The notes under the pieces: model-generated
Databases searched by the model: none
Seen by the model: the letters and a program-made list of their open reading frames with translations, nothing else
Told to the model about the DNA's origin: nothing
Part shown: one piece after another, positions 1 through 64,000 of the stretch
Position numbering within the stretch: the stretch's first letter is position 1
Layout: each line of letters opens with the position of its first letter
Assembly (NCBI GenBank): GCA_029856125.1
Contig: JAHQWJ010000014.1
Span: 64,001 to 128,000, forward strand
DNA length: 64,000 bases
Direction: 5' to 3'
Origin: Promethearchaeia archaeon
Lineage (GTDB): Archaea; Asgardarchaeota; Lokiarchaeia; Sigyniarchaeales; SOKP01
Translations under genes and position numbers: made by a program

Positions 1-680
1 ACATATCCGATGATTCCAACTATTCCAATAACGATTCCAGTAACCCACCAAGGATATCCTTTTTTAAAGATGGATTCAAAAGCGTTATCAAATTTGACTA
101 AGGCTCCCTTATCAGCTTCCTTTCTCTTTTTAAGCGCTGGCCATGCCCAGAAATAGAACATTAATGCCATACCGACTAAACCTAGAATAAGCATAAAAAT
201 CGGTGTGAGTTCTCCAGCTGCTCCGAAAAGTGTAAGAGGTGTAGCTTGTGCAATTGGTGTAGCCATTTGTAAAGCATTTTTTAAATCAGTTAAAACACCA
301 CCTGCTGTCATTAAAGCTCCTGTAGTCAACCCAAAGGCTGCTACAACAGATCCCATCATACCTTCTCCAACTCGGTAAGTAGTTCCACTCGCACATCCGG
401 CTGCAAGAACCATTCCAATACCGAATACTAGACCGCCAACAATTGCCCCCCATATTTTTAAGGGTTTTGGAGTGAGATTTATTATTCCACTCAAAGCAAA
501 AATAGCGAATCCTACCATCAAAACTGCCAATGCAACAACGACTGCTTTTGCCAACTTAAACTCTTTTAAGAGTATAATGTCTCTAAAAGCAGAGTTCATG
601 CAAAATCTTCCGCGTTGCAAGACGAAGCCAAAAAGAGCCCCGACTATAAGTCCAACAATTAATGCATACATAAATTCCAT
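1..680 (-). CDS. YeeE/YedE-family thiosulfate/selenium transporter (runs off the window edge; not in ORF track)
   Basis: Manual translation from ATG at 680: MEFMYALIVGLIVGALFGFVLQRGRFCMNSAFRD...GGLVFGIGMVLAAGCASGTTYRVGEG. FGFVLQRGRFC and GCASGT are YeeE/YedE signatures. Directly downstream of a TusA/YedF gene. Confidence 0.9.
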   Translation of the reverse strand, partial: MEFMYALIVGLIVGALFGFVLQRGRFCMNSAFRDIILLKEFKLAKAVVVALAVLMVGFAIFALSGIINLTPKPLKIWGAIVGGLVFGIGMVLAAGCASGTTYRVGEGMMGSVVAAFGLTTGALMTAGGVLTDLKNALQMATPIAQATPLTLFGAAGELTPIFMLILGLVGMALMFYFWAWPALKKRKEADKGALVKFDNAFESIFKKGYPWWVTGIVIGIVGIIGY

Positions 681-695
681 ATTTGTTTTTTCACC

Positions 696-929
696 TTATT
701 TTATTTTTATCAGGATTTTCCATGCAGATTTCCCAGTCTTTTCCGACGAGATAACTTCATGACCTAGAGATTCCATAGTTTCAGGAATCCTCTCAGCAGA
801 GAGAGGATAATCAACTATAATCTCTAAAATTTCTCCTGACTTCATTTTCTTAACTTTTCTTTTACTTTTTACGTCTGGATATGGGCATACTTCGCCCGAA
901 CAATCCAATGTTTCAGTTATGTCAACCAT
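696..929 (-). CDS. TusA/SirA-family sulfur (selenium) carrier, YedF-like
   Basis: LDCSGEVCPYP (CPxP motif) and GEILEIIVDYPLS; 77 aa; co-oriented with YeeE/YedE. Confidence 0.9.
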   Translation of the reverse strand: MVDITETLDCSGEVCPYPDVKSKRKVKKMKSGEILEIIVDYPLSAERIPETMESLGHEVISSEKTGKSAWKILIKIK

Positions 930-1024
930 TTTTTATAAACCAAGTTGTTTTATATTATTTTTTTGAATATCTATTCAATTAAAATAGATAAGTGTTAGTA
1001 CATTCAAATACATTTAAAATTTAT

Positions 1025-1130
1025 TAATAATCATTCAAATGAAACATTAAATTTACGAAAAACGGTTCCCTTTCCGTCGAATTTGATAATAATCATCATT
1101 CAAAAAAACCATCACATTTACGAAAAACTA
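1025..1130. repeat. Imperfect direct repeat (about 65 bp period) in the divergent yedF/vhuG intergenic region
   Basis: taataatcattcaaa...atttacgaaaaac (1025-1063) and taataatcatcattcaaa...atttacgaaaaac (1087-1128). The 13-mer ATTTACGAAAAAC is exact at 1051 and 1116. Confidence 0.7.
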
Positions 1131-1412
1131 TTTCTCTTCAGTTAGTTTTAATAGTTTAACAATTTTGTTCAAGCAAATGTCAAAATTTAAATTGAAATCC
1201 AGAAGATTAAGAATAATTATTCAAAAAATATTAACCCAAACAAGGAGAGTTTTGTTATCATACATTTTTTTAACTACTGTAATTTGAAACTTTATCGCAA
1301 CATCTATTTGCAAAAGGAGAAGTTTTTTATTAAATTATGATTAAATTAACACAACTAATTGTAATAATCAAATTAGCTAATTTTAAAAATCAAATAAAAA
1401 AAACAAAAATAG

Positions 1413-2738
1413 ATGATTAAAATGGCAGTAAAAGTAGCTTTTATGCAGAGTAGTGATTGCTGGGGATGTCATCAATCCTTATTGAACGCACATTTAGGAT
1501 TGTTGCCAGTTCTTCCAGCGCTCGAATTTGTGTATTGGCCAGCAGTTGTAGATTTCAAACTTGATTCACTAAAAGCGCGACCAGACGGTGATATTCTAGT
1601 AGGCTTCGTAGAAGGAAGTATGAGAACAAAAGCAGATGTAGAAAACGCCAAACTCATGAGGGCTAAGTGCCAACTCATAATAGCTTTTGGTAGTTGTTCT
1701 TGCTACGGCAATGTTCACGGATTAGCTAATGAGTGGGATATTGAAGAAGCTATCAAACGAAAGTATACGCAAGTAGAGTCGATTACTAACGAATCTCCGC
1801 ACGAACCAAAAGAACATATGCCGGGATTTACAGGAAAAATCGTTCCATTGGACGAAGTCATAAGCGTTGACGTATTTATGGCAGGTTGTCCTCCGAAACC
1901 AGAAGCTATCATAAGCGCAGTTCAATTTTTGCTTGGTCAAAAGCCACAGCCAATGGCAGATTTGTCTTTTTGTAACGATTGTTCGTTAAATAACGAAAAT
2001 TGTTTACTTGAAAAATACGAATTATGTTTTGGTCCCATTACTAGTATTGGTTGTACTTTAAAATGTACTGATAATGGAAGCCCATGCGTCGGCTGTCTCG
2101 GACCAGCAAAAACGGTCTCAGCAAGAGCAGAAAAATTGAAAACAATGACACAAAATATGCATCAGCTTAGCTCCGGCGACAAGAAGAATTTACACGAGTT
2201 CTTAACCTTGTTTTTAAATGTACCGTTAATGTCAGGATTTGATTTAGCGGGGGATATCTTAAAACAAGTAAGAAAAACGGGTGAGGCTCAAACCGCTTTA
2301 GCTAACGTACCTGTTGACACGGGAGATATATATGCAAACATCCTGAAATATCTAAAGAACAATAGAGAGTTCATAAGTATTTCAAATGTGTGCGACCAGT
2401 GCGACCTTGAGATCGGAAGTAAATCTCGAATGACGAAAGTTAAACGCGATTACGAAGGACTTCCAAATTCAACCGATTGTTTAATAGAACAAGGTTACCT
2501 ATGTGCAGGTCCGATAACAAGAGCAGGATGTGGTGGTTTGTGTATGAAAGTAAACACACCTTGTTCAGGTTGCTTTGGTCAAACAGCTTGGAATGTTGAT
2601 CAAGCTGAACGCTTTGCTGATGTAGTAACGAAGGGCTTCAATGTGGCTTTATCAAAAGAAGAATTGCTTGCGCAAGTTAAGGATAAGCTCGGCTTCATGG
2701 AAAAGTTTACATTAGCTACAAACAAAAATTATAGGTAG
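1413..2738 (+). CDS. vhuG: F420-non-reducing [NiFe(Se)] hydrogenase small subunit (VhuG/MvhG-like) with duplicated Fe-S module
   Basis: CWGC, VEGS, AFGSCSCYG and GCPP motifs. Two copies of the CxxC..CL....LC.GPIT..GC...C....PCxGC.G module. Confidence 0.88.
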   Translation: MIKMAVKVAFMQSSDCWGCHQSLLNAHLGLLPVLPALEFVYWPAVVDFKLDSLKARPDGDILVGFVEGSMRTKADVENAKLMRAKCQLIIAFGSCSCYGNVHGLANEWDIEEAIKRKYTQVESITNESPHEPKEHMPGFTGKIVPLDEVISVDVFMAGCPPKPEAIISAVQFLLGQKPQPMADLSFCNDCSLNNENCLLEKYELCFGPITSIGCTLKCTDNGSPCVGCLGPAKTVSARAEKLKTMTQNMHQLSSGDKKNLHEFLTLFLNVPLMSGFDLAGDILKQVRKTGEAQTALANVPVDTGDIYANILKYLKNNREFISISNVCDQCDLEIGSKSRMTKVKRDYEGLPNSTDCLIEQGYLCAGPITRAGCGGLCMKVNTPCSGCFGQTAWNVDQAERFADVVTKGFNVALSKEELLAQVKDKLGFMEKFTLATNKNYR

Positions 2739-2749
2739 GTGAAAAAAAG

Positions 2750-4054
2750 ATGGTAAAAGAAATAACAGTAGAACCAGTCACTCGATTAGAGGGACATGGT
2801 GGATTAAGAATTGTCATTGGAGATGACGGTAAGGTAAAAGATGCTCAGTTTAACATAACTTCGACACGATTTTTCGAGAAATTTCTTGAAGGACGTTATT
2901 GCGAACACATACCTAGAATCACGCCTAGAATTTGCGGAATTTGTCCAATCCCACATCATTTAACTCCCACAAAAGCTGTAGAAGACGCTTGGGGCGTTTC
3001 TATTCCAGAACCAGCTCGAAAATTGCGAATTTTGTTACAGAACGCGAAACAATATTCTAGTCATACGTTACATTTCTACGCACTCGCAGCACCTGATTTC
3101 TTATTAGGTCCGTTTGCGGATCCTGCGTTAAGGAATGTCGTTCATGTAATTAACAAAATGCCAGATGTTGGAGCAATGGCTTTGAAAATGATGGATTTCG
3201 GTCAAAAACTCTGTGCGGAGATTGGAGGAAAATCTGTTCATCCTGTTTCTGCGATAGTTGGAGGCATGAAAAAGCCAATGAGCGAAGCTGCTCGGGATAA
3301 GTTTTTGAAAATGATTCCTGAACAAGTCGAATTTGCAAAGAAGACTGTTGAGATCGGATTAAAAGTCGTCACCGATTATTGGGATGTCGTTGCTAATGTA
3401 GGTGTTGTTCCTACTTATTACTTAGGCATGACCAATAAAGGTGTCCATGATATTTACGAAGGAGATATTCGAATTGTTACACCTGATGGAAAGAAGATTG
3501 ATTACGATGTTCATAACTACTTAGACGCACTTGGTGAACATATTCCAGAGCATTCTTATGCGACACACATGTATTACAAGCCTGCAGGATATCCTGAGGG
3601 TATTTATCGTTCTAACACGTTAGCAATGATAAATTGTGCCGATAAAATGGCAACTCCTTTGGCAGATGGCGCACTTAAAGACATGAGAGATAAACTTGGA
3701 CCAATTTCCCATCACACCTTTGCTTATCACTGGGCTCGATTAATTGAATTAGTTGAGTCGATTGAGATGGTTGCGACACTATTACAGGATCCTGACATTG
3801 TAAATCCTGATTGTAAAACATTAGATGTCCAACCAAGAGAAGGAGAGGGTATAGGTATGACCGAAGCCCCGCGGGGCAATTTATTGTACCACATTTGGTC
3901 TGATGCTGATGGTATATGTAAGAAAGCAAATCTCTTAGTAGCGACAAATCATAACATTGCTGGAATTGAGAAAACACTTATGCACGTAGCAAAGCAGGTG
4001 TTTGAAGATAAGGCGTTAGAAGGATTAAAATTACCAGACCCTTGGATTGATTAA
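2750..4054 (+). CDS. vhuA: Group 3c [NiFe(Se)] hydrogenase large subunit lacking the C-terminal L2 motif (VhuA-type)
   Basis: VEPVTRLEGHG, L1 motif RICGICPIPH, EAPRGNLLYH, ANLLVATNHN. No DPCxxCxxH at the C-terminus. AGGTGA SD upstream. Confidence 0.92.
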   Translation: MVKEITVEPVTRLEGHGGLRIVIGDDGKVKDAQFNITSTRFFEKFLEGRYCEHIPRITPRICGICPIPHHLTPTKAVEDAWGVSIPEPARKLRILLQNAKQYSSHTLHFYALAAPDFLLGPFADPALRNVVHVINKMPDVGAMALKMMDFGQKLCAEIGGKSVHPVSAIVGGMKKPMSEAARDKFLKMIPEQVEFAKKTVEIGLKVVTDYWDVVANVGVVPTYYLGMTNKGVHDIYEGDIRIVTPDGKKIDYDVHNYLDALGEHIPEHSYATHMYYKPAGYPEGIYRSNTLAMINCADKMATPLADGALKDMRDKLGPISHHTFAYHWARLIELVESIEMVATLLQDPDIVNPDCKTLDVQPREGEGIGMTEAPRGNLLYHIWSDADGICKKANLLVATNHNIAGIEKTLMHVAKQVFEDKALEGLKLPDPWID

Positions 4055-4080
4055 AAAAAAGAGGAAACCGTGATTAAAAA

Positions 4081-4233
4081 ATGAGCGAAGAAATACCGGA
4101 AGGAGTAGTAAACCTTTTAGAAATGATTGTGCGTTGCTTCGATTGTTGACTATCGTGCGCAGCCCACATAACCGTTGTTAAAGAAAACGGTGAAGAGGTT
4201 TACTCTCGCAAGTTGAACGTTGGCTTAGGATGA
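4081..4233 (+). CDS. vhuU: Selenocysteine-containing hydrogenase subunit VhuU (50 aa, Sec at codon 23; missed by ORF track)
   Basis: MSEEIPEGVVNLLEMIVRCFDC-U(TGA 4147-4149)-LSCAAHITVVKENGEEVYSRKLNVGLG*. Supplies the L2 motif missing from VhuA. The UGA sits at the Ni-ligand position of DP(C/U)xxCxxH. Confidence 0.93.
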
Positions 4234-4290
4234 ATATCCAATAAAAACAATAGATTGGATATAACGCCCCCTGCCCGGGGTAAAAGCCAA
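4220..4290 (+). promoter_or_regulatory. Putative SECIS-like structured element
   Basis: AUGA (4230-4233), then perfect 9-bp stem ATATCCAAT(4234-4242)/ATTGGATAT(4254-4262) with A-rich loop AAAAACAATAG. GC hairpin CCCC/GGGG (4267-4280). Outer stem TTGGCTT(4220-4226)/AAGCCAA(4284-4290). Confidence 0.65.
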
Positions 4291-4329
4291 TAAATATAAA
4301 ATAAATGGAAATGAAAAATTGGAAAAGAC

Positions 4330-4845
4330 GTGAAAAAAATGACAGTAGATTTTGAATTTCGAAAACAAGTTATGGATTATCATATCGGGTCTGATTTAAT
4401 TAAGTATTGTTATCAATGTAGTCGTTGTGCAGATAACTGTCCAATTACTAACGTAACGACAGACTTCTATACGACTACAGGATACAATCCAAGAAGCAAC
4501 ATTCTTAATGCTTTGTTAGGATATAAGGAAGCAATATTTTCATCTGATGCCTTGACCATTTGGGGTTGTACCGTTTGTGATACATGTGATGAGGTTTGTC
4601 CTCAGAATATCGAATTAACTGAGATTTTTACACTATTAAAAAATCAAAGTGTAGCAAACGGAGATGCGCCTGATTTTATCTACTCGCAAGCAAAAGCAAT
4701 TTTTGATAGTGCGAAAGCGATCCCATCTCAACCTGCTATAGAGCGTAGACGAGAACAATTGGGTCTACCCCCTGTTGCAATGCCGGACATTAGTGAACTC
4801 CAAACTTTATTAAAAAATATTGGAGTAGAAAAAAAGCTAAAATAA
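4330..4845 (+). CDS. hdrC: Heterodisulfide reductase subunit C
   Basis: CYQCSRCADNCP and WGCTVCDTCDEVCPQ (2x[4Fe-4S]); RREQLGLPP tail; precedes hdrB. Confidence 0.9.
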   Translation: MKKMTVDFEFRKQVMDYHIGSDLIKYCYQCSRCADNCPITNVTTDFYTTTGYNPRSNILNALLGYKEAIFSSDALTIWGCTVCDTCDEVCPQNIELTEIFTLLKNQSVANGDAPDFIYSQAKAIFDSAKAIPSQPAIERRREQLGLPPVAMPDISELQTLLKNIGVEKKLK

Positions 4846-4850
4846 GAGGA

Positions 4851-5735
4851 ATGATGAGAAAAATGACAGACTATAAAATGTTTGAAGGTTGTACTATCGG
4901 AAACCGTATTCCTTTCATTGAAGCGGCATCCAGAAAAGTTTTTGATAAAGTTGGAATTGAGACTTCACAAACGAACTTTACTTGTTGTCCAGATCCCACC
5001 GGCATGAAATCGTTTGATAACGACGCTTGGCTAGCCATTGGTGCGAGAAATCTATGTTTAGCGGAAGCTGAAGGAAAAGACATAATTTCTCTATGTAATG
5101 GTTGTACTAATACGCTTCGAGGAGTCCAACATCAATTAAAACACGATTCATGGAAAATGGATAAGGTCAATAAAGAGCTCGCTAAGATCGGAAAAGAATA
5201 CAAAGGCACAATAGATATTAAGCATTTCGTTGATGTGCTGAGCGATAAATTAGACAAAGTCAAAGAAGCAATAACTAAACCACTTGACGGTCTAAAAGTC
5301 GCAGTCCATCCTGGGTGTCACTATATGCGACCTGCAGAATGGATGGAATCCGACGATCCTATGAGGCCAACTACGCTAAAGAAACTCGTAGAAGCAAGTG
5401 GAGCGACAGTTGTTGATTACGGGGAGGAAATATTGTGCTGCGGAAGTGCTGTGACTAACGCTTACGAAGAACACGGGTTTGCAAACTTAAAGATTAAGAT
5501 GGACGCTATCAAAAAATCGGGCGCAGATGTGATTGCTGTAAATTGTCCAGCGTGTTATCAACAGTTCGATACGAGACAACGAGATTTAGGTAAGGCATAC
5601 GAGACCGAATACGCAACTCCCGTGTTATATATCACAGAGCTTTACGCATTAGCAATGGGCTTCACTCCAGACGACATCGGCTTAAAATTTCACAGAGTTC
5701 GATTGAAATCCACGTTAGAAAAACTTGGTTTATAA
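4851..5735 (+). CDS. hdrB: Heterodisulfide reductase subunit B
   Basis: Two CCG domains: FEGC..TCCP..ARNL..CNGC and HPGCHYMRP..CCG..CPACYQQFD. Confidence 0.93.
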   Translation: MMRKMTDYKMFEGCTIGNRIPFIEAASRKVFDKVGIETSQTNFTCCPDPTGMKSFDNDAWLAIGARNLCLAEAEGKDIISLCNGCTNTLRGVQHQLKHDSWKMDKVNKELAKIGKEYKGTIDIKHFVDVLSDKLDKVKEAITKPLDGLKVAVHPGCHYMRPAEWMESDDPMRPTTLKKLVEASGATVVDYGEEILCCGSAVTNAYEEHGFANLKIKMDAIKKSGADVIAVNCPACYQQFDTRQRDLGKAYETEYATPVLYITELYALAMGFTPDDIGLKFHRVRLKSTLEKLGL

Positions 5736-5752
5736 CTAATCAAATTTATAAC

Positions 5753-5776
5753 TTTATTTTTTTATTTTTTTTCTCT
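5753..5776 (+). terminator. Oligo-T archaeal-type terminator after hdrB
   Basis: Long T runs about 18-40 nt after the hdrB stop. Confidence 0.5.
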
Positions 5777-5938
5777 TGAGTAGATTACATCAAAAATGAG
5801 AAAGATAAATACAAAAGAGAAAGTGATTGAAAATGAATGAAAAAGAAGAAATAGAATTTTTTAAAGAGGTATTTTATGAAGAGCTTATTTCCGAAATAAA
5901 CATGCGTTTAATTCTTAATGATTCTATTCTAAAATTGT

Positions 5939-6370
5939 TTATTGGCTTACTATGAGTTTTTTCTTATCAAAGTCTTCTGGATCCCCGCCTTCTTCTAGGA
6001 AATCTACAAAATTCTTTAAACATTTTAAAGTCAGCTCTCCAACCTTCTCATAGCCTTTTGCCAATTTTTCGCTATCCATATCAGCCCATAAGGTTGTTTC
6101 GACGATATCTCCTTTAGGTTGTAAAACATATCCCAAAGAATTCATGGTGCTATTCTTCATATGCCAAGTTGCGCTTTCATTTTCAACCTGTTCCCAACCT
6201 ACAATTAAAATATCTCCTATAGAAGATTTTAAAAAGAATTCTTCTCCTTCCTTTTTTTCTGTTATTTCATTAACACCAGGATTCCATTTTGTAATAATTT
6301 CAGCATCAATAAGAATATCATATATTCTTTTTGGACTAGATTTAATTTCAATTTTTTTTTCCATTCTCAT
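5939..6370 (-). CDS. SRPBCC (START/Bet v1-like) family protein
   Basis: IEIKSSPKRIYDIL..I.KWNP N-terminus and C-terminal helix LKCLKNFV. Confidence 0.7.
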   Translation of the reverse strand: MRMEKKIEIKSSPKRIYDILIDAEIITKWNPGVNEITEKKEGEEFFLKSSIGDILIVGWEQVENESATWHMKNSTMNSLGYVLQPKGDIVETTLWADMDSEKLAKGYEKVGELTLKCLKNFVDFLEEGGDPEDFDKKKLIVSQ

Positions 6371-6615
6371 TTTAACATTACCTCTATTTGATTTTAGATA
6401 AAAGTGAGGTCAACATAATTTTTATACATTTGTGTTGTTATTTTGAAAATAGATTGAAGAAGATATTTTTAATTTTGAATATGTTATACATCAAAAAATA
6501 ATTAGGGTAAGAATTATAGTATCAATTAGTAATTTTTAAAATAGCAGATTTTTTATTTGAAAATTGAATTGCTGCTAATAAGTATAAGAGAATAGTTTTT
6601 TAGTGTGATTTACGA

Positions 6616-7599
6616 ATGCAAAAATTTATTTCAGACTACGATGATGATGATACAACTGTTTCTTCGAAGTATAATGGCCCGAAATTTGATGCCCATGTTC
6701 ATTTAGGGAGCATGAAAGGCATTCCTAATTTAATTAAGTACAGAGAAGAATTTAATATAAAAAGATCGGTCGGTATTGTCTGGGACGATAAGACTGATGT
6801 ATACGAGAAAAGATTTCCAGATAAGTTTGTGCTGGCAAAGTATTTTAGAAGTAAGCATATGTTTGCTGCAAATCCGGATTCTAAATTGTTAACAGATGAG
6901 ATAGAGAAAATTTACCAACAAGGATTTCCAATTGTCAAATTCTGGTTTGGACCGAGAGTGAGAGACTACGTAAAAGAATACTTCAAATTAGAACCAAAAA
7001 CAATTCATTTATCTGATCCCATTTTTAAATCCATATTCGCTAAGATGGAAGAATTGGGACTCTATTTATTAATTCACGTTAGCGATCCTGATCAATGGTA
7101 TGAGAAAGTGTATCAACCGGTTAGCCGATATGGTACAAAGAAAGAACATTTAGACGATTTTGAGGAGGTTTTGTCAAGTTTTCCAAATTTAAAAGTGCTC
7201 CAAGCACACTTTGGGAGTCAACCAGAAGATCTAGACCATTTATCGAGGTGGTTTGAGTCATATCCAAATTACTATGTAGATATGTCTTCAGCAAGATGGA
7301 TGGCACGAGAGCTTGGGAAGTATCCAGAAAAAGCACGGGAATTTTTCATTAAATATTCAGATAGGATTCTTTTTGGGTCCGATCTTGTACAGGATCGAAA
7401 CAAACCAGTTTCCAGCTATTATCGAACTCGTTATTTTACGTTTCAAGCAATTTTAGAGACTTCGGTCAGAGATTTACCTTTACCTTTTCCAGATCCTGAA
7501 AATAATAATGAAACAAAGATTAATGGGTTGGATCTTCCCTTAGATATCTTAAAGAAAATTTATTGGGAAAATGCGAATAAATTCTTAAAACTCTCATGA
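6616..7599 (+). CDS. Amidohydrolase_2 family metal-dependent hydrolase
   Basis: DAHVH, LIHVSD, AHFG, YVDMS, RILFGSD and IYWENA motifs. Confidence 0.85.
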   Translation: MQKFISDYDDDDTTVSSKYNGPKFDAHVHLGSMKGIPNLIKYREEFNIKRSVGIVWDDKTDVYEKRFPDKFVLAKYFRSKHMFAANPDSKLLTDEIEKIYQQGFPIVKFWFGPRVRDYVKEYFKLEPKTIHLSDPIFKSIFAKMEELGLYLLIHVSDPDQWYEKVYQPVSRYGTKKEHLDDFEEVLSSFPNLKVLQAHFGSQPEDLDHLSRWFESYPNYYVDMSSARWMARELGKYPEKAREFFIKYSDRILFGSDLVQDRNKPVSSYYRTRYFTFQAILETSVRDLPLPFPDPENNNETKINGLDLPLDILKKIYWENANKFLKLS

Positions 7600-7609
7600 A
7601 CCTTTAGAT

Positions 7610-9319
7610 TTAGAGAAAAATCTCCATTCCAGGCGGAAGCCACGGTTTATAAATTCGCATATGATCTGTAAAGAAATTTGAGAAGCCGTTTTTTAAACAT
7701 AAATCTAACCAATGAAATACTACTTCTTGCCCATGTTTTTCTTTAGAAATTTTTCCGAACATATTACTCAAATAACTTCCGATTGTATTTTTATCCTCTG
7801 AAGGTATATCTGTTGCTTGGATATTTACTAAGATGTTTTCAAGTTGCACCATGTAAGATTTAAAATTTGTTAAGAGTTCTAATATTTTAGCTCTATCTTG
7901 AGGATAATCCTTGGGTTTATTGGTTAATTTACTAAACTTCCCAAGATTTTTCATAAGACCTTTAATGTTGTCTAAAAAGTGTGGTATATTTAACTTGACT
8001 AAATCTTGTTCCAGGTTCCTAGTTATAAAGGTATTCATTGTTATTTTATTGTAAAAATAAATAACTGGTAAAGAGATTGTTTTGTCAAACTGTTTAATTA
8101 ACGGAATTCCCATTGTATAATATCTTGCCTCACCAGTACCTGCAATATGTATTGCTGGTTTGATAGTTTTTGAAACTAAATATTGGCGTGATTCAACTCT
8201 GGGAGTAAAAAAAGTAACATGTTCAGATAGATCGGGGTTATTCTTTTCGAGACAAAAATCTATTAAATTTCCGCAATTATCGCACTCACACTTAACGTGG
8301 ATCATTGAGGTATAATCTTGCCCGGTTAATTCCAATCTTCTGCAGTTACACTGTTCATTCGCGCATTCATAAAAAAAGGGGACAAAATCAGGTCTAATCT
8401 CTCTTAAGGGAGGGCGAATATTATGCTCCATAAATTGATTTTTCAAATTGATATAAGTATCAACATACCGGCTTTGATTCTCTAATAGAGTTTCATAAAA
8501 TGGTGTTAATAGTTTCTTATATTCTATATCTGAAGCAGAAATGAAAAGATATCCTTGGTCAAAGATAACATTGGAAATTGTCCCAATTATGTTGATGAAC
8601 CAATCTGTATAGTTCTCTGCGTTATTGTGGGCTAACTTGATTAATCGAAGCGCTTCTTCTAACCGTTCTTCTAATAGCTTTTTATGCCAATTATCTTCTA
8701 TGCTGGAATTAATGGAATTACTGTATTTTTTTCTAATTTCTTGAAATTGCTCCATGAGATAAGACACAGATGGTAGCGGCAGATTTCTAATTCTCATACC
8801 AAGAAATTCCTTTTCTATTTCAGGTTTTATTGAAATTGAAAATCCATTAGGAGAATCGCTTTGCGAAAATTTAGTTTTTATTAATTCTGAATGGACCTTA
8901 TCATAATCAGCAACGTAAAAAATTGGAATTACGCTAGTATCAAGATTGGCGAAAGCTGCTCCGCAAGCAATTTTGTTAAAAAGAAACCTTTCACCACCTA
9001 AAAATTTTGGTTGATGCGAAACTTCTAAACTCAGACTATTATTATCGGTAAGAAAATTTTTCAAATGTCTCTTAGCTTTGTCAGTTAGTAGATTATATTT
9101 CTTATTTGTGTTTTCAAATATTTTCCCCATTGCTCCTTTTATTTCATCGCTATTTGGATCTTTTTTCGTTTCTCTGTTTACTTTCTTGGCAAGGAAAATG
9201 GCATCGCTCATAGATTGGGGTATAAGATCGTTCATTCCTTCAGAAATCCAAGATTTCTGTCCTTCTAAGGCATATAAGAGGTAATATTTTAATGGGTCTT
9301 CGAATTTATCGTTTGACAT
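7610..9319 (-). CDS. bshC: BshC-like putative cysteine-adding enzyme (bacillithiol-type thiol synthesis)
   Basis: SHQPKFLGG..LFNK, PIFYVADYD..HSE and TPRVESRQ...AIHIAGTGEARYY parallel the BshC motifs GQQ..GP.Y..YK, PVFW.A.EDHD..E and SPNV..RP...GGPGE..YW. 569 aa; next to bshB1. Confidence 0.72.
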   Translation of the reverse strand: MSNDKFEDPLKYYLLYALEGQKSWISEGMNDLIPQSMSDAIFLAKKVNRETKKDPNSDEIKGAMGKIFENTNKKYNLLTDKAKRHLKNFLTDNNSLSLEVSHQPKFLGGERFLFNKIACGAAFANLDTSVIPIFYVADYDKVHSELIKTKFSQSDSPNGFSISIKPEIEKEFLGMRIRNLPLPSVSYLMEQFQEIRKKYSNSINSSIEDNWHKKLLEERLEEALRLIKLAHNNAENYTDWFINIIGTISNVIFDQGYLFISASDIEYKKLLTPFYETLLENQSRYVDTYINLKNQFMEHNIRPPLREIRPDFVPFFYECANEQCNCRRLELTGQDYTSMIHVKCECDNCGNLIDFCLEKNNPDLSEHVTFFTPRVESRQYLVSKTIKPAIHIAGTGEARYYTMGIPLIKQFDKTISLPVIYFYNKITMNTFITRNLEQDLVKLNIPHFLDNIKGLMKNLGKFSKLTNKPKDYPQDRAKILELLTNFKSYMVQLENILVNIQATDIPSEDKNTIGSYLSNMFGKISKEKHGQEVVFHWLDLCLKNGFSNFFTDHMRIYKPWLPPGMEIFL

Positions 9320-9330
9320 CTTTATTTTAC

Positions 9331-10026
9331 CTACAATTTCAAGTTTTCAAAATCCACCATTAAATGTTCAAGGCTAATAAATCCTTCGGCGTATTTTACC
9401 CCAATTTGATATCCCAAATATCCAGCACGTTCCTTTATATAATCAAAAATTCTTAAATGCTTTTTATTATCAACGAACTGTGATTTATAGGCTTTAAGCG
9501 CATTTATTTTTTCTTCGATAGAATCAGAGATATCGATTAAAAAGTCCAGTTTTCGATTCTTGTCCATTAAATGTGAATGATCAAAATAAAATACATATTT
9601 AGGGTAATGTTCCGGATATTCGGATTCGGTTTTTGTTAGTTTTGCTTGAAATTTAGCGGCGTTTACAATCTGATGGCAAGCAATGTGGTCTGGGTGCCAA
9701 TCATTAGGGGGGTGGGTAATAAGAATATTGGGTTTATATTTTCTAATCACTTCAGAAACTTTTTTTCTATTCTCTATAGTATTTTCAATATATCTATTTG
9801 TCATGTCGAGAGTAATTCTTAGATCTAGATTTAAAATTTCAGAAGCTGCTTTAGCCTCGGCCTTTCTTTTTTCAACAGTACCGAATGGTGTGGGTTCCCC
9901 ATTTGATAAGTCTAAAACCCCAACTCTTTTACCTCTTTTCTTGTAATGGGCAATTGTTCCTCCACATCCAATTTCTGCGTCATCAGGATGGGCCCCTATT
10001 ACTAAAATATCTAACTCTGGCTTCAT
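9331..10026 (-). CDS. bshB1: PIG-L/BshB1-type N-acetylglucosaminyl deacetylase (start revised to ATG at 10026)
   Basis: MKPELDILVIGAHPDDAEIGCGGTIA, LSNGE, HPDH, IDISD..K..A.KAYKSQF, GVKYAEGF. Confidence 0.85.
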   Translation of the reverse strand: MKPELDILVIGAHPDDAEIGCGGTIAHYKKRGKRVGVLDLSNGEPTPFGTVEKRKAEAKAASEILNLDLRITLDMTNRYIENTIENRKKVSEVIRKYKPNILITHPPNDWHPDHIACHQIVNAAKFQAKLTKTESEYPEHYPKYVFYFDHSHLMDKNRKLDFLIDISDSIEEKINALKAYKSQFVDNKKHLRIFDYIKERAGYLGYQIGVKYAEGFISLEHLMVDFENLKL

Positions 10027-10036
10027 TTTAATCCTA

Positions 10037-10939
10037 CTAAGTTTCCAGTTCTCTAATTTGTGTAAATATTGCTTCTTGTATTTTTTTAAAGTTATATTTA
10101 TTAATATCATCCACACTATTGAAGTAATTTGAAAAAATTGACTTAAAAACATTAATATCTGTTTTTAAAGGAGCTTTGATGAGTGATTCAATTAACTGAA
10201 TATACTTTTCAATTCTTTCTTCTCCTTTCTTAAACAAAAAGCTATCTTTTGCATTTTTTAAAATTGCATCTCTATCTTTATATATTACTGGAACCCCTTT
10301 TTCAACAATTTTATATCCTTTTTTCTTTGCTTTAATCCAGATTTCGATGGGTATTTCGTAACCATTTACTATTAAATCCAAATCATTAATCGCACTACAT
10401 TCATATGCTTTTAGTCCACAAAAAGCATCTGAAATAGAAAATCCGAGTGTATTGAGAATTCCCGTGATGATCGCGTTTACAAGAAATCTATCTTTCCACG
10501 GTTTTTGCCAGTAATGGTTTGAATTTTTATATCTTGAACCAGAGATTATTTGCTCTGGTGGATTTTCAAGAATTAAATCAATAAACTTGTATAAACACTC
10601 TGGTTCGTGTTGACCATCCATATCGAACGATATAATCCACGGAAAATTCATTTCTTTAGCGTAACTAAAACCTCTTATGAGTGTATAACCATAACCTTTA
10701 TTTTCTTTAAAGTTAACAATATTAAAAAGGGAATCGTGATTGTTCTTATTTAAAATTTGCATGGTTCCATCAGTAGAACCATCATTAATGATAAGGATTT
10801 TCAAATTGAATTCGTTTCTTTTTTGCGAATTTTGTTTTACACGACGGAGATGTTCTAATATATCTTCAATGTTTTCCTCTTCGTTAAAACACGGGATTAG
10901 TAAAAGAATGTCAACTATTTTTTCAGAAATATCGAACAA
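10037..10939 (-). CDS. Glycosyltransferase family 2 (DPM-synthase-like)
   Basis: IPCFNEE, INDGSTDGT, NKGYG, DMDGQH, GSRY, ISDAFCGLKAY. Confidence 0.9.
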   Translation of the reverse strand: MFDISEKIVDILLLIPCFNEEENIEDILEHLRRVKQNSQKRNEFNLKILIINDGSTDGTMQILNKNNHDSLFNIVNFKENKGYGYTLIRGFSYAKEMNFPWIISFDMDGQHEPECLYKFIDLILENPPEQIISGSRYKNSNHYWQKPWKDRFLVNAIITGILNTLGFSISDAFCGLKAYECSAINDLDLIVNGYEIPIEIWIKAKKKGYKIVEKGVPVIYKDRDAILKNAKDSFLFKKGEERIEKYIQLIESLIKAPLKTDINVFKSIFSNYFNSVDDINKYNFKKIQEAIFTQIRELET

Positions 10940-11099
10940 CCAATCATACTTTATAAATCTTCATTGAAATAATACATCAAAATTTTTAGAATTGTTGATT
11001 TTAAGTTATAAAAATAATGAAAAAATTCAAAATTAGCGAGTAATTCACGCTGAAGTTGAAAGATAAATATTAAAAATTAAAGCGCCATTTTATCTCACT

Positions 11100-11609
11100 A
11101 TGAAATATTCAAAACAACATGCAGCAGTCTGTGGTCTTTATTGCCCGGCTTGTTCGATATTTATTGGAACTCAAGAAGATCCTCAGAGGCTTGAGTATAT
11201 TGCGAAACGGTCTAACAGCACTCCGGAAGAGATAAAATGTTATGGATGTCGTTCTGAGAAGAGATATATTTTTTGTGAGCAAGACTGCAAAATGTTTCCG
11301 TGCGCTCAGGAAAAGGGAATTGATTTTTGTGGAGAATGTGAAGATTACCCCTGTGAAGATATAAAAGAATTTCAGGCTAAAATGCCCCACCGATTGGAAC
11401 TATGGGAGGCTCAAGAACAAATCAAAAAGGTAGGATACGAGCAGTGGTTAAAAGAAATGGAAACGCATTACGCTTGTTCTGAATGTGGAACCATCAATTC
11501 TACTTACGATCCGAGATGTCGATCCTGTGGTCATCAACCGTGCAATCAGTATAATGCAATTCATGGAAAGGAGATATTAGAGTTCTTCAAAAAACCCAAC
11601 TCAAAGTAG
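11100..11609 (+). CDS. DUF3795-like Cys-rich (Fe-S/Zn) protein
   Basis: VCGLYCPAC, CYGCR, C..CAQEKGIDFCGECEDYPC and a C-terminal zinc ribbon. Confidence 0.75.
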   Translation: MKYSKQHAAVCGLYCPACSIFIGTQEDPQRLEYIAKRSNSTPEEIKCYGCRSEKRYIFCEQDCKMFPCAQEKGIDFCGECEDYPCEDIKEFQAKMPHRLELWEAQEQIKKVGYEQWLKEMETHYACSECGTINSTYDPRCRSCGHQPCNQYNAIHGKEILEFFKKPNSK

Positions 11610-11641
11610 CGGAAAGGTACCCTTTTTCTTTATTATAATCT

Positions 11642-12331
11642 TCATTTAGATTTGATCAAAAATCCTTTAAGGACTAAGAGGGCTCCAATATCTATAATAA
11701 TTAACGCTAGAATCTCCATCACAATTAACGAGAGCAATCCCCCTGTTAAATTGATAACAAGTCCAAATAAAAATATAATTACTCCTAATGAAAACCATTT
11801 TATTCTTTTTTTGGTTTCGCCTTCTATTTTTCTGTTAATTACGATATATCTATAAACAGCATATATGGCTATTAATATCCGAATGGTATTCACAAAAATT
11901 AACAAACCGGGAGGAGTATGGGTATTGACTATACCAAGAGCGTAATCACTCATATCTAAATACGGAGGTAAGATAAAATATCCAATGCTCATGATAAAGA
12001 ATAAAATTAGCATGGTTCCTAAATACTTCAAGCTCATGGCAATCTTGGTGTGCTTTTCTAACACGAAGAGTGTCATCGGGAGGGAAATTGAGTTAAAATT
12101 AAAAAAGATATGGGCTGTTATCATGAGCGGAATAATAATATCCGAATTATTTAAAATTAAATGGTAAATCGCATAAATTAAAAATCCTAAGGATGAGGAT
12201 ATAAAGTATAAGGCAAACCATTTGTTCAACAAATCACTTTTGTTTAAAAAAAGAACCCGTAATCCAATAATTAGTGCGATAGCGGCTGTGATTATTGTCG
12301 TGATTATTTTTAGTAGATTTAATAGATCCAA
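11642..12331 (-). CDS. Multi-pass (about 7 TM) membrane protein, stand-alone sensor-like
   Basis: About 7 hydrophobic segments; no cytoplasmic output domain. Confidence 0.6.
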   Translation of the reverse strand: MDLLNLLKIITTIITAAIALIIGLRVLFLNKSDLLNKWFALYFISSSLGFLIYAIYHLILNNSDIIIPLMITAHIFFNFNSISLPMTLFVLEKHTKIAMSLKYLGTMLILFFIMSIGYFILPPYLDMSDYALGIVNTHTPPGLLIFVNTIRILIAIYAVYRYIVINRKIEGETKKRIKWFSLGVIIFLFGLVINLTGGLLSLIVMEILALIIIDIGALLVLKGFLIKSK

Positions 12332-12624
12332 ATTATGCAGACTTTATAATTAATTAATTAATTTATTTTTTTTATTGTTATTAGGCATTATATCCTATAT
12401 ATAATTACCTTTTCGATTATCAAGTAATTATAAATGTGGTAAAATTTTTAGTTAAAATCAAGGATTTAAAACGCAAAAATTAAAAAACCTACCGGTAAAA
12501 ATAAGAATTTACTGGTTAATTTCAGTGCAATTTTTATATAATAATTTTACTAATGGATATTTAATCATTATCGCTGATTAGATTTGATAATGAAATTTGA
12601 GAGAAAATCAGAAGGTGACTGAAA

Positions 12625-13869
12625 ATGCGAAGAAAAATAGTTAATATGAAATCAAATGCAAAATCAAAAATAATAGTTTTTATGATTTTAGGAATTCTAT
12701 TCACTTTATCGCCAATAATGAATAGTAATTTTAGTTTTATAGCGGGTAATAACACCAAAAGTTTGGAATATAGCGATGCTATTGCTTTTGACAACGAAAA
12801 TTTGAAAACATCAAAAGTATCGGGGAAAATTTCTATTAACGGTAATTCTGGCTGGGCTAGTTTTAAAGCAACGGGAAATTGTACGGGCGAAGGGACTTAT
12901 TCAAATCCGTATGTTATTGAAGATTTAGAAATAGTTGGCGGAGGTTCGGGAAGTGGCATATCGATTACAAATTCTGACGTGTATTTTAAGATAAAAAATT
13001 GTACGATTTCTGGTTTTAGTAATGGAATCTCCTTATACTATACTAATAATGGAACTTTAATTGAGAACAACTGTTCAGATAACTATTATGGACTACACAC
13101 AGGTTTCTCTGATAATAACACTATTATAGGAAACATTGCGAGTGATAATACAAATAGTGGAATATTTTTAGATAATAGCACTACTCATATAGTTTCAGGG
13201 AATGATTGCAGTAGAAATACCGAAATAGGGTTATATATACAGAAATCTACTAATAATACTTTCTTAGAAAATATTGTATTCGACAATGGTTGGGTTGGAG
13301 TATATTGTGATGGTAATAGTAACACCATTTCTAAAAATACTGTAAATTATAATACTGAATGTGGAATATATTTAGCATTGTGTGATAGGAACGTCATTAC
13401 GGGAAATACTGCAAGCTTCAATGAAGAAAATGGAATAAGATTATATGAATGCCATTATACCAACATATCAGACAATAGCGCTTGGAATAATATAGATAAT
13501 GGTATTAATTTAGCGAATTCTAATCACAATACTGTTTCGGGAAACACCGCGAATAACAATACTGGGTCTGGGATACTCTTATCTTGGAGTACTGATAACA
13601 TTGTTTCGGAAAACGCCGCTAAACTAAATCTAGTAGGAATTACTTTAGAAGGGAGTAACTACAATACAATTTCGAAAAATAATTTAATTGGAAATAGCGA
13701 TTGTATTATTGAAATTGATTGTGAAGGTAATATTTTACAAAATAACGATTGTGTTGCTGACGATGGAATTCCTATCGAAATGATCATTTTAATTTCGAGT
13801 ATTAGCGGAGGAGCAGTGATAGGTGTAACAGCCATACTGTTAATTATCCGTAAAAGGAAAAGAATCTAA
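12625..13869 (+). CDS. Cell-surface right-handed parallel beta-helix (NosD/CASH) protein with C-terminal TM anchor
   Basis: N-terminal hydrophobic segment, GTYSNPYVIE, repeated GIxLxxSxxNxxxxN, C-terminal TM followed by RKRKRI. Confidence 0.85.
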   Translation: MRRKIVNMKSNAKSKIIVFMILGILFTLSPIMNSNFSFIAGNNTKSLEYSDAIAFDNENLKTSKVSGKISINGNSGWASFKATGNCTGEGTYSNPYVIEDLEIVGGGSGSGISITNSDVYFKIKNCTISGFSNGISLYYTNNGTLIENNCSDNYYGLHTGFSDNNTIIGNIASDNTNSGIFLDNSTTHIVSGNDCSRNTEIGLYIQKSTNNTFLENIVFDNGWVGVYCDGNSNTISKNTVNYNTECGIYLALCDRNVITGNTASFNEENGIRLYECHYTNISDNSAWNNIDNGINLANSNHNTVSGNTANNNTGSGILLSWSTDNIVSENAAKLNLVGITLEGSNYNTISKNNLIGNSDCIIEIDCEGNILQNNDCVADDGIPIEMIILISSISGGAVIGVTAILLIIRKRKRI

Positions 13870-14075
13870 TATTAAAAATTTCTTTCTATTTTTTTTTATT
13901 ATTTTTAAATAATTGATGCTCTTTTTTAGTGTCTGTCATAGGTTTAAATCGCAAAAATTAAAAAGATTGATGGCGATTTATTATGTGTAATTTATTTCTT
14001 CGAGTGAAGAAGTATAAATTAGGTATAATATATATATAGATCATCTTAATGAGATATATTAGGAGTAGAGCTTAA

Positions 14076-14858
14076 ATGATATCGTTTGAAGCAGAGAGAA
14101 ATCCGCCGTGGTTTTTTCAATATATTGAGAATTATTCGCATTTATTGTTGGATTTGAGATTTAAGACAGAGGACATCCCAGTGGAGATGTTAAACTTCTC
14201 GTTCGATTTAGAGATCCAAGGGTTTGAGGGTTTGATTTTTTACATTTACAAACCATCGTTTAATAGAATTGACTTCGACATTCTTGACCATAGAAACGAA
14301 ATGATTCACACCATAAAAGATCTATATATCAATGTGAAAGATTATTCTTCTTCTGACTCGTTAGATTTTATAATCATTCCATTTGGACGTTTTAAAGAAG
14401 ACCATAAATTTATTCCCGTGATTCGTAGTGGAAATGTCGTATCAAACTTTCAAACATTTACCTGGACTCCTTCGCTACTATTTAAAAATATTAAATCTGT
14501 TATTAAAATCTCTAATAAATACGAGGAAATAATCCCAAGAGAGTATTTTGATAGGTATTATTACCAATTTGATAGTTCCTTTAAAGGAAACAAAACGGAA
14601 TTTTTATTCAGCCTTATTAATCTTCTCGTTCACCTCGAGGAAATCCCTGATGTAGAACCCTTGGTTACTAAAATTAAAATGGTAATATCGAAAACAAACG
14701 AGCTATTGTTTGAATTAATCGAAAGATCGATTCCCTTAGAGATGATAAATCTCCTTAAGGAGATTGAAAGATTGAAATTTAACCTCGATAACTTATCAAA
14801 AGAAGAAATCTTTAACTGGTTGGATGATTTATTAACCTCGTACAGTGAGAAGATCTAG
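14076..14858 (+). CDS. Hypothetical protein
   Basis: 260-aa ORF with AGGAG SD; no recognised motif. Confidence 0.6.
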   Translation: MISFEAERNPPWFFQYIENYSHLLLDLRFKTEDIPVEMLNFSFDLEIQGFEGLIFYIYKPSFNRIDFDILDHRNEMIHTIKDLYINVKDYSSSDSLDFIIIPFGRFKEDHKFIPVIRSGNVVSNFQTFTWTPSLLFKNIKSVIKISNKYEEIIPREYFDRYYYQFDSSFKGNKTEFLFSLINLLVHLEEIPDVEPLVTKIKMVISKTNELLFELIERSIPLEMINLLKEIERLKFNLDNLSKEEIFNWLDDLLTSYSEKI

Positions 14859-14925
14859 CTGGTTTTAAAACTCAGGGGCAAATTTTACTAATTAGATTAA
14901 AAGAAAAAAAGATAATTTATTGCAT

Positions 14926-15471
14926 CTATTTTTTAAATCGTTTAATTAAGGTAAGGACTAAAACAACTAAGAAGAAGATTGCCCCTACCAATAGAAAACC
15001 AAATTTTATAAATGCTGTTATCGAAGCGGTCAAGGGTACGAAAGATGCAAAGTTAGGAGTATCGTTAAGCATGATAAGGAGGTTGATATTTTCTACTAAG
15101 TCGAAAATTCCTGCGACCAAAGGCGTAAGGCTCATGTAAAGACCAATATCTACTATTTTACCACTTAATTTACGAGTAAACAGTAAAATTAACGCAAAGA
15201 GAGGCACAGAGTATCCTATGATATAGAGAAAGTCCCAGTACACTCCGTTAGCTTGTAAAATAATTCCGCTGCTGTCCCAATCTGCAAAAATAACTAAAAT
15301 TTGATCTTTATTCCAGGCGAATTCGAAATCAAGTATTCCATAGACAAAACCTGAATTTGCTAAGGGTTCAAAAACGAGCATATTAATAACTAGAAGAATA
15401 ATGATGCCGATTGCCGCTATTATTAATAAAATTAAATCGCTTGGAGTTTTTTTTAATTTTTCTAATATCAT
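14926..15471 (-). CDS. Hypothetical membrane protein
   Basis: 4 TM segments; DFLYIIGY and FDLVENI..L motifs of an uncharacterised membrane family. Confidence 0.65.
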   Translation of the reverse strand: MILEKLKKTPSDLILLIIAAIGIIILLVINMLVFEPLANSGFVYGILDFEFAWNKDQILVIFADWDSSGIILQANGVYWDFLYIIGYSVPLFALILLFTRKLSGKIVDIGLYMSLTPLVAGIFDLVENINLLIMLNDTPNFASFVPLTASITAFIKFGFLLVGAIFFLVVLVLTLIKRFKK

Positions 15472-15653
15472 TCTAATTTCTCATGTTGTTGTAATATTAA
15501 ATTTAACTGTTTAATGTATTATTTACTGTAAGCAATATAAAGAATTCGCGAATGATTTAATGATTTAAAGAGGAACTAATCGAGTTATAATCATTAAATT
15601 TTATTAGACTCTAATATTACATAATGTAGTTAAATCGCTCCGTTAAATTACTC

Positions 15654-15896
15654 ATGTGTCTCGCAATTCCAGGTAAAATTGTAAGTATTGATGGGAATAG
15701 TGCTATAGTCGATTTCGATGGAATAAAACAAGAAGTCATTATAGCATTGGTATTAAACCCAGAAGTAGGTAAGTACGTTATTATTCACGCTGGTTACGCA
15801 ATTGAACAAATGGACGAGAAAGACGCTATGGAGGCAATTGAAATGTGGAAAGAAATCTCTGAGGATCAGAGCCTCGATTTATCCGACATGTTATGA
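15654..15896 (+). CDS. hypC: Hydrogenase maturation chaperone HypC/HupF
   Basis: MCLAIPGKIV..VDFDG..VGKYVIIHAGYAI. Confidence 0.96.
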   Translation: MCLAIPGKIVSIDGNSAIVDFDGIKQEVIIALVLNPEVGKYVIIHAGYAIEQMDEKDAMEAIEMWKEISEDQSLDLSDML

Positions 15897-15919
15897 TAAC
15901 AGAAACTTGTCTAAAAGAA

Positions 15920-16105
15920 CTACTTCTTCTTCTTATCTATGGTTGATAGTACTAAGTATTTTGCGTTTGAAATTATAGCAACACCAATGAAAAGTAAGAT
16001 TATCACATCAAGAAGTATATTCGCATTCCCAAACATCTCAACGACAAACGCAGTTATCAAACAGAACATTCCTAAGACAAGTAGATTCTCTTTTTTTTTA
16101 ACCAT
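15920..16105 (-). CDS. Small 2-TM membrane protein
   Basis: 61 aa with two hydrophobic helices; GAGGGA SD upstream. Confidence 0.55.
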   Translation of the reverse strand: MVKKKENLLVLGMFCLITAFVVEMFGNANILLDVIILLFIGVAIISNAKYLVLSTIDKKKK

Positions 16106-16255
16106 CTTGATCTCATCCCTCCTTTTAGTAATTTTAATAATTTTTGGATTACTCCAATCAAGAGGGTCAAAATTACTTATTTATTGATTTCATATATAGA
16201 CTATATATGTTACAAAATTGGGAGAAACAAGGAACGCAAAGAACCTTATTTTCGT

Positions 16256-17059
16256 CTATAAATCAAATAGTTCTAGTTTGAGTTTCTTTAATTTATCGTA
16301 AAGCCTTCCGATTGATTGAATCGCTCCTGATTTATCATTATGATCTAAAGGTGAAGTACCCTTTAAATCTGCTTTTCCGATTTCATGATCAAAAGGAATA
16401 AAATGATATAGCGGGATTTCCCAGTTTTTAATTCTCTCGTTAATTGTAGCTAATTGAGAATCGTCAAACACTTTATTGGCAATAAGAAATATGTTGACAA
16501 CTCCTAACTTTTTGGAAAGGTCGATTATTTTATTACATAGGTCCAATGATTTTTGAGAGGGTTCGGTAACTACGAGCATAACATCGATTCCTTTAGCAGT
16601 TCCGCGACCTAAATGCTCCAGTCCCGCTTCGAAATCAACAACAATTACTTCATTTCTTTTTACAAGCAAATTAAATAGCAAGGTTCTGATGAGCGCGTTT
16701 TCTGGACATAAACATCCTGATGCTGGTTCTTCGATACCCCCTAAAACTAGAAGCTGTAAGTTGTCTGGACCAGTAACTTTAAATCTGTCTGGAATGTCCG
16801 CTACTTCAGGGTTAATGTTATAAACACCGGCGCCAGCTCCCTTCACAGACGTCCGTTCTTCAATCATAGCCGTCATTTCAGAAATTGGGACAATCTTCGA
16901 TTTTACTTCGTCTTCGATCCCTAGAGTGTAACTTAAATTCATTGCCGAGTCGTTGTCTATCGCTAAAACATCAAATCCATCTTTAGCAAAAAGTCGAGCA
17001 ATCGTTCCAGCGACTAATGTTTTCCCAACCCCGCCCTTTCCAGATATTGCGATTTTTAT
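16256..17059 (-). CDS. cooC: CooC/AcsF-type nickel-insertion ATPase (extended to probable ATA start)
   Basis: In-frame extension upstream of 16942 reads IKIAISGKGGVGKTLVAGTIARLFAKDGFDVLAIDND (deviant Walker A). Also GCLCPEN and DFEAGLEHLGRGT. Confidence 0.88.
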   Translation of the reverse strand: MKIAISGKGGVGKTLVAGTIARLFAKDGFDVLAIDNDSAMNLSYTLGIEDEVKSKIVPISEMTAMIEERTSVKGAGAGVYNINPEVADIPDRFKVTGPDNLQLLVLGGIEEPASGCLCPENALIRTLLFNLLVKRNEVIVVDFEAGLEHLGRGTAKGIDVMLVVTEPSQKSLDLCNKIIDLSKKLGVVNIFLIANKVFDDSQLATINERIKNWEIPLYHFIPFDHEIGKADLKGTSPLDHNDKSGAIQSIGRLYDKLKKLKLELFDL

Positions 17060-17228
17060 TATTTTTCCCCTTCTAATAATTGTGAACTTATTGTACTAAT
17101 TTGGTTATACTTATAAAAGCTTGAGATTTAATTCTGTAAATGTCTAATAAGAATAGTTTAACATTAATAAGAAATTTTACAAATAATTAATATATTATTA
17201 GCACGGAAGGTTAAAGGCGTTATTATGG

Positions 17229-17489
17229 CTAACAAGTTTTACCCATCGATTGCATTCTTTTTGAGATTCTCATCATCTCATTGAAAATTTTAGAGTTTTC
17301 TTTCGAATCTTTACATATAATTAATTTATCATTCAGATTCTTAATTTTCATGGTTAATTCTGTGAATTCTTTGGGAGGATTGATCTGATAATGGTAAATT
17401 AAAGTTCCATTATCGTTGCACTCGATGAATACCCATTGTTGGTCTTTTTGAGACCAGTTCCATCTATTCTGACTTAACTTTCGTGTCAT
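17229..17489 (-). CDS. Hypothetical protein
   Basis: 86-aa ORF with plausible composition; no motif. Confidence 0.55.
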   Translation of the reverse strand: MTRKLSQNRWNWSQKDQQWVFIECNDNGTLIYHYQINPPKEFTELTMKIKNLNDKLIICKDSKENSKIFNEMMRISKRMQSMGKTC

Positions 17490-17626
17490 ATCGAATAAAC
17501 TTTCATGAATTAATTAATGCTGAGAAATGAAAATGCAAAGCTTAAACCTGTGTATTATTTATTGTTTTATTCGAACTGCTATTTATTTTTTTTAGAAATA
17601 ACATATTAACGAGGAAATATGACATT

Positions 17627-19096
17627 TTAAGATTGCTTTATTTCCGAAAGCATGCTAATTGCAGCTTCTCGAACATCGATATCCTTATCCTCTAGCAACT
17701 TCTTTAATAATGGGATTGTGTCAGCTTCGTTAAAGTTCCGAAATGCTTTAATAAGATACAGTTTTACGATCCAGTCATCGTCATTAATTATATCTTTTAA
17801 TACTTCGAAGACGCGATTGCCTTTAATAACGCTTAATACTTTTATAGCGTATGTTCTGAAATCCCTTATTTCACTATTTAAATCGTCGATTAATTGGTTA
17901 ACAACTGTAGTTTTATCATCTTCGCTTAAAAGTCTATACATTTTAAAGAAAAGATTGGGAGGTAAGTCCTCATAAACAATTCTTTTAGAAGAGCTTTCGA
18001 ACTCTATGTTCTCACCCTTTTGATCTTCTTGTACTTTTAATTCGACGATTAAATCACTTAGTTGTTTGTTAGCATTCTCAATCTTCTGTAATGTAAGAGT
18101 TACTTTGTTTAATTCTTCGTCCCTTTCTAAAATTTTATCCTGCAAATCACTGATTTTTTGATCTTCAAAAGTAGCTTTTTCTCCTAATTCTTTTTCCATT
18201 TCGATATTTCTTTGTTTTAAATTCTCTATCGTAGAACTATTAGTTTTAACGAGGCTTTTCAAATAGTTATTCTCATCTTCTACTTCAAATAAGATTTTAT
18301 CTAAATTTTCAACCTCATTGCTATCTCTATTGTCTTTAGGTAAATTTTCTTGAAGTTTTATTATTTCTTCTAATTTTTGTTGCATATAATTTACCTTTTC
18401 GTGATATTGATCGTTATCGTACGTTAATTGGTCTACCATTTTATTTGTTTCAATTAACTCGCGTGAGAATTGATTTTTTAAAGCTTTGGTCTCTTGATTT
18501 TGCTTCTTTTGAATTTCTATCTCTTGTTTCAATGTTTCAATTTGAACGCGATGGATACCATTTTCTTCAGTAAATTTGATTATTAGCTTTTTAGCGTCTA
18601 ATAAATCTGAGTTTTCCTCGTCTGGAGCTTCTTTATAATCATTTGAATCTAATTCTTTCTGGAGATTTGTCAATGCTTTATTTAGTTCTTCAACTTCTAT
18701 ACGAAAATTTTCGTTTTCTTCTGTTAATTGGACAATTTCTTTATTAGCATAGATTAATTCTTCGTTTTCCTCTTCAAATTTTTGAACTTTTTCTAATTCC
18801 ACAGTAATTTCTGCAATCGTGTGTTGAAGAATTTCGACATCTTTATCTTTTTTTATAATGTCTTGTCTTTGTTGCGTGACCAATTCTTTTAGCACAGAAA
18901 CATCTTTGGGTATATTATCGCTTTGAATATTAGAAAGCTTTGATTTTTGGTCTTCAATTATTCTTCTCTGTTCATCGATAGTAAAGTTTAACCGTTGGAC
19001 ATCTTCTTTAAGACCTCTAATCGTTATTTCTAAGTCAGATTGAGCTTTATTAGCCGAATCGACCGAATCAATAAAATCCTTTAGTTCTTTACTCAT
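17627..19096 (-). CDS. Long coiled-coil protein with C-terminal HEAT repeats
   Basis: About 360 aa of heptad E/K/Q-rich sequence, then RTYAIKVL..DDDWIVKLYLIKA..DKDIDVREAAISML. Confidence 0.75.
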   Translation of the reverse strand: MSKELKDFIDSVDSANKAQSDLEITIRGLKEDVQRLNFTIDEQRRIIEDQKSKLSNIQSDNIPKDVSVLKELVTQQRQDIIKKDKDVEILQHTIAEITVELEKVQKFEEENEELIYANKEIVQLTEENENFRIEVEELNKALTNLQKELDSNDYKEAPDEENSDLLDAKKLIIKFTEENGIHRVQIETLKQEIEIQKKQNQETKALKNQFSRELIETNKMVDQLTYDNDQYHEKVNYMQQKLEEIIKLQENLPKDNRDSNEVENLDKILFEVEDENNYLKSLVKTNSSTIENLKQRNIEMEKELGEKATFEDQKISDLQDKILERDEELNKVTLTLQKIENANKQLSDLIVELKVQEDQKGENIEFESSSKRIVYEDLPPNLFFKMYRLLSEDDKTTVVNQLIDDLNSEIRDFRTYAIKVLSVIKGNRVFEVLKDIINDDDWIVKLYLIKAFRNFNEADTIPLLKKLLEDKDIDVREAAISMLSEIKQS

Positions 19097-19265
19097 TTTA
19101 ACCGCAATTTATTGTTCTAATTTGAATTATTAATAAGGGCATTAGCTAATAAATTTACTGATCGTAAATTTTAAAACACATTCAAGATTTGTATTTTAAA
19201 TAATACTCTACTATTTAACAACGATAATTAAAATTATATAAGCGTTCAAAAAGGAGGTTTGTTAT

Positions 19266-19421
19266 ATGGGAGATGGAAATTTGTCTAATGTGTGTAAAGA
19301 CAAAGAAGAACAAGATGAGATTAACGATTACGATGATGACGATGATGACGATGACGATCTCTACGATGATGACGAAGATGTTGATGACTACAACGACGGA
19401 GAATGGGATGAAGAGGATTAG
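19266..19421 (+). CDS. Unannotated 51-aa hyper-acidic micro-protein
   Basis: AAGGAGG SD at 19251-19257. MGDGNLSNVCKDKEEQDEINDYDDDDDDDDDLYDDDEDVDDYNDGEWDEED*. Mixed GAT/GAC codons. Confidence 0.7.
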   Translation: MGDGNLSNVCKDKEEQDEINDYDDDDDDDDDLYDDDEDVDDYNDGEWDEED

Positions 19422-19473
19422 TAAAATAAAAAATAAATAAAAAAGCCTGTTAGTTTCAGCTTACTTCTTAAGT

Positions 19474-19950
19474 TTATACAATCTCAATTACTTTTATTTT
19501 ATCTCCTTGTTCAATCTTGTTAACTACGTCTTGATCTCCAGAACTTACTACTTCTCCAAAGATCGTGTGCTTGTTGTTTAAGTGAGGAGTAGGGATGTGA
19601 GTTATGAAAAATTGCGAACCATTCGTACGAGGTCCAGCATTTGCCATCGCTAAAATACCTGCTTTATTGAAAACTTTTCCCGATTGAAATTCGTCTGCGT
19701 AAGGATAAGACACGTCTTTTCCTTGGAAGGGGAAAGATTTTACACCTACTGCGCCCGGACCACCAGTACCGTTTCCAAGAGGATCGCCCCCTTGAATCAT
19801 AAAATTAGCGATTACTCGATGAAATTTTATTCCGTTATAGAAACCTTTATTTACTAAAAACAAGAAACTTGAAACAGTCATGGGAGCATCCTCGTCGAAT
19901 AAGGTAATATTAATATCTCCTTTAGTTGTTATCATTTTTACAATTGTCAT
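19474..19950 (-). CDS. Cyclophilin-type peptidyl-prolyl cis-trans isomerase
   Basis: [46 protein letters not shown]. Confidence 0.96.
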
Positions 19951-20137
19951 AATACTTGTCTAATGTGGTATTGTAAAAAAGTATTTTTTTTTTATTTTAA
20001 AAAATTTACATTAATATATTTCAACTATTTACTCCAAAATCCAATTTCAAATCATCGCTACAAAATCTAAAAGCTTTTAATTTATTTCAAACAGTTACTC
20101 TAGAATACATTATAAGTTCAAAAACTCCCCAATTACT

Positions 20138-22303
20138 ATGGTAGAAAATAACGATATTTCTTATTTCTTTGATCCTAAAAGCATTGCAATCATAGGTGCG
20201 AGCTCAAAACCTGGAAAAGTAGGATATAATGTATTAAGAAATATCGTTGAATCAAAGTATCAGGGCAAATTATTTCCTATCAATCCGAAAGCAGAAGAAA
20301 TCCTTGGATACAAGTCATATAAAAGCGTCCTTGATGTTCCAGAAAAAATTGAGATAGCCATATTTGTAGTTCCCAGTGAGATCGTTAATCCTATAGCAGA
20401 AGAGTGTGGAAAGAAAAGGATAAAGGGGTTAATTATTATTACTGCAGGGTTCAAAGAAATCGGTGGACTGGGAATTACTCGAGAACAAGAATTAGTGCAA
20501 ATTGCTAAGAAATATGATATGAGAGTCATTGGGCCCAATTGTTTAGGTTTGATAGGTTTAAACTATAATGGCTCTTTTGCTGCTAATACTCCTAAAAATG
20601 GGGGAATAGCCATGATTTCTCAGTCGGGTGCCATGTTAACGGGAATGATGGATTTTTCTATGGATCAAGCATTCGGATTTTCATGTAATATAAGCTTGGG
20701 TAATAAAGCGGATATGGACGAAGTTGATTTTATTGAATACCTTGCTAACGATCCAAATACAAAAGTAATTCTGTGCTATTTAGAAAGCATTGAGGACGGA
20801 GAAAAATTTCTTCGAGTTGTTCCTGAAGCTGCATATAAAAAACCGATAATTATTTTAAAATCAGGAGTTAGTGCAGCAGGTGCTCGAGCTGCTTCAAGCC
20901 ATACTGGAGCTTTGGCAGGATTAGACATCGCTTACGATTTAGCTTTCAAAAAGTGTGGAATATTAAGAGCAATCTCAATTGCAGATCTTTTTGATTATGG
21001 AGAAATCTTTTTATATCAACCTATACCAAAAAAAAATTCCTTTGCTATTGTCACTAACGCTGGGGGCCCAGGAATTGTAGCAGTTGATTCATTTGAGAGA
21101 GAAGGATTAAAATTTGCTCAGTTTTCCGAACCAGTTTTACATTTGTTAAGAGAGAATTTACCCGCTGAGGCTGCAATATTTAATCCAATAGATATAATTG
21201 GTGATGCATCACCTAAACGTTATGAATTTACTATTAAAACAATTTTTGGATTAAACGAAAGAGCCCAAGGCTATATCGAAGAAGATGATATTACGACCTA
21301 TGGTGCTCTAATTATTATGAGCCCCCAAGCTCAAACTAAACCAGCTGATGTTGCTAAACTAATTTATGAAATAGTTTCGAAATCTTTATCTGATAAACCG
21401 ATTGTGTGTGCACTCATAGGTGGAGTCTCTATGGCGGAAGCTACCAAATATTTAAAACAGCACCATATACCCTGTTATCGATTTCCCGAAAGTGGGGCTA
21501 AATCGCTTAAAGCTATGGTAACATATAATGACTTTCTAAATAGGCAAAGTGTAAAAGATTTAGATGTAGCAAAATTTAAAGTAGATAAAGAAAAGGTAGC
21601 AGAAATATTCAAAAAAGTCAGAGCTGATGAGAGAACAGTTTTGTTAAGCCATGAAACGAGTGAAATTTTCGATATTTATGGAATTATCTCACCGAAATCA
21701 AAATTAGCAGCAACACCAGCAGAAGCGCGAAAATTGCAAAATGAAATAGGAAAATCTGTTTTAAAAATAGTTAGCCCAAATATTATACATAAAACTGATG
21801 TAGGGGGAATAATCTTAAATATTGAAACCGAACAAGAAGCTTTCGAAGCGTATGTACAAATCATTGAAAATGCTAAGAAATATGGACCCCAAAACGCGCG
21901 TATTTATGGAGTAGAGGTCCAAGAAATGATAGATTTTAAAGAAGAACTAAAAGTGAATGAAATTATTATCGGAATGTCTAGAGATCCACAATTTGGACCT
22001 CTATTGATGTTTGGGACAGGAGGAATCTATGCTAATTTCATGAAAGACGTATCTTTTGCGTTGTCATATAAGTTCACTAAGGAAAGTGCTAAGGATTTAA
22101 TCGAAAACACTAAAATCTATAATTTACTACAAGGAGTTAGGGGAGAACCCGCTTCTGATATTAATGCGATAATAGAAGTTTTGTTAAGACTATCCCAACT
22201 TGTAAACGAATTTCCAGAGATTGTGGAACTAGATATCAATCCCCTGCTTTCATTTGTTAAAGGGTATAGTGCAGTTGACATTAAAATTACGATTTCACGT
22301 TAA
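20138..22303 (+). CDS. ADP-forming acetate/acyl-CoA ligase, alpha-beta fusion
   Basis: PKSIAIIGAS, GPNCLG, SQSGA, SLGNKAD, AASSHTGALAG (phospho-His), HKTDVGG, ELDINP. Confidence 0.92.
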   Translation: MVENNDISYFFDPKSIAIIGASSKPGKVGYNVLRNIVESKYQGKLFPINPKAEEILGYKSYKSVLDVPEKIEIAIFVVPSEIVNPIAEECGKKRIKGLIIITAGFKEIGGLGITREQELVQIAKKYDMRVIGPNCLGLIGLNYNGSFAANTPKNGGIAMISQSGAMLTGMMDFSMDQAFGFSCNISLGNKADMDEVDFIEYLANDPNTKVILCYLESIEDGEKFLRVVPEAAYKKPIIILKSGVSAAGARAASSHTGALAGLDIAYDLAFKKCGILRAISIADLFDYGEIFLYQPIPKKNSFAIVTNAGGPGIVAVDSFEREGLKFAQFSEPVLHLLRENLPAEAAIFNPIDIIGDASPKRYEFTIKTIFGLNERAQGYIEEDDITTYGALIIMSPQAQTKPADVAKLIYEIVSKSLSDKPIVCALIGGVSMAEATKYLKQHHIPCYRFPESGAKSLKAMVTYNDFLNRQSVKDLDVAKFKVDKEKVAEIFKKVRADERTVLLSHETSEIFDIYGIISPKSKLAATPAEARKLQNEIGKSVLKIVSPNIIHKTDVGGIILNIETEQEAFEAYVQIIENAKKYGPQNARIYGVEVQEMIDFKEELKVNEIIIGMSRDPQFGPLLMFGTGGIYANFMKDVSFALSYKFTKESAKDLIENTKIYNLLQGVRGEPASDINAIIEVLLRLSQLVNEFPEIVELDINPLLSFVKGYSAVDIKITISR

Positions 22304-22345
22304 ATTACATTATAATAATACTAATAAAAAAAAAATTAAAAAGAA

Positions 22346-23419
22346 GTGAAGAAAGTGGTAAAAGCATTTTATTTGTGCTCTTTAACAGAAAGAGCGGGAA
22401 AGAGCTTTCTTTCCATTGGTTTTATTCAAAAATTACAAAAAGAAGGGAAAAGATTTGCGTACTTTAAACCGATTGGGTGCCCACGAGGGGCTTATAGTTC
22501 TAAGGCAGACAAAGATATTGAATTCATTTTACAAAATGTCTATAAAGATCGAAGCCCTTACGATTTAGTTTGTCCCGTTTCTATTCCTGATTCATATTAC
22601 ATTGACTTAATTGATTCAAGTAAAAAAACAGAGTATTTAGAAAAGATAAAGTCGGCGTACGACAAAATCGTTAAGGATGTTGATTACGTAATTATAGAAG
22701 GAGCGCCTTCAATTCGTAAATTTGTGAGAGTGGGAATCGATGACGTTAGCATCGCAAAAGCTTTAGGTATCACTGACTTAATCTATGTCTCTCCCGAATC
22801 CTCAGATGATTGCATTGATAATATATTTTTTACGAAAAATTACTTTGAATTCAGGAACGTTAGGATATCTGGAGTTATTTTTAATAAAATAGACCTAGAA
22901 TACATAGCAAGAATCAAAGAGCTTCAAAAAGACCATATTATTCAGTATAACTTACCGGTATTAGGTATAATAGAAAGGAGCATTGCATTATTTTCTCCCC
23001 GTGTGAACGAAGTGATGGAGGCAATAGGAGGAGAATTCATCAACGAAATAGCGTCAACAGGCTTAAATAATACTGTCGAGACTTTTATCATCGGAGCTAT
23101 GAATGCCCAAGCTGCTCTTAAATATTTAAGACAAGTTAAAAAAGCGGCTGTAATCACAGGCGGAGATCGCGCAGATCTTGCGTTAGCAGCGTTAAACGAG
23201 GATGTATCGATGCTTATTTTAACTGGTTTTATACAACCCGATGCGAAAGTGATTGCTGTAGCAAATGATAAAAATATTCCTATAATTCTAAGCCCTTCTG
23301 ACACTTATACAACGATGAGAAATCTTGAGAAATTAAAGCCAGGAATTCAGGAAGATGAAATTCAAATAGTTTTAGATTTAATGGAAAGCGAAATCGACTG
23401 GGATTTTTTACTAAAATAA
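22346..23419 (+). CDS. Phosphotransacetylase N-terminal family protein (BioD-like + DRTGG domains)
   Basis: AGKS, YFKPIG, IIEG, ITGGDRAD, LILTG; typical partner of the ADP-forming ligase. Confidence 0.85.
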   Translation: MKKVVKAFYLCSLTERAGKSFLSIGFIQKLQKEGKRFAYFKPIGCPRGAYSSKADKDIEFILQNVYKDRSPYDLVCPVSIPDSYYIDLIDSSKKTEYLEKIKSAYDKIVKDVDYVIIEGAPSIRKFVRVGIDDVSIAKALGITDLIYVSPESSDDCIDNIFFTKNYFEFRNVRISGVIFNKIDLEYIARIKELQKDHIIQYNLPVLGIIERSIALFSPRVNEVMEAIGGEFINEIASTGLNNTVETFIIGAMNAQAALKYLRQVKKAAVITGGDRADLALAALNEDVSMLILTGFIQPDAKVIAVANDKNIPIILSPSDTYTTMRNLEKLKPGIQEDEIQIVLDLMESEIDWDFLLK

Positions 23420-23456
23420 AAAAAAGAAAAAGATTTAAATATAGATTTAAGATCCG

Positions 23457-23741
23457 TTATAAAGAGCTAAGAATCGCACCAAGTCCTAAAAGAATTAACA
23501 GAACTGCTAACAATGGTAGTATAAAAAGAATAAATACTATACCGAGAATTCCTAAAATAAGACCCGCAATTGCCATTCCCTTACTTTCATCAGCAATAAT
23601 CCCGATAATTCCAAAAACGATGGCCGCTCCTGGTACGTAGTAAATACCATAAGGGAGAGTCGCTAACAAAATCCATGCAAAGAAACCTAATATCCCACAA
23701 ATTAAAGCAATAATCCCAAAAACTTTTCCCATATTATTCAC
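23457..23741 (-). CDS. Small membrane protein (DUF4190-like)
   Basis: GIIALICGILG..AIVFGIIG..KGMAIAGLILG. Confidence 0.65.
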   Translation of the reverse strand: MNNMGKVFGIIALICGILGFFAWILLATLPYGIYYVPGAAIVFGIIGIIADESKGMAIAGLILGILGIVFILFILPLLAVLLILLGLGAILSSL

Positions 23742-23862
23742 TAAATTTAGTTTTATTAATTTCTATTTAGAGTTTATTGATCTTTAATGAGTGTAAGATC
23801 TATAAAAATCTTAGTATAAAAAAAAGGTTGAAATTGTTAAATTTTAGCTTAAATCTATAAAT

Positions 23863-24555
23863 TTACTGTTCTGATCCACAACTTGGGCAAAATTTTGCTT
23901 CAAACGACATTTTTGTACCACAGTGTGCGCAAAATTGCGGTCTTGAACTATACGCATCTTCTTGTTTTTGGACACTTGTGAGTTCCTTCATTACTTCTGG
24001 AGATTTGATTGATGACTTAACCGAACTAGAAAAATTTTCTTTAATCCTAGAAACATCTTCAACAAGTTGTACAGCACTTTTTCTTTTTTTCGAAAAGCTA
24101 TTAGTTAATACCCAAAAGATAATCATAGCTGGTAGAAGAAATATTATAAAAATTATTGAAAAGATCATGGTGAAAATTGAACCAAACATACCCATATACC
24201 CATAATCTACGGTAAAAATACCTAAAGAATATAAAATTGCTACAACAAACCCAATTGTAACTAAAATAGCAGAAACTAACGATACATAATACATCCAATC
24301 ATTTGACCCTTCTAACATGTTTTCTTCTGTGTTTCTCGATTGGTTAATAACGTAGTTGATCCTTACTTTATTTCCTGTAGTTGTAGATCCAATTACAACA
24401 ATTTTATCTGACGGGCTTAGAGCTGGTCTTTTTTTTGTTGAAAAACAATAATGTAAGTTATTTTGCGAGTCTTCTAACATAAAAGATAAATTACCCGAAT
24501 ACGATTTTGTGAAACTTTTAACTATTCCTTCCAAAACAATTGTCTGTTCAGACAT
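23863..24555 (-). CDS. Membrane protein with C-terminal zinc ribbon
   Basis: Two TMs; FCAHCG..AKFCPSCG. Confidence 0.75.
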   Translation of the reverse strand: MSEQTIVLEGIVKSFTKSYSGNLSFMLEDSQNNLHYCFSTKKRPALSPSDKIVVIGSTTTGNKVRINYVINQSRNTEENMLEGSNDWMYYVSLVSAILVTIGFVVAILYSLGIFTVDYGYMGMFGSIFTMIFSIIFIIFLLPAMIIFWVLTNSFSKKRKSAVQLVEDVSRIKENFSSSVKSSIKSPEVMKELTSVQKQEDAYSSRPQFCAHCGTKMSFEAKFCPSCGSEQ

Positions 24556-24693
24556 TTTCCTTAATCAACTCGAGATTAATATTGAATAAAAGTAAATTAA
24601 TATTTCGTATGGTCTTCATTTATAAGAAATCTTAACTGATATTTAATTTTTACAACTTAAAGTAAGATGTGTTGGAGTAATCATTGTGGATTC

Positions 24694-25269
24694 TTAACTC
24701 TTCCTCTCTCGAAAACCATGTTCGTATAATTTATCTCTAATATTTTTCATTCCGGGACAATCGTCCCAATTTCCTTGATAGTCACATTTACTACAATCCT
24801 TTTTAATGCGGTTTGCTCGAATATAGGCTATTGCTCCAACTAAAAAATTAATTTCTAACAATGTAAGAATTTTTACGATTAATGGGAAAGGTAGCAGAAA
24901 TACGGAAACGAGATGTAATCCTACTCCTATTCCGTTAGAGGCTTTAGAGAATATCTTTAAGAATCGGTACTTGGTTAAACCTATAACACTGAGAATTATA
25001 GGTATAAAAAAGATAAAAGAAATGAGATACATAATGATCAAATTATATATATTTGGTTCTACAAACAATAATGTAAGAATTATAGTGATTATTATCACGG
25101 GGTAGAATGTAAAGCAACCAATACAAAGGCTTCGTTTTCCTACGTGATACACATGGGCTGAGAATTTGTCGCAATTTGGATGGTGGGATAACATCATCGG
25201 TTTAAAATCTGATAAAAGCAAACGGAAACGAGAAAATTTCAACCTTATCTTTTCAAAAAACTCCACCAT
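24694..25269 (-). CDS. Cys/His-containing membrane protein (DUF2085-like)
   Basis: SHHPNC..H..LCIGC, 4 TMs, C-terminal CxxC...CPG. Confidence 0.6.
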   Translation of the reverse strand: MVEFFEKIRLKFSRFRLLLSDFKPMMLSHHPNCDKFSAHVYHVGKRSLCIGCFTFYPVIIITIILTLLFVEPNIYNLIIMYLISFIFFIPIILSVIGLTKYRFLKIFSKASNGIGVGLHLVSVFLLPFPLIVKILTLLEINFLVGAIAYIRANRIKKDCSKCDYQGNWDDCPGMKNIRDKLYEHGFRERKS

Positions 25270-25370
25270 AGTTTGTAAAGTATCCTCAATATTTTTTCAG
25301 AAAATAAAATTACTTGAATCCAATCAAAATAAAAAAAAAAAAAATAGATTTTTATAAATAATATTCTAAT

Positions 25371-25583
25371 TTAATCTCTAACTACTAAATAGACGATGCA
25401 GCCTATACATCCTGTCAGCAAAACAATTAATAACCAGACCGCTGCATTCATGTCTCTCTTCTTAGCGTCCTTATATACCCAAATTGCGATAATTACCGCA
25501 ATAATATAAAAAACCGCAACAAGTATTAATGGTAAGAGCAGTAAAAATCCTAATGCCCCAAAATCCGGAATTGTAAATAACAT
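25371..25583 (-). CDS. Small membrane protein (PLDc_N-like)
   Basis: IWVYKDAKKRDMNAAVWLLIVLL..G.IVYLVVR. Confidence 0.7.
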   Translation of the reverse strand: MLFTIPDFGALGFLLLLPLILVAVFYIIAVIIAIWVYKDAKKRDMNAAVWLLIVLLTGCIGCIVYLVVRD

Positions 25584-25813
25584 TTTTTTCTGCCTCAGTT
25601 TTGTTTTTTAATACAAATTTTTAAAATTTGTTGTTAATAACATAGTTATTGTGTTATTTAAAGATCTTTATTTCCCAGCAATAACCCATTATTAAACTAA
25701 TTACAATTCTTGAGTTAATAGCAATTATTGCACGTAATTTCTCTTTGATAATATTTTTTTTTAGATTTACCAAAAAAAACTTAAGTATAGAGATGTAATT
25801 AAAGAACAATAAT

Positions 25814-27364
25814 ATGAGAATTAGAAACAATTATTCATTTCGAATCGCGCTACATCTAATTCTAATACTATTCCAGCTACTATTTTGGAATTTCACCATA
25901 GACGATGCGTTTATCTCGTTTAGATACGCTAAAAACCTTTTTCTAAATCAAGAAATGGTATTCAATACAGGTGAAGCTCCTGTTGAAGGCTATTCGAATT
26001 TCTTATGGGTAATATGGATGACGTTAAGTTTCGTATTTAACATAGAAGTTGTCTTTTTTTCCAAAATTTCGGGATTGATATTGTGTCACTTGAGTGTTCT
26101 ACTCCTTTACAAATTAGCTTTTCGAATAAGTAAATCAAAAGATTTAAGTTGTTTAGTAATTCTTTTTTATGTTTTAACTCCAAACATAGCTTTATGGTCT
26201 ATTGGTGGGTTGGAGACTTCATTATTCTCCTGTCTTTTACTTGTATCCGTCTACTTTTTTATTCTAGATGTATCTGTTAGGAAAAATCGTATGATTAAAC
26301 TGTCGCCTTTTTCTTTTCTCTTGTTAAGTTTAACACGCCACGAAGGAGCAGTCTTATTTGCTCTCACATTGATTTTCTTTCTATATTTACTTATCAAGAG
26401 TAATGAAATTAATATAAATAGACGAATACTTCTTCTTTTTTGTTATGGTGGAACATTTATACTTACTTACGCTCCCTATTTTCTATGGAGAATCGCTTAT
26501 TATGATAACATTCTCCCTCATACATTCGTAGCAAAGCAAACGGGTTTTGATTTGCTGTTGTTTACACAGCGAATAATTTTCTATTTACCGTTAATAATCT
26601 TTTTATTACCTACTTTATTAATAATTATGTTTTACTATATTAAACGTTCCGATTATCGGATTAAGGACGTGATTCACCAGTACATTATTCTACTTACGCT
26701 CTCGTTATCGATTATACTACTATTCTTAACGGCCTGGATGCCAGGATTTAGATTTAGCGTACCTGTGATTCCATTAGTCTATTTATTACTACTGAAACCG
26801 CTTAATTTCCTAGAAACTACTTATAGAAATAAATTTAAACTCAACATTTTGTCTAAAAATTTCAATTATATAACTGTTACAATAATCTGCCTCTTGAATT
26901 TCTCACAGGTATTTATGTTCTATCCTTTCGTTGATTTATATGGAGCTGGAATCAAGGAATGTAATATTGTTTTAGGAAAGTGGATTAACGAGAATTCCTT
27001 TAGTAATTCATCACTCGCTATTTGGGATGCCGGAGCTATTCCATTTTATTCTAATATTCGCACAATCGATATATACTCCAATAGTTTACAAGATTTACAC
27101 TTGTATAATAATCCAGAAGATGCAGATTACATTTTAGAGCAAAATGTAACTTTTCTTATATTGAATGACGAATATTTTAGTTACATTAAAGCAGATGTTC
27201 GCTTCCTCAATAATTATCACTTGATCTTATACGCTCAGTTTTATTATGCTGACATCTTCTATAGAAGAGATTATGTCTACCAAATGTATTTATTCAATAA
27301 TTTTAATGTCTCCGAATCAGCAATTAATGATTTGATTAACACTTCTGATAGATTTTATATTTGA
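25814..27364 (+). CDS. GT-C-fold polytopic glycosyltransferase-like protein
   Basis: DDAFISFRYAKNL, NTGEAPVEGYSN, GLET, LTRHEG, PHTFVAK, DAGAIPFYS. Confidence 0.75.
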   Translation: MRIRNNYSFRIALHLILILFQLLFWNFTIDDAFISFRYAKNLFLNQEMVFNTGEAPVEGYSNFLWVIWMTLSFVFNIEVVFFSKISGLILCHLSVLLLYKLAFRISKSKDLSCLVILFYVLTPNIALWSIGGLETSLFSCLLLVSVYFFILDVSVRKNRMIKLSPFSFLLLSLTRHEGAVLFALTLIFFLYLLIKSNEININRRILLLFCYGGTFILTYAPYFLWRIAYYDNILPHTFVAKQTGFDLLLFTQRIIFYLPLIIFLLPTLLIIMFYYIKRSDYRIKDVIHQYIILLTLSLSIILLFLTAWMPGFRFSVPVIPLVYLLLLKPLNFLETTYRNKFKLNILSKNFNYITVTIICLLNFSQVFMFYPFVDLYGAGIKECNIVLGKWINENSFSNSSLAIWDAGAIPFYSNIRTIDIYSNSLQDLHLYNNPEDADYILEQNVTFLILNDEYFSYIKADVRFLNNYHLILYAQFYYADIFYRRDYVYQMYLFNNFNVSESAINDLINTSDRFYI

Positions 27365-27370
27365 AGTAAT

Positions 27371-28183
27371 TTAATCTAATTTTAATCCTTTAATCGGTTT
27401 TCGCGATCGGGGAGGCGCTCGTTTGAAGGTTATATTAGGATAACCAATTATGAAAGCCCCCAAACGCTTGCCTCTAACACCAGCTAATTTCATTATTTTC
27501 TTGTTGTGCTGAGATGCCATCTGAATATAACCGATCCAACACGTACCTAGGCCTAAAGATTGTGCTGCGAGTCTACCGTATGTAATAATAATTCCAATGT
27601 TATGATCCGCAAGTCGCATATCCAGCATGGAAGAAACAATTATCACATGGGGGGCGTCATAGAATAGGGGAATTTCATACTTCTTTTTCAGAGCTATAAA
27701 TGATTTTTCATATTGTGCACCCATGCCAAGAGTATTTAGGATCGTGTCAATTACCATATCTGATAAACTTTTGAGTTTTTCTCGATCAGATACAACCGTG
27801 TACTTTTCATACCTGAGATTGCTGCCTGTTGGAGCATATTGCATCATATCCGTGACTTTTTTCAAAGTGTCTTTCGGGACTTCTTTCTTTTTATAATGTC
27901 TTATAGAACGGTGACCTCTTAGAAATTTATACAGAGTATCAAAAGGTACGATTGAATCGAGTTTTTCAATCCCTTCAAATGTGAACGCTTCATCTCCAAA
28001 ATCTTCGTAAATTATTGCATCTGGCGGACAGACTGCGATACAATGCCCACAAAGGCTACACATATTGTCTAAATCCTCAAAAAGGACCTTCTTCTTGGCT
28101 TCGTCAAAGATAAAAAATCGACACTCTTTAATACATAATCGGCAACCATTACATTTGTCATAATCTATTCCCACAATCGGCAT
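27371..28183 (-). CDS. Nitroreductase with N-terminal 2x[4Fe-4S] ferredoxin domain
   Basis: CNGCRLCIKEC, CSLCGHCIAVCP, RSIRHY, APTGSN, SLGLGTCWIG. Confidence 0.9.
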   Translation of the reverse strand: MPIVGIDYDKCNGCRLCIKECRFFIFDEAKKKVLFEDLDNMCSLCGHCIAVCPPDAIIYEDFGDEAFTFEGIEKLDSIVPFDTLYKFLRGHRSIRHYKKKEVPKDTLKKVTDMMQYAPTGSNLRYEKYTVVSDREKLKSLSDMVIDTILNTLGMGAQYEKSFIALKKKYEIPLFYDAPHVIIVSSMLDMRLADHNIGIIITYGRLAAQSLGLGTCWIGYIQMASQHNKKIMKLAGVRGKRLGAFIIGYPNITFKRAPPRSRKPIKGLKLD

Positions 28184-28385
28184 AATTTTCCTTTTTTTGT
28201 ATTTTTATAGAATTGATTAAAGAATAGAATTTCTTAAAATTTTCGGATTAATTATCCAAGTAGTTTGAAATTATAGAGGAAAATCTAAACAAAACTATTT
28301 TTTTTCTTTCATACTATATTCACTAATAAAACTTTTAACTGAATTTTCTCTTTTATTTTTTATTAAATTATAATTTCGCAGAGAT

Positions 28386-29375
28386 ATGACTAAAGAGGAA
28401 GATACTCCTCCTAATCAAATTGGAAGGATTTTAAGCATAGACGTATTTAAAGGGCTAACAATTCTTCTAATGGTTTTTATTAACACTTTTCAGCCTTATG
28501 ATGATGTTCCCGCTTGGTCTAAGCACGCTGGGGAATATGGCTTAACTTATATTGATTTGGTGGCACCTTTTTTTGTATTTATGCTAGCGCTTAATATGAA
28601 AATCTCATATAAACGGCGTGTTGAAAAATTTGGGAAGAAAAGAGCAGCGTTAAGATTTATTCGCAGATTTTTAATTTTCATTGGGATAGGCTTAGTATTA
28701 ACAATATATGTCGATTATAACAGTTTTTATTTTCAATGGGGTACCCTTCAAGTTCTAGGGTTTTCAGGATTAATGGTATTACCTCTACTAGATTTAAAAC
28801 CATTTGTGAAGCTAACCTTTGCCACCATTTTTATGGTTTTACATCAGTTAATTCTTCTTACGCCTGCAAGCGTAATAATTTACGAATCAGTAGAAGGAGG
28901 TATTTTAGCAGTACTTTCATGGGGCTCCATGATGATTTTATCTTCGTTTTTAGCTGAGGGTGTAGGGAATGGTAAGGAACAGGTAAAGCACTATTTCTTG
29001 TATGGCGGGTTCATTTCTCTATTAATTGGGATTGGAACTGGTTTCGTTTTGGGTGTAAGTAGACCCTATATTTCGTTGCCGTATATTTTAATTAGCGTAG
29101 GAGTAGCGTCGTTGCTATATTATCTCTTGTATTTTATATTTGAAGAATGGAAAGTAAATTATAATTTCATTAAAAAAGAGAGGATTTTCAGCGTTGTGGG
29201 GAAGAATGCGTTTATGTTTTATTTAATCCATATATTGATCGCATACACGATTTATTCGATATTCCCTTTCGATACGCCTAGCATCATTATCTTCCCTTTA
29301 GCCATTGTTCATACTGCTTTCATCTGGCTTATGGCGTATTACATGAACAAACTGGAAATGTTTATCGTTATATGA
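28386..29375 (+). CDS. HGSNAT-like (DUF1624/DUF5009) membrane acyltransferase
   Basis: RILSIDVFKGLTILLMVFIN, H..GLTYIDLVAPFF, GTLQVLG. Confidence 0.8.
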   Translation: MTKEEDTPPNQIGRILSIDVFKGLTILLMVFINTFQPYDDVPAWSKHAGEYGLTYIDLVAPFFVFMLALNMKISYKRRVEKFGKKRAALRFIRRFLIFIGIGLVLTIYVDYNSFYFQWGTLQVLGFSGLMVLPLLDLKPFVKLTFATIFMVLHQLILLTPASVIIYESVEGGILAVLSWGSMMILSSFLAEGVGNGKEQVKHYFLYGGFISLLIGIGTGFVLGVSRPYISLPYILISVGVASLLYYLLYFIFEEWKVNYNFIKKERIFSVVGKNAFMFYLIHILIAYTIYSIFPFDTPSIIIFPLAIVHTAFIWLMAYYMNKLEMFIVI

Positions 29376-29480
29376 TTTGAATATCTTCTCAAAATGTTCA
29401 ATTATATCATAAAGCTTATAAAAAAGAATTGCATAATTGTTATTTGCACTTTTCTTTACATTTACTTCACGGGAAATAAT

Positions 29481-29786
29481 ATGACTATTTTAGAGGAACA
29501 ATTTCTATTGTTTGAAATAGATGAGGAAAAAGAAGATTTTATAGAAATTGAAGTTGAAGATAGTCCTCTATATATGTATTTAGACGCTTCCTCAATCTTC
29601 ATAATTGTAGACCCTATAGATAAAAAGGTCTGGATATTTCATGGCGAGAAAGTTAGTATCAGACAGAAATTTATCGCTGCTCAGAAAGCGCCAAATATTC
29701 GAGATAGATATGGAATCGATTTTAAAATTGTAGCGGTTGATGAGGGAAGCGAACCGCCTGAATTTAAGGAAATCGTAGGTTTATAA
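29481..29786 (+). CDS. Single-domain gelsolin-like protein (start revised to ATG 29481)
   Basis: LD.SSIFIIVD...VWIFHG..SIRQKFIAAQ.A....IVAVDEGSEPPEFK matches the gelsolin repeat pattern (L...D.F......WxG......A.......EGxE...F). Confidence 0.72.
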   Translation: MTILEEQFLLFEIDEEKEDFIEIEVEDSPLYMYLDASSIFIIVDPIDKKVWIFHGEKVSIRQKFIAAQKAPNIRDRYGIDFKIVAVDEGSEPPEFKEIVGL

Positions 29787-29894
29787 CAATTTCTTTTCTC
29801 AAAAATTTTCAATAAATTTCTTAATTGTAAGAATCTTAATATGTAGATGTTCTCCTAGTAGTATGGTTGTATGAACTAATTAGCGCGAAAAACA

Positions 29895-29945
29895 ATAGAT
29901 GAAGGAGACGAACCACCCGAATTTAAAGAGATCGTGGGTTCATGA
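29895..29945 (+). pseudogene. 3' remnant of a gelsolin-like paralog
   Basis: Reads IDEGDEPPEFKEIVGS* versus VDEGSEPPEFKEIVGL* in the upstream gene. In-frame TAA at 29877; no start. Confidence 0.75.
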
Positions 29946-30003
29946 TAAAATCGCTTCAAAATACAATAGTATTAAATGTTTACTGGAATTAATTTCCATT
30001 TAG

Positions 30004-31149
30004 GTGGTTGCTATTAAGAAAAGTTACAAAGTAAGTGTTATTGTTATTATAGCTATAAGTTTGATTTTAGTAATTATGATCTCCCTAATAGTTCTAAATC
30101 TATCGCAAAAGCCTAGCTTTAATCAAATCATGATAGATAATAACTATCAAGAAGCCGGGCGAATTTTTGGGGCTGATGTCGATAACGATGGAGATATTGA
30201 CGTGATTTCAGCATCTCATGGATTAAATCAAATCGCTTGGTGGGAAAATACAGATATGAGTTTTACAAAACATCTTATCGCGAATAGTTTTACTAACGCT
30301 TTCTTCATTAATATCGGTGATGTTGATAAAGACGGTGATATAGATGTTCTAGGAGTAAGCGATTCTGGTGATGAACTTGCGTGGTGGGAAAACAATTACA
30401 CCGTTTTCATTAAACACACATTAGCGTTATCTTATGAGACGCCTACAGGTATAAATTGTTTTGATGTAGATCTTGACAACGATATTGATATTATAAGCAC
30501 TGGTGCCCAAGAAGTTACGTGGTGGGAGAATAATGGTAATCAAACCTTTACAGAACACGAAATTTCGCTAGGATACCCAGAAATTTCTGATGAAGGGCAC
30601 GCTTCAGTTTTCGCAGCTGACTTAGATAATGATAACGATGTAGACATCGTAACAGGGTCTTCGTCTTCAGTTCAAATAGGTGAACTTTGTTGTTGGGAAA
30701 ATAATGGAACTGAAGGCTTTTCAAAACAACAACTTTCAGTAAATTACGGAAGAATTCACGAGCTTTACTCCGTTGATGTTGATAAGGATGGAGATCTTGA
30801 TATTGTTAGCAATTCCGCTACCTTAGATACCGTTGATTGGTTTGAAAACTTGGGAAACTTAACATTTACTAAGCACTTAATATCTTCTAATTTTGGTGGA
30901 CCAAATAGTGCGTTTCCAATTGACATTGACAACGATGGAGATGTCGATATTATTGGTGCAGCTCTGTTAGCCGATAAAATCAGCTGGTTTGAGAATAACG
31001 GATTTCAAGAATTTACTGAACATATTCTAACTAGCAGTTTTAATGGTGCTTCAAGTTGTTCTGCAATAGATCTCAATGGGGATTCGAAAATAGATATTTT
31101 AACAACAGCTTGGAGTGCTTCTGAAGTCGTAGCTTGGATACAATCCTAA
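30004..31149 (+). CDS. Membrane-anchored FG-GAP/VCBS repeat beta-propeller protein
   Basis: N-terminal TM; seven DxDxDGDxD(I/V)-type repeats, most followed by WxEN. Confidence 0.88.
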   Translation: MVAIKKSYKVSVIVIIAISLILVIMISLIVLNLSQKPSFNQIMIDNNYQEAGRIFGADVDNDGDIDVISASHGLNQIAWWENTDMSFTKHLIANSFTNAFFINIGDVDKDGDIDVLGVSDSGDELAWWENNYTVFIKHTLALSYETPTGINCFDVDLDNDIDIISTGAQEVTWWENNGNQTFTEHEISLGYPEISDEGHASVFAADLDNDNDVDIVTGSSSSVQIGELCCWENNGTEGFSKQQLSVNYGRIHELYSVDVDKDGDLDIVSNSATLDTVDWFENLGNLTFTKHLISSNFGGPNSAFPIDIDNDGDVDIIGAALLADKISWFENNGFQEFTEHILTSSFNGASSCSAIDLNGDSKIDILTTAWSASEVVAWIQS

Positions 31150-31187
31150 AAAAAAATTCGTGAAATTAATCTTTCACGATCATGATA

Positions 31188-32240
31188 TTATAGATCATTC
31201 TGTAATGCATCATAAAGCGATTTCGCTATAGTATAGAAGGCATGTTCAACATTTTCACCAGTTTTTGCGCTGGTTTCAATGTATCCTAAATTAAGGTAAC
31301 TCGCAAGATCAGATCCTTTTTCAGATACACTCTCGGTAGATTGGCCAATATCCTTTTTATTTCCAATTATATACCCCGTTAAAGCTGGTCTATCTTTTAA
31401 TTGATTTTGAATATCGAAATGCCAACTTGTAACGCTTTCTAATGAGCTTGGTTTTGATAAATCAAATATAAGGAATAAACCATCAGAACCTAAATAGAAT
31501 TGTTGTCTCATAGTTTGGAACTTTTGCTGACCAGCTATGTCCCAAATAACTAATTGTATGTAAGATTCTTCAATTTGAAATATCTTATCCGAGACGTGGA
31601 CTCCCAGTGTTGGAATATAATGCCTTCGAAACGCGTTATTTGTAAATCTTAATATTAGTGAAGATTTACCAACGGAGGGATCGCCACAAATTATGATTTT
31701 AAATTTATAATTAATTAAATTAGCTTCTTTTATTTTCTGATCAGGAAAAGCTTTCGCATTTTCCTCAGCAATCTCGTTATTTTTGAATTCGTTTAAGATT
31801 TGATTAATAATGAGGGAGAGATTATTTAAAACATCCATAAAATTCTCTCTTGGAGCTTTTGATTTTTGTAAGTGTGCAATTTTTTCAGCCACTTCTTTAA
31901 ATGGAGAATCAAAATGATTCAAATATTTATAAAAGATAACATCGTTAGATTCTTTAAATAATAAAGTAATCGCTCCTTGTCCAATTCCACCTCGTCTCTC
32001 TTCGTCATTCCATTTTACATATTTTATTAAACCTTTTAAATTTAAAGAAGGAAATGGAAGAATTACTAATGATTCTGGAATAAGACCTCTTTCTCCTGAT
32101 AGAACTGTAATTGTTTTGACACTAATATGGATTCTATCTGATAGTGATATATCTCCTAACCATACAAATGGATTTGGCCCAACTTCTTCATCCAATTCGG
32201 TGTATAATATTCCGTGTATTATATTCTGTTTAGCTTCCAT
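31188..32240 (-). CDS. Rab-like small GTPase fused to an N-terminal longin/uDENN-like domain
   Basis: GDPSVGKSS, YIPTLGV, WDIAGQ, GNKKD, ETSAKTG; N-terminal GPNP...ILPFP domain. Start set at ATG 32240. Confidence 0.88.
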   Translation of the reverse strand: MEAKQNIIHGILYTELDEEVGPNPFVWLGDISLSDRIHISVKTITVLSGERGLIPESLVILPFPSLNLKGLIKYVKWNDEERRGGIGQGAITLLFKESNDVIFYKYLNHFDSPFKEVAEKIAHLQKSKAPRENFMDVLNNLSLIINQILNEFKNNEIAEENAKAFPDQKIKEANLINYKFKIIICGDPSVGKSSLILRFTNNAFRRHYIPTLGVHVSDKIFQIEESYIQLVIWDIAGQQKFQTMRQQFYLGSDGLFLIFDLSKPSSLESVTSWHFDIQNQLKDRPALTGYIIGNKKDIGQSTESVSEKGSDLASYLNLGYIETSAKTGENVEHAFYTIAKSLYDALQNDL

Positions 32241-32383
32241 TGTAAGGTGTAATAGTATGATCAAAAAATTGAAAATTTCTTAATATAAGTATCGAGTAGA
32301 AATATAAATATTAACGCTTTTTAGATTAAAAAAGTTTTAAGTGTGTCTGAAATACAAATAATGAAGGTTTAAAATAATAAAAT

Positions 32384-32671
32384 TTAATCTTTTATGTTTT
32401 CTAAGAGAGAAATTATCCGATAAATAGTAGTTCGCGAATGAAATGGAATATTTGCATCCTGAGATAAGTCTGTAATCATATACATTACACCACTGGCAAG
32501 AACAGCGGGAGAATCATCTTCACGCTTTAATTCTTCGATCCCTTTTTGAGCTACTCGCTTAATATTTCTTGGAACGCCTCGATCATTAATCATACCAGTA
32601 AGCAGATAATCAACTTTTGAAAAGGTGTCGAGAATTTCTTCGGTAAATTCTGGTCCCCTCGGCATAACCAT
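32384..32671 (-). CDS. UPF0147 family protein
   Basis: NDRGVPRNIKR..DANIPFHSRT.IY.IIS.LE. Confidence 0.88.
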   Translation of the reverse strand: MVMPRGPEFTEEILDTFSKVDYLLTGMINDRGVPRNIKRVAQKGIEELKREDDSPAVLASGVMYMITDLSQDANIPFHSRTTIYRIISLLENIKD

Positions 32672-32809
32672 CTCACTTTTTAATTTAGTTTAAAAAAATA
32701 ATACTAAAAAACTGTATTACTTGATTTTTTAAATATTAATTAAAATTTAATTTTTTTGATTTTCTAATATAAATAACTAGAGTAGTAGTGATAGAATAGC
32801 GATAAAAAA

Positions 32810-35725
32810 CTAGAAAATTCCAAATTCACGGATTTTTTTTGTTAATTTTGGAATTTCTCCTTCGAATGAAGTTAATCGATTATTATATCTATCGTATATT
32901 TCTCTAAACGCTAAGCTTTCAGCTTGATTCAAATCTTTAACGAAAGTATAAGATAATTCAGATATCTCTGAGAAAATATCGTTAAATTTGCCAGTAATTT
33001 CTTTTAACTTCGGTTCTACCTTTTTTCTTTGCTTTCTTAGCATATTTCTCAATTTACCTCGAGGTATTCTTATATCTTCAATTAGTTTATCACATTTATC
33101 TAAAAATAGATATGTGTTCGCTCGATTCTCTTTCGGTAATTTAGTTTCAATGATCTCTGTGCGCCAAGTATTTATTCTTCCTCTCGCAAATGTGTCAAAG
33201 TTAAGCGAAATGGAATCAATGCCCTCCCTAACTAAAAACCTTAGAAATTCAGGATCATCGCTAGGAGCTTGACCGCAAATTCCAACTTTTCTTTTGCGTT
33301 CATGGGCAGTTTTAATCAGATGACTTACAGATCTTCGAATTGATTCGCTATTTGTATTATAGTCGTAATTGTTCATAAGTGGGATCATTTTCTCGTTGTC
33401 TCTACCTACACCATATGTTAATTGAGTAAGGTCATTGCTTCCAATACTGAATCCGTCGAAATATTCGCAGAATAGATCGGCGCATATTATATTCGACGGT
33501 ATCTCAGCCATCACATAGACTTTAAGACCTTCCTGACCTCTAACTAATCCTTCGTTTTCCATTATTTCAATAATCTTTTTAGCTTCTTCTGGACTTCTAC
33601 AAAATGGAAGCATTGGAATTATGTTAGCTAATCCCCATTCTCTCGCTTTTTTAATTGCTTTCAATTCTAAAATAAATGCTTCTTGGAATTCTTCGTGAAC
33701 ATAGCGTGAACACCCCCGGAAGCCAAGCATTGGATTATTTTCCTCTCCTTCGTATATCCATCCCCCAATGAGATTTGCGTATTCATTAGTTTTAAAATCT
33801 GAAAGACGAACTACGCATTCAGCTAACTCCCCATTTGGTAAAGTTTTCCAGACTCCGGCTGCAATAGTGGCAATTCCTTCCGCTAGTTTTTCCACATAAA
33901 ATTCTTCCTTGTCTTCGTAACCAGCTGTAATTTCCCTAATCACATCAAGTGTTTTTTTCAATTTCACGATTTCCTTATTAAATGGATCTTTATGATAGAG
34001 ATCGCTTTTCTTGATGTTTTCAATTTTTTTTCTGTGATCTAGTAAAACATCATACCTCATAACTAAAGAATCAAATTCAATTAAAGCATTAGGGTGTATC
34101 CGAATCTCGTCGTTTATAATAAATTCTAACCTAGCTAACCCCGTACCATCAGGATACTTACCTGACGAAAGAGCACCTTTGGGAATTCCTAAATTAACTA
34201 AAACTTGAGTTTTGGTAGAAGGAAGTTTTGCAAATTCGATGGAATCAAAATCGTATTCTACTTCTTTAAGCCATATTCGTGGTTCACCTTGGCTACAATC
34301 AATTGTAACGCTTTCAAGACCGTCTCGTTGTTTTTCTTTAATTTTTTGTATTATGCTCTCTGCTCCTACTATTGATGCGATATTTAACTCTCGAGATACT
34401 ATAGCTGCGTGACATGTTGGTCCACCTTTTTCTGTAATAACACCTCCTAGATTCTGCATATAGGAGGTCCAATCTGGGTTTGTTTCTTCCGTAACCAGTA
34501 TATCTCCCTCTTCTAATAAGTGAGCGTCATTAATAGATTCAATTACTTTAATTTTTCCATAACCAATTCTACGACCTATGGCAGTTCCATTATTTTCTAC
34601 TAAAAAGCCATCGTTAACGAGGTTCGTAGGATCTTCTAATAAATAAAATATTTCTTCAGTATCTCCTTTTTGTGAATGAACTGTTTCAGGTCTAGCTTGA
34701 ACAATATATATTTTGCCATCGTTGCCTAAAGCCCATTCGATATCCATACGTCGACCGTAATGCTTCCGAATTTTAATAGCGTACTCTGCTAAAACTTTAA
34801 CCTCATCCTCACTCAAACAAAACCGTTTTTGTCTTTCTTTTTCCACCGGTAGAGTTATAGTTCCCCCTTTTTCCGAGTCAAAAATCATCATCTGTTCTTT
34901 TTTTACCAAAATTCTACTTATAACCTTTAGCATTGGACCGTGTTTGAAAACGATGAATTCGTCACCTGCTTCGACACCTTGTACGATGAGTTCTCCTAAG
35001 CCCCATGTTCCCCTAATCACCACTACATTTGGATTTCCCGAATCTGGATCTTCAGTAAACATAACACCTGAGGATTTTACACCTTTTAACCCCCCAGCAA
35101 TCTCTTGCACACCTACACTTAATTTAACAGTAAAATGATCGAAACCAGCTCTTTCTCTGTACATCGTTGCCCGGGTTGTGAAAATTGAGGCCATGTCTTT
35201 AAGGATGTATTCTAAAATTTGATTTTCTCCCGAAATATTTAAGTGTGTATCTTGTTGACCAGCAAAAGAGGCGTCAGGTAAATCTTCAGCTGTTGCGGAG
35301 CTTCTAATTGCAAAAGTGCTTTCACTCCCGATTCGATCCACCAAGATGTGGTATGCTTCTACTATTTCGTCAGCTAAACTATCAGGTATTTTGGCTTGTT
35401 CGATGACATAACGGATGTCAGCGCAAAATTTATCAACCTTTTGAATTGATTTTATATCCTCTTTTTTAAGTTCCTCGGTAATTTTATCAATATCTCGTTT
35501 AATGTAATTTTTTAAAGTTATCTCTTCGTTTTTAATCCTAAAATAATTAGTCTCTAAAATGTAATCGTATGCACCTGCTGTAACAGCAAATCCTAATGGT
35601 ACGGGGATTCCAAAAGAAAGAAGTTCTCCTAAAGAGGCGTTCTTTCCTCCAACAATATCCACATCACTCGATCGAACATCATCGAAAAATTTGATGTAGC
35701 GAAAGCTTGGTTTTACTTCCTTCAT
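32810..35725 (-). CDS. ppsA: Phosphoenolpyruvate synthase (pyruvate, water dikinase)
   Basis: VGGKNASLGE, RSSATAEDLPDASFAGQQDT, GGPTCHAAIVSRE, ENNPMLGFRG, SIGSNDLTQL, GICGQAPSD. Confidence 0.96.
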   Translation of the reverse strand: MKEVKPSFRYIKFFDDVRSSDVDIVGGKNASLGELLSFGIPVPLGFAVTAGAYDYILETNYFRIKNEEITLKNYIKRDIDKITEELKKEDIKSIQKVDKFCADIRYVIEQAKIPDSLADEIVEAYHILVDRIGSESTFAIRSSATAEDLPDASFAGQQDTHLNISGENQILEYILKDMASIFTTRATMYRERAGFDHFTVKLSVGVQEIAGGLKGVKSSGVMFTEDPDSGNPNVVVIRGTWGLGELIVQGVEAGDEFIVFKHGPMLKVISRILVKKEQMMIFDSEKGGTITLPVEKERQKRFCLSEDEVKVLAEYAIKIRKHYGRRMDIEWALGNDGKIYIVQARPETVHSQKGDTEEIFYLLEDPTNLVNDGFLVENNGTAIGRRIGYGKIKVIESINDAHLLEEGDILVTEETNPDWTSYMQNLGGVITEKGGPTCHAAIVSRELNIASIVGAESIIQKIKEKQRDGLESVTIDCSQGEPRIWLKEVEYDFDSIEFAKLPSTKTQVLVNLGIPKGALSSGKYPDGTGLARLEFIINDEIRIHPNALIEFDSLVMRYDVLLDHRKKIENIKKSDLYHKDPFNKEIVKLKKTLDVIREITAGYEDKEEFYVEKLAEGIATIAAGVWKTLPNGELAECVVRLSDFKTNEYANLIGGWIYEGEENNPMLGFRGCSRYVHEEFQEAFILELKAIKKAREWGLANIIPMLPFCRSPEEAKKIIEIMENEGLVRGQEGLKVYVMAEIPSNIICADLFCEYFDGFSIGSNDLTQLTYGVGRDNEKMIPLMNNYDYNTNSESIRRSVSHLIKTAHERKRKVGICGQAPSDDPEFLRFLVREGIDSISLNFDTFARGRINTWRTEIIETKLPKENRANTYLFLDKCDKLIEDIRIPRGKLRNMLRKQRKKVEPKLKEITGKFNDIFSEISELSYTFVKDLNQAESLAFREIYDRYNNRLTSFEGEIPKLTKKIREFGIF

Positions 35726-36007
35726 CGTATAATCACTAAAAATTTATTTTCTATTATTTTTCTATTACTTTTTTTTTAAGTTTTTGATGCTTAATAAAAT
35801 TGTCAATTATCAGATGCATATAATCCTCTCTTCCCATCCTTAAAAAGATTCCATACCAATCAAGTATTAATTTTAAAATATATTTTAGCAATTAGATATA
35901 ATTAGACACAATTGTAAAACTTATATATCACTATTTCTTGTTATTAATTACTTCGAAATTCGAAATTAAATTTACTAATGGAATTAATAATGAGGTGAAT
36001 GTGAAAA

Positions 36008-36331
36008 CTGCCGTATCTTTTTACAACATCTTCTTACCCGACCGATTTAAGAGATGAAGTAGTCGAAGCTTATTTTAAAATGTTAAAAGAAATGCCTTTT
36101 GATAGATCTCTCGGAAAAGAAACAATACAGGTAGCAGTTACAACAAATCCTAAGGGAGTAAAGTCGCTAAGTATTGCGAATGTAAAAGAGGATAAACTTA
36201 CGGAAGCCATATTATGGACTTATAGAAGGATGACCTATTTTCAGCTTATCAAGGGATTTGAGTATAAAATTCGAGTGTGGACTAGTATAGTAGAAGCCTT
36301 AGAAAGCATCAATCGAAAGTTACCAGAGTAA
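36008..36331 (+). CDS. Conserved-looking hypothetical protein (extended to probable CTG start)
   Basis: In-frame extension (L)PYLFTTSSYPTDLRDEVVEAYFK before the ATG at 36080. GAGGTGA SD about 9 nt upstream of the CTG; in-frame TGA at 36002. Confidence 0.6.
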   Translation: MPYLFTTSSYPTDLRDEVVEAYFKMLKEMPFDRSLGKETIQVAVTTNPKGVKSLSIANVKEDKLTEAILWTYRRMTYFQLIKGFEYKIRVWTSIVEALESINRKLPE

Positions 36332-36379
36332 TAAAATAATTTTTTTTTCTTTTTATTCTATTTTAATAAAATTTGTGTT

Positions 36380-36904
36380 TTACTTCAAATTTAATTCCTT
36401 ATTGAAGACTTCATAGTCAGAGTTGGTATATAAACAAAAAATAACTTCCTTTATTTGAGATTCTCTAGCTAAGTATTTTTTTGCTGTGAAGATCATTATC
36501 TTTGCACATCTGTCGATGGGATATCCAAAAATTCCCGTTGATATCGCTGGAAACGCAATGGTCTTCAGTTCGTGTTCGTCCATCAATCTGAGGCTATTTA
36601 AAACAGCGTTGGTTAGTTTAGAATCTTCATCGCCTTCACCCATACGAGGTCCAACAGCATGAATAACATGTTTAGCTTTTAAATTCCCTCCTGTTGTAAT
36701 AGCAGCACCGCCAACGAAAGTCCCTCCAATTTCATTGCATTCTTCTTGAATTTTTGGACCTCCTTTTCGTCTAATCGCACCCGCTACTCCTCCACCGAGG
36801 ATTAATTGAACATTCGCGGCGTTGACTATAACATCGGTGTCTAAGTCTGTTATATCTCCTTGGACTATTTTGATTAAACAATTTTTAACAGATATAGTAT
36901 CCAT
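36380..36904 (-). CDS. Macro domain protein (O-acetyl-ADP-ribose deacetylase / ADP-ribose hydrolase)
   Basis: GDIT, IVNAAN..L..GGGVAGAI, VIHAVGP, AFPAISTGIFGYP. Confidence 0.93.
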   Translation of the reverse strand: MDTISVKNCLIKIVQGDITDLDTDVIVNAANVQLILGGGVAGAIRRKGGPKIQEECNEIGGTFVGGAAITTGGNLKAKHVIHAVGPRMGEGDEDSKLTNAVLNSLRLMDEHELKTIAFPAISTGIFGYPIDRCAKIMIFTAKKYLARESQIKEVIFCLYTNSDYEVFNKELNLK

Positions 36905-36962
36905 TTTATTCGATATGTATTATTTAATTCCGAAAATAAAATATAATAATAAAAAAAGAAAA

Positions 36963-37703
36963 TTATTCTGGTTGAGGTTCTTGCCCTTTCTTTAAAATCT
37001 CGTCAAGTTGAGAGCGATCTTCATCGCTCATTTTCGACATCGCTTCCATGTTTTGCTTCATTAGATCCATCATTACTTTCTGAGAAATTAATTGAGTTAA
37101 AACAGGTAAGGCAATTCTCATGCGAGTTAGTTCGTAAAACATTTGTTTTGCTGTATTTCTCATGTCCTTTAAGTCTTCTTTAGTCATCCCTTCTTCGCCT
37201 ACTCCCGGGCAATCTACGTCGACAACAGTGTAATTTTTTCCATCAAATTCTAATGGATAAGTTCTGCAACTCAGAGGGCGGTTATCATATACTAGACATT
37301 CTTTGTTCTCTTTGTTATAGAGGGGACACTTGACATCTAGTAGCTCTTCAATTGGTATTCCACCAAATGGATCCCGTGGTTTTTCTTCGTCACCTTCTTT
37401 TGGAGGCGGTGGTAAGGGTTTTAAGATCAAATCAATTCCTCCATTTGGTTTATTATATACATCTAAATATGGTAAAAAATTAGCAACTACACCATTTTTG
37501 GCCCATAATTCAAGATCCCAAAAGGTTATAGGTATTGGTCCACGAGATAGACAACATTTATCGGTTCGAGTACACCTAAATGTAAATTTTGCTTTTGGTT
37601 CTTCAGCATCGGTCTTGATCTCAACTTCCTCTTGTTCTTCCTCTTTTTTCTGGTCTTCTTCTTTTACTTCCGGTTTTTCATCATTTTTATTATTTTCAAC
37701 CAT
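36963..37703 (-). CDS. YkgJ/CxxCxxCC cysteine-cluster protein
   Basis: FRCTRTDKCC, CPLY..CLVYDNRPLSCRTYP, CPG. Confidence 0.82.
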   Translation of the reverse strand: MVENNKNDEKPEVKEEDQKKEEEQEEVEIKTDAEEPKAKFTFRCTRTDKCCLSRGPIPITFWDLELWAKNGVVANFLPYLDVYNKPNGGIDLILKPLPPPPKEGDEEKPRDPFGGIPIEELLDVKCPLYNKENKECLVYDNRPLSCRTYPLEFDGKNYTVVDVDCPGVGEEGMTKEDLKDMRNTAKQMFYELTRMRIALPVLTQLISQKVMMDLMKQNMEAMSKMSDEDRSQLDEILKKGQEPQPE

Positions 37704-37847
37704 AATTCAACACTAACAAAAGTTTGATAAATTAATTGCTTTTCGATCTAAAGAATTAACCATTGAAAAAAAATTTTCTTTTTTGTTTCATTTAATGGTT
37801 CAATAAAAATATATTAAAGAATCGTTTTCCTACTTATCTTAATATAA

Positions 37848-38063
37848 TCCTCTATTTTTTACCTTTACAAAGGAAACCCTGTAAAATATAGTAAAGGGAT
37901 GCTACCTCAAACTGACAATCTCCTTGAGAGAGCAATTAATATTAGTGTTGGGGTGTCTGATGCAGGATTAGGCTCAGCATTTGGTGTTAGAATCAATAGT
38001 TCTAAAGAAGAAATTGAAACTACCGAACAAACTCTCTTAAAATTGATTCGGGAATGTATTTAA
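37848..38063 (+). pseudogene. C-terminal remnant of a DegT/DnrJ/EryC1/StrS-type aminotransferase
   Basis: Frame reads YKGNPVKYSKGMLPQTDNLLERAINISVGVSDAGLGSAFGVRINSSKEEI...*. In-frame TAA at 37845; the N-terminal bulk of the enzyme is absent. Confidence 0.6.
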
Positions 38064-38230
38064 TTATAAAAAATTCAATCTCCTTTTCAATTCATTCTAA
38101 TTACCTATTTAAAGGAAGTCTGAAATGAAATAAACAAATAATTATAAATATCATTAATTTTTACATTTTTTATTACGTATACTATGAACTTATTCTAGAT
38201 TCAAATTATCAGTATTAGGACAATATTACT

Positions 38231-39292
38231 ATGAAAACCTTGATCACCAATAAATATCTAATGTGGCTGATTTTATCCATTTTACTTATTATTAGCTTTT
38301 TTCTTGTCATGTTTTTATTTATTTCGACTTTAGAAGTGACCATCATTATCCTTGTAGCGTTGATTGTCTTTTTTTGCATTCAAGTTCTTCTACTTTTAAA
38401 TTTTGTTGGCAATAGATTAGAAAATCGATTGAAGATTGGAATGCTCATTACGCACTCCTTGAATTTATTATTTGCTATTGTTATTGGTTTTTCTATTACG
38501 GTAATGGAATCTGATTTCAAAAATAATTTTGGGATAGTTATGATTCCTTTACTTCTACTGTTTAGTCTCGTTATAACTGATAAATATGATAGAGATACAA
38601 AGGATCTTAACAATGTGCAAGAGGAGAAGTCAATAGAAAAATCAACCAGACCAGTTATAGAATTTGAAAACAAAAAGTACGTCTTTTCTTTGAATTCTTT
38701 AATATTATTAGGAGTTGGCACGCCTCTTTTAGCAGTAGCTATTTATTTTTTCTTTGATGTTGAAGCTCAATTTTGGCTCCATGAGGTCGTTGTGAAACAA
38801 ACGGTATATTTCCTTAATTTATTTTTTGATATGGATGTATCTACGAGCTACGTACCAAGTGGAAAATATCATTGGAGTTTTAATTTTGTTGGGAATATTG
38901 ATGGAGCCCCGTTGGGTAGTATATTTTTTGAGACTTTTTGTACAGGCATTCAAGCGATTTGTGTATTCGCAGGTATAATCATATGCACTCCTCACTCCCA
39001 AGATAAACAAACCAACAAAGACATAATTTGGAGAAAAACTAAAGCACTAATTGTATCATCAATTATTTTCTATGTAGTTAATGTCATTCGAATGTTGATT
39101 CAAATTGAACTATATTATCTTGGATACCCTTGGGATAGCATCCACGTTTCGATCAGCGCAGCAAGTTCTTTCATAGCAGCTATTATTATTCTCCTGCTTC
39201 ATAAATGGATACCCGAATTCATTATTAGCATCATATATACAGGCACTTTAATTAGCAAAAAACTTAAACACGTGAGAAAGCCCAAAGAATAG
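38231..39292 (+). CDS. Archaeosortase/exosortase family protein with extra 4-TM N-terminal domain (archaeosortase H-like)
   Basis: Catalytic triad pattern FCTGIQA (Cys), NVIRM (Arg), SIH (His) in a polytopic protein. Confidence 0.82.
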   Translation: MKTLITNKYLMWLILSILLIISFFLVMFLFISTLEVTIIILVALIVFFCIQVLLLLNFVGNRLENRLKIGMLITHSLNLLFAIVIGFSITVMESDFKNNFGIVMIPLLLLFSLVITDKYDRDTKDLNNVQEEKSIEKSTRPVIEFENKKYVFSLNSLILLGVGTPLLAVAIYFFFDVEAQFWLHEVVVKQTVYFLNLFFDMDVSTSYVPSGKYHWSFNFVGNIDGAPLGSIFFETFCTGIQAICVFAGIIICTPHSQDKQTNKDIIWRKTKALIVSSIIFYVVNVIRMLIQIELYYLGYPWDSIHVSISAASSFIAAIIILLLHKWIPEFIISIIYTGTLISKKLKHVRKPKE

Positions 39293-39355
39293 TAATAAAA
39301 TTTTTAAACATACCAATTGTTCAATTCTTAAATAACTAAAAAGTTAGAGATCATT

Positions 39356-40258
39356 ATGCTTAATTTTGAGAAAGAACAAACAGTAGCCAAAATCGATAAT
39401 GTATCCGTCGGAGGTCAACCCGGTGAGAATCCAGTTGTAATGGTTGCCACCGTTTTTTACACTAACCACGCCGCCTTACTCGATGAGAAAACCGGAAAAA
39501 TAGATAAAAAACTCGTCGAACAAGAATTAAACGAATACTCAGAAATTGTTGAAGAAACTGGAATGCAAGGAATAATAGACGTGGTTGGAGGGTATCCCGA
39601 GGCATTGCTAAAAGAGTGCGAATTTATTGCTGACATTGTAGATTATCCGTTTTTAGTTGATGGGTTAAACGATAGTTCCCGAATTCCCGCAATGGAGGGT
39701 TTAAAAGACATAGGATTGTTGGATAGAGCCATCCTAAACAGTATTGATGAGGCCACCAGCGAAGAAAGTTTAATAAAGTTAAAAGAAATTGGTGTGAAAC
39801 ATGCCGTGTTGTTAACTTTCGGAAATAGGTATATTTTTCCTCAGAAAAAAATCGATTTTTTAAAAAATACATTAATTAAAAAAGCTCAAAGCGCTAATAT
39901 AGAAAATTTACTAGTTGACACTGCAGTTTTAGATTTACCATCAATTGGAATAAATGTTGAGACAACAAGGTTAGTAAAATCAGAGCTGGGGTTACCCACC
40001 GGATTCGCACCTGCCAACGCAATTTATGGTTGGAATTTTGTTAAAAAATACGGTGACAAAGCGAGATGTGGTGGCATTGCTTCTTTGATGGCTTACTGTG
40101 TCAATGCAGGGAGTGATTTTGTGTTATTTGGCCCAGTTAAATTTGCAAAATGTATTATTCCCTCGATATCCCTGATTTCTGGTATTAATTCTTATTATCG
40201 AAAGCGGGTTTTAAGAAAAGAAATATCCGACCGGACTCCGTTAAAGCACATCTTTTAA
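39356..40258 (+). CDS. mtrH: MtrH-like pterin:corrinoid methyltransferase
   Basis: FEKEQ..VGGQPGENP.V..TVFY..H, PFLVD, RAILNSI, LVDTAV, GLPTG.APAN, DFVLFGP. Confidence 0.85.
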   Translation: MLNFEKEQTVAKIDNVSVGGQPGENPVVMVATVFYTNHAALLDEKTGKIDKKLVEQELNEYSEIVEETGMQGIIDVVGGYPEALLKECEFIADIVDYPFLVDGLNDSSRIPAMEGLKDIGLLDRAILNSIDEATSEESLIKLKEIGVKHAVLLTFGNRYIFPQKKIDFLKNTLIKKAQSANIENLLVDTAVLDLPSIGINVETTRLVKSELGLPTGFAPANAIYGWNFVKKYGDKARCGGIASLMAYCVNAGSDFVLFGPVKFAKCIIPSISLISGINSYYRKRVLRKEISDRTPLKHIF

Positions 40259-40276
40259 AGTATTTCTTCTAAGATA

Positions 40277-41794
40277 TTAAGAAATGTACCTTAATAATAA
40301 ATCTTGCGTGCGATTAAGAAAATCTTGGAGATTTTGGTTTATGATATCTTTTTTACTCTCGTCACCAATTAAAAAGAGGATATATAACTCATAATTTACG
40401 ATTTCTACTCGCTTTAACAAGATTACAGAGTCTGAAACTCTAAAGATTGCTTCTTCTTTCGCAGATGTTTTAAATTTGTAAAAAATCTTGAATAATGTAG
40501 TAAATTGAGGGGCAACGACCTCAAATACATTTAGTAATTCTTCAGATTTTTCCATTTGAGTAATTTTCATTGCTTCGGGGGTGAAGTGCTCTGCTAATAC
40601 TAAACCGTCGCTACTCAGAAGAAGTATTAATGATGAGCTTGTGAGCGACGAAAACTCGCTAAGATTTTGCTCAATCAGATTTCTATTCGGGCTCAATTTT
40701 GCAATACCAGATGAAAAAGCTCTCAAAATTGAAAAGATTTTGAACATACTCGTTACATAAATTTCAGGTTTTATGTTAGAAGATAAATTTATTAATTTTT
40801 TCTTAAGGTTTTTAATATTAGATTGGATTTTAACAGAGTCGATAATGTCGGGATCTCCTTTCGAAAATATATAAATTATTGGCGTTTTCTGTTCCAAATC
40901 CTGCAAGGCCTTTCTAATATTCTTAAGATATTCAATACTTTCGCTGAACCTCTCTTCATCTCTTATATCGATAAAATAAAAGAGCAAATCCGCTTCAAAT
41001 AGATAAATTTGGGCTTTATTAAGGTTAAGGTATCTTTCATGATATTTTTTTTGTCCACCTAAGTCCCACAAAAAGATGGTTGTTCCGAGAGCTTCTATCG
41101 AGCTTACAACTGCTCCCAATGTGGGTTTTAATCCTATTAATTTAGAGAATTTTCTATCAACAGATAATATAAAACTTGTTTTTCCACTATTATCAAGACC
41201 TGAAAGAATAATTTTCATTTTTCTTTGTGTTGTTATTGGTGTTGAGGGAGTTTGTTCGATGTTAATAATTTTTTGTAAGAGTTTTTTAAAATCTCTAACA
41301 ACCTGTTCTTGAGGTAATAGCTCATCAGTAATCTTTTTATCAAATTCAGAAAAAAAATCTGTAATTATATTTTTTAACCTGTTTATGTTATTGTATAAAA
41401 AGCTCCTTTTTTTTTCATCAATTAATATACAAAAGGCACTTGCCAATGGTATTTCTGAAAATTTAGCGTCAATAAAATGAAAATAACTAAGAGAAGTTAA
41501 ATGGAAATCTGGAAATGGCATGATTCCAAAATGTTGGTACTTCATCAATACTTCATGCTCTTGTTTAAATATATTTCCATTCCCTAATAGTAAAGTGATG
41601 TTTTTAATCGCAATCTGAGTGTAATCTCTTGAAGTAATTCCAAGTTTACTTTCCTCTCCTTTTTCTGAATTTGCTTTTTTCAGTTGGTCCTCATCAATAG
41701 GATCTGGAAACATATAAATAGGTTGAGGACCGAATTTATCGAAGGCAGAGAATAATAAACCTTTGATTACAGACGATTCAATTAATTTATCCAT
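40277..41794 (-). CDS. Longin/uDENN-like + Arf/Rag-like GTPase + roadblock-like fusion protein
   Basis: FDKFGPQP..FGIMPFPD; GLDNSGKTS, PTLG, WDLGGQ, SKGD; C-terminal ILLLSSDGLVLA. Confidence 0.82.
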   Translation of the reverse strand: MDKLIESSVIKGLLFSAFDKFGPQPIYMFPDPIDEDQLKKANSEKGEESKLGITSRDYTQIAIKNITLLLGNGNIFKQEHEVLMKYQHFGIMPFPDFHLTSLSYFHFIDAKFSEIPLASAFCILIDEKKRSFLYNNINRLKNIITDFFSEFDKKITDELLPQEQVVRDFKKLLQKIINIEQTPSTPITTQRKMKIILSGLDNSGKTSFILSVDRKFSKLIGLKPTLGAVVSSIEALGTTIFLWDLGGQKKYHERYLNLNKAQIYLFEADLLFYFIDIRDEERFSESIEYLKNIRKALQDLEQKTPIIYIFSKGDPDIIDSVKIQSNIKNLKKKLINLSSNIKPEIYVTSMFKIFSILRAFSSGIAKLSPNRNLIEQNLSEFSSLTSSSLILLLSSDGLVLAEHFTPEAMKITQMEKSEELLNVFEVVAPQFTTLFKIFYKFKTSAKEEAIFRVSDSVILLKRVEIVNYELYILFLIGDESKKDIINQNLQDFLNRTQDLLLRYIS

Positions 41795-41873
41795 TAGTCG
41801 GAGTTTCTTGTATTATTTTCTAATAATAAATGGTAGGAAATTTAATTATATATAGCTTTATTCTCTAATATTA

Positions 41874-42830
41874 ATGCTAGATGATATTGCTGAATATATT
41901 AAGTCTAATAAGAACATCATAGAAAAAGCCGATATTAGCCCTTTTGTTCAAAGTATTAACGAAAATTCTTATAAGAGCCCTCGCGTTTTTTCTGATATTG
42001 GCCAAGACTCTGCAGCTATAAAAAACAATAGTGATATGCTCACATTAATCACTACTGATAGAATAAAGACGAGTTATATAGAGAATTTCCCGTTAGGCGC
42101 CGGATTTAGTTCAATCTTGGTCGGTGTAGATGATGTTTATGCGTGTGGGGGAAAACCGTTAGCAGTAAGCATCATTATATCATTCAAAGATCAAATCGTT
42201 GGTCAAAAAATGATCGATGGTATTTGTAAAGGTTCGAAATTATTTCAGGTTCCAATAGTTCGGGGTCACACGAATATAAAAGAGTTCAACGAATTGAGTT
42301 CTACTGTTATAGGGGAGATTAAGAGAGACGAATATATTTCTGCGACTAATGCGCAAGATAAAGACGAGATTATCCTAGCTGTAGATTTCAGCGGAAAGGT
42401 TGGACGAGCAAGTAAGCTCCATTGGGATACGGTAACGCATAAAAGCTCCGAGGAAGTTTTGAATAAGAGGAAGGCTATGAATGAAATTGCTAAGCTTAAA
42501 ATCGTAAATTCCGCTAAGGATATTTCAAATGGAGGTATTTTCGGCACGATTTTACAGTTGATAAAATATTCCAAAGTTGGAGCAGATATAAATATCGAAA
42601 AAATCGTAATTCCTCCGATATTAATAGAAAAGAGTTATAATTTAGAAACATTTATTCAAATGTATTTAACAACTTCTTATATTTTAACCGCACCAGAAGA
42701 AACAAGTCAAGATGTAGTAAAGATTTTCAACGATCATAACATGTCTGCTACTATAATTGGAAGGATAAGGAGCGAACAAGAATTAAATATTAATGACGGT
42801 AAGAATTCAATTAGAGTTTTAAAATTTTAA
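41874..42830 (+). CDS. PurM/AIR-synthase (SelD/ThiL superfamily) related protein
   Basis: GQDSAAI, TTD, GVDDVYACGGKP, VRGHT, AKDISNGG..G. Confidence 0.78.
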   Translation: MLDDIAEYIKSNKNIIEKADISPFVQSINENSYKSPRVFSDIGQDSAAIKNNSDMLTLITTDRIKTSYIENFPLGAGFSSILVGVDDVYACGGKPLAVSIIISFKDQIVGQKMIDGICKGSKLFQVPIVRGHTNIKEFNELSSTVIGEIKRDEYISATNAQDKDEIILAVDFSGKVGRASKLHWDTVTHKSSEEVLNKRKAMNEIAKLKIVNSAKDISNGGIFGTILQLIKYSKVGADINIEKIVIPPILIEKSYNLETFIQMYLTTSYILTAPEETSQDVVKIFNDHNMSATIIGRIRSEQELNINDGKNSIRVLKF

Positions 42831-42918
42831 TGTTCTAAGGTTTAATCTAATCGATAAGAAGTAAGCTATGAGAAACACTATATATTCCACATCAAACGAT
42901 AATTCTCGCTTTTAGCCT

Positions 42919-43137
42919 CTATTTAAGATCTAAAAATGTAAAAACCTGTTTCGGAGTAATGGTACTACAATTAGGACATAGATAAACTGGTTTTCTGTTT
43001 TTGGGAGTGTGAAGGACTTTTTCCATGATTTGGCCACAAGCTGGGCAGTATATTGAAATATCCTTTCGATGGGGGGTTATAAAAAAATGTGGTTTTAATT
43101 TATGTATTATTTCCATATAATAATAGTATGATTTCAT
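42919..43137 (-). CDS. Small zinc-ribbon protein
   Basis: CPACG and CPNC pairs. Confidence 0.55.
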   Translation of the reverse strand: MKSYYYYMEIIHKLKPHFFITPHRKDISIYCPACGQIMEKVLHTPKNRKPVYLCPNCSTITPKQVFTFLDLK

Positions 43138-43310
43138 TCATTTAAATCCTCGCTTTCGATCATTCGGTGATCAATCCAGAACATTTGAGGATCAATAAGT
43201 TAATTTTAAAAATTAATAATTAATCCTACTAATTTTTCGTTACTTTTCTTACTATTTTTAGAATTTAATGATGTCGAAAGTTATATATTTATCAAATACA
43301 CATTTTAGGT

Positions 43311-44045
43311 ATGATTTTACAAATTTTATCTCAAGAAAATATAATAATAGCATCGTTTACGTTGCTTTTCGTGATAATTTCCTTAACTGTTGGCGTTAAG
43401 ATTTCATTGAAGTATTTTTCTTTACGGGCAAAAGAATTAATTTTGGTTGGAATTGCTTGGATATGCCTTTCTTCCCCGTGGTGGTCCGCGCCATTTTCAT
43501 TTCTTACATATGCTTTTTTCGGTGTAGTATGGGAGATTCATGTTTTTTTTATTATCGGAAATATATTTATTCCAGTAGCATTGATAAGCTGGATATATGC
43601 ATTTGCAAAAATGGCGTATGATAAAGTGAAAACGAAATTACTGATAATTTATTCAATAATTTGTACTGCGTTCCTAATATTCTTTCTTATCTTTATGGTA
43701 ATTGATGTTAATTTGATTGGAGAATTTGATGGAACCTTCGACGCTAGATATGTATCTTTTACAAGGATTTTTCAAGCATTTGCTATTTTATCAGCTTTAC
43801 TTACGGGGGTTCTCTTTGCTCTAAAATCCTTTAAGTCAGACGATGCAACAATTCGATGGAAAGGAAGATTTCTATTAATCGCTTTCATCTCATTTTCAGC
43901 AGCAGCAATACTAGATTCTGGATTTGCATTAGGAATTATTGGTGTAATAATTATAAGGTTGTTATTAATATCAAGTGCGATTGAATATTATTTAGGTTTC
44001 TTATTACCAGATCGAATAGCTAAATGGTTAATTAGGAATGATTGA
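43311..44045 (+). CDS. Multi-pass (about 7 TM) membrane protein
   Basis: About 7 hydrophobic segments; RWKGRFLLIAF..YLGFLLP. Confidence 0.65.
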   Translation: MILQILSQENIIIASFTLLFVIISLTVGVKISLKYFSLRAKELILVGIAWICLSSPWWSAPFSFLTYAFFGVVWEIHVFFIIGNIFIPVALISWIYAFAKMAYDKVKTKLLIIYSIICTAFLIFFLIFMVIDVNLIGEFDGTFDARYVSFTRIFQAFAILSALLTGVLFALKSFKSDDATIRWKGRFLLIAFISFSAAAILDSGFALGIIGVIIIRLLLISSAIEYYLGFLLPDRIAKWLIRND

Positions 44046-44051
44046 TATCCT

Positions 44052-44612
44052 ATGAATTTAGATTTTAAAAGAAACTTTAAGGGAACTATCTCTATTATTG
44101 GTACGAGCCAGATCGAACCAAGAACAGAAGAAATTGCAGTAGAATTAGGAAGGATACTAGCGATTAATAATTTCGCCGTGGCATGCGGAGGGTTATACGG
44201 TGTTATGGAAGCTGTTTGTAAGGGCGCTAAGCAAGAGGGTGGTTTCACTATTGGGATCATCCCCTACGAAGATAAAACTCGTGCAAATGAGTTTATAGAC
44301 GTTGTAATACCCGTCCCTTTTTCTCAAGCTCGAAATATTGTTGTAGTATTGAGTGGTGATGCTTGCGTCGCTGTAGAAGGAAAAGCTGGGACTCTTTCTG
44401 AAATCTGTTTCGCCTGGATTTATGGAAAACCTATTATTGCTCTGACTGGGGAGATTAATGGGTGGTCTTCAAAAATGGCGGGAAAAAAAATCGATGATAG
44501 GAGAAGTGATACGATATATGGAGCTACATCAGCTAAAGAAGTCGTTGACCGATTGAACGAAATTTTTAAAACTAAACCCAATATCAAATATAAGATGCCG
44601 ACAGAATTTTAA
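44052..44612 (+). CDS. LOG/TIGR00725-family Rossmann-fold nucleotide-binding protein
   Basis: CGGLYGVMEAVCKGA..GG.TIGIIP, ARN, GTLSEI. Confidence 0.88.
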   Translation: MNLDFKRNFKGTISIIGTSQIEPRTEEIAVELGRILAINNFAVACGGLYGVMEAVCKGAKQEGGFTIGIIPYEDKTRANEFIDVVIPVPFSQARNIVVVLSGDACVAVEGKAGTLSEICFAWIYGKPIIALTGEINGWSSKMAGKKIDDRRSDTIYGATSAKEVVDRLNEIFKTKPNIKYKMPTEF

Positions 44613-44778
44613 AAGAATTCATTTTATTTCGATATTTTATCTAAAAATCGTCCTTAAAAATAATATTAAACCATAAATATGCTATTTAAGGTTAAGTTAA
44701 TTTTATAAGAGTGTATATTAATATTCAACATAAGAATATATATTAGAAGTTTTTTTTACTAATACAGGTGAAATTATT

Positions 44779-45744
44779 TTGACAATTCAATTTTTGAATG
44801 AGAAAAAGAAAGTAAAAGAATCTATAAGCCCAAGTAAGCTACTTTTCACAGGTTTGGACAATGCCGGAAAAACGACTATAATTCACGGAATCCAACGTGA
44901 ATTTTCGAAAATTGCATTTCTCAAGCCAACAAGAGGAGCTCAGAGAAGAATATTCGAATTTATGGGGCGTGAAATTGCAGAATGGGACCTTGGGGGACAG
45001 ATAAGTTATCGAATCTCTTATTTGAAAAATCCAGGAAAGTACTTTGATGACACTGAGATTACTGTTTATGTCATCGATGTTCAAAATCGTGTAAGGCTTC
45101 CCGAAGCCATTAGTTATTTAAAAGACGTAGTGGACCGGTTTAAGTCACTCGAGATAGCTCCACCAATATATGTGTTCCTGCACAAATACGATCCCGCACT
45201 AAGAAGAAATGCCCTAAACGAAATGAAGAATCTCGAAGTAGAAATCAAGGATAAAATAAAAATAACTGTAGATTATAAGGAAATCTTTTATTACACGACC
45301 TCAATTTATGATCTGCCTAGTATAATTAAAGCAATGTCTGAAATATTATTAAGTTTGTACCCAAAATCCGAATTAATTGACAGAACGATAATAGAATTTG
45401 GTAAAAAAACATATTCTGATGGAGTTGTCTTACTCGATGATAACTCTCTTATCGTTGGAAGCTTTTATAAAGACGAAGAAACGAAAAACCTCTTAACAGC
45501 TTCAACCCCGTATTTCCTAACCCTCAACGACAGTTTTGTCTTTACCGAAGTTCAACCAGGACGCCAAGAAGAAGAGAATCACATGGTTGTACAGAGATAT
45601 GGAAGGAATTTTATCTTCAAACAGCTTACATTTAAAGAGGGAATGAATCCTTATTATATTCTTATGCTCAAGAAAGATGCTCATATAAATAAAGAAGAAA
45701 TCGAAATGTTTGCTAATCTCTTAAAAGAAATTTTATACAGTTAA
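44779..45744 (+). CDS. Arf/Rag-like small GTPase with C-terminal roadblock-like domain
   Basis: GLDNAGKTT, PTRG, WDLGGQ, HKYD (Rag/Gtr-type G4), TSIYD; C-terminal VVLLDDNSLIVG. Confidence 0.85.
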   Translation: MTIQFLNEKKKVKESISPSKLLFTGLDNAGKTTIIHGIQREFSKIAFLKPTRGAQRRIFEFMGREIAEWDLGGQISYRISYLKNPGKYFDDTEITVYVIDVQNRVRLPEAISYLKDVVDRFKSLEIAPPIYVFLHKYDPALRRNALNEMKNLEVEIKDKIKITVDYKEIFYYTTSIYDLPSIIKAMSEILLSLYPKSELIDRTIIEFGKKTYSDGVVLLDDNSLIVGSFYKDEETKNLLTASTPYFLTLNDSFVFTEVQPGRQEEENHMVVQRYGRNFIFKQLTFKEGMNPYYILMLKKDAHINKEEIEMFANLLKEILYS

Positions 45745-45875
45745 CTTCTACTCTTCTTAAAAACTTTTTTGTCAACATTAATAAAATCGAATTTATATAT
45801 TAATACTATATATTGTTAAAACTTTCTATGAGAAATTTTTCCCTATTTTAATAATGGGTCGAGGAGGTAAGAACT

Positions 45876-46946
45876 TTGATAATTTGTTCTAATTGTGGTA
45901 CTACTAACAATGAATCAGCTGGTAACGTTTGTAGAACTTGTGGAGCATTACTTCCAAGAGCGCGTAGACCATCAAGAACTAAAATTGGTCCAAAGAAAAA
46001 AGAAATCTTAGAATCTCAAGGAAAAAAAACAAAAATAAAAACAAAAACAAAAAAACCACAACCGGCTAAACCCCAGAAAAAGCCACCAATTAAGAAAAAA
46101 CCATCAAAACCTACAAGTTTGGATCTTCACGAAATCCCAAAAGTTAAAGCATTAAATAACGATCATGTGGAAATTCTTGAAGATCCGACAGATATAAATG
46201 AAGAAATAATAGAAGATGATTTAGACGATATTTTAGATGGTATCTTAGACAATGTGGAAGAAAATACAGAATTTCTAAAGGAAATTGCTCCACAACCATT
46301 CCGAGGTTCGATAATTGCTGATAAAGGCGTTTATGGACAACCTAAACAACCAAGAAAGGTATCACGTTCTAAATCTAAAAAAGGAACTCGAGATGCGGTT
46401 ACTTCCGAACACACTGAATCTAACCTTCTAAAGCAAAAACAATTAGAAGAAGATATGACCAAAGTGCTTTCATTCTTGTCAAAAAAAATAACTGTAAAAC
46501 CCTTAAAACCTGTAAAAAAGGGGGAAATTGCTTCAACAAAACCTAAGGATTCTATACCTCCGTCGAGTATGAGCGAAATCTTAAAAGATTTGCTAAAATT
46601 AGATTTACATATTGAAGCTTCTGCGATTATTAAAAAGGATGGAACTATATTAGCCTCAGCTCTTAGTTCAAGGATTTCAGATTCCCTATTTGCGACAATT
46701 GCGGCCAACCTGTCAATGATGGGAGTAGATATTATTGAAGGGTTAAGTGCTGGGACTTTACTAAATATGTCCATAAGGGGCACTGATGGAGTATTAGATT
46801 TAGCTCCTATCGGCTTTGAAAAACTCCCTGGAGAGGATATGATCTTAATAATTTTCTCACACCCCAAAATTAAGAGCGGGATAATCCACTTTGCTGTTAG
46901 CATCGTAAAGAAGCGAGTACAGCAATATCTAGGTCTATCAAAATAA
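45876..46946 (+). CDS. Zinc-ribbon + low-complexity linker + roadblock/LC7 domain protein
   Basis: CSNCG..CRTCG; K/P-rich and acidic linker; IEASAIIKKDGTILASAL..IRGTDG. Confidence 0.8.
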   Translation: MIICSNCGTTNNESAGNVCRTCGALLPRARRPSRTKIGPKKKEILESQGKKTKIKTKTKKPQPAKPQKKPPIKKKPSKPTSLDLHEIPKVKALNNDHVEILEDPTDINEEIIEDDLDDILDGILDNVEENTEFLKEIAPQPFRGSIIADKGVYGQPKQPRKVSRSKSKKGTRDAVTSEHTESNLLKQKQLEEDMTKVLSFLSKKITVKPLKPVKKGEIASTKPKDSIPPSSMSEILKDLLKLDLHIEASAIIKKDGTILASALSSRISDSLFATIAANLSMMGVDIIEGLSAGTLLNMSIRGTDGVLDLAPIGFEKLPGEDMILIIFSHPKIKSGIIHFAVSIVKKRVQQYLGLSK

Positions 46947-46963
46947 AAATCGTATTCTAATCA

Positions 46964-47764
46964 TTAATGTAACTGCTTCTGTACACTAATTTTATCAACC
47001 GTGACTGTTTTAAAATATTGCAGATTTACTGAAAGTTCTTGTAAAAATGAGTTCAAATTTAGAATTGCCACAAGTGGGACTGAATTGTCGTTTATTTTTA
47101 TCCAGTTTGATTCTACTGTAACCATAAGTGGAATTAGGATAAATGGTAACCGTTTTTTGTAATTATTATAGTTTAACCCTAAGATTTCTTGAATCAAATT
47201 AGAGAAGATTTCGGGATTTTTTTTAAGGGCTTTTACTCGTTGATATTGTAAATTGGCAGCCTTATTCATTGCAGAATATGAATCTTTACGCTTCCATTGC
47301 TTTGCGTCTATGACGAGAATTTTATTTTGATAAATCCCTATTACGTCAATTTCGTATCGTTTTTGAGATGTTTCATATTTTAACTCTGATCTATCCGTAA
47401 ACCTATAATTCTTTATCGTCTTATAATGATTTTGAGATAAAATTTCTTGAATAAGAGCTTCGAAACCGTCGTAATTTAATAGATATGATAGCTGGTTTAT
47501 ATCTAAATCCAAATAATTAAAGCATCTCGTAATAAATGCAATTTTGTCAATTACAATGTAAGGTATGTAATTTCCCTTCTGAATTGTGATAAATTCAAAC
47601 CCTTTTATAAAATCCTGAACTTCATATTTGTCAAAATTCTTAAAAAAATCAATATCTGAAAACTCAAACCATAATTCGGTAACTTCGGAATTTGATTCTT
47701 TAAGTAAGTCGTAAATCTCTAAGAAAAAACGTTTAATTGACGAAAAAGAATAAGGATCAATCAT
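46964..47764 (-). CDS. PD-(D/E)xK restriction-endonuclease-like (Mrr/NERD) protein
   Basis: FEALI..L, YEIDVIG..ILVIDAKQW. Confidence 0.75.
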   Translation of the reverse strand: MIDPYSFSSIKRFFLEIYDLLKESNSEVTELWFEFSDIDFFKNFDKYEVQDFIKGFEFITIQKGNYIPYIVIDKIAFITRCFNYLDLDINQLSYLLNYDGFEALIQEILSQNHYKTIKNYRFTDRSELKYETSQKRYEIDVIGIYQNKILVIDAKQWKRKDSYSAMNKAANLQYQRVKALKKNPEIFSNLIQEILGLNYNNYKKRLPFILIPLMVTVESNWIKINDNSVPLVAILNLNSFLQELSVNLQYFKTVTVDKISVQKQLH

Positions 47765-47862
47765 ATTTTTACTGAAGTAGAAGGTCTAAAATAAGATAAA
47801 GAGAGTATCGATATATTGATTAATTGATGTATTTTTCGTTTAAACTTACTTTTATTAGAAAC

Positions 47863-48288
47863 TTAACTAGACTCGTCAGGATTCTCAATAAGTTTTTTAA
47901 CTTCATTAAATTCAGTTAAAACTCCCAGATAAATAAATTCTTTTAGTTCGTTAACATCATCACACTCTTCAATCTTCTCTTCTAAATCGTGATAAGGAAA
48001 CCCTATTCTTGTATTTTGTAAACGAGCTATTTCAAACCCAAATTTTGAAAGAGTGTAACTAACCAGCTCTCTTATGAGTGGCGCTGTTAAGATTTTTAGG
48101 TTAGAGGACGCTATAAAACGGAACACATCGAGCGTCACTTTTTCAGCATCTTTTTCAGAAAGACTCGTCTCTTTTAATAGCCGCTCATATATGCGATTGG
48201 GATCAAATTTGTTTTTCTTTACAATTCCTTCTTTTTTGTCTTTATAAAGAACTTCTGGAAACGATTGAATTATTTTTTCGTCAAACAT
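47863..48288 (-). CDS. Stand-alone ATP-cone domain protein (start revised to ATG 48288)
   Basis: FDPNRIYERLLKET.LS..AEKV..LTAPLIRELV...R..NTRIGFP.HD, resembling the archaeal NrdD N-terminus. Confidence 0.78.
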   Translation of the reverse strand: MFDEKIIQSFPEVLYKDKKEGIVKKNKFDPNRIYERLLKETSLSEKDAEKVTLDVFRFIASSNLKILTAPLIRELVSYTLSKFGFEIARLQNTRIGFPYHDLEEKIEECDDVNELKEFIYLGVLTEFNEVKKLIENPDESS

Positions 48289-48416
48289 GCGAGGAATTTT
48301 AATTTTGATTTTAATGATTAAATTATAGAAAGAAATGCTTTTCATTAAAGACTATTATTAAATTTTTATTAATTCTGTTTATATGTTAATGAAAAGATTT
48401 ACAATATTGGTAGCGG

Positions 48417-48445
48417 TTTTGTACTTATTTTTGTACTTATTTTTG
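48417..48445. repeat. 12-bp tandem direct repeat TTTTGTACTTAT x2.4
   Basis: ttttgtacttat ttttgtacttat ttttg in the divergent intergenic region. Confidence 0.7.
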
Positions 48446-48653
48446 AGTAAAACTGAATAATAAATCTTGAATAAATTTATAAAAGTTTTCCGTTTTGATA
48501 TTAGTATATTTATATAATATATTATTTTAAATGGTTTTATAAGAAATTAGGATTATAATAGGTTTAGGATTAGATTAGAAGCAGTGTCTTTTTCGCAAAC
48601 CTCTTTTAAATCTTAGACAATAGCAAAGATTGTCATAGGGTTATCATAGTATT

Positions 48654-50066
48654 ATGTCAGGACAAGAAAACAATATTATCAAATCAATCGTTTTAAGTTT
48701 ATTTGACGACGATGGACCCACACCAAAGATTTACTGGCCAACAGAAATGGACGAATCATCGCGCTTGTTAATAGCGATGAAAACGATTTCTCTATTGATG
48801 GGGGATTCTGTTTATCAAAATGGAACTTCATCAGATACCGTTAATTATTTCGGGATATTACCTTTCCCAGATTTAAAACTGAATGGGTTGACATACTTCT
48901 TCTTAATACTTGATCCAATGGCAAGAGGGAACGCAAAAGCAGCTACGATTACCGTTCTAATAAATGAAGATGATAGGGTTTTTTTCTACGAAAACATGAA
49001 ATACCTAAGAATTATAATAGATAAATCGGCATCAAAGGTTCAATTAGCTAAAACGTTAGAAGAAAACCAAAAAATTATGGATGATTTAAAAGAAGAATTA
49101 TTCAACTTTACTAGCGAGATAAAGAATCCATTCCTAAATTTGAGACAAATTAAAATTCTTATGACGGGATTGGATCGAGCGGGAAAAACAAGTTTCTTGC
49201 ACGCCGTTAAGCAACGATATAGCGAAATCATTAAAACCCTCCCAACTAAAGGAGTCGCACGAACCGAAGAGAAGATATTCGAAGAACAAAATTCTAAGAT
49301 ATCTCTCTGGGATTTAGGTGGTCAAAAGAAATATAGGGATATGTTTATTGAGCAAAGAAAAGTTTACCTCTATAACGTTGATCTACTTTTTTATTTTATC
49401 GACATTCAAGATTCAGAAAGAATATCAGAAGCTATTGAGTTGTTTGGAACCGTTATTGATTCTCTTATAGAATTAGAAGAATTTCCACCTATAATTATCT
49501 GTCTTAATAAATTCGATCCTGATATTAAAAACGCGAAGGATATTAAAAAAAATATTAAAACTGTAAATGAAAAGATAAAGGAAATCTCTGAAAGGTTTTT
49601 TGTGAAGATTTTCCAGACGTCTATATTTGATCACTGGTCTTTAGTATCGGCATATTCTTTTGGACTTTCACAACTCAGTCCAAATAGAGAGTTATTCGAA
49701 AATCAATTGAAGCAATTCGCTAAGAAAATAAGCTCAGATGCAATCCTTTTACTTAACGAAAATGGAATTATCCTCTCTAATTTCTCTAAATCCGGTATTT
49801 CTGAAAAGGTTTTTGAAATATCTGCCCCTCACTTCCAAACCTTGTACAAAACATTTAAAGAATTTAAACTATTAAAACAAGATTTTTTAATTTCTTCGGG
49901 AATAACTTCCGAATCGAAAAAAGTAATCTTTAAGAGGATTCCTGTTGAGAAATATAACCTTTACCTACTTTTGTTCTTGGAAAAAGAGTTAAATATGGAT
50001 AAAATAGATAAAAATTTACCTAAATTATCTAAAAACCTGAATGAATTAATCCAGACTTATATATAA
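48654..50066 (+). CDS. Longin/uDENN-like + Arf/Rag-like GTPase + roadblock-like fusion (paralog of 40277-41794)
   Basis: FDDDGPTP..FGILPFPD; GLDRAGKTS, PTKG, WDLGGQ, NKFD, TSIFD; LSPNR..ILLLNENGIILS..FEISAP.F.TL. Confidence 0.85.
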   Translation: MSGQENNIIKSIVLSLFDDDGPTPKIYWPTEMDESSRLLIAMKTISLLMGDSVYQNGTSSDTVNYFGILPFPDLKLNGLTYFFLILDPMARGNAKAATITVLINEDDRVFFYENMKYLRIIIDKSASKVQLAKTLEENQKIMDDLKEELFNFTSEIKNPFLNLRQIKILMTGLDRAGKTSFLHAVKQRYSEIIKTLPTKGVARTEEKIFEEQNSKISLWDLGGQKKYRDMFIEQRKVYLYNVDLLFYFIDIQDSERISEAIELFGTVIDSLIELEEFPPIIICLNKFDPDIKNAKDIKKNIKTVNEKIKEISERFFVKIFQTSIFDHWSLVSAYSFGLSQLSPNRELFENQLKQFAKKISSDAILLLNENGIILSNFSKSGISEKVFEISAPHFQTLYKTFKEFKLLKQDFLISSGITSESKKVIFKRIPVEKYNLYLLLFLEKELNMDKIDKNLPKLSKNLNELIQTYI

Positions 50067-50092
50067 TTCATTTTAAAATAAAAAGAAAAATA

Positions 50093-51316
50093 TTAATAGT
50101 TTGAAGCTTGTTCGTGTAACTTCCTTTTTTTCCTATTCGATCTAATCAATAGAGTAACACCGATTATTACTATTCCAACAATAGATACTATAACAATAAT
50201 AACAATCATCTCTGCAATAACCGTATCAGCGCGGATTACTTTTAAATTCAGATTATACTCATAATCAAATGTAGAAGTAACTTCGTAAACAATGCCAGGA
50301 TGAGGAAATTCACTCTCATCAGGTAATCCAGGAATAGAAAACCAAGCTCCTATATTCAAATTTAAGTGAAAATAATCGATATAATTAAAGTAATCTCCAT
50401 TTTCATCCCAAGTTGGATCACAGGCTATCCATCCAATATTAGGCACGTAGTATTCAAGCCACGCATGTCTTAAAAGGTTGTATTGTCCATCTGATCTTGT
50501 ATAAAAAGACCATTCTTGTCCGACCTGAGGTACGATAGCTGGATTATCAGTTATAACGAATCCTGTTACTTTTCGTGCGGGGATTCCTTGACATCGTAAG
50601 AGTGTGACCATTAGACTGGAATATTCGCTACAATCACCTAATTGGTTATCGTAAGCCCATTTTGCTCCCATTTCTTGAGCTGGGAGAGTGTCACTATACA
50701 CAAGATGGTCAATGACCCAATCGTTGATTTTTTGAGCTTTTACAATAGGATTATCGCTGGGATTTACAATACTATAAGATGTAGCGTTTATGTTAACGTC
50801 GTCCCTTTCATAATATACTTCAGAATTATTACAATACAACGAAAACATTTCATCAGAAGTGTCGTATACACCAATTTCTGAGGTATTTACATTATTAAAA
50901 GAGACTTCATTTAGTGTTACTTCGTATTGTTGGTTTAAAGTAATTGTATCATTAGTAGAAAGAGAAGTTCCATTGAAAACATCGTAAGTATTATTAAATC
51001 TATCGCGATAAATGAAAGGATCGTTATCGCTACCGTTTATACTACTATATTGCAATTCGCTTTCTTGATACGGTCCCGAATATTGCGTTAAAGAGGAATT
51101 TGGTTGACGATCATTTAACCTTGAAAATTTAAACAAGTAATCTCCATTAGATCCCGATAAATGGGTTAATGTGAAATTAATTTCTACTTGATACGTAACA
51201 CTTTTACTGGTTGAATAATTAGACACGCCGTCACTAGAGCTAACTGCGAGTTCAATGTTAAAATTTAATGGAAAGGAAACTATCAATAGTAATAACGCCA
51301 GTTTGAAGGCTTTCAT
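50093..51316 (-). CDS. Secreted transglutaminase-like protease with C-terminal TM anchor (start revised to ATG 51316)
   Basis: Signal peptide MKAFKLALLLL; GDCSEYS, GIPARKVTG, HAWLEYY..GW..DPT (Cys-His-Asp). Confidence 0.88.
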   Translation of the reverse strand: MKAFKLALLLLIVSFPLNFNIELAVSSSDGVSNYSTSKSVTYQVEINFTLTHLSGSNGDYLFKFSRLNDRQPNSSLTQYSGPYQESELQYSSINGSDNDPFIYRDRFNNTYDVFNGTSLSTNDTITLNQQYEVTLNEVSFNNVNTSEIGVYDTSDEMFSLYCNNSEVYYERDDVNINATSYSIVNPSDNPIVKAQKINDWVIDHLVYSDTLPAQEMGAKWAYDNQLGDCSEYSSLMVTLLRCQGIPARKVTGFVITDNPAIVPQVGQEWSFYTRSDGQYNLLRHAWLEYYVPNIGWIACDPTWDENGDYFNYIDYFHLNLNIGAWFSIPGLPDESEFPHPGIVYEVTSTFDYEYNLNLKVIRADTVIAEMIVIIVIVSIVGIVIIGVTLLIRSNRKKRKLHEQASNY

Positions 51317-51468
51317 GGTTGTTAAATAAATTAAATTATGTTTTGTAACATAATAAAAATCTCTGTTTTTATTTGTTCTGGTATTTTTACTAAAGAATAA
51401 CATTAATTAAGACAGAATTTTATTATGTTAATAATTAAAATTTATGCTAATTCTAAGGGTAAGGGACT

Positions 51469-52110
51469 ATTATCTACAAGATTTTTCTTATTGATGGCGA
51501 TAATGGAATATCACTTCTAGAAGCTACGTTTAAAGAACTTAAGCATAAAAACAATGGTAATAATGTTATACCTGGGTTTTTTAATGAAATAAATGAAATT
51601 ATCGATAAAATTCAGGCTGCTATGGTTAAGGGTAAAAATGGGGATGATATGACTAGAATTGTCGAATCTGAAAATTCTACAATTATTATAGTTTACCATC
51701 CTCCCTCAAGAATTTTGTATTGTTCGATTTCTGATGCTGACGACGATATAGATAAATTAATTGCTGTAATGAACAAAATATCTAATAGATTCTATAAAAA
51801 ACACTCATCTGATATAAAATTATTTAGAACTACTTCTGAGAAATCGCGGTTTCAAACAATTATCGCAGATATAGAAAACATATGTCAAGGTGGAAAAGTA
51901 GCAGAAATTTTTCCAAAATTGCTTATTGGCGAGAATGTACTTCCTAAAATCGTCTCAATGGGGATGATTGACGAGGAGGAGCTTCGAGTTGCCTTGAAAT
52001 GTGCTGGAAAAGCCTCACCTTTAAGAATAGCAAGAGAGTTAGGTAAATCTCGGAACGAAGTAAATAACATTTTAAAAAAATTAGAACAGTTAGATATCGT
52101 TAATTTCTGA
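51469..52110 (+). CDS. Longin-like + winged-HTH protein (extended to probable ATT start)
   Basis: In-frame extension IIYKIFLIDGDNGISLLEATF..IPGFFNEI before ATG 51622; in-frame TAA at 51460. C-terminal SPLRIARELGKSRNEV..ILKKLEQL HTH. Confidence 0.7.
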   Translation: MIYKIFLIDGDNGISLLEATFKELKHKNNGNNVIPGFFNEINEIIDKIQAAMVKGKNGDDMTRIVESENSTIIIVYHPPSRILYCSISDADDDIDKLIAVMNKISNRFYKKHSSDIKLFRTTSEKSRFQTIIADIENICQGGKVAEIFPKLLIGENVLPKIVSMGMIDEEELRVALKCAGKASPLRIARELGKSRNEVNNILKKLEQLDIVNF

Positions 52111-52271
52111 TATCAATTTCATACTAATCCTTGTCTTGAGTTATAAATGTATTAAAAATTAATTTATTTTGTAAAGTAAACAATCCCTATATTCGATTGT
52201 AAATAGAAAAAAATAAAAGGTTGTTATATTTATCTAAATTACCTTAGAATCAATTATGAGATGTTTAGATT

Positions 52272-52880
52272 ATGGAGAGTAATAAAAAAATTGTAGCAAT
52301 GGTAATTTCGCCCGCAAAAGACGCACATTCGCGAGAAGCAAAAGGATTTTCCTTAGGAGAAATACAAGACGCGGGAAAAACGGTTGAATTACTAAGAAAA
52401 TTGAATGTTGATATTGATTTTTTCAGAAAATCTAAACACGAAAGCAATATTGAAAAGCTTAAAAAATTAAAAGATACTAGCAAAAAAGCAAAAAAGAAAA
52501 AACCATTCGAAGCTAAAGAGAAGAAAAGGACGCCTTTTAAACCAACTGTTTCAAAACCAAAAAAGAAAACAGTTAAAAAGGTTGTAGCCAAGAAACCAGC
52601 TAAACCAACTAAAGCCGCTAAAAAAGCACCTGCTCCTAAAAAAGAAAAAGTTAAAGAAGAACCAAAACCAAAAAAGAAAGACTATCCAGAAGGAGAAACA
52701 ACACCATTAACTTCACTTTCGGGGTTAGGTCCTACTACGGCCAAAAAGTTTGAAGAACTTGGAGTAAATTGTGCTGAAGAGCTTATTAAAGAGGATCCCT
52801 CAGAGTTAGCTAAACTGATTAAAGGAGTTTCAGAAGAAAGAATTACAAATTGGATTAAAGAATGTAAAGAATTACAATAA
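52272..52880 (+). CDS. rpl13e: Ribosomal protein eL13 fused to a Lys/Pro-rich linker and a C-terminal helix-hairpin-helix domain
   Basis: R.AKGFSLGEI.DAG......L.V.ID..RKSKHE.NIE.L (eL13); LTSLSGLGPTTAKKFEELGV (HhH). Confidence 0.82.
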   Translation: MESNKKIVAMVISPAKDAHSREAKGFSLGEIQDAGKTVELLRKLNVDIDFFRKSKHESNIEKLKKLKDTSKKAKKKKPFEAKEKKRTPFKPTVSKPKKKTVKKVVAKKPAKPTKAAKKAPAPKKEKVKEEPKPKKKDYPEGETTPLTSLSGLGPTTAKKFEELGVNCAEELIKEDPSELAKLIKGVSEERITNWIKECKELQ

Positions 52881-53046
52881 TCCTATTCTTATTATAATTG
52901 AGTTCTCCTTTTTTTGTATAGTTTTACGATTTTTCTTAGAGTTATAAAATTATTTTTGCGAAAATAAAGATTTTTATTACTGGACACTATTTTTTTGATA
53001 TACTTAAATTCATTTTTTTAAATTACATAATTAAAACGGTTTAATA

Positions 53047-53541
53047 ATGGAATATAATTACTATACCTACGAAAAAAAGGAAGCTAACATAACCGTTAAT
53101 AAATTAGCTAAATGGTTTAGAGAAGAAAAGTTTGAAGGAGATGTAAATGAAGGTTTTATCTCTTTTCACTCTCAAAATGACTACGATGAGATTTATGGTT
53201 CCAATGCAAAAATGGAAATAACCTGGGAGAAAAAAGATAGAGCCGGTTTTTTTCATGGTAAAGAAGTTCAAAATTCTATTGAGCTCTATAGTTCAATCGG
53301 ATTTGTAATTTTAAAAAAGGAAAGCGATTGGCTTCTAAGCCACGAATTTGTCACGTGGTTCGGACAAAGAACTAAAATGATCAGAAAAAGATATTATAGA
53401 GAAAAATGCATTCACGGCATATTCTATTGTGACGTTACTGAGCGTCTAATTAACATTCATGCTAATGTTATTGATAAGCATTTTGATAATTTTGAAACTT
53501 TTATCATTAAATCCCTAAACACGACTATATGTCACGAATGA
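53047..53541 (+). CDS. Hypothetical protein
   Basis: 164-aa ORF; YC..T.RL and terminal CH motif. Confidence 0.6.
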   Translation: MEYNYYTYEKKEANITVNKLAKWFREEKFEGDVNEGFISFHSQNDYDEIYGSNAKMEITWEKKDRAGFFHGKEVQNSIELYSSIGFVILKKESDWLLSHEFVTWFGQRTKMIRKRYYREKCIHGIFYCDVTERLINIHANVIDKHFDNFETFIIKSLNTTICHE

Positions 53542-53560
53542 ACTAAACGGTTTTAGTTTT

Positions 53561-54313
53561 TTAAACTTCGCCCTCTTCTTTTTTGGCCAAAACAAAAAAA
53601 TTGTCAGTTTTGTTAGGTCCGCCTCTTTTTGTCATTTCCTTTATTACAAAGCTTCTTAACAATTTTTTCAGTTCTTTCTTAGAAAAGAAGTGATAAAATC
53701 TATTGTACGTCAAATTTTCTTTTGAAATTGTCCAAGGGATAAATTTATCTCCATGTTCTGTTAAATCAAGATTACTTTGTTTAATCCTATAGTTAGAACT
53801 ATACAGTCTTTTAAACCAATCGCGAAAGAAATAATATCTATATTTTTTTTGATATTTCCTCCAAAGGGTTAAAAATAATAATCCATTATTCTTTAAAATT
53901 GCGTAGATTTGATTTAAAGCGTGATTTCGAGTATTAGAATTCTTAATATGGTGGATAGCTGCGATAGAAAAGATATTATTTACCGATTCTGGTCGGATCG
54001 GTATGGAGTTGATATCGCTTTGAATTAGTTCAATTGATCTCCTTTCTTTCATCGTATAGTTATTTCCTGTTTTTAATCTATTGCGAGAAATTTTCAGAAA
54101 TTCAGCTGAGTTATCAATACCAATCAGTTTAATATCAGATTGTAAAAAAACTTTAAAATTTCGCCCATTGGCACATCCTAAATCAATACTGTATCCATCA
54201 AAGGATACACCTTCTTGAATTAGCTTATTAAAAAACAATTCAAAATCCTTCCATGGATAAAATCGTTTTTGATGATAATCAAGTGCTAAAATATCGTAAA
54301 TATTCTTACTCAT
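53561..54313 (-). CDS. Class I SAM methyltransferase, Trm9/ALKBH8-like
   Basis: YD.LA..Y..KR..PW, DLGCANGRN, SIAAIHHI, IPW...RFYHFF, DNFFVLA.K. Confidence 0.75.
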   Translation of the reverse strand: MSKNIYDILALDYHQKRFYPWKDFELFFNKLIQEGVSFDGYSIDLGCANGRNFKVFLQSDIKLIGIDNSAEFLKISRNRLKTGNNYTMKERRSIELIQSDINSIPIRPESVNNIFSIAAIHHIKNSNTRNHALNQIYAILKNNGLLFLTLWRKYQKKYRYYFFRDWFKRLYSSNYRIKQSNLDLTEHGDKFIPWTISKENLTYNRFYHFFSKKELKKLLRSFVIKEMTKRGGPNKTDNFFVLAKKEEGEV

Positions 54314-54504
54314 CGCTTTAAGTAAAACATATTTTTTATCTAAAAAATTTCTTTACTTTAATCCTAGAATTTTCGTTCTTACCGATTTAGTAATAAATAC
54401 TAGAAAAAATAATAATTATCTAATTTAATGTAAATTTATTTGTAATTAGTATTTTTACAGATATTATTAAATTTTTATGAGATACATGGAATAGCTAGAT
54501 AATA

Positions 54505-56079
54505 ATGGATGAAATAGTGAATGTTGTATCCGATATTTTAGATTTTTTGAAAGGTGACGTCTACAATTTATATACGATTTATGAATCTTACATAAGAGAT
54601 CTCATAATATCTAAAAAAGTAAATATATCAGCGATTATCGATAATGAGACGGAGGATCAGATAAATAGCACGATAAACCAAATAATATCTACTGCGAATT
54701 CTGCGTTCATGACGATTGGAGTATCTAAAGAAAAAATTAACTCAAATCAAGACTTATTCCAAGACTCTTTTTTAAGTAAGAGGCATATTTTTACAGATTA
54801 CAATTCATTTTTACAACTTGGATTAAAGGATTATATCAATAAGCATCTATTTGTAATAATTATAGAGTACATAATCGATGCCGAGGATAAAATCCTTGAA
54901 AATTTGGATTTGTTTGATCTATTACCTCGACAATTTCTCAGCAACTTGAGAATCCTTCGAAAGAAAATCGTAATATCTGACGAGAGCAAGAAAAGTTTTA
55001 GAACTTTTTATAATGACATTGAAACCTATTATAATCCTTCGAATTTAACTTTCAAGAAAATAGATTTTAAAATCCAAGAACCTAAAGAAGATATCTCTGA
55101 AGATTCTATCTTAAAGCGCTTGCAAGACGCTCGCGTGGATAATTTAGAAGTTCTCCAACATCCCGTAAGTCATGAGGGTAGTGTACATCAAATCGAATCC
55201 CAATCACTCTTATCAATTTTCTTAGATTTTCCCCCTGTCAGTCAATCAATTATAGATAAGATTAGAATTGATGTAAAGCAGTTAACAAATTTTGTTAATT
55301 CCTCACCTGAATTTTTAGATTTAGAAAATCTCTTTTATTGTATTAATATTCTTAAGATGTTAGGGGTAAGAAATCAATTTGAACCGGAATATATTAAAAA
55401 AATCGTAAGTAATTTTATAAATGGAGGAGTCTTCAGCACGGGAAGATATCACATTCCGAATCCGATGAGTGTTTTTTACGGTTTGTCAATTCTTTACGAA
55501 TTAGATATGCTTAATAATGGTGAAGTTATCGATTTATTAGATGTAGAAATGCTCCTTGAGAATGAACTAACTAATATTGTGCCTGAAAAGATAATTCTAC
55601 ATTTTTTTACAATTCTATGTTTAAAATTGCTTGAAAAAAATGGAGGAATTATTACTGACAAGAATTATTTAATAGAACCACTTGCAGAAGTAGATGTATT
55701 TAACCTAGAAGGATTTAAACCAGCTTCCGATATTTTCTTTTTTCTAGGGCTTATGAACCTATTAGATAAGAATATTGATTTCAGCAATTTTAAAGAACCT
55801 TATTTACTCGAGCTTAAAAATAAAATAACACCTAACGGCTCTCTTAATGAAACTATTACTGAAACTGCTAGAGGGTTATTGAGTTTACAATTATTAGGCT
55901 TACAAGATAAGGAATTGAACATAATATCCGGATTTTTAAACTTTCTGAATCTAAACGTAAATATGTTTAAAGTAAAAAGTAATTTTCCAGAGTTCGATTG
56001 GAAATCTGATAAAATTGCTTTTAAAATCGAACTACGGATGCTTTTTTGGTTATTACTGGCATTTTCTCAATACCTCTAG
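54505..56079 (+). CDS. Hypothetical protein; C-terminal helical repeats (possible alpha/alpha toroid)
   Basis: 524-aa ORF with repeated FY.L.IL..L-type helices. Confidence 0.6.
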   Translation: MDEIVNVVSDILDFLKGDVYNLYTIYESYIRDLIISKKVNISAIIDNETEDQINSTINQIISTANSAFMTIGVSKEKINSNQDLFQDSFLSKRHIFTDYNSFLQLGLKDYINKHLFVIIIEYIIDAEDKILENLDLFDLLPRQFLSNLRILRKKIVISDESKKSFRTFYNDIETYYNPSNLTFKKIDFKIQEPKEDISEDSILKRLQDARVDNLEVLQHPVSHEGSVHQIESQSLLSIFLDFPPVSQSIIDKIRIDVKQLTNFVNSSPEFLDLENLFYCINILKMLGVRNQFEPEYIKKIVSNFINGGVFSTGRYHIPNPMSVFYGLSILYELDMLNNGEVIDLLDVEMLLENELTNIVPEKIILHFFTILCLKLLEKNGGIITDKNYLIEPLAEVDVFNLEGFKPASDIFFFLGLMNLLDKNIDFSNFKEPYLLELKNKITPNGSLNETITETARGLLSLQLLGLQDKELNIISGFLNFLNLNVNMFKVKSNFPEFDWKSDKIAFKIELRMLFWLLLAFSQYL

Positions 56080-56090
56080 ATAGTAAAACT

Positions 56091-56702
56091 CTATTCTAAA
56101 TTAAAAATAGTCAGGATAAAATTCCTAGCTGAAGGTATAATCTGTTTATTTTTAACGCTACTATTCCATTTTTTAATTAATTGATTATTTTTAGATAAAT
56201 CTTGTATGACTTCGCGACCTAATTTAATCCATTGTTCTAAATTTATATTAGGATAATCTTCGCCTATTCCTCGGCAATATTGAATCCCCTTATCGGTGTA
56301 AAATATGTTAATCTCGTCTGTTTTCTTATCTTTGCCTTTTTGAATTGTGAACGTAAAAGGAAAAGTTCTGCAAAATCCAGGTCTAAACGCATAAATAGAA
56401 CATCGCTCTTTAGTTGCATCGTAAAAAAAGCAATATCCATTTGGTCTTTTCTTCAAACCAGTAAATGCCATTCCTCTTTCGGTTTGTATCGGTGGAACCA
56501 CCATTCGATTTATTTCTTTTTCAGAGGGCACTTGATCAAATACATAAAAGCCTAAAATTTCAATTACTTCATCGATAGTTAGATTCAATCCATTCTTTAT
56601 TCGAAGAACATCTATGTATGTTGTATTTACAAGCGTATTTATGTCGGTACAACATTTACCGCAATGTATGCACTCAAATTTCAATTTATTATTAATACCC
56701 AA
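56091..56702 (-). CDS. YkgJ/CxxCxxCC cysteine-cluster protein
   Basis: FECIHCGKCC, CFFY..CSIYAFRPGFCRTFPF, CRG. Confidence 0.85.
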   Translation of the reverse strand: MGINNKLKFECIHCGKCCTDINTLVNTTYIDVLRIKNGLNLTIDEVIEILGFYVFDQVPSEKEINRMVVPPIQTERGMAFTGLKKRPNGYCFFYDATKERCSIYAFRPGFCRTFPFTFTIQKGKDKKTDEINIFYTDKGIQYCRGIGEDYPNINLEQWIKLGREVIQDLSKNNQLIKKWNSSVKNKQIIPSARNFILTIFNLE

Positions 56703-56737
56703 TATAGCTAATAGAATGTGAAAAAAGTAATAAGTAT

Positions 56738-59700
56738 TTATTTATTTGATGGTATTATAATCTGCTTGTCTATCAGCGTTTCTATTGCGTCTATTATGAG
56801 ATCTTGATTTTTTTCGTGTACCACATCAAAAATAGTCTCCAGGTGAAATTCCTGTTTATTCTTAGCGATCGAATAAATAACATTTAATATTCGAGTTTCC
56901 ATAGAATTTAATTCACTTTCTTTTCTTATACTGGCAATATACTTGGCATCGTTGATTTTAAATGCGTCTTTATAATATAACTCTACATATTTTGTTATAA
57001 CAGGAGGTAATTGTGATTCAAATTCATGAATAGCACCGTCCCAGTTTTCAATTAGCTGCGAAAGATCGAGCATGATTCCTAGAGACAAATCCGAGATTAA
57101 TTTCTTCAATCGATCTGAAGCTTTTTCATTGAGTAAAAAAATCATTCGTAAATCTTGTCGGTCACAGATTAAGCAATAAAAGTATTTAAAATCCAATTCT
57201 AAGATCGTTCTACTACCATCCGAGTCACCAGAGTTAGTCAAGTCTTTGTCGATTTCTCTTTTACCAACCATTTCTTCTCCAACAGTAATAATAGCTTGGA
57301 TGAAGCCTGAAAAAAGTTCTTTTTTATGCTTCTCCAAAATGGAATAGCTTTTTGAATAAAGGGGAATTCCACTGTATCTATGAATTGCTACAATAGCTTG
57401 AATGTTCTGAATGTCCTTGAATCTTTGGGTTTTTGATAATAAATCAGCTTCTTTTCTCCTTCTTCGTGGTAAAATTACGTAAGATCTCAAGCTTAAAATT
57501 CCTAAAACACTTATAATCGCAGCTGAAATTAAGACTATAATCCATATTATGAACATAGGAAATTCTGGTTCACCAATTACTAATAGAAATGAGGATTGCG
57601 TTGTTTTATATACAGTACCTTCTTTCGAAATTATCAAGTTAAATATGAAATTTCCTTGTAGATTCTCTGGAAGTTTTGTTGATAATTGGTATATACCTGG
57701 TGTAATTTCTACTAACTCACCGACCCCATATGTCCATTCATACAATACCGTTGCATTTATTATGGATTGATTAGTTTCAAAATCTAAAAGCTCGATTTGA
57801 AGATTAAGAGTGCTTCCTATATCTGTTTTAACCGTTGGATTTGCGTCCTCATGATCAAGTATATCAACATCAAATTCAATCCGGTTTAGCAGTAATTCAA
57901 ATCCAAATGTTTCTGTTCTATAGTTTGGATGTTGAAATTTTAAATATACAAAATTGATTCCAGATGAGAAATTATCTGGTAAGCATTGCATAGAAGAATT
58001 GTACCAATAATCTGCTATTACGCTAAAATTTGATTCGTACGATTCGCTAACCCACGTAATATTTCCTCCTAAGATATAGGTATCATCAATATTCGACTTA
58101 ACTTTAGTAGAAACGTTGATAAAATCAAAAAAAGTGACTTCCAAAAGGGAGTTCTCTATAATATTTATTGAGTTGAGATATACTGAAATTGAAACTGACT
58201 GTTTTATTATTTGAAATTGGTAGTTGTAGTATTGTGGTTCGTATCCAATTGTTGAAAACGTAAAATTTAATTGATGGACGCCAATTTGTTCGATGTACGA
58301 CGTACTAAACTCAATATCATAGGTTCCATTTCCGGTATTCGCTATGGAATAGAGTGACGAATTACTGATGCTGATGTTTACAACAGCTCCATCAATGCCA
58401 TCACCACTAAAATCTGTAAATTTAAACTTAATTGAGCTATTTGCATGTAATTCTATATTATATTCAGATTCGAGCCTTTGCAAGTTAGTTTCTTCGCCTA
58501 AATTTATTTTCAGCGTAATATTACTTTCTATAAATCCTAGTTTTGATGAGCTTATTAGAATCTCGTATAAACCCCTTGAAGATAAATCAGCGGTATCGAG
58601 AATAGTTTCATAAACGCCAATAGCTGCTTCAGTAAAGTTAAGAGTTGATCCACCCGTCCAATTATAGGAAACAATCGCATCTGAAATGGATAAGTTATTT
58701 TCTAGATCAGTTAAAATAACTCTTACAGGAATGATATCTCCCACAAAACCATCCGTTTGTAAACCTGATTTAGCATCGTCAGGTTTTAACAATTCAATTT
58801 GGCTCTGATGGTATACAATAAAATTAGATTTAATACCACCTAACGCCGTTCCATTACTCCAGAATAAATTATATTCAAATTGACCACCTGTAGTATTTAA
58901 AGCAGAGAATGTAAGTTCTGAAAAGAAAACAGTTCCATTTGATAAGGGTGAATTCACTTCTGAATACCATTGATTTCCTTCGGGATCAAATATTGTTAAG
59001 TTTACTTCTGTAGACTCAATATTACTAGGAATCTCACTACTATAATTTATTTGAGTTTTAATTCGCGTTGATTCACCTGTATCAAAACTAGTGTGAGTCC
59101 AGCTACCTTGTTTCAACATTTTAGTATTTGTTAAATCAATGTAATTAGGGGAAGTTGCCTTAAAAGTCCACCAGCCAGGAAACAGTGCATTCTCCTTGCT
59201 AATATGCAAAATTGAATCTCCTTCTCCTCCATTTTCATATGGACGAGATTGCAACGTAGGATCCAGAACTGAAATAAAGTTCCAATTTTCAGGTTTATGA
59301 ATGGTGAATTCAAAGTCTGAATAGTGCGCTGGCATATATAAATTGTGAGAAAACTCCCAGATTATAGTCCCATTTTCTAAAATTTCGTATGAAACGCCAT
59401 CTAGAGTGGTTTGTCCTACTCGTGATTTGGTTTCATGATATCCATAGAGAGAAGTATCAAGATCAAATGATAAGGAGGGTGAATTTGTAGTAACTGTTAA
59501 ATTTAATGGATTTAAATCCCAATTACCTGTTAAATTTAAATAAGAATTAGCCCAACCCGTTCCCTGATTAAGAGCATAATTATTCAATCTAAGATTGATT
59601 TCACTTTGGCTTGAATTTGCAAGAGTAGTTAAAACCAATGAAACATTATCAAACCAAAAAACTTGCTGATATTGGTCTTCAAATCCAGAATAGCCAATAG

Positions 59701-60901
59701 ATGCTCCACTCATTATACCAACTGAAAAATTAAATACATTATTATTTTTTATATTTTCAAAGATATTCGATGTATTCGTCCATAAGTCCATATTAATTAA
59801 TCCTGTATTGTGCCATGCTTCTTTTCCAGCATCATTAATATCCCGCAATCCTTTTGAATATACTCTTTTATTATTTATTTTAAAAAAGATAAAATTTTCA
59901 TTAGAACCCATTACAGATTCTGCATAATAATCAAATGAAATGTAACCATCAACTACTTGACCACGAGGAATTGATATATTCTGATATATTTCAGTAAAAT
60001 CATCTTCTAGATAATTTACATCACTAGGATCATTATCATTCCAATATGGTAGTCCACTTAATCTAGTAAACATAGCATCACTACCACCTATTTGACCCGC
60101 ACCATAATCTGTTTGAGCTATAGACCCATTATTAAAACCCCATGAATGATAATTTATATCGTAAGATGAACTTGAATTAATAAATTCATAATAATCAATA
60201 TAATATCCATAACTCTCTACAGTGTCGTCTGATACATAGTAGCAATTCAATTCCTCACCCCTTATCCAAGGTGTATATAAATCTGAATATCCAGTACCAC
60301 TATGTCCATATTGGATTACATCATTATCATCCTCAATTAAAAAGACATCCCATCCATCTTCAAAAGACAAATTAACAAAATGAGCTCTCATAGCAATAGC
60401 CCCAGTATGCGTTATTGTATCAAGGCTATCAGATTTATCATAATTCTTCTTATAAGAATGATCACTTTCATGGATTTCATAAACTCTATAAGTAGAAGCT
60501 ATTGGAAGAAAATCACTGTTATTCACCCATTCCTTAGTATCTTGGATGTTCGTTATCTCAGTAGCTACTTTTGAAACTTCCCAGTCGTGAACATCATCTA
60601 AATAATAGGTTAGATTTACTGCTTCTTGATTATTTACATCAACTTGTTGTTCATCCTTATATAAATTGCCATAATCAGTTATATTTAAAGATATTTCATT
60701 ACCTTCAAATAAAACTGGAGGATTGTCAGCAAGTAAGGGTGTTTGGGAATAATTATTAAAGTCTCTGTCTATTTCTTTAATATTCTTGGAATTTGGAATG
60801 AAAAAACTACTTAAAAGAAATATTGCTAATATAGTAATAAGACCTGCTTTTCTTAGAATTGAACTTTTTTTTAAAAGTGATTTTTTAGAAAAATTTTTCA
60901 T
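56738..60901 (-). CDS. Large single-pass cell-surface protein: CUB-like and Ig-like ectodomain, TM, cytoplasmic longin-like + wHTH-like domains
   Basis: N-terminal signal; MRAHFVNLSFEDGWDVF..SDDTVESYGY (CUB-like); many NxS/T sequons; TM then RRRRK; IQAIVAIHRYSGIPLYSKSY..LFSGFIQAI (longin-like). Confidence 0.75.
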   Translation of the reverse strand: MKNFSKKSLLKKSSILRKAGLITILAIFLLSSFFIPNSKNIKEIDRDFNNYSQTPLLADNPPVLFEGNEISLNITDYGNLYKDEQQVDVNNQEAVNLTYYLDDVHDWEVSKVATEITNIQDTKEWVNNSDFLPIASTYRVYEIHESDHSYKKNYDKSDSLDTITHTGAIAMRAHFVNLSFEDGWDVFLIEDDNDVIQYGHSGTGYSDLYTPWIRGEELNCYYVSDDTVESYGYYIDYYEFINSSSSYDINYHSWGFNNGSIAQTDYGAGQIGGSDAMFTRLSGLPYWNDNDPSDVNYLEDDFTEIYQNISIPRGQVVDGYISFDYYAESVMGSNENFIFFKINNKRVYSKGLRDINDAGKEAWHNTGLINMDLWTNTSNIFENIKNNNVFNFSVGIMSGASIGYSGFEDQYQQVFWFDNVSLVLTTLANSSQSEINLRLNNYALNQGTGWANSYLNLTGNWDLNPLNLTVTTNSPSLSFDLDTSLYGYHETKSRVGQTTLDGVSYEILENGTIIWEFSHNLYMPAHYSDFEFTIHKPENWNFISVLDPTLQSRPYENGGEGDSILHISKENALFPGWWTFKATSPNYIDLTNTKMLKQGSWTHTSFDTGESTRIKTQINYSSEIPSNIESTEVNLTIFDPEGNQWYSEVNSPLSNGTVFFSELTFSALNTTGGQFEYNLFWSNGTALGGIKSNFIVYHQSQIELLKPDDAKSGLQTDGFVGDIIPVRVILTDLENNLSISDAIVSYNWTGGSTLNFTEAAIGVYETILDTADLSSRGLYEILISSSKLGFIESNITLKINLGEETNLQRLESEYNIELHANSSIKFKFTDFSGDGIDGAVVNISISNSSLYSIANTGNGTYDIEFSTSYIEQIGVHQLNFTFSTIGYEPQYYNYQFQIIKQSVSISVYLNSINIIENSLLEVTFFDFINVSTKVKSNIDDTYILGGNITWVSESYESNFSVIADYWYNSSMQCLPDNFSSGINFVYLKFQHPNYRTETFGFELLLNRIEFDVDILDHEDANPTVKTDIGSTLNLQIELLDFETNQSIINATVLYEWTYGVGELVEITPGIYQLSTKLPENLQGNFIFNLIISKEGTVYKTTQSSFLLVIGEPEFPMFIIWIIVLISAAIISVLGILSLRSYVILPRRRRKEADLLSKTQRFKDIQNIQAIVAIHRYSGIPLYSKSYSILEKHKKELFSGFIQAIITVGEEMVGKREIDKDLTNSGDSDGSRTILELDFKYFYCLICDRQDLRMIFLLNEKASDRLKKLISDLSLGIMLDLSQLIENWDGAIHEFESQLPPVITKYVELYYKDAFKINDAKYIASIRKESELNSMETRILNVIYSIAKNKQEFHLETIFDVVHEKNQDLIIDAIETLIDKQIIIPSNK

Positions 60902-61060
60902 ATTATCCCCATTATTGATAAAAATAATTATAAAATTTATAAAAACTAAAATTAATAAATTTAAGTTATAGTGAAATGAATTTCTATTCGAAATTTTACT
61001 CTTTGAGAATTTTTAAGTTTAAATTTTAGGAGTAGATCACTATTTTTGAAATTCTACTTG

Positions 61061-61384
61061 CTAATTAGGGAGCTCATCGATAAATTCTGTTTTGAGAACT
61101 GACATATAAGACCTTTTTTCTCCGTTGTCTAAGGAATTCACATTCGTACCTCTGCTGGTATAAATATCTGGAGGATGTTCGTCAAACAATGAAAGAATGA
61201 GTAATATTGCATTTTTTACAAACTCTTTTCTACTAGTCCTTTCTAGTACCTTCATCAATTCTATGAATGATTTATCTTTCCATAATTCAATAGTTTCTTT
61301 ATTTGCGTTCGGATTCTGGAAGAATTCTATGATATTCGAGTAATAATCCAATTCAGAGTTTTCACAGTTGTTTGAAGTATTCAT
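61061..61384 (-). CDS. Hypothetical protein
   Basis: 107-aa ORF; no motif. Confidence 0.55.
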   Translation of the reverse strand: MNTSNNCENSELDYYSNIIEFFQNPNANKETIELWKDKSFIELMKVLERTSRKEFVKNAILLILSLFDEHPPDIYTSRGTNVNSLDNGEKRSYMSVLKTEFIDELPN

Positions 61385-61634
61385 AAGTTTGACCGTTCCT
61401 ATAAAAATATTACAAAATTATTTGTTTTTAAACTAAACGAGAATCTTAGTTTTTTGTTATGACTATCCGTACGTTAATTCTCCAAAAATTTTTAATCCTT
61501 GAAAAAAAACACATCCATTACTAACAAATATGAATTTCTAAAAGGTTTTTAATTTCTTATGTACTACGCTGATATTACCTCACTTAAATGAGTAAAGAGA
61601 GTCGAAATAAAATTAGAAATGGAAAAGAATTAGC

Positions 61635-62633
61635 CTATAGATTTTCAATTTCTGAGGGAACATATCCAAAAGTGTTTAAGAATCGCTTTTTCACGCTTGC
61701 AATGTCATAAACTTGTGTTTGAGCACCACTAGTTTCTACAACAAAAGAGCCTACAGTTGAGCCTAAACGACAAGCATTTTTCAAACTCATATTTAGAATC
61801 AATCCAGATAGAAAACCCGCTCGATATCCATCTCCTGCACCTGTGGTGTCAATTACCTTGTTAGGATTCGAAATTGGAATTTCGATAGATTCTAGTTTTC
61901 CAGAAGGTGTTTTTGTAATAATTTCAGAACCTTCTGACCCCTTAGTTTTTACTATCGTACTGACATGTTCGAGTAAATCGTTTTCGGTCATCCCTGTCTT
62001 GCTCATAACTTGATTAATTTCGTAAGTATTTCCTATTAATATTTCTGATTTGGTTAATATGTTCAGCAAGTTATCTTTGGAAAATAAAGGAGTGATTTGT
62101 CCGGGGTCAAATATCATAGGGATTTTTAACTCGCTTAATTGATCGGCAAAATTCTTCATCGCATCGATGCCTTGGGTAGAATTTATTGCATAGGCATACT
62201 GTTCAGGATCATTAATTTTCTTTCGCAAATCTATATTTTTACCAGCATCTAACGCTCCTCCGTGAAAGATTATCATCTGATTTGATTTTTTATCGTTTAC
62301 AATGTAGCACGCTGCCGTAAACAGATCGGTTTGAATATCTACGTTCAAATCAATGTTGAGGAATTTTGTTATGTGATTTTTATACCCTAAACTTTCGAAG
62401 TCTTCACCAACAGAACCTAAGAGCGAGACGGGGGATAAATTTAATAATCCAAGATTATATGCGATGTTTCCCGCAGTTCCACCAAAATGTTGAATGCGAC
62501 TATTGGCAGTTACCGTGCTTTGATATTCTTTTTTCTCGTAATCAATAGACACAGCATTTACAAAGTTTTCGTCAAATCCCATGATATAATCAAAGGCAAG
62601 GGAACCCAATACAATAACTTTATTTCGTTTCAT
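61635..62633 (-). CDS. PfkB-family carbohydrate/nucleoside kinase
   Basis: GSLAFD, GGTAGNIAY, FDPGQ, TKGSEGS, DTTGAGDGYRAG. Confidence 0.92.
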   Translation of the reverse strand: MKRNKVIVLGSLAFDYIMGFDENFVNAVSIDYEKKEYQSTVTANSRIQHFGGTAGNIAYNLGLLNLSPVSLLGSVGEDFESLGYKNHITKFLNIDLNVDIQTDLFTAACYIVNDKKSNQMIIFHGGALDAGKNIDLRKKINDPEQYAYAINSTQGIDAMKNFADQLSELKIPMIFDPGQITPLFSKDNLLNILTKSEILIGNTYEINQVMSKTGMTENDLLEHVSTIVKTKGSEGSEIITKTPSGKLESIEIPISNPNKVIDTTGAGDGYRAGFLSGLILNMSLKNACRLGSTVGSFVVETSGAQTQVYDIASVKKRFLNTFGYVPSEIENL

Positions 62634-62770
62634 TTCAGTCTTAACCTATTATAAAGTGTAGTAAAGCGATAATATAGTACTTTTAAGCATTAAATTTAGA
62701 TTTTATGAAATAACTAACTTATTAAATTTAAGAGTTCTACTTTTAACTTATCAAATACTCTTTCTATTGT

Positions 62771-63397
62771 ATGAATAAACTCATAGCATCTATTGAATCA
62801 CTAAAAGACAATAATATTTCTAGTGTTATAACTGAGCGTATTAAGGAATTCTCTGAATTAGGAGAATTACCGATTGAAAAAATATTTGAAGAACTATGTT
62901 TTTGTATCCTAACTGCTAATTGTGCTGCAATAAGCTGTATTGAGGTTCAGAAAAGAATAAATATTGGATTTTTGAATTATTCTGAAGAAGAATTAAGAAA
63001 CAAATTCAAGGAATATGGTTATCGTTTTCCTAATATAAGAGCAAAGTACATAGTTGAGGCTAGGGAACATATTTTAGATATTAAAAAAAAAATTAATTCA
63101 AACATGGATGAAATGATGATAAGAGAATGGTTAGCTAAAACCATTAAGGGATTAGGGTACAAAGAGGCTAGCCATTTTTTACGAAATATAGGGTTCAAAA
63201 ATATTGCTATAATAGATTTTCACATAATAGATATTTTAGAAAAATTCCGAATTATCCAAAAACCAAAATCTCTATCCAAGAAGAAATATATTGAGATTGA
63301 ACAAGTTCTTAAAAAAATAGGAGATCGTGTTAATTTGGATTTAGATGAATTAGATTTGTACCTATGGTATATGGAAACTGAAAAAGTGTTAAAATAA
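62771..63397 (+). CDS. ogg: 8-oxoguanine DNA glycosylase/AP lyase (archaeal Ogg)
   Basis: FEELCFCILTAN, RFPNIRAKYI, IKGLGYKEASHFLRNIG, IIDFHI, ELDLYLWY. Confidence 0.94.
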   Translation: MNKLIASIESLKDNNISSVITERIKEFSELGELPIEKIFEELCFCILTANCAAISCIEVQKRINIGFLNYSEEELRNKFKEYGYRFPNIRAKYIVEAREHILDIKKKINSNMDEMMIREWLAKTIKGLGYKEASHFLRNIGFKNIAIIDFHIIDILEKFRIIQKPKSLSKKKYIEIEQVLKKIGDRVNLDLDELDLYLWYMETEKVLK

Positions 63398-63411
63398 AAG
63401 ATCGACTACTG

Positions 63412-63678
63412 TTACAAATTATCCAATGGTAAATCTAAATCTACTTCAGCAGATTTTAATTTTTTCATGAATTCAACTGTTCCGACTTCATTTACCATTA
63501 ATTCTAATAAGTTTCCGTAGAGATTTTCAATGTTATCTTGCCCTATTTTAAGGTATATGTCTTCAGAGGGGAGCGTAATCTTTAAGACTTCGTAAAGACC
63601 TCGGATACAGTCTTTAATATTCTCAAAATTCATTAGTGCCTTTTTCGTTGATTCGTAAACAATATCGGTTTTTTCCAT
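63412..63678 (-). CDS. Hypothetical protein
   Basis: 88-aa ORF; GGTG SD-like upstream. Confidence 0.55.
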   Translation of the reverse strand: MEKTDIVYESTKKALMNFENIKDCIRGLYEVLKITLPSEDIYLKIGQDNIENLYGNLLELMVNEVGTVEFMKKLKSAEVDLDLPLDNL

Positions 63679-64000
63679 TTTTAATTATTACACCGTAAAC
63701 GTGTTTTCCGTTGTACTAAATGAAAAATTTAAGGTTTAAATAATAGTTGGTATTTGGACAATTGCGTGACTAAAGAACAAAATAAAAAAATCCAATATCA
63801 CCTATATTATGTTTTAGGGCGGGCTAGTTCTCGTTTATAAATTATTAGGGTGATCTTTATACATTAATATAATTAGTTATAGAAAGCTAGTTTCAATCCA
63901 AAATTAATGATATTACATTTTATCTTTTTGTCAGAGCAAAATTCTTGCCTTAATTTCTAATAACTTAGATATAAATATTTTTAATTTTTTTATAAATTAG

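Follow-up and report, generated by a model that had tools for sequence, protein, structure and literature searches.

An unannotated vhuU gene in a Lokiarchaeial hydrogenase operon and the cysteine that precedes its predicted selenocysteine

The vhu operon and its unannotated gene

The window, a stretch of 64,000 nucleotides from a Promethearchaeia archaeon contig, carries on its forward strand the genes vhuG, vhuA, vhuU, hdrC and hdrB, in this order. The first, vhuG (1413-2738), encodes an Fe-S small subunit of 441 aa (PF01058) with a duplicated C-terminal Fe-S domain, and vhuA (2750-4054) encodes a truncated [NiFe] large subunit (PF00374) containing R-x-C-G-x-C (Cys62 and Cys65). Downstream lie hdrC (4339-4845), which matches 4Fe-4S dicluster families and is named from its position before hdrB, and hdrB itself (4851-5735), which has a CCG domain (PF02754). 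Between vhuA and hdrC, an earlier note on this DNA had reported a hidden ORF containing an in-frame TGA, and both its coordinates and the codon concerned were confirmed: the frame (4081-4233) opens with an ATG at 4081-4083, comprises 50 codons and closes with a TGA at 4231-4233, and its sole internal in-frame stop is the TGA at 4147-4149, codon 23. Read through this codon, the peptide contains the motif R18-C19-F20-D21-C22-U23-L24-S25-C26-A27-A28-H29, followed by an extension of 21 residues (4168-4230). The codon of Cys19 lies at 4135-4137 and that of Cys22, at the usual proline position and adjoining selenocysteine (Sec), at 4144-4146; the TGA of Sec23, which is followed by CTA, aligns with the terminal nickel ligand.

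The ORF was proposed to be VhuU, the peptide that supplies the ligand motif missing from VhuA, and alignments to PDB chains bore this out. VhuA retains its N-terminal CxxC (Cys62/Cys65) and lacks a C-terminal D-x-C-x-x-C-x-x-H, and its best PDB match is a VhuA chain of the M. maripaludis type (9sfi_g, E 3e-122). The small peptide can be aligned both to the C-terminal end of MvhA and to 9sfi_M, a VhuU chain of 27 residues, and codon 23 faces the Sec of 9sfi_M and the first Cys of the D-P-C of MvhA. The ORF thus lies directly 3' of a large subunit without C-terminal ligands and encodes D-x-U-x-x-C-x-x-H with an in-frame UGA at the first ligand. Homology and conservation past the TGA both mark it as a selenoprotein gene with a C-terminal Ni/Fe ligand motif, present as a single copy in the whole genome. 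As matches were found in 52 of 61 relatives and in 180 of 301 genomes of the phylum (the weakest being C-termini of unsplit enzymes), and as pN/pS is low past the TGA, the ORF is not a product of chance. We are therefore nearly certain that it is vhuU, the separately encoded and unannotated C-terminus of a group 3c-type [NiFeSe] hydrogenase, with its internal TGA decoded as Sec. It is an ordinary Asgard (Lokiarchaeia) VhuU, of a kind already published at the gene level in 2016. Its recognition closes an annotation gap, since the genome's principal Hdr-linked hydrogenase would seem defective if vhuU were overlooked.

The small subunit is longer than the solved MvhG and VhuG proteins (441 aa vs 288-308 aa), and its best PDB matches fall in two stretches. 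An internal repeat (40% identical, E 3e-11) corresponds to a duplication of the Cys-rich Fe-S domain, which may provide extra clusters; the vhuG copy at locus L068 is also long (436 aa). The vhuD and hdrA genes are sited elsewhere in the genome, away from the vhu operon. Divergent beside the operon, on the minus strand (1-929), are a YeeE/YedE-type transporter gene (PF04143) and a TusA-like gene, and both families have been associated with selenium use in the literature. A hypC maturation gene (15654-15896) lies 10 kb downstream of the operon.

Decoding of the internal TGA

The tabulation of codons 19, 22 and 23 across relatives, which the earlier note had suggested, was made on 103 homologous loci obtained by protein search. 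Codon 23 was TGA in 101 of them and TGT in two, while codons 19 and 22 were never TGA. Measured against 76 close homologs, pN/pS was 0.03 before the TGA, 0.005 in codons 24-29, 0.25 in codons 30-44 and 0.05 in codons 45-50, and differences at codon positions 1, 2 and 3 numbered 239, 26 and 710. By this measure the codons past the TGA are under purifying selection, so that the coding conservation named beforehand as a test of Sec decoding is present (0.005-0.25).

A lokiSECIS element was located at the gene end (4219-4291, plus strand), identified from its fold, its pattern among homologs and its published description (PMC4989117). Its AUGA (4230-4233) includes the stop codon and is followed by a 9-bp stem (4234-4242 paired with 4254-4262), an 11-nt A-rich loop ending in AG, then AA beyond the stem, and a side hairpin and lower stem, with fold z values of -3.6 and -4.0. 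The GC-rich side hairpin (4266-4281) turns the element into a three-armed junction. The same pattern occurs at the equivalent place in most vhuU homologs; in the genome it has 21 matches, compared with 4-6 in shuffled sequence, and four vhuD genes with an in-frame TGA carry it behind them. In the Loki VhuU.1 described by Mariotti et al. (2016; PMC4989117), the lokiSECIS likewise overlaps the stop codon and AA replaces GA. Two paralogs with Cys23 (L049 and L068) end in TAA and are still split from vhuA, and no SECIS match was found in either. Genome G039 has, besides a Cys23 paralog, a Sec-encoding vhuU copy with Phe22. One vhuU allele (L069, genome G068) has a TAA six codons past His29 that truncates the tail, with the SECIS intact downstream.

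Most of the Sec machinery that had been named as worth looking for was found in the genome. Two Sec-type selD genes, themselves Sec-containing, stand in tandem (G000 C24:553-2855, minus strand), and multiple selD genes have been reported (PMC11227280). A sepSecS gene is present, as is a pstK-like gene, whose match (E 2e-49) falls short of the curated cut-off. The tRNA-Sec gene, with a UCA anticodon, lies beside sepSecS (L128; G000 C101:about 1290-1406, minus strand); some 26 nt interrupt it directly past the anticodon, at an intron position, and it was missed by Rfam and ARAGORN and located using sequences of congeners, whose own copies are intronless. Beyond the T-loop, its 3' end seems to have diverged. 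The Rfam tRNA-Sec matches in the genome proved to be tRNA-Leu. EFSec was absent from the assembly, and the best match to the selB model was EF-1alpha. In a congener, the DNA on either side of EFSec corresponds to two contig ends of this assembly (C42 and C101), and EFSec is therefore probably missing here owing to an assembly gap.

Taken with the lokiSECIS, the Sec machinery and the selection past the codon, the near-universal TGA bears out the proposal that codon 23 very probably encodes Sec. The alternatives that the TGA is a genuine stop codon, was introduced by faulty assembly or marks a pseudogene, for which the missing EFSec might speak, are almost certainly wrong, given that 101 of 103 homologs have the TGA too, that purifying selection and a SECIS follow it, and that contig ends match the flanks of the congener EFSec.

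Distribution, history and role of cysteine 22

The motif had been described as atypical, with Cys replacing a conserved Ala and Pro at positions 19 and 22. Position 22 is indeed the usual Pro position, but neither the atypical character of the motif nor the conservation of Ala and Pro was borne out. Among the 103 unbiased loci, position 22 was Cys in 97, Phe in three, Pro in two and Asn in one, and position 19 was Cys in 91, Asn in four, Ile in four, Ala in three and Ser in one. Cys19, Cys22 and Sec23 occur together in the Lokiarchaeia genomes G050 and G055. Named records with the motif came from Promethearchaeia and from Thor-, Hel-, Jord-, Borr- and Atabeyarchaeia, and Cys22, as far as these sequences go, is the majority form across Asgard archaea. 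Ala and Pro are not general outside them either: Methanopyrus VhuU has Ser19 and Ile22, and unsplit D-P-C enzymes often have Cys19 (L113, L115 and L118). A species-wide pattern scan gave at least 120 matches; among those listed, 110 were Asgard-type split peptides and ten were chance matches, which had no hydrogenase context and came from bacteria-titled records where titles were shown. Within the 120 matches listed, D-C-U/C occurred only in Asgard-type split hydrogenases and no fused large subunit carried it; a search of longer proteins for a fused VhuU C-terminus returned one 112-aa fragment only, which weighs little. To the extent sampled, Cys22 is therefore unusual for hydrogenases in general and common within the Asgard phylum. 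One vhuA-vhuU(Sec)-hdrC cluster (L141:1-1958) stands on a 2.7-kb contig of a Bacteroidales MAG, nests in Lokiarchaeia and was probably assigned to the wrong bin. Asgard-type vhuU also turns up in records titled Deferrimicrobium, Nanopelagicaceae and Thermoproteota.

The history of position 22 was followed in two quick VhuA trees computed without bootstrap, with unsplit enzymes as the outside group and, in the second tree, Methanopyrus as well. The Asgard split enzymes group together in both (SH-aLRT 93 and 100). Pro22 falls within Lokiarchaeia, beyond starred branches, and therefore represents a reversion. Phe22 arose twice, in one clade and in the single genome of L308; the latter case, one base from TGC, could be a recent change or an error. 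Asn22 lies on a long, possibly basal branch, and its direction is uncertain. These Pro, Phe and Asn lineages keep Sec23 and an intact vhuA. Reversion of Sec to Cys occurred twice and independently (L049 and L068), and Cys22 was kept both times. The trees thus suggest that Cys22 is old in Asgard VhuU and has been replaced up to four times with Sec retained.

Because Cys22 has been exchanged for Pro (one nested lineage), Phe (two) and Asn (one, of uncertain direction) with Sec kept, and has itself been kept when Sec was lost, we favour a packing or otherwise non-redox role and consider it rather probable. Cys22 has also never become Sec, in a lineage that converts other Cys to Sec (PMC4989117). 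Against packing stands its constancy: Cys22 is encoded by both TGT and TGC and is about as fixed as Leu24 and Ser25, and this conservation appears high for a filler residue.

Such conservation gives weight to the main competing explanation, in which Cys22 and Sec23 form a reversible vicinal selenylsulfide that keeps selenium from being over-oxidised, whether in the peptide not yet docked with VhuA or at the nickel site once exposed to O2. An adjacent Cys-Sec pair is retained by 97 of the 103 homologs, in several Asgard classes, and a free Sec peptide of 50 residues would be exposed before assembly. The position equivalent to Sec governs O2 tolerance in the C576U variant of E. coli Hyd-1 (PMC8020662), and a Cys-Sec bond has been proposed for the HdrA subunit of a complex of this type (PMC13518236). 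A vicinal redox centre would, however, need the Cys alongside Sec throughout the family, and this is not what was found: Sec occurs without Cys22 in four Asgard lineages, all with vhuA intact, and outside Asgard in the split enzymes of Methanococcus (Pro) and Methanopyrus (Ile), and Cys22 persists without Sec in two. The replacements are, moreover, mostly bulky hydrophobics rather than Ser, Ala or Sec. The substitution pattern leans against a selenylsulfide, which we regard as unlikely. No description of a vicinal selenylsulfide active site in hydrogenases was found in the literature searched. Likewise, the portions of the Asgard hydrogenase literature that were searched gave no discussion of Cys22; the residue presumably appears in supplementary alignments.

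The partner subunit was considered from the same angle. No conserved VhuA cysteine is tied to Cys22, and Cys62 and Cys65 alone are invariant; Cys155, present in 45 of 55 sequences, was rejected as a partner as it also occurs in lineages without Cys22. VhuA has lost Arg287 in all three of the lineages compared at first (Pro22, main Phe22 and Asn22), a pattern expected in 0.011 columns under independence, although this comparison was made post hoc. The Phe22 locus L308 keeps the Arg and loci L047 and L141 have lost it with Cys22 kept, so that covariation between Arg287 and Cys22 is only a weak lead. Lys100 and Met148 are shared by all sampled Asgard split VhuA proteins; unsplit enzymes have other residues at the former position and Arg/Lys at the latter, which looks like a clade-specific charge swap.

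A complex model was built on the natural Cys23 pair of VhuA and VhuU from L068, whose peptide is 80% identical to the one studied here. It scored 0.89, compared with 0.00 for the best control, with a partner pLDDT of 71 and at least 80% of contacts agreeing between runs; 51 of 78 solved complexes attained that mark, as did 2 of 108 mismatches. A like complex is already solved (9sfi), and the pass may therefore reflect memory and speak for likeness only. In this model Cys19 packs on a VhuA helix free of Cys, and Cys22 lies within the interface.

The modelled contact of Cys19 bears on a further proposal, that Cys19-x-x-Cys22 is a disulfide or a transient metal-binding site during maturation. Both residues are Cys in most homologs and the spacing is that of a CxxC, but a contact with a Cys-free helix fits such a site poorly. 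Cys19 has in addition been lost (to Asn, Ala, Ser or Ile) with Cys22 kept, Pro22 occurs with Cys19 kept, and Cys19 is found in the unsplit D-P-C enzymes as well. We consider this proposal quite improbable.

Still less probable is a reading in which an RNA-level recoding signal, rather than the protein, holds codon 22 in place. The context of the UGA is constrained, codon 24 being CTA in 88 of 92 family-f1 loci and in 29 of 30 Thor-type loci (kin that are not independent), with CTA making up 9-10% of Leu codons in the upstream gene; UGA-CUA is a weak-termination context in eukaryotes (PMC4207609). This context is not kept in family f2 and was not seen at other Sec codons of the genome. Thor-type loci (L071-L087 and others) have a consensus hairpin in vhuU after the Sec codon (median z -3.0 vs synonymous recodings). 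That hairpin, however, begins past the UGA and leaves codon 22 unpaired, no coding-region hairpin past the UGA was found in the window (z +0.75) or in family f1, and codon 22 is divided in f1 between TGT (48) and TGC (44).

Finally, the suggestion that positions 19 and 22 may be additional Sec sites in relatives, which the several Sec residues of Loki HdrA, VhuD and PrxL (PMC4989117) might encourage, was contradicted: TGA occurred at position 22 in none of the 103 unbiased loci and at position 19 in none of 170 pooled loci (171 rows minus one D-P-C fragment, L113; a set that mixes pattern searches requiring or excluding Cys22 and is not a frequency estimate). No VhuU-type match with two TGA codons was present among those listed from relatives and phylum genomes, and VhuU is reported with a single Sec (PMC4989117). 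In the genomes searched, VhuU thus does not have the more than one in-frame UGA seen in selenoproteins of the HdrA, VhuD and PrxL type, and a multi-Sec VhuU is highly improbable.

If Cys22 does shield nickel-bound selenium, it would represent a means of O2 protection new to [NiFeSe] hydrogenases; a role in packing alone would make it a lineage marker. Natural variants with Pro, Phe or Asn at position 22 and with Cys at position 23 are available for comparison.

Proposed maturation and comparison with known systems

Considering the above results, an ordinary Asgard VhuU in which Cys22 is a packing residue is, on balance, the probable explanation as a whole. According to the published model, the lokiSECIS at the ORF end would cause UGA23 to be read as Sec, and the last UGA, inside the SECIS core, would terminate translation. 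By homology, VhuU would then dock into VhuA, with Sec23 as the terminal nickel ligand and Cys26 as the bridging ligand, and VhuA would contribute Cys62 and Cys65 to the metal site. The tail past His29, which is 21 residues long in most homologs, had been suspected of being cleaved during maturation, and it does look cleavable: a HycI-family protease gene is present in the genome, and the solved VhuU chain (9sfi) ends one residue past the His. Processing of M. voltae VhuU is attributed to Sorgenfrei 1993 as cited in PMC2933860. The extension is thus probably removed by a maturation protease, presumably after nickel insertion. VhuA/VhuU together with VhuG, VhuD and HdrABC would form an H2-linked electron-bifurcating complex. 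Within it, Cys22 would be an old Asgard replacement of the middle residue of D-x-U, buried by packing rather than serving as a fifth ligand or redox partner, and Cys19 would be a variable packing residue.

Published work already covers this type of gene, together with its SECIS and its distribution in Asgard archaea (PMC4989117, PMC11227280, PMC11291895). Like Loki VhuU.1 (PMC4989117), the present gene encodes about 50 aa with a single Sec and has an AUGA doubling as stop, and the two SECIS elements share the 9-bp stem, the 11-nt A-rich loop and the AA after the stem; no gene-level difference was found from Loki VhuU.1 or from the Asgard FrhA/MvhA/VhuU family (PMC11227280). With the VhuU/VhuA of Methanococcus (9sfi chains M and g; PMC13518236) it shares the split large subunit, Sec as terminal nickel ligand and the helix-D-x-U-x-x-C-x-x-H layout. 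In contrast, Methanococcus has Ala19, Pro22 and Tyr24 in place of Cys, Cys and Leu, and the present system has a eukaryote-like SECIS, a duplicated Fe-S domain in vhuG, and vhuD and hdrA located elsewhere. Methanopyrus VhuU (L284, L291, L294 and L296, where the upstream VhuA cluster is named Methanopyrus sp.) is likewise a split gene with a non-Pro residue before Sec and the ending U-L-S-C-A-A-H, but differs in Ser19, Ile22 and a tail of 14-16 aa. Mammalian thioredoxin reductase has a redox-active vicinal Cys-Sec pair on a free C-terminal arm. VhuU resembles it in having a Cys directly adjoining Sec in sequence; by analogy with solved hydrogenases, however, the Sec of VhuU would be a metal ligand in a folded active site, and its neighbouring Cys appears to be dispensable in several lineages.

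Follow-up and report, generated by a model that had tools for sequence, protein, structure and literature searches.

Can a single short gene read UGA in two ways, and if so what feature of its RNA tells the two codons apart? The question is raised by vhuU, a gene of 50 codons within a window of 64,000 nucleotides from a Promethearchaeia archaeon (contig JAHQWJ010000014.1). One UGA lies in frame inside the gene, while the second is its stop codon and at the same time part of a folded region. An initial annotation had placed here a SECIS-like element of possibly variant architecture, lying within a polycistronic mRNA. The reading that best explains the evidence as a whole, and that we consider very probably correct, is that the segment 4219-4291 is the lokiSECIS of vhuU, that it folds as a three-way junction, and that it is located inside a polycistronic mRNA.

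The vhuU gene and its operon

The genes of the operon and the parts of the element are collected in Table 1. When its TGA is read as Sec, the vhuU product includes the sequence D-C-U-L-S-C-A-A-H. This is the C-terminal nickel-binding motif that is missing from VhuA, with U at the position of the first cysteine. We retrieved 80 loci through VhuA, from MAGs of the Promethearchaeota (Loki), in which the VhuA orthologues are 83-97% identical and the in-frame TGA of vhuU is kept in 77. The nearest orthologues of VhuA belong to the isolates bin49 and bin41 (97 and 93% identical, respectively); bin41 is the MAG cited for the largest archaeal selenoproteome. Some copies of the Loki-type operon, with VhuA identities of 84-94%, lie on contigs that are labelled Nanopelagicaceae bacterium, Thermoplasmata, Odin-, Hod-, Hermod- or Thorarchaeota (L002, L019, L026, L040, L070 and others), which suggests mis-binned or mislabelled MAG contigs.

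Table 1. Features of the vhuU operon and of the element at the end of vhuU, with positions in the window.
Feature	Position	Strand	Remarks
vhuG/mvhG-like small subunit, [NiFe(Se)] hydrogenase	1413..2738	+	Pfam Oxidored_q6, 3.5e-22; stop TAG
vhuA-like large subunit without C-terminal metal-binding motif	2750..4054	+	Pfam NiFeSe_Hases N-terminal part, 8.1e-27; stop TAA
vhuU, 50 codons, Sec at codon 23	4081..4233	+	translation with TGA = U
Sec-coding UGA of vhuU	4147..4149	+	83 nt upstream of AUGA core
P1, outer (lower) stem, 5′ strand GUUGGCUU	4219..4226	+	in coding sequence (Val-Gly-Leu codons); 98.2% of cells paired, 76 loci
Junction strand J12 (AGG), between P1 and AUGA core	4227..4229	+	RNAfold structure
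AUGA core motif	4230..4233	+	UGA 4231-4233 is the vhuU stop codon
P2, 9-bp stem (4234-4242/4254-4262) with 11-nt apical loop (4243-4253)	4234..4262	+	perfect pairing, all Watson-Crick
3′ core dinucleotide AA (4263-4264, instead of GA) and invariant C	4263..4265	+	AAC 40, GAC 36 of 76 loci
P3, third hairpin, GCCCC/GGGGU, loop CUGCCC	4266..4281	+	4266-4270 pairs with 4277-4281
P1, 3′ strand AAGCCAAU	4284..4291	+	last base opens TAA 4291-4293, which would end a read-through product
A-rich/AT-rich spacer, SECIS to hdrC	4292..4338	+	without T-run
hdrC-like ferredoxin subunit	4339..4845	+	Pfam Fer4_8; ATG 4339 in frame with GTG 4330; stop TAA
hdrB-like CCG-domain subunit	4851..5735	+	Pfam CCG, 6.9e-29; stop TAA

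Components of the selenocysteine machinery were sought in the same genome. SepSecS is present (contig C101, 451 bits, above the cut-off), together with a PSTK-like gene (169 bits). A search of this MAG for tRNA-Sec returned nothing above threshold, the best score with RF01852 being 30.7 bits, and aragorn lists no tRNA-SeC among 17 tRNAs in total. This may reflect a gap in the assembly or a divergent tRNA; the tRNA set of this MAG seems in general to be poorly recovered by the standard tools. No clear EFSec emerged either, in that the SelB model TIGR00475 singles out no one protein.

The core of the element is that of a published lokiSECIS

Mariotti et al. (2016, Mol Biol Evol 33:2441, PMC4989117) described the lokiSECIS in the lokiarchaeal genes for PrxL, VhuU and HdrA-VhuD. 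In these elements AUGA always precedes a 9-bp stem, which carries an apical loop of 11 nt; the first five bases of the loop are mostly A, and its last position is an ultraconserved G, usually following an A. Directly 3′ of the stem there is GA, or AA in the case of VhuU. The AUGA of VhuU.1 was found to act as a stop codon, and the same study recorded no known SBP2 in Lokiarchaeota (PMC4989117). Huang et al. (2024, PMC11227280) subsequently reported the same features in hundreds of Asgard MAGs, giving the name ‘type I eSECIS-like structure’ to that of frhA and vhuU. They find AUGA_AA in frhA and vhuU of Lokiarchaeia, and a lower stem of the form [U/C]GG...C[C/U][A/G], and note such a stem with UGG...CCA for frhA.

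The segment at the end of vhuU corresponds closely to this description. The initial annotation had read the vhuU stop codon as the UGA of an AUGA motif, followed by a perfect 9-bp stem with an A-rich loop and by AA in place of GA. This is how the sequence stands. There is ATGA at 4230-4233, of which TGA 4231-4233 is the stop codon, and AUGA lies directly before the stem, P2. The 5′ strand of P2, AUAUCCAAU (4234-4242), pairs with AUUGGAUAU (4254-4262), and the apical loop (4243-4253) is AAAAACAAUAG, 11 nt in length, with an A-rich start and a final AG. AA is found on the 3′ side of the stem at 4263-4264, and the distance of 83 nt that had been given between the Sec codon and AUGA agrees with the coordinates. 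The whole is placed where vhuU ends, and the in-frame UGA of this gene is conserved and occupies a Sec/Cys position; P2 has compensatory changes in six of its nine pairs among orthologues and in all nine across genes. Thus the earlier assignment to a eukaryote-like SECIS of the Loki type is well founded, every feature of sequence and structure given by Mariotti et al. (2016) being matched, and the element can be called a textbook lokiSECIS of the published kind. Compared with the lokiSECIS of VhuU in that study (PMC4989117) the core is identical, down to the stop UGA as part of AUGA.

The core, comprising the AUGA, stem, loop and AA with the stop codon within the AUGA, is therefore already known, having been described by Mariotti et al. 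(2016) and restated by Huang et al. (2024). It follows an established pattern, and the vhuU element adds nothing to the argument for an Asgard origin of the eukaryotic Sec-insertion signal. General models do not recognize it. No SECIS family of Rfam was found in the whole window at gathering score, nor between 3800 and 4700 at E values up to 10, where there were chance hits only. A pattern scan of 1301-5900 (+ strand) gave no match to the euryarchaeal form, in which a lower stem of 5 bp or longer is surmounted by a GAA_A asymmetric bulge and three G-C pairs.

The element folds as a three-way junction

Where the structure departs from the published one is in its lower half. The published lokiSECIS has two helices with an internal loop between them, whereas here the 3′ side of that loop contains a further hairpin, P3. 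Folding the single sequence with RNAfold gives the three-way junction as both the MFE and the centroid structure, with two A nucleotides between P3 and the 3′ strand of P1. The junction had been suggested in the initial annotation on the basis of a GC hairpin and an outer stem of 7 bp; the topology stands, and the stem requires correction, since P1 has 8 bp when the closing G-U pair is included. The z-score of the single-sequence fold is –1.55. This is not significant for the sequence taken alone, so that significance must come from comparison.

We therefore turned to the vhuU orthologues. Seventy-six of the 80 loci have distinct vhuU 3′ regions, and pairing was counted by imposing a fixed structure on their MAFFT alignment. 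All three helices are kept in the 76 loci, with covariation in P1 and P2. In P1 98.2% of cells are paired, with two compensatory pairs. One of these (UA 58, AU 15, CG 1) involves the third position of a Val codon, and the other (CG 44, UA 26) that of a Gly codon. As these 5′ partners belong to the coding sequence (...N-V-G-L-G-stop), synonymous substitutions in vhuU are matched by changes in the 3′ UTR. P2 is paired in 95.5% of cells and has the six compensatory pairs noted above. When the partners were slid by 1-3 columns as a control, pairing fell to 25-51%.

P3 is a predicted hairpin of 4-6 bp in 76 of 76 loci, with a central GC in the loop nearly always. There is little covariation in P3 among vhuU orthologues because CCC/GGG is nearly invariant there. 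Moreover MAFFT mis-registers P3 where the loop length varies, so that fixed-structure counts for this helix underestimate its pairing.

The P2 loop begins with AAAAA in 69 of the 76 loci and ends with AG in 61. AUGA is combined with AA in 40 loci and with GA in 36, and the next base is always C. An extra base is present between AUGA and the stem in 22 loci, always together with GA and never with AA, and in two loci, L021 and L027, AUGA is replaced by UUGA. The stop codon of vhuU is the UGA of AUGA in 72 of 75 loci, and in the remaining three it is a UAG just upstream of AUGA (L030, L033 and L068). A stop UGA inside AUGA is thus common, and not obligatory.

How general is the junction among lokiSECIS elements?

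We scanned the 3.69-Mb genome for ATGA followed by nine paired bases enclosing a loop that starts with A nucleotides, and then GA or AA. There were eight clean matches and one slightly relaxed. Eight of the nine elements sit 0-25 nt past an ORF with in-frame TGA. The genes concerned are vhuU, hdrA (676 aa, two U), four that are mvhD/FlpD-like (two to four U each) and two ORFs with no Pfam match. The ninth element comes after a 40-aa ORF, which terminates with a UGA ~40 nt upstream.

Three of the loci deserve separate mention. A hydrophobic ORF of 68 codons (L081:350-553, – strand; G000:C8 ~48149-48352) has one in-frame UGA (...DILA-U-GNRV...) and no Pfam match, with a full lokiSECIS three-way junction 16 nt past its stop. 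We regard it as a candidate small membrane selenoprotein that has escaped annotation. An ORF of 147 codons (L082:360-800, – strand; G000:C122 ~12109-12549) contains two adjacent in-frame UGA codons (...HAD-U-U-ADN...); again it has no Pfam match, and a lokiSECIS lies 22 nt downstream. At L087:234-325 (– strand; G000:C148 near 27155) there is a well-formed lokiSECIS, scoring 38.9 bits with a model derived from vhuU, with no recognisable selenoprotein gene upstream. The only candidate gene is an ORF of 40 codons with a CxxC...CxxC pattern (L087:347-469, – strand), whose last sense position is UGA.

All nine elements fold with both P1 and P3, and their stem sequences are unrelated. The same three-way junction is therefore found after hdrA and the mvhD-like genes of this genome as after vhuU. 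The P3 loops are CGCGA, CUGCCC, CUGC, GCGA, CUGCAA, CUGC, GAGCA, CGCUAA and CCAGCGA; GC occurs in all nine. An attempt to detect the junction from MFE structures discriminated poorly, in that 5-24% of sequences with shuffled flanks also gave a junction and four real elements were mis-scored, and an explicit descriptor was used instead. This specifies a P3 of at least 4 bp with a loop of 4-7 nt containing GC, and a P1 of at least 5 bp. It was written after seeing the nine elements, of which it fits eight, the rate being 0.8% for shuffled flanks and 1.1% for sites taken at random from the genome; the ninth element is matched once a P3 of 3 bp is allowed. Since the descriptor was post hoc it was then applied to the mvhD orthologues of other genomes. 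Among 11 recognised mvhD elements seven fit strictly and one more does so when the GC requirement is dropped, while the remaining three miss by a single pair or a single loop base.

A covariance model built from the vhuU alignment provides a further comparison. It found the SECIS elements of mvhD, hdrA and ORFs of unknown function in 19 further loci. In the resulting alignment of 20 elements there is compensatory change in 21 of 21 pairs, and 91% of cells are paired (P1 95%, P2 93% and P3 80%, with slid controls at 33-51%), in an alignment that favours the structure because it is fitted to the model. The support for P3 thus comes from paralogous elements, by way of this model-fitted alignment and the post hoc descriptor. 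Over the phylum the vhuU-trained model has a match in 13 of the 15 genomes that belong to the same family and in none of 105 from other families; since the model is dominated by vhuU sequence and the filters were strict, the latter figure is no evidence of absence elsewhere.

To judge from this covariation, P1 and the predicted GC hairpin P3 are real parts of the element. Likewise the predicted three-way junction is the common architecture of all the lokiSECIS examined, including those of mvhD and hdrA in other genomes. The variant SECIS architecture proposed in the initial annotation is therefore sustained as regards the junction, and not as a peculiarity of vhuU. The main texts of the SECIS literature, including a 2026 review, contain in the parts consulted no P3, GC loop or three-way junction (structure supplements lay outside this survey), and a literature search gave no paper that joins SECIS, Asgard and a three-way junction. 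[quoted passage not shown]

Could the functional SECIS be the published hairpin only, with P1 and P3 making up a separate structure that stabilizes or processes the mRNA, or part of a terminator? Published models and pattern searches do recover elements without P3, which is G+C-rich like many stabilizing hairpins and hardly varies within the vhuU orthologues. Yet P1 encloses P2, and hence the two cannot be independent elements. Moreover P1 and P3 recur with unrelated sequences at each lokiSECIS of this genome, and again after mvhD elsewhere, while the GC present in every one of the nine P3 loops argues for a specific contact over bulk stability. U-runs never follow P3; where there is a T-run it comes after P1, and a terminator hairpin was rejected on these grounds. 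We therefore regard the separation of P1 and P3 from the SECIS as unlikely, and retain the three-way junction as the architecture of the element.

The element probably lies within a polycistronic mRNA

In 66 loci the gene order is vhuA-vhuU-SECIS-hdrC-hdrB, as it is here. The start of hdrC lies 95-131 nt past the end of vhuU, and none of these loci has a run of five or more T behind the element. Nine loci have the order vhuA-hdrC-hdrB-vhuU-SECIS (L014, L016, L020, L038, L042, L043, L044, L076 and L080), and in these a T-run begins 61-75 nt past the stop, where the 3′ strand of P1 has just ended. In either arrangement the SECIS stays attached to vhuU. A run of T is the usual archaeal termination signal. 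Its position directly after P1 marks this helix as the outer boundary of the element, and the two gene orders taken together with the presence or absence of a T-run support the view that hdrCB and vhuU are co-transcribed in genomes of this kind. Most likely, then, the element is situated inside a vhuG-vhuA-vhuU-hdrC-hdrB transcript, as gene arrangement would indicate, with an internal promoter possible in the AT-rich spacer 4292-4338. In this way gene order and T-runs lend indirect support to the polycistronic mRNA of the initial annotation.

The same loci bear on the suggestion that the structure merely resembles a SECIS and instead regulates hdrC-hdrB, by translational coupling, attenuation or RNase protection. 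Its location between two cistrons, ~100 nt before hdrC, would suit such a role. However, the nine loci in which hdrC-hdrB lie upstream keep the element at vhuU, followed by the terminator-like T-run, and the same element is found after other TGA-containing genes that have no hdrCB downstream. A regulator of hdrC was rejected because the element stays with vhuU when hdrC-hdrB are upstream, and we consider this reading very improbable.

If a SECIS is carried on a shared transcript, the stop codons of the other cistrons become relevant. The published idea is that a lokiSECIS can act on any UGA of its mRNA that is distant enough. Among the vhuA, hdrC and hdrB genes of the loci UGA stops number 0 of 225, all being TAA or TAG, a tally that the relatedness of the genomes inflates; in this genome ~13% of long ORFs end with TGA. 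This is consistent with such stops being avoided where an mRNA bears a SECIS, and agrees with the published idea.

How might one UGA be recoded and the other terminate?

The segment 4219-4291 most likely directs the insertion of Sec at UGA 4147-4149. When this codon is being decoded the element would be ~70 nt downstream, and folded. It could then recruit the Sec-specific elongation factor with Sec-tRNA, either directly or through a putative binding protein, so that UGA would be read as Sec. Within the element P3 would stack on P1 and pre-organize the kinked core. Such pre-organization may be the reason that the weaker A-A variant of the core is tolerated. The conserved GC loop of P3 would serve as a contact site for a protein or for the ribosome. 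For archaeal SECIS elements there is, to our knowledge, no known binding protein.

The situation would be different for a ribosome that has arrived at UGA 4231-4233. The 5′ strand of P1 is in the coding sequence 5-12 nt upstream, and would already have been unwound, while the 5′ strand of P2 would be held in the mRNA channel. The UGA itself would supply the G and A of the core. We infer from this geometry that, with P1 unwound and a strand of P2 in the ribosome, the element would be gone at that moment, and UGA 4231-4233 would terminate translation. For the non-recoding of the AUGA in VhuU.1 a minimal-distance rule has been proposed (PMC4989117).

Read-through of the second UGA would append U and 19 codons as far as TAA 4291-4293, just as the initial annotation had it from the same reading frame. 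Across the loci such extensions are anything between 2 and 50 codons long, with no conservation of the peptide, so that no extended protein appears to be under selection. The C-terminal tail of [NiFe] large subunits is generally removed on maturation. A partial recoding of the AUGA codon to give VhuU with Sec and 19 further residues of independent function is thus the least probable reading of all, and a functional read-through product was rejected: the frame is indeed open for 19 codons, here as in the closest relatives, but the extension is variable in length and sequence, three loci use UAG, the ribosome would have to melt the element to reach the codon, and the tail would be cleaved in any case.

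The lokiSECIS as a possible kink-turn within a junction

A conserved P3 with a GC loop would have practical consequences. It would provide a sharper search model for selenoprotein genes in Asgard archaea, and in the search for the binding factor P3 could serve concretely as RNA bait and as a target for mutation. In addition, the two natural gene orders constitute an argument, from within the genomes, that this SECIS works inside a polycistronic mRNA in which the other cistrons avoid UGA stops.

The eukaryotic SECIS (Rfam RF00031) has a kink-turn core of AUGA/GA that is bound by SBP2. The element of vhuU shares with it the AUGA 5′ of the upper stem, a purine-A 3′ of that stem, the adenines that open the apical loop and the lower helix; like it, the element would act from afar on a UGA to which it lies 3′. 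In contrast to the eukaryotic form the upper stem is shorter (9 bp), there is a third hairpin in the 3′ side of the internal loop and the core has AA rather than GA. In addition the element overlaps coding sequence and probably lies between cistrons.

The euryarchaeal SECIS of Methanococcales and Methanopyrus resembles that of vhuU in being placed just past the selenoprotein gene, and differs in that neither the GAA_A bulge nor a stem with a G-C triplet is found on this operon. An extra outer stem has been described for methanococcal VhuD, with AUGA on one side and GAC/AAC on the other. This matches the P1, AUGA and [G/A]AC found here.

A structural parallel lies outside the SECIS field. The k-junction of the TPP riboswitch is a kink-turn whose non-bulged strand carries a third helix (Wang, Daldrop, Huang and Lilley 2014, PMC4005666). 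Like it, the lokiSECIS has a canonical helix, a loop, a second helix that could open with G-A and A-purine pairs and a third helix in the opposite strand. P3 (4266-4281) is located between the AA-C and the 3′ strand of P1, which is where a k-junction has its third helix. The possible pairs are G4232-A4264 followed by A4233-A4263, the latter being A-G in 36 of the 76 orthologues. By comparison with the k-junction the junction strands differ in length here (5 nt for that on the 5′ side, 1 and 2 nt for those around P3), and the pair at 2b-2n would be A-A. According to earlier work cited in PMC11227280, A-A at 2b-2n occurs in natural kink-turns. Thus the topology of the lokiSECIS matches that of the k-junction, the resemblance being one of secondary structure only.

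With P3 included, the comparison with the eukaryotic SECIS would shift from one of the same fold with a shorter stem to that of a kink-turn embedded in a three-way junction. Tentatively, we suggest that the Asgard SECIS would be a k-junction-like three-way junction in which P3 is required as the site of contact for a factor or the ribosome, and that the eukaryotic SECIS would derive from it, P3 having been lost when SBP2 took over the folding of the kink. We hold this to be quite possible, if short of probable.

Follow-up and report, generated by a model that had tools for sequence, protein, structure and literature searches.

The closest described systems are the biosynthetic pathways of bacillithiol (BshA-BshB1-BshC in Bacillus; 4WBD, 6P2T) and of mycothiol (MshA-MshB-MshC-MshD), in the latter of which MshA is a GT4 enzyme and MshC is CysRS-like. 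Among glycosyltransferases, mannosylglycerate and glucosyl-3-phosphoglycerate synthases (2BO4, 7P5L) are retaining GT-A enzymes that act on small hydroxy acids. Reconstitution of BshC activity in vitro was still lacking in 2015, even for Bacillus, according to a review of that year (PMC4360819). Rawat and Maupin-Furlow (2020; PMC7278568) pointed out BshA and BshC homologues in Asgard archaea, and bacillithiol has been detected in no archaeon (PMC7278568). Planctomycetes have been named as a major lineage without a documented or predicted low-molecular-weight thiol (PMC6282198). Here, we analyzed a 64,000-nucleotide stretch (the window) of a Lokiarchaeia genome, in which a GT2 glycosyltransferase gene precedes bshB1 and bshC. 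Our literature searches, which covered few subscription papers, found no published description of a GT2-BshB1-BshC route.

The three genes form a single minus-strand operon. It consists of the gene of the GT-A fold glycosyltransferase (10037..10939; TTG start, 300 aa; PF00535, E 1e-23), the gene of a BshB1-type PIG-L/LmbE de-N-acetylase (9331..10026; 231 aa; TIGR04001) and the gene of a BshC-fold ligase of an archaeal clade (7610..9319; 569 aa; PF10079), which carries a Cys4 ribbon insertion. The intergenic gaps measure 10 and 11 bp, and the tight, co-oriented packing described in the initial annotation was thus confirmed. The gene order was conserved in all 17 close loci, in two sister-family genomes and on the 6.27-Mb complete chromosome CP163304.1, whose BshC-like protein carries the NCBI label Ca. 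Lokiarchaeum ossiferum. On the plus strand, an Amidohydrolase_2 gene (PF04909; 6616..7599) converges on the operon with the stop of bshC 10 bp away, and mvhG-mvhA-hdrC-hdrB genes (1413..5735), which we judged to lie outside the system, adjoin the cluster. A promoter and terminator scan gave no signal above chance level. The neighborhood survey of the loci found no recurrent phosphatase, flippase or GT-C gene beside the cluster, and no recurrent acetyltransferase neighbor was seen. Several loci have DinB_2 genes in the vicinity of the cluster.

No BshA was found in the source genome (99% complete), where the best GT4 protein scored 130 bits against a TIGR03999 cut-off of 273.7 and a six-frame scan for the BshA N-terminal motif was negative; there is thus no canonical bshA elsewhere in this genome. 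When we counted both enzymes in larger samples, BshA was present in 92 and the GT2 subfamily in 12 of 201 Asgard genomes, with no genome carrying both (5.5 expected), and the corresponding numbers for 121 Planctomycetota genomes were 58, 21 and zero (10 expected), although the genomes are related and the trials therefore not independent. Among the 103 Asgard genomes with BshC, 87 had BshA and 11 had GT2. The bshA-bshB-bshC operons were present in 87 of the 201 sampled Asgard genomes, and the GT2-bshB1-bshC cluster in 19 of 135 genomes of the source family. In one Asgard family GT2 is unlinked from bshC, yet both co-occur; a thioredoxin-like gene adjoins this unlinked GT2.

All 21 planctomycete genomes with GT2 encode BshB1, and 20 of them also carry a remote BshC homologue, which was present in none of the other genomes of this sample. 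This partner was missed by Pfam, NCBIfam and PDB profile searches, and a first hhalign comparison with a Loki-only BshC profile was not significant (0.6%, E 0.095). An ESM Atlas lead (0.86) and hhalign with deeper profiles (93.5-99%; reversed-sequence controls at most 5.1 bits) identified it as a BshC homologue. Since planctomycetes have the same system, the original description of the product as an archaeal thiol was too narrow. GT2 and BshB1 seem to move together as one unit, which joins whichever BshC a lineage has.

The 10037..10939 product is a member of a dedicated subfamily of DPM-synthase-like enzymes, which stands in for BshA. Its top NCBIfam matches are PpgS, AglJ and ArnC, its top PDB sequence match is PfDPMS, and its nearest relatives with solved structures are, by sequence, mostly polyprenyl-phosphate transferases. 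The metal motif DxDxQH (residues 106-111; D106, D108, Q110 and H111 invariant in the subfamily) and the Arg/Arg acceptor-phosphate site of these transferases are present. R117 and R131 of the Dol-P phosphate site of PfDPMS correspond to R136 and R151, and S135 is replaced by N155; all three residues of this anion site (R136/R151/N155) are invariant in the subfamily, as are C174, K177, Y246 and, with 55 of 58 members, R242, whose position is mostly F in generic DPMS-like relatives. Judged by a sequence proxy, the interface helices have a polar, near-neutral character (KD -0.67/-0.74, charge +0.5/-0.4) versus KD +0.31/+0.41 and charge +2.4/+2.2 in generic DPMS-like relatives (n=52), and by this proxy GT2 lacks the hydrophobic, basic amphipathic IFH1/IFH2 of polyprenyl-phosphate transferases. 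An invariant extra Arg was gained in IFH2, and none of the 58 members has a TM segment. The retained anion site, the polar helices and the extra invariant Arg together point to a soluble polyanionic acceptor, and the lipid-linked product that had been considered is disfavored by the polar helices. In fold comparison the GT2 model tied between Dol-P-Man synthase (Z 20.8) and mannosylglycerate synthase 2bo4 (Z 19.9, 262 aligned), with GpgS at Z 18.6, and shared 25% identity with DPMS versus 12% with MGS. Because the fold ties with a member of the retaining GT-A hydroxy-acid synthases (GT78/GT81/GT55) and does not by itself reveal stereochemistry, the step from an inverting GT2 to a beta linkage was not supported.

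The deacetylase scored 210.7 bits against TIGR04001 (BshB1), which exceeds the cut-off of 182.5, and its metal sites (HPDD 13-16, H111/H114) aligned to 2IXD and 6P2T. All GT2-partnered BshB1s, archaeal and bacterial, form a single clade (support 99/97), in which PTP 45-47 and N77-R78 are invariant and K/R129 is nearly so. BshA-partnered planctomycete BshB1s carry G(T/S)R, D-G and G, respectively, at these positions. These clade-specific loop residues suggest a different substrate, and the changes are retained even where the genes are unlinked. B. subtilis BshB1 likewise has Arg at the R78 position, and the clade could stem from co-transfer rather than from a new substrate.

The BshC-like protein matched PF10079 above gathering (E 1.9e-7). 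On TIGR03998 it reached 28 bits, far under the cut-off of 265.8, so that it failed this equivalog test; other tested members of the archaeal clade were also sub-cut-off (60-103 bits). When the 569-aa protein was searched against PDB as a single sequence, no match was returned, and the link to BshC came from profile and fold. Its AlphaFold model (pLDDT 93) best matched BshC 4WBD (Foldseek E 1.9e-16, TM 0.64; VIA Z 30.2, rmsd 2.9 over 457 residues) at 13% identity in the structural alignment, and it thus has a true BshC fold. Class I lysyl-tRNA synthetase was the second-nearest fold (Z 20.9). The HQP motif (H102-P104) and the Cys cluster, of which only C319, C324, C346 and C349 are invariant, are present as initially described. 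However, the view that they indicate an altered product was not supported, since HQ(P/S) and this Cys4 ribbon also occur in Asgard BshCs partnered with BshA; a canonical BshC above the cut-off carries AHQP. The window protein falls into the same archaeal clade as the BshCs of bshA-bshB-bshC operons, and an AU test of a single clade for GT2-partnered Asgard BshCs gave p 0.23. Genes of other BshC-like families stand beside GT4, DegT and UDP-sugar dehydrogenase genes in loci for sugars or surface polysaccharides. With no bshA in the genome, a syntenic GT2 in the relatives and a BshC fold, none of the results that would speak against the proposed replacement of BshA occurred, and this claim was strengthened.

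The Amidohydrolase_2 gene was present in all 19 genomes with the cluster and in none of the 116 other genomes of the source family, and on CP163304.1 it lies co-oriented inside the operon. It tracks Asgard families bearing BshC/BshA, is not specific to the GT2 version and was not found in two planctomycete GT2 genomes. It is probably an accessory enzyme of the thiol, which may act as conjugate amidase or in turnover. A YpdA-type reductase was not found.

We consider it slightly favored (probability about 0.55) that the locus provides another way of making a soluble cysteinyl-aminosugar thiol, which would be bacillithiol-like with a different aglycone or linkage. The initial proposal that GT2 in place of BshA gives an undescribed thiol is thus supported as probable by the exclusivity of GT2 and BshA in two phyla, and both this Asgard archaeon and a planctomycete group probably produce an as yet undescribed protective sulfur compound. 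In the first step, GT2 would transfer the sugar of an NDP-N-acetylhexosamine (most likely UDP-GlcNAc) with the aid of a metal to a small soluble polyanion, which R136, R151, R242, N155 and K177 would hold. We see two options for this acceptor, at about even odds. It may be a small polyol or hydroxy acid that is phosphorylated and whose phosphate would attack, inverting the configuration as Dol-P-Man synthase does; or it may be a hydroxy acid that attacks from the front face, with retention as in mannosylglycerate synthase. The dedicated BshB1, assigned to its family by profile, would then strip the N-acetyl group, and the resident archaeal BshC, whose fold is shown here, would attach cysteine, a reaction suggested by BshC genetics. 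The amidohydrolase would probably recycle conjugates. More tentatively, the product might join mycothiol and bacillithiol as a third class of Cys-aminosugar thiols, with the sugar linked via a phosphodiester or placed on a phosphorylated aglycone. In that case the enzyme would be a Dol-P-Man-synthase relative that lost membrane binding, and the thiol would be common to Lokiarchaeia, a second Asgard family and a subset of Planctomycetota.

Several other readings have to be weighed against a new thiol. Non-orthologous displacement, by which a retaining GT-A enzyme of the MGS/GpgS type would make alpha-GlcNAc-L-malate for ordinary bacillithiol, is consistent with the structural tie with 2bo4 and the proximity to GpgS, with the several Arg residues of GT2 that could bind malate and with the shared archaeal clade of the BshC partner; simple redundancy would also fit the strict BshA/GT2 exclusivity. 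We regard it as unlikely, since the sequence and motifs of GT2 are DPMS-like and the loop changes of BshB1 persist without gene linkage. It is rather improbable that the product is a non-thiol soluble aminosugar amide, to which a BshC-fold enzyme would attach another amino acid or an acyl group. The similarity to lysyl-tRNA synthetase, the polysaccharide loci of other BshC-like families and the strong divergence of the planctomycete BshC partner would agree with such a product, but the window BshC belongs to the clade of bshA-bshB-bshC operons, and exclusivity with the bacillithiol pathway implies the same physiological role.

A lipid-linked route, in which GT2 would form a polyprenyl-phospho-HexNAc (PpgS/ArnC/AglJ-like) that deacetylation and acylation would turn into a membrane glycolipid or a donor for envelope modification, appears quite improbable. 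The profile and PDB matches and the conserved phosphate site argue for it. The interface helices of PfDPMS, however, contact isoprene and membrane (PMC5526996), and those of GT2 are polar, with the invariant Arg in IFH2 and no TM segment; moreover, the partners are soluble BSH-type enzymes, no flippase or GT-C neighbor recurs, and a lipid product would leave the BshA exclusivity unexplained. It had also been speculated that the adjoining HdrBC acts physiologically on the disulfide of the thiol. The hdrB gene ends at 5735, 1.9 kb from the cluster, and hdrBC is near in two close loci as well. However, these are only 2 of 17 loci, HdrB is present in 130 of 135 source-family genomes versus 19 for the cluster, and its orthologues are 92-96% identical in 12 genomes without the cluster. 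We therefore rejected the heterodisulfide link on synteny and distribution, which largely refute it and make it very improbable.

This gene set, which is present on the complete chromosome CP163304.1, makes the questions of a planctomycete thiol and of archaeal bacillithiol directly testable. The outcome would be either a thiol with a new backbone or, for the first step of bacillithiol synthesis, a second enzyme unrelated to the first; it would give a DPMS-family enzyme with a soluble acceptor and would reveal a redox buffer of Asgard archaea.

Compared with known systems, the locus shares with Bacillus the three-step logic, a BshB1 above the TIGR04001 cut-off and a full-length BshC fold, and it fills the same genomic slot in exclusivity with BshA. 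It differs in the lack of BshA and YpdA, in the unrelated GT-A fold of the first enzyme, in a separate BshB1 clade with altered substrate loops and in a BshC with 13% identity, a sub-cut-off TIGR03998 score and a Cys4 ribbon. The Asgard bshA operons have the same archaeal BshC clade, in most families the same HQ motif and Cys4 ribbon, and mostly the same amidohydrolase, whereas they employ a canonical BshA and another deacetylase clade (26-34% identical to that of the window). With PfDPMS (5MLZ), PpgS, ArnC and GtrB, GT2 shares the GT-A fold, DxDxQH and the R117/R131/S135-type anion site; unlike these transferases it has polar interface helices, an invariant extra Arg and Cys, no membrane anchor and BshB and BshC as partners. 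The 2BO4 and 7P5L synthases tie in structural score and use a soluble anionic acceptor such as that suggested for GT2, but they share only 12-16% identity and lack deacetylase or ligase partners. Mycothiol differs in that MshB and Mca matches at this locus are far under the cut-off, and with its Cys-GlcN core on a different aglycone it provides a precedent for an aglycone swap.

The cluster occupies the minus strand of the window, where genes for a 300-aa GT2 resembling DPM synthase (10939-10037), a 231-aa deacetylase exceeding the BshB1 equivalog cut-off (10026-9331) and a 569-aa BshC-like protein with a weak PF10079 match (9319-7610) are co-oriented and tightly packed, 10 and 11 bp apart, as described in the initial annotation. 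Their homologues are labelled Lokiarchaeia/Promethearchaeota. For the AlphaFold model of the 569-aa protein (pLDDT 93), B. subtilis BshC was by far the best structural match (Foldseek TM 0.64; 457 residues aligned with Z 30.2 and rmsd 2.9), which bears out the assigned BshC fold. The nearest solved fold after BshC was class I lysyl-tRNA synthetase (1IRX; Z 20.9, 296 aligned residues), with CysRS and the other class I enzymes far behind, and this likeness of the model would bear on the origin and chemistry of BshC. When we searched the 99%-complete genome for a true bshA, the top score was 130 bits against a cut-off of 273.7, and a motif search found no N-terminal BshA motif.

The order GT2-bshB1-bshC with an adjoining amidohydrolase was conserved in 17/17 close loci with varying flanks, as well as in two sister-family genomes. 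It also occurs on CP163304.1, a complete chromosome of 6.27 Mb, where the four genes share one orientation. In the family to which the genome belongs, the cluster is patchy (19/135 genomes): it was present in 0/36 genomes with at least 90% completeness and at most 5% contamination and in 19/99 of the remainder. The complete chromosome and contigs of more than 400 kb carrying the cluster argue against binning error. The amidohydrolase_2 gene (6616-7599) occurs in exactly the same 19 family genomes. Across the phylum (87/201 genomes) it was restricted to Asgard families bearing BshC or BshA, tracking either type; its product is probably a thiol-conjugate or turnover enzyme and a candidate for a new amidase of thiol conjugates. 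Loki genomes of one subgroup repeatedly carry, beside the cluster, a URO-D/MtaA-like gene together with one or two DinB_2 genes (L005:8851-11163; similar in loci L006, L009, L011-L015 and L017), and the DinB_2 neighbours fit thiol use.

Among 201 Asgard genomes, we found BshA in 92 (87 above cut-off, usually adjoining bshC), the GT2 subfamily in 12 and both in none. The 103 genomes with the archaeal BshC clade divided into 87 with BshA, 11 with GT2 and five with neither. In another Asgard family (f22), GT2, bshB1 and bshC are unlinked yet co-occur, and BshA was not found. An AU test of whether the GT2-partnered Asgard BshCs form one clade gave p 0.23, compatible with either a shared or a separate origin of the two Asgard GT2 groups. 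Two genomes of family f27 (G123, G190) had BshA and the amidohydrolase but no detected archaeal BshC; they may rely on a bacterial-type BshC.

The closest bacterial relatives of GT2 came from Planctomycetota and neighbours; there, the next gene encodes an unannotated protein of about 520 aa, and in some cases bshB1 follows too. This partner contains the BshC motifs in order; shallow comparisons gave no BshC link, but deep profiles joined it to the BshC superfamily (hhalign 93.5% with Asgard BshC, 99% with the pooled set). Among 121 Planctomycetota genomes (phylum assigned by how NCBI labels the protein of the centre genome), 58 carried BshA (57 above cut-off, mostly adjoining bshB1), 21 GT2 and none both. 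BshB1 accompanied GT2 in 21/21 genomes and the remote BshC in 20/21, the exception having a broken GT2. Thus, GT2 replaces BshA, as initially claimed, and this mutual exclusion recurs in two domains, the counts coming from related genomes that are not independent trials.

In a tree of 78 deacetylases, all GT2-partnered BshB1s (Loki, f22, planctomycete, metagenomic) formed one clade (99/97), separate from the BshA-partnered enzymes of both phyla. PTP(45-47) and N77-R78 are invariant and K/R129 is near-invariant in this clade; at these sites, BshA-partnered planctomycete deacetylases carry G(T/S)R, D-G and G, respectively. These changes suggest a different and probably more anionic substrate, although co-transfer alone could also produce the clade. 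GT2 and its deacetylase appear to travel together, whereas the BshC that accompanies GT2 in Asgard genomes belongs to the local archaeal type and is distant from the partner in planctomycetes.

We propose, with a probability of roughly 0.55, that GT2 would join an NDP-HexNAc to a soluble polyanion, that BshB1 would deacetylate the product and the BshC-like protein would add cysteine, and that the resulting compound would serve as a BSH-like redox buffer. The N-acetylhexosamine donor is suggested by the partner deacetylase. Authentic BSH, reached by convergence, is an improbable outcome; a non-thiol amide is somewhat less probable still. As of PMC4360819, the BshC reaction was unreconstituted. 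The Dol-P phosphate in PfDPMS is bound by R117, R131 and S135, and a pair of amphipathic helices engages the isoprene and the membrane (PMC5526996). The GT2 subfamily keeps both arginines (R136, R151) but has N155 at the serine position, and its two helices are polar and near neutral, in contrast to those of 52 generic relatives; it also has invariant R242 and Y246 at positions that in relatives are largely hydrophobic. No subfamily member has a TM segment, and no flippase, GT-C or phosphatase genes recur near GT2 loci. A lipid-linked product is thus unlikely, marginally more so than the amide.

The GT2 model was nearly equally similar to Dol-P-Man synthase (Z 20.8) and retaining mannosylglycerate synthase (Z 19.9), followed by GpgS (18.6), so that, judged from the model, the anomer cannot be read from the GT2 label and the expected beta linkage does not follow. 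The helix that usually supplies the general base (residues 193-198) lacks a conserved acid in GT2, which in terms of GT-A chemistry fits either a phosphate nucleophile that activates itself or retention by front-face attack. Nor did HQP and the Cys cluster hold up as signs of a new product: HQ(P/S) and the Cys4 ribbon (C319, C324, C346, C349) also occur in BshA-partnered Asgard BshCs, and HQP in a canonical BshC, so they mark the clade rather than the product. The Cys ribbon is also frequent in a large BshC-like family, most of it without Pfam matches ('HQPN'; proteins P0253-P0344; 67 full-length representatives); this family's examined loci (L078:5358-8882; L076:6603-13190; L081) have PIG-L, GT4, DegT and UDP-sugar dehydrogenase neighbours or, in L081, a RuBisCO-like gene nearby, and possibly represent further aminosugar-acylation pathways. 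We rejected hdrBC as a partner: it adjoins the cluster in 2/17 loci, and HdrB occurs in 130/135 family genomes, including near-identical copies in cluster-less ones. It is therefore a chance neighbour, and an Hdr substrate is a very improbable role for the product. The nearby MvhG/VhuG-like subunit (1413-2738; 441 aa) was matched in three stretches, which points to a duplication of its C-terminal Fe-S region.

Homologues of BshA and BshC in Asgard archaea were pointed out in 2020 (PMC7278568), a 2025 RefSeq survey reported no complete BSH pathway in archaea (PMC12719100), and a 2018 survey of finished genomes listed planctomycetes as lacking any predicted thiol (PMC6282198). The BshA detected here in 58/121 planctomycete genomes contrasts with that prediction. 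The literature searched contained no description of a GT2 route to such a thiol. As proposed here, the cluster works like the bacillithiol pathway but without BshA, and by the BshA criterion it is a bacillithiol-like pathway outside BSH membership.
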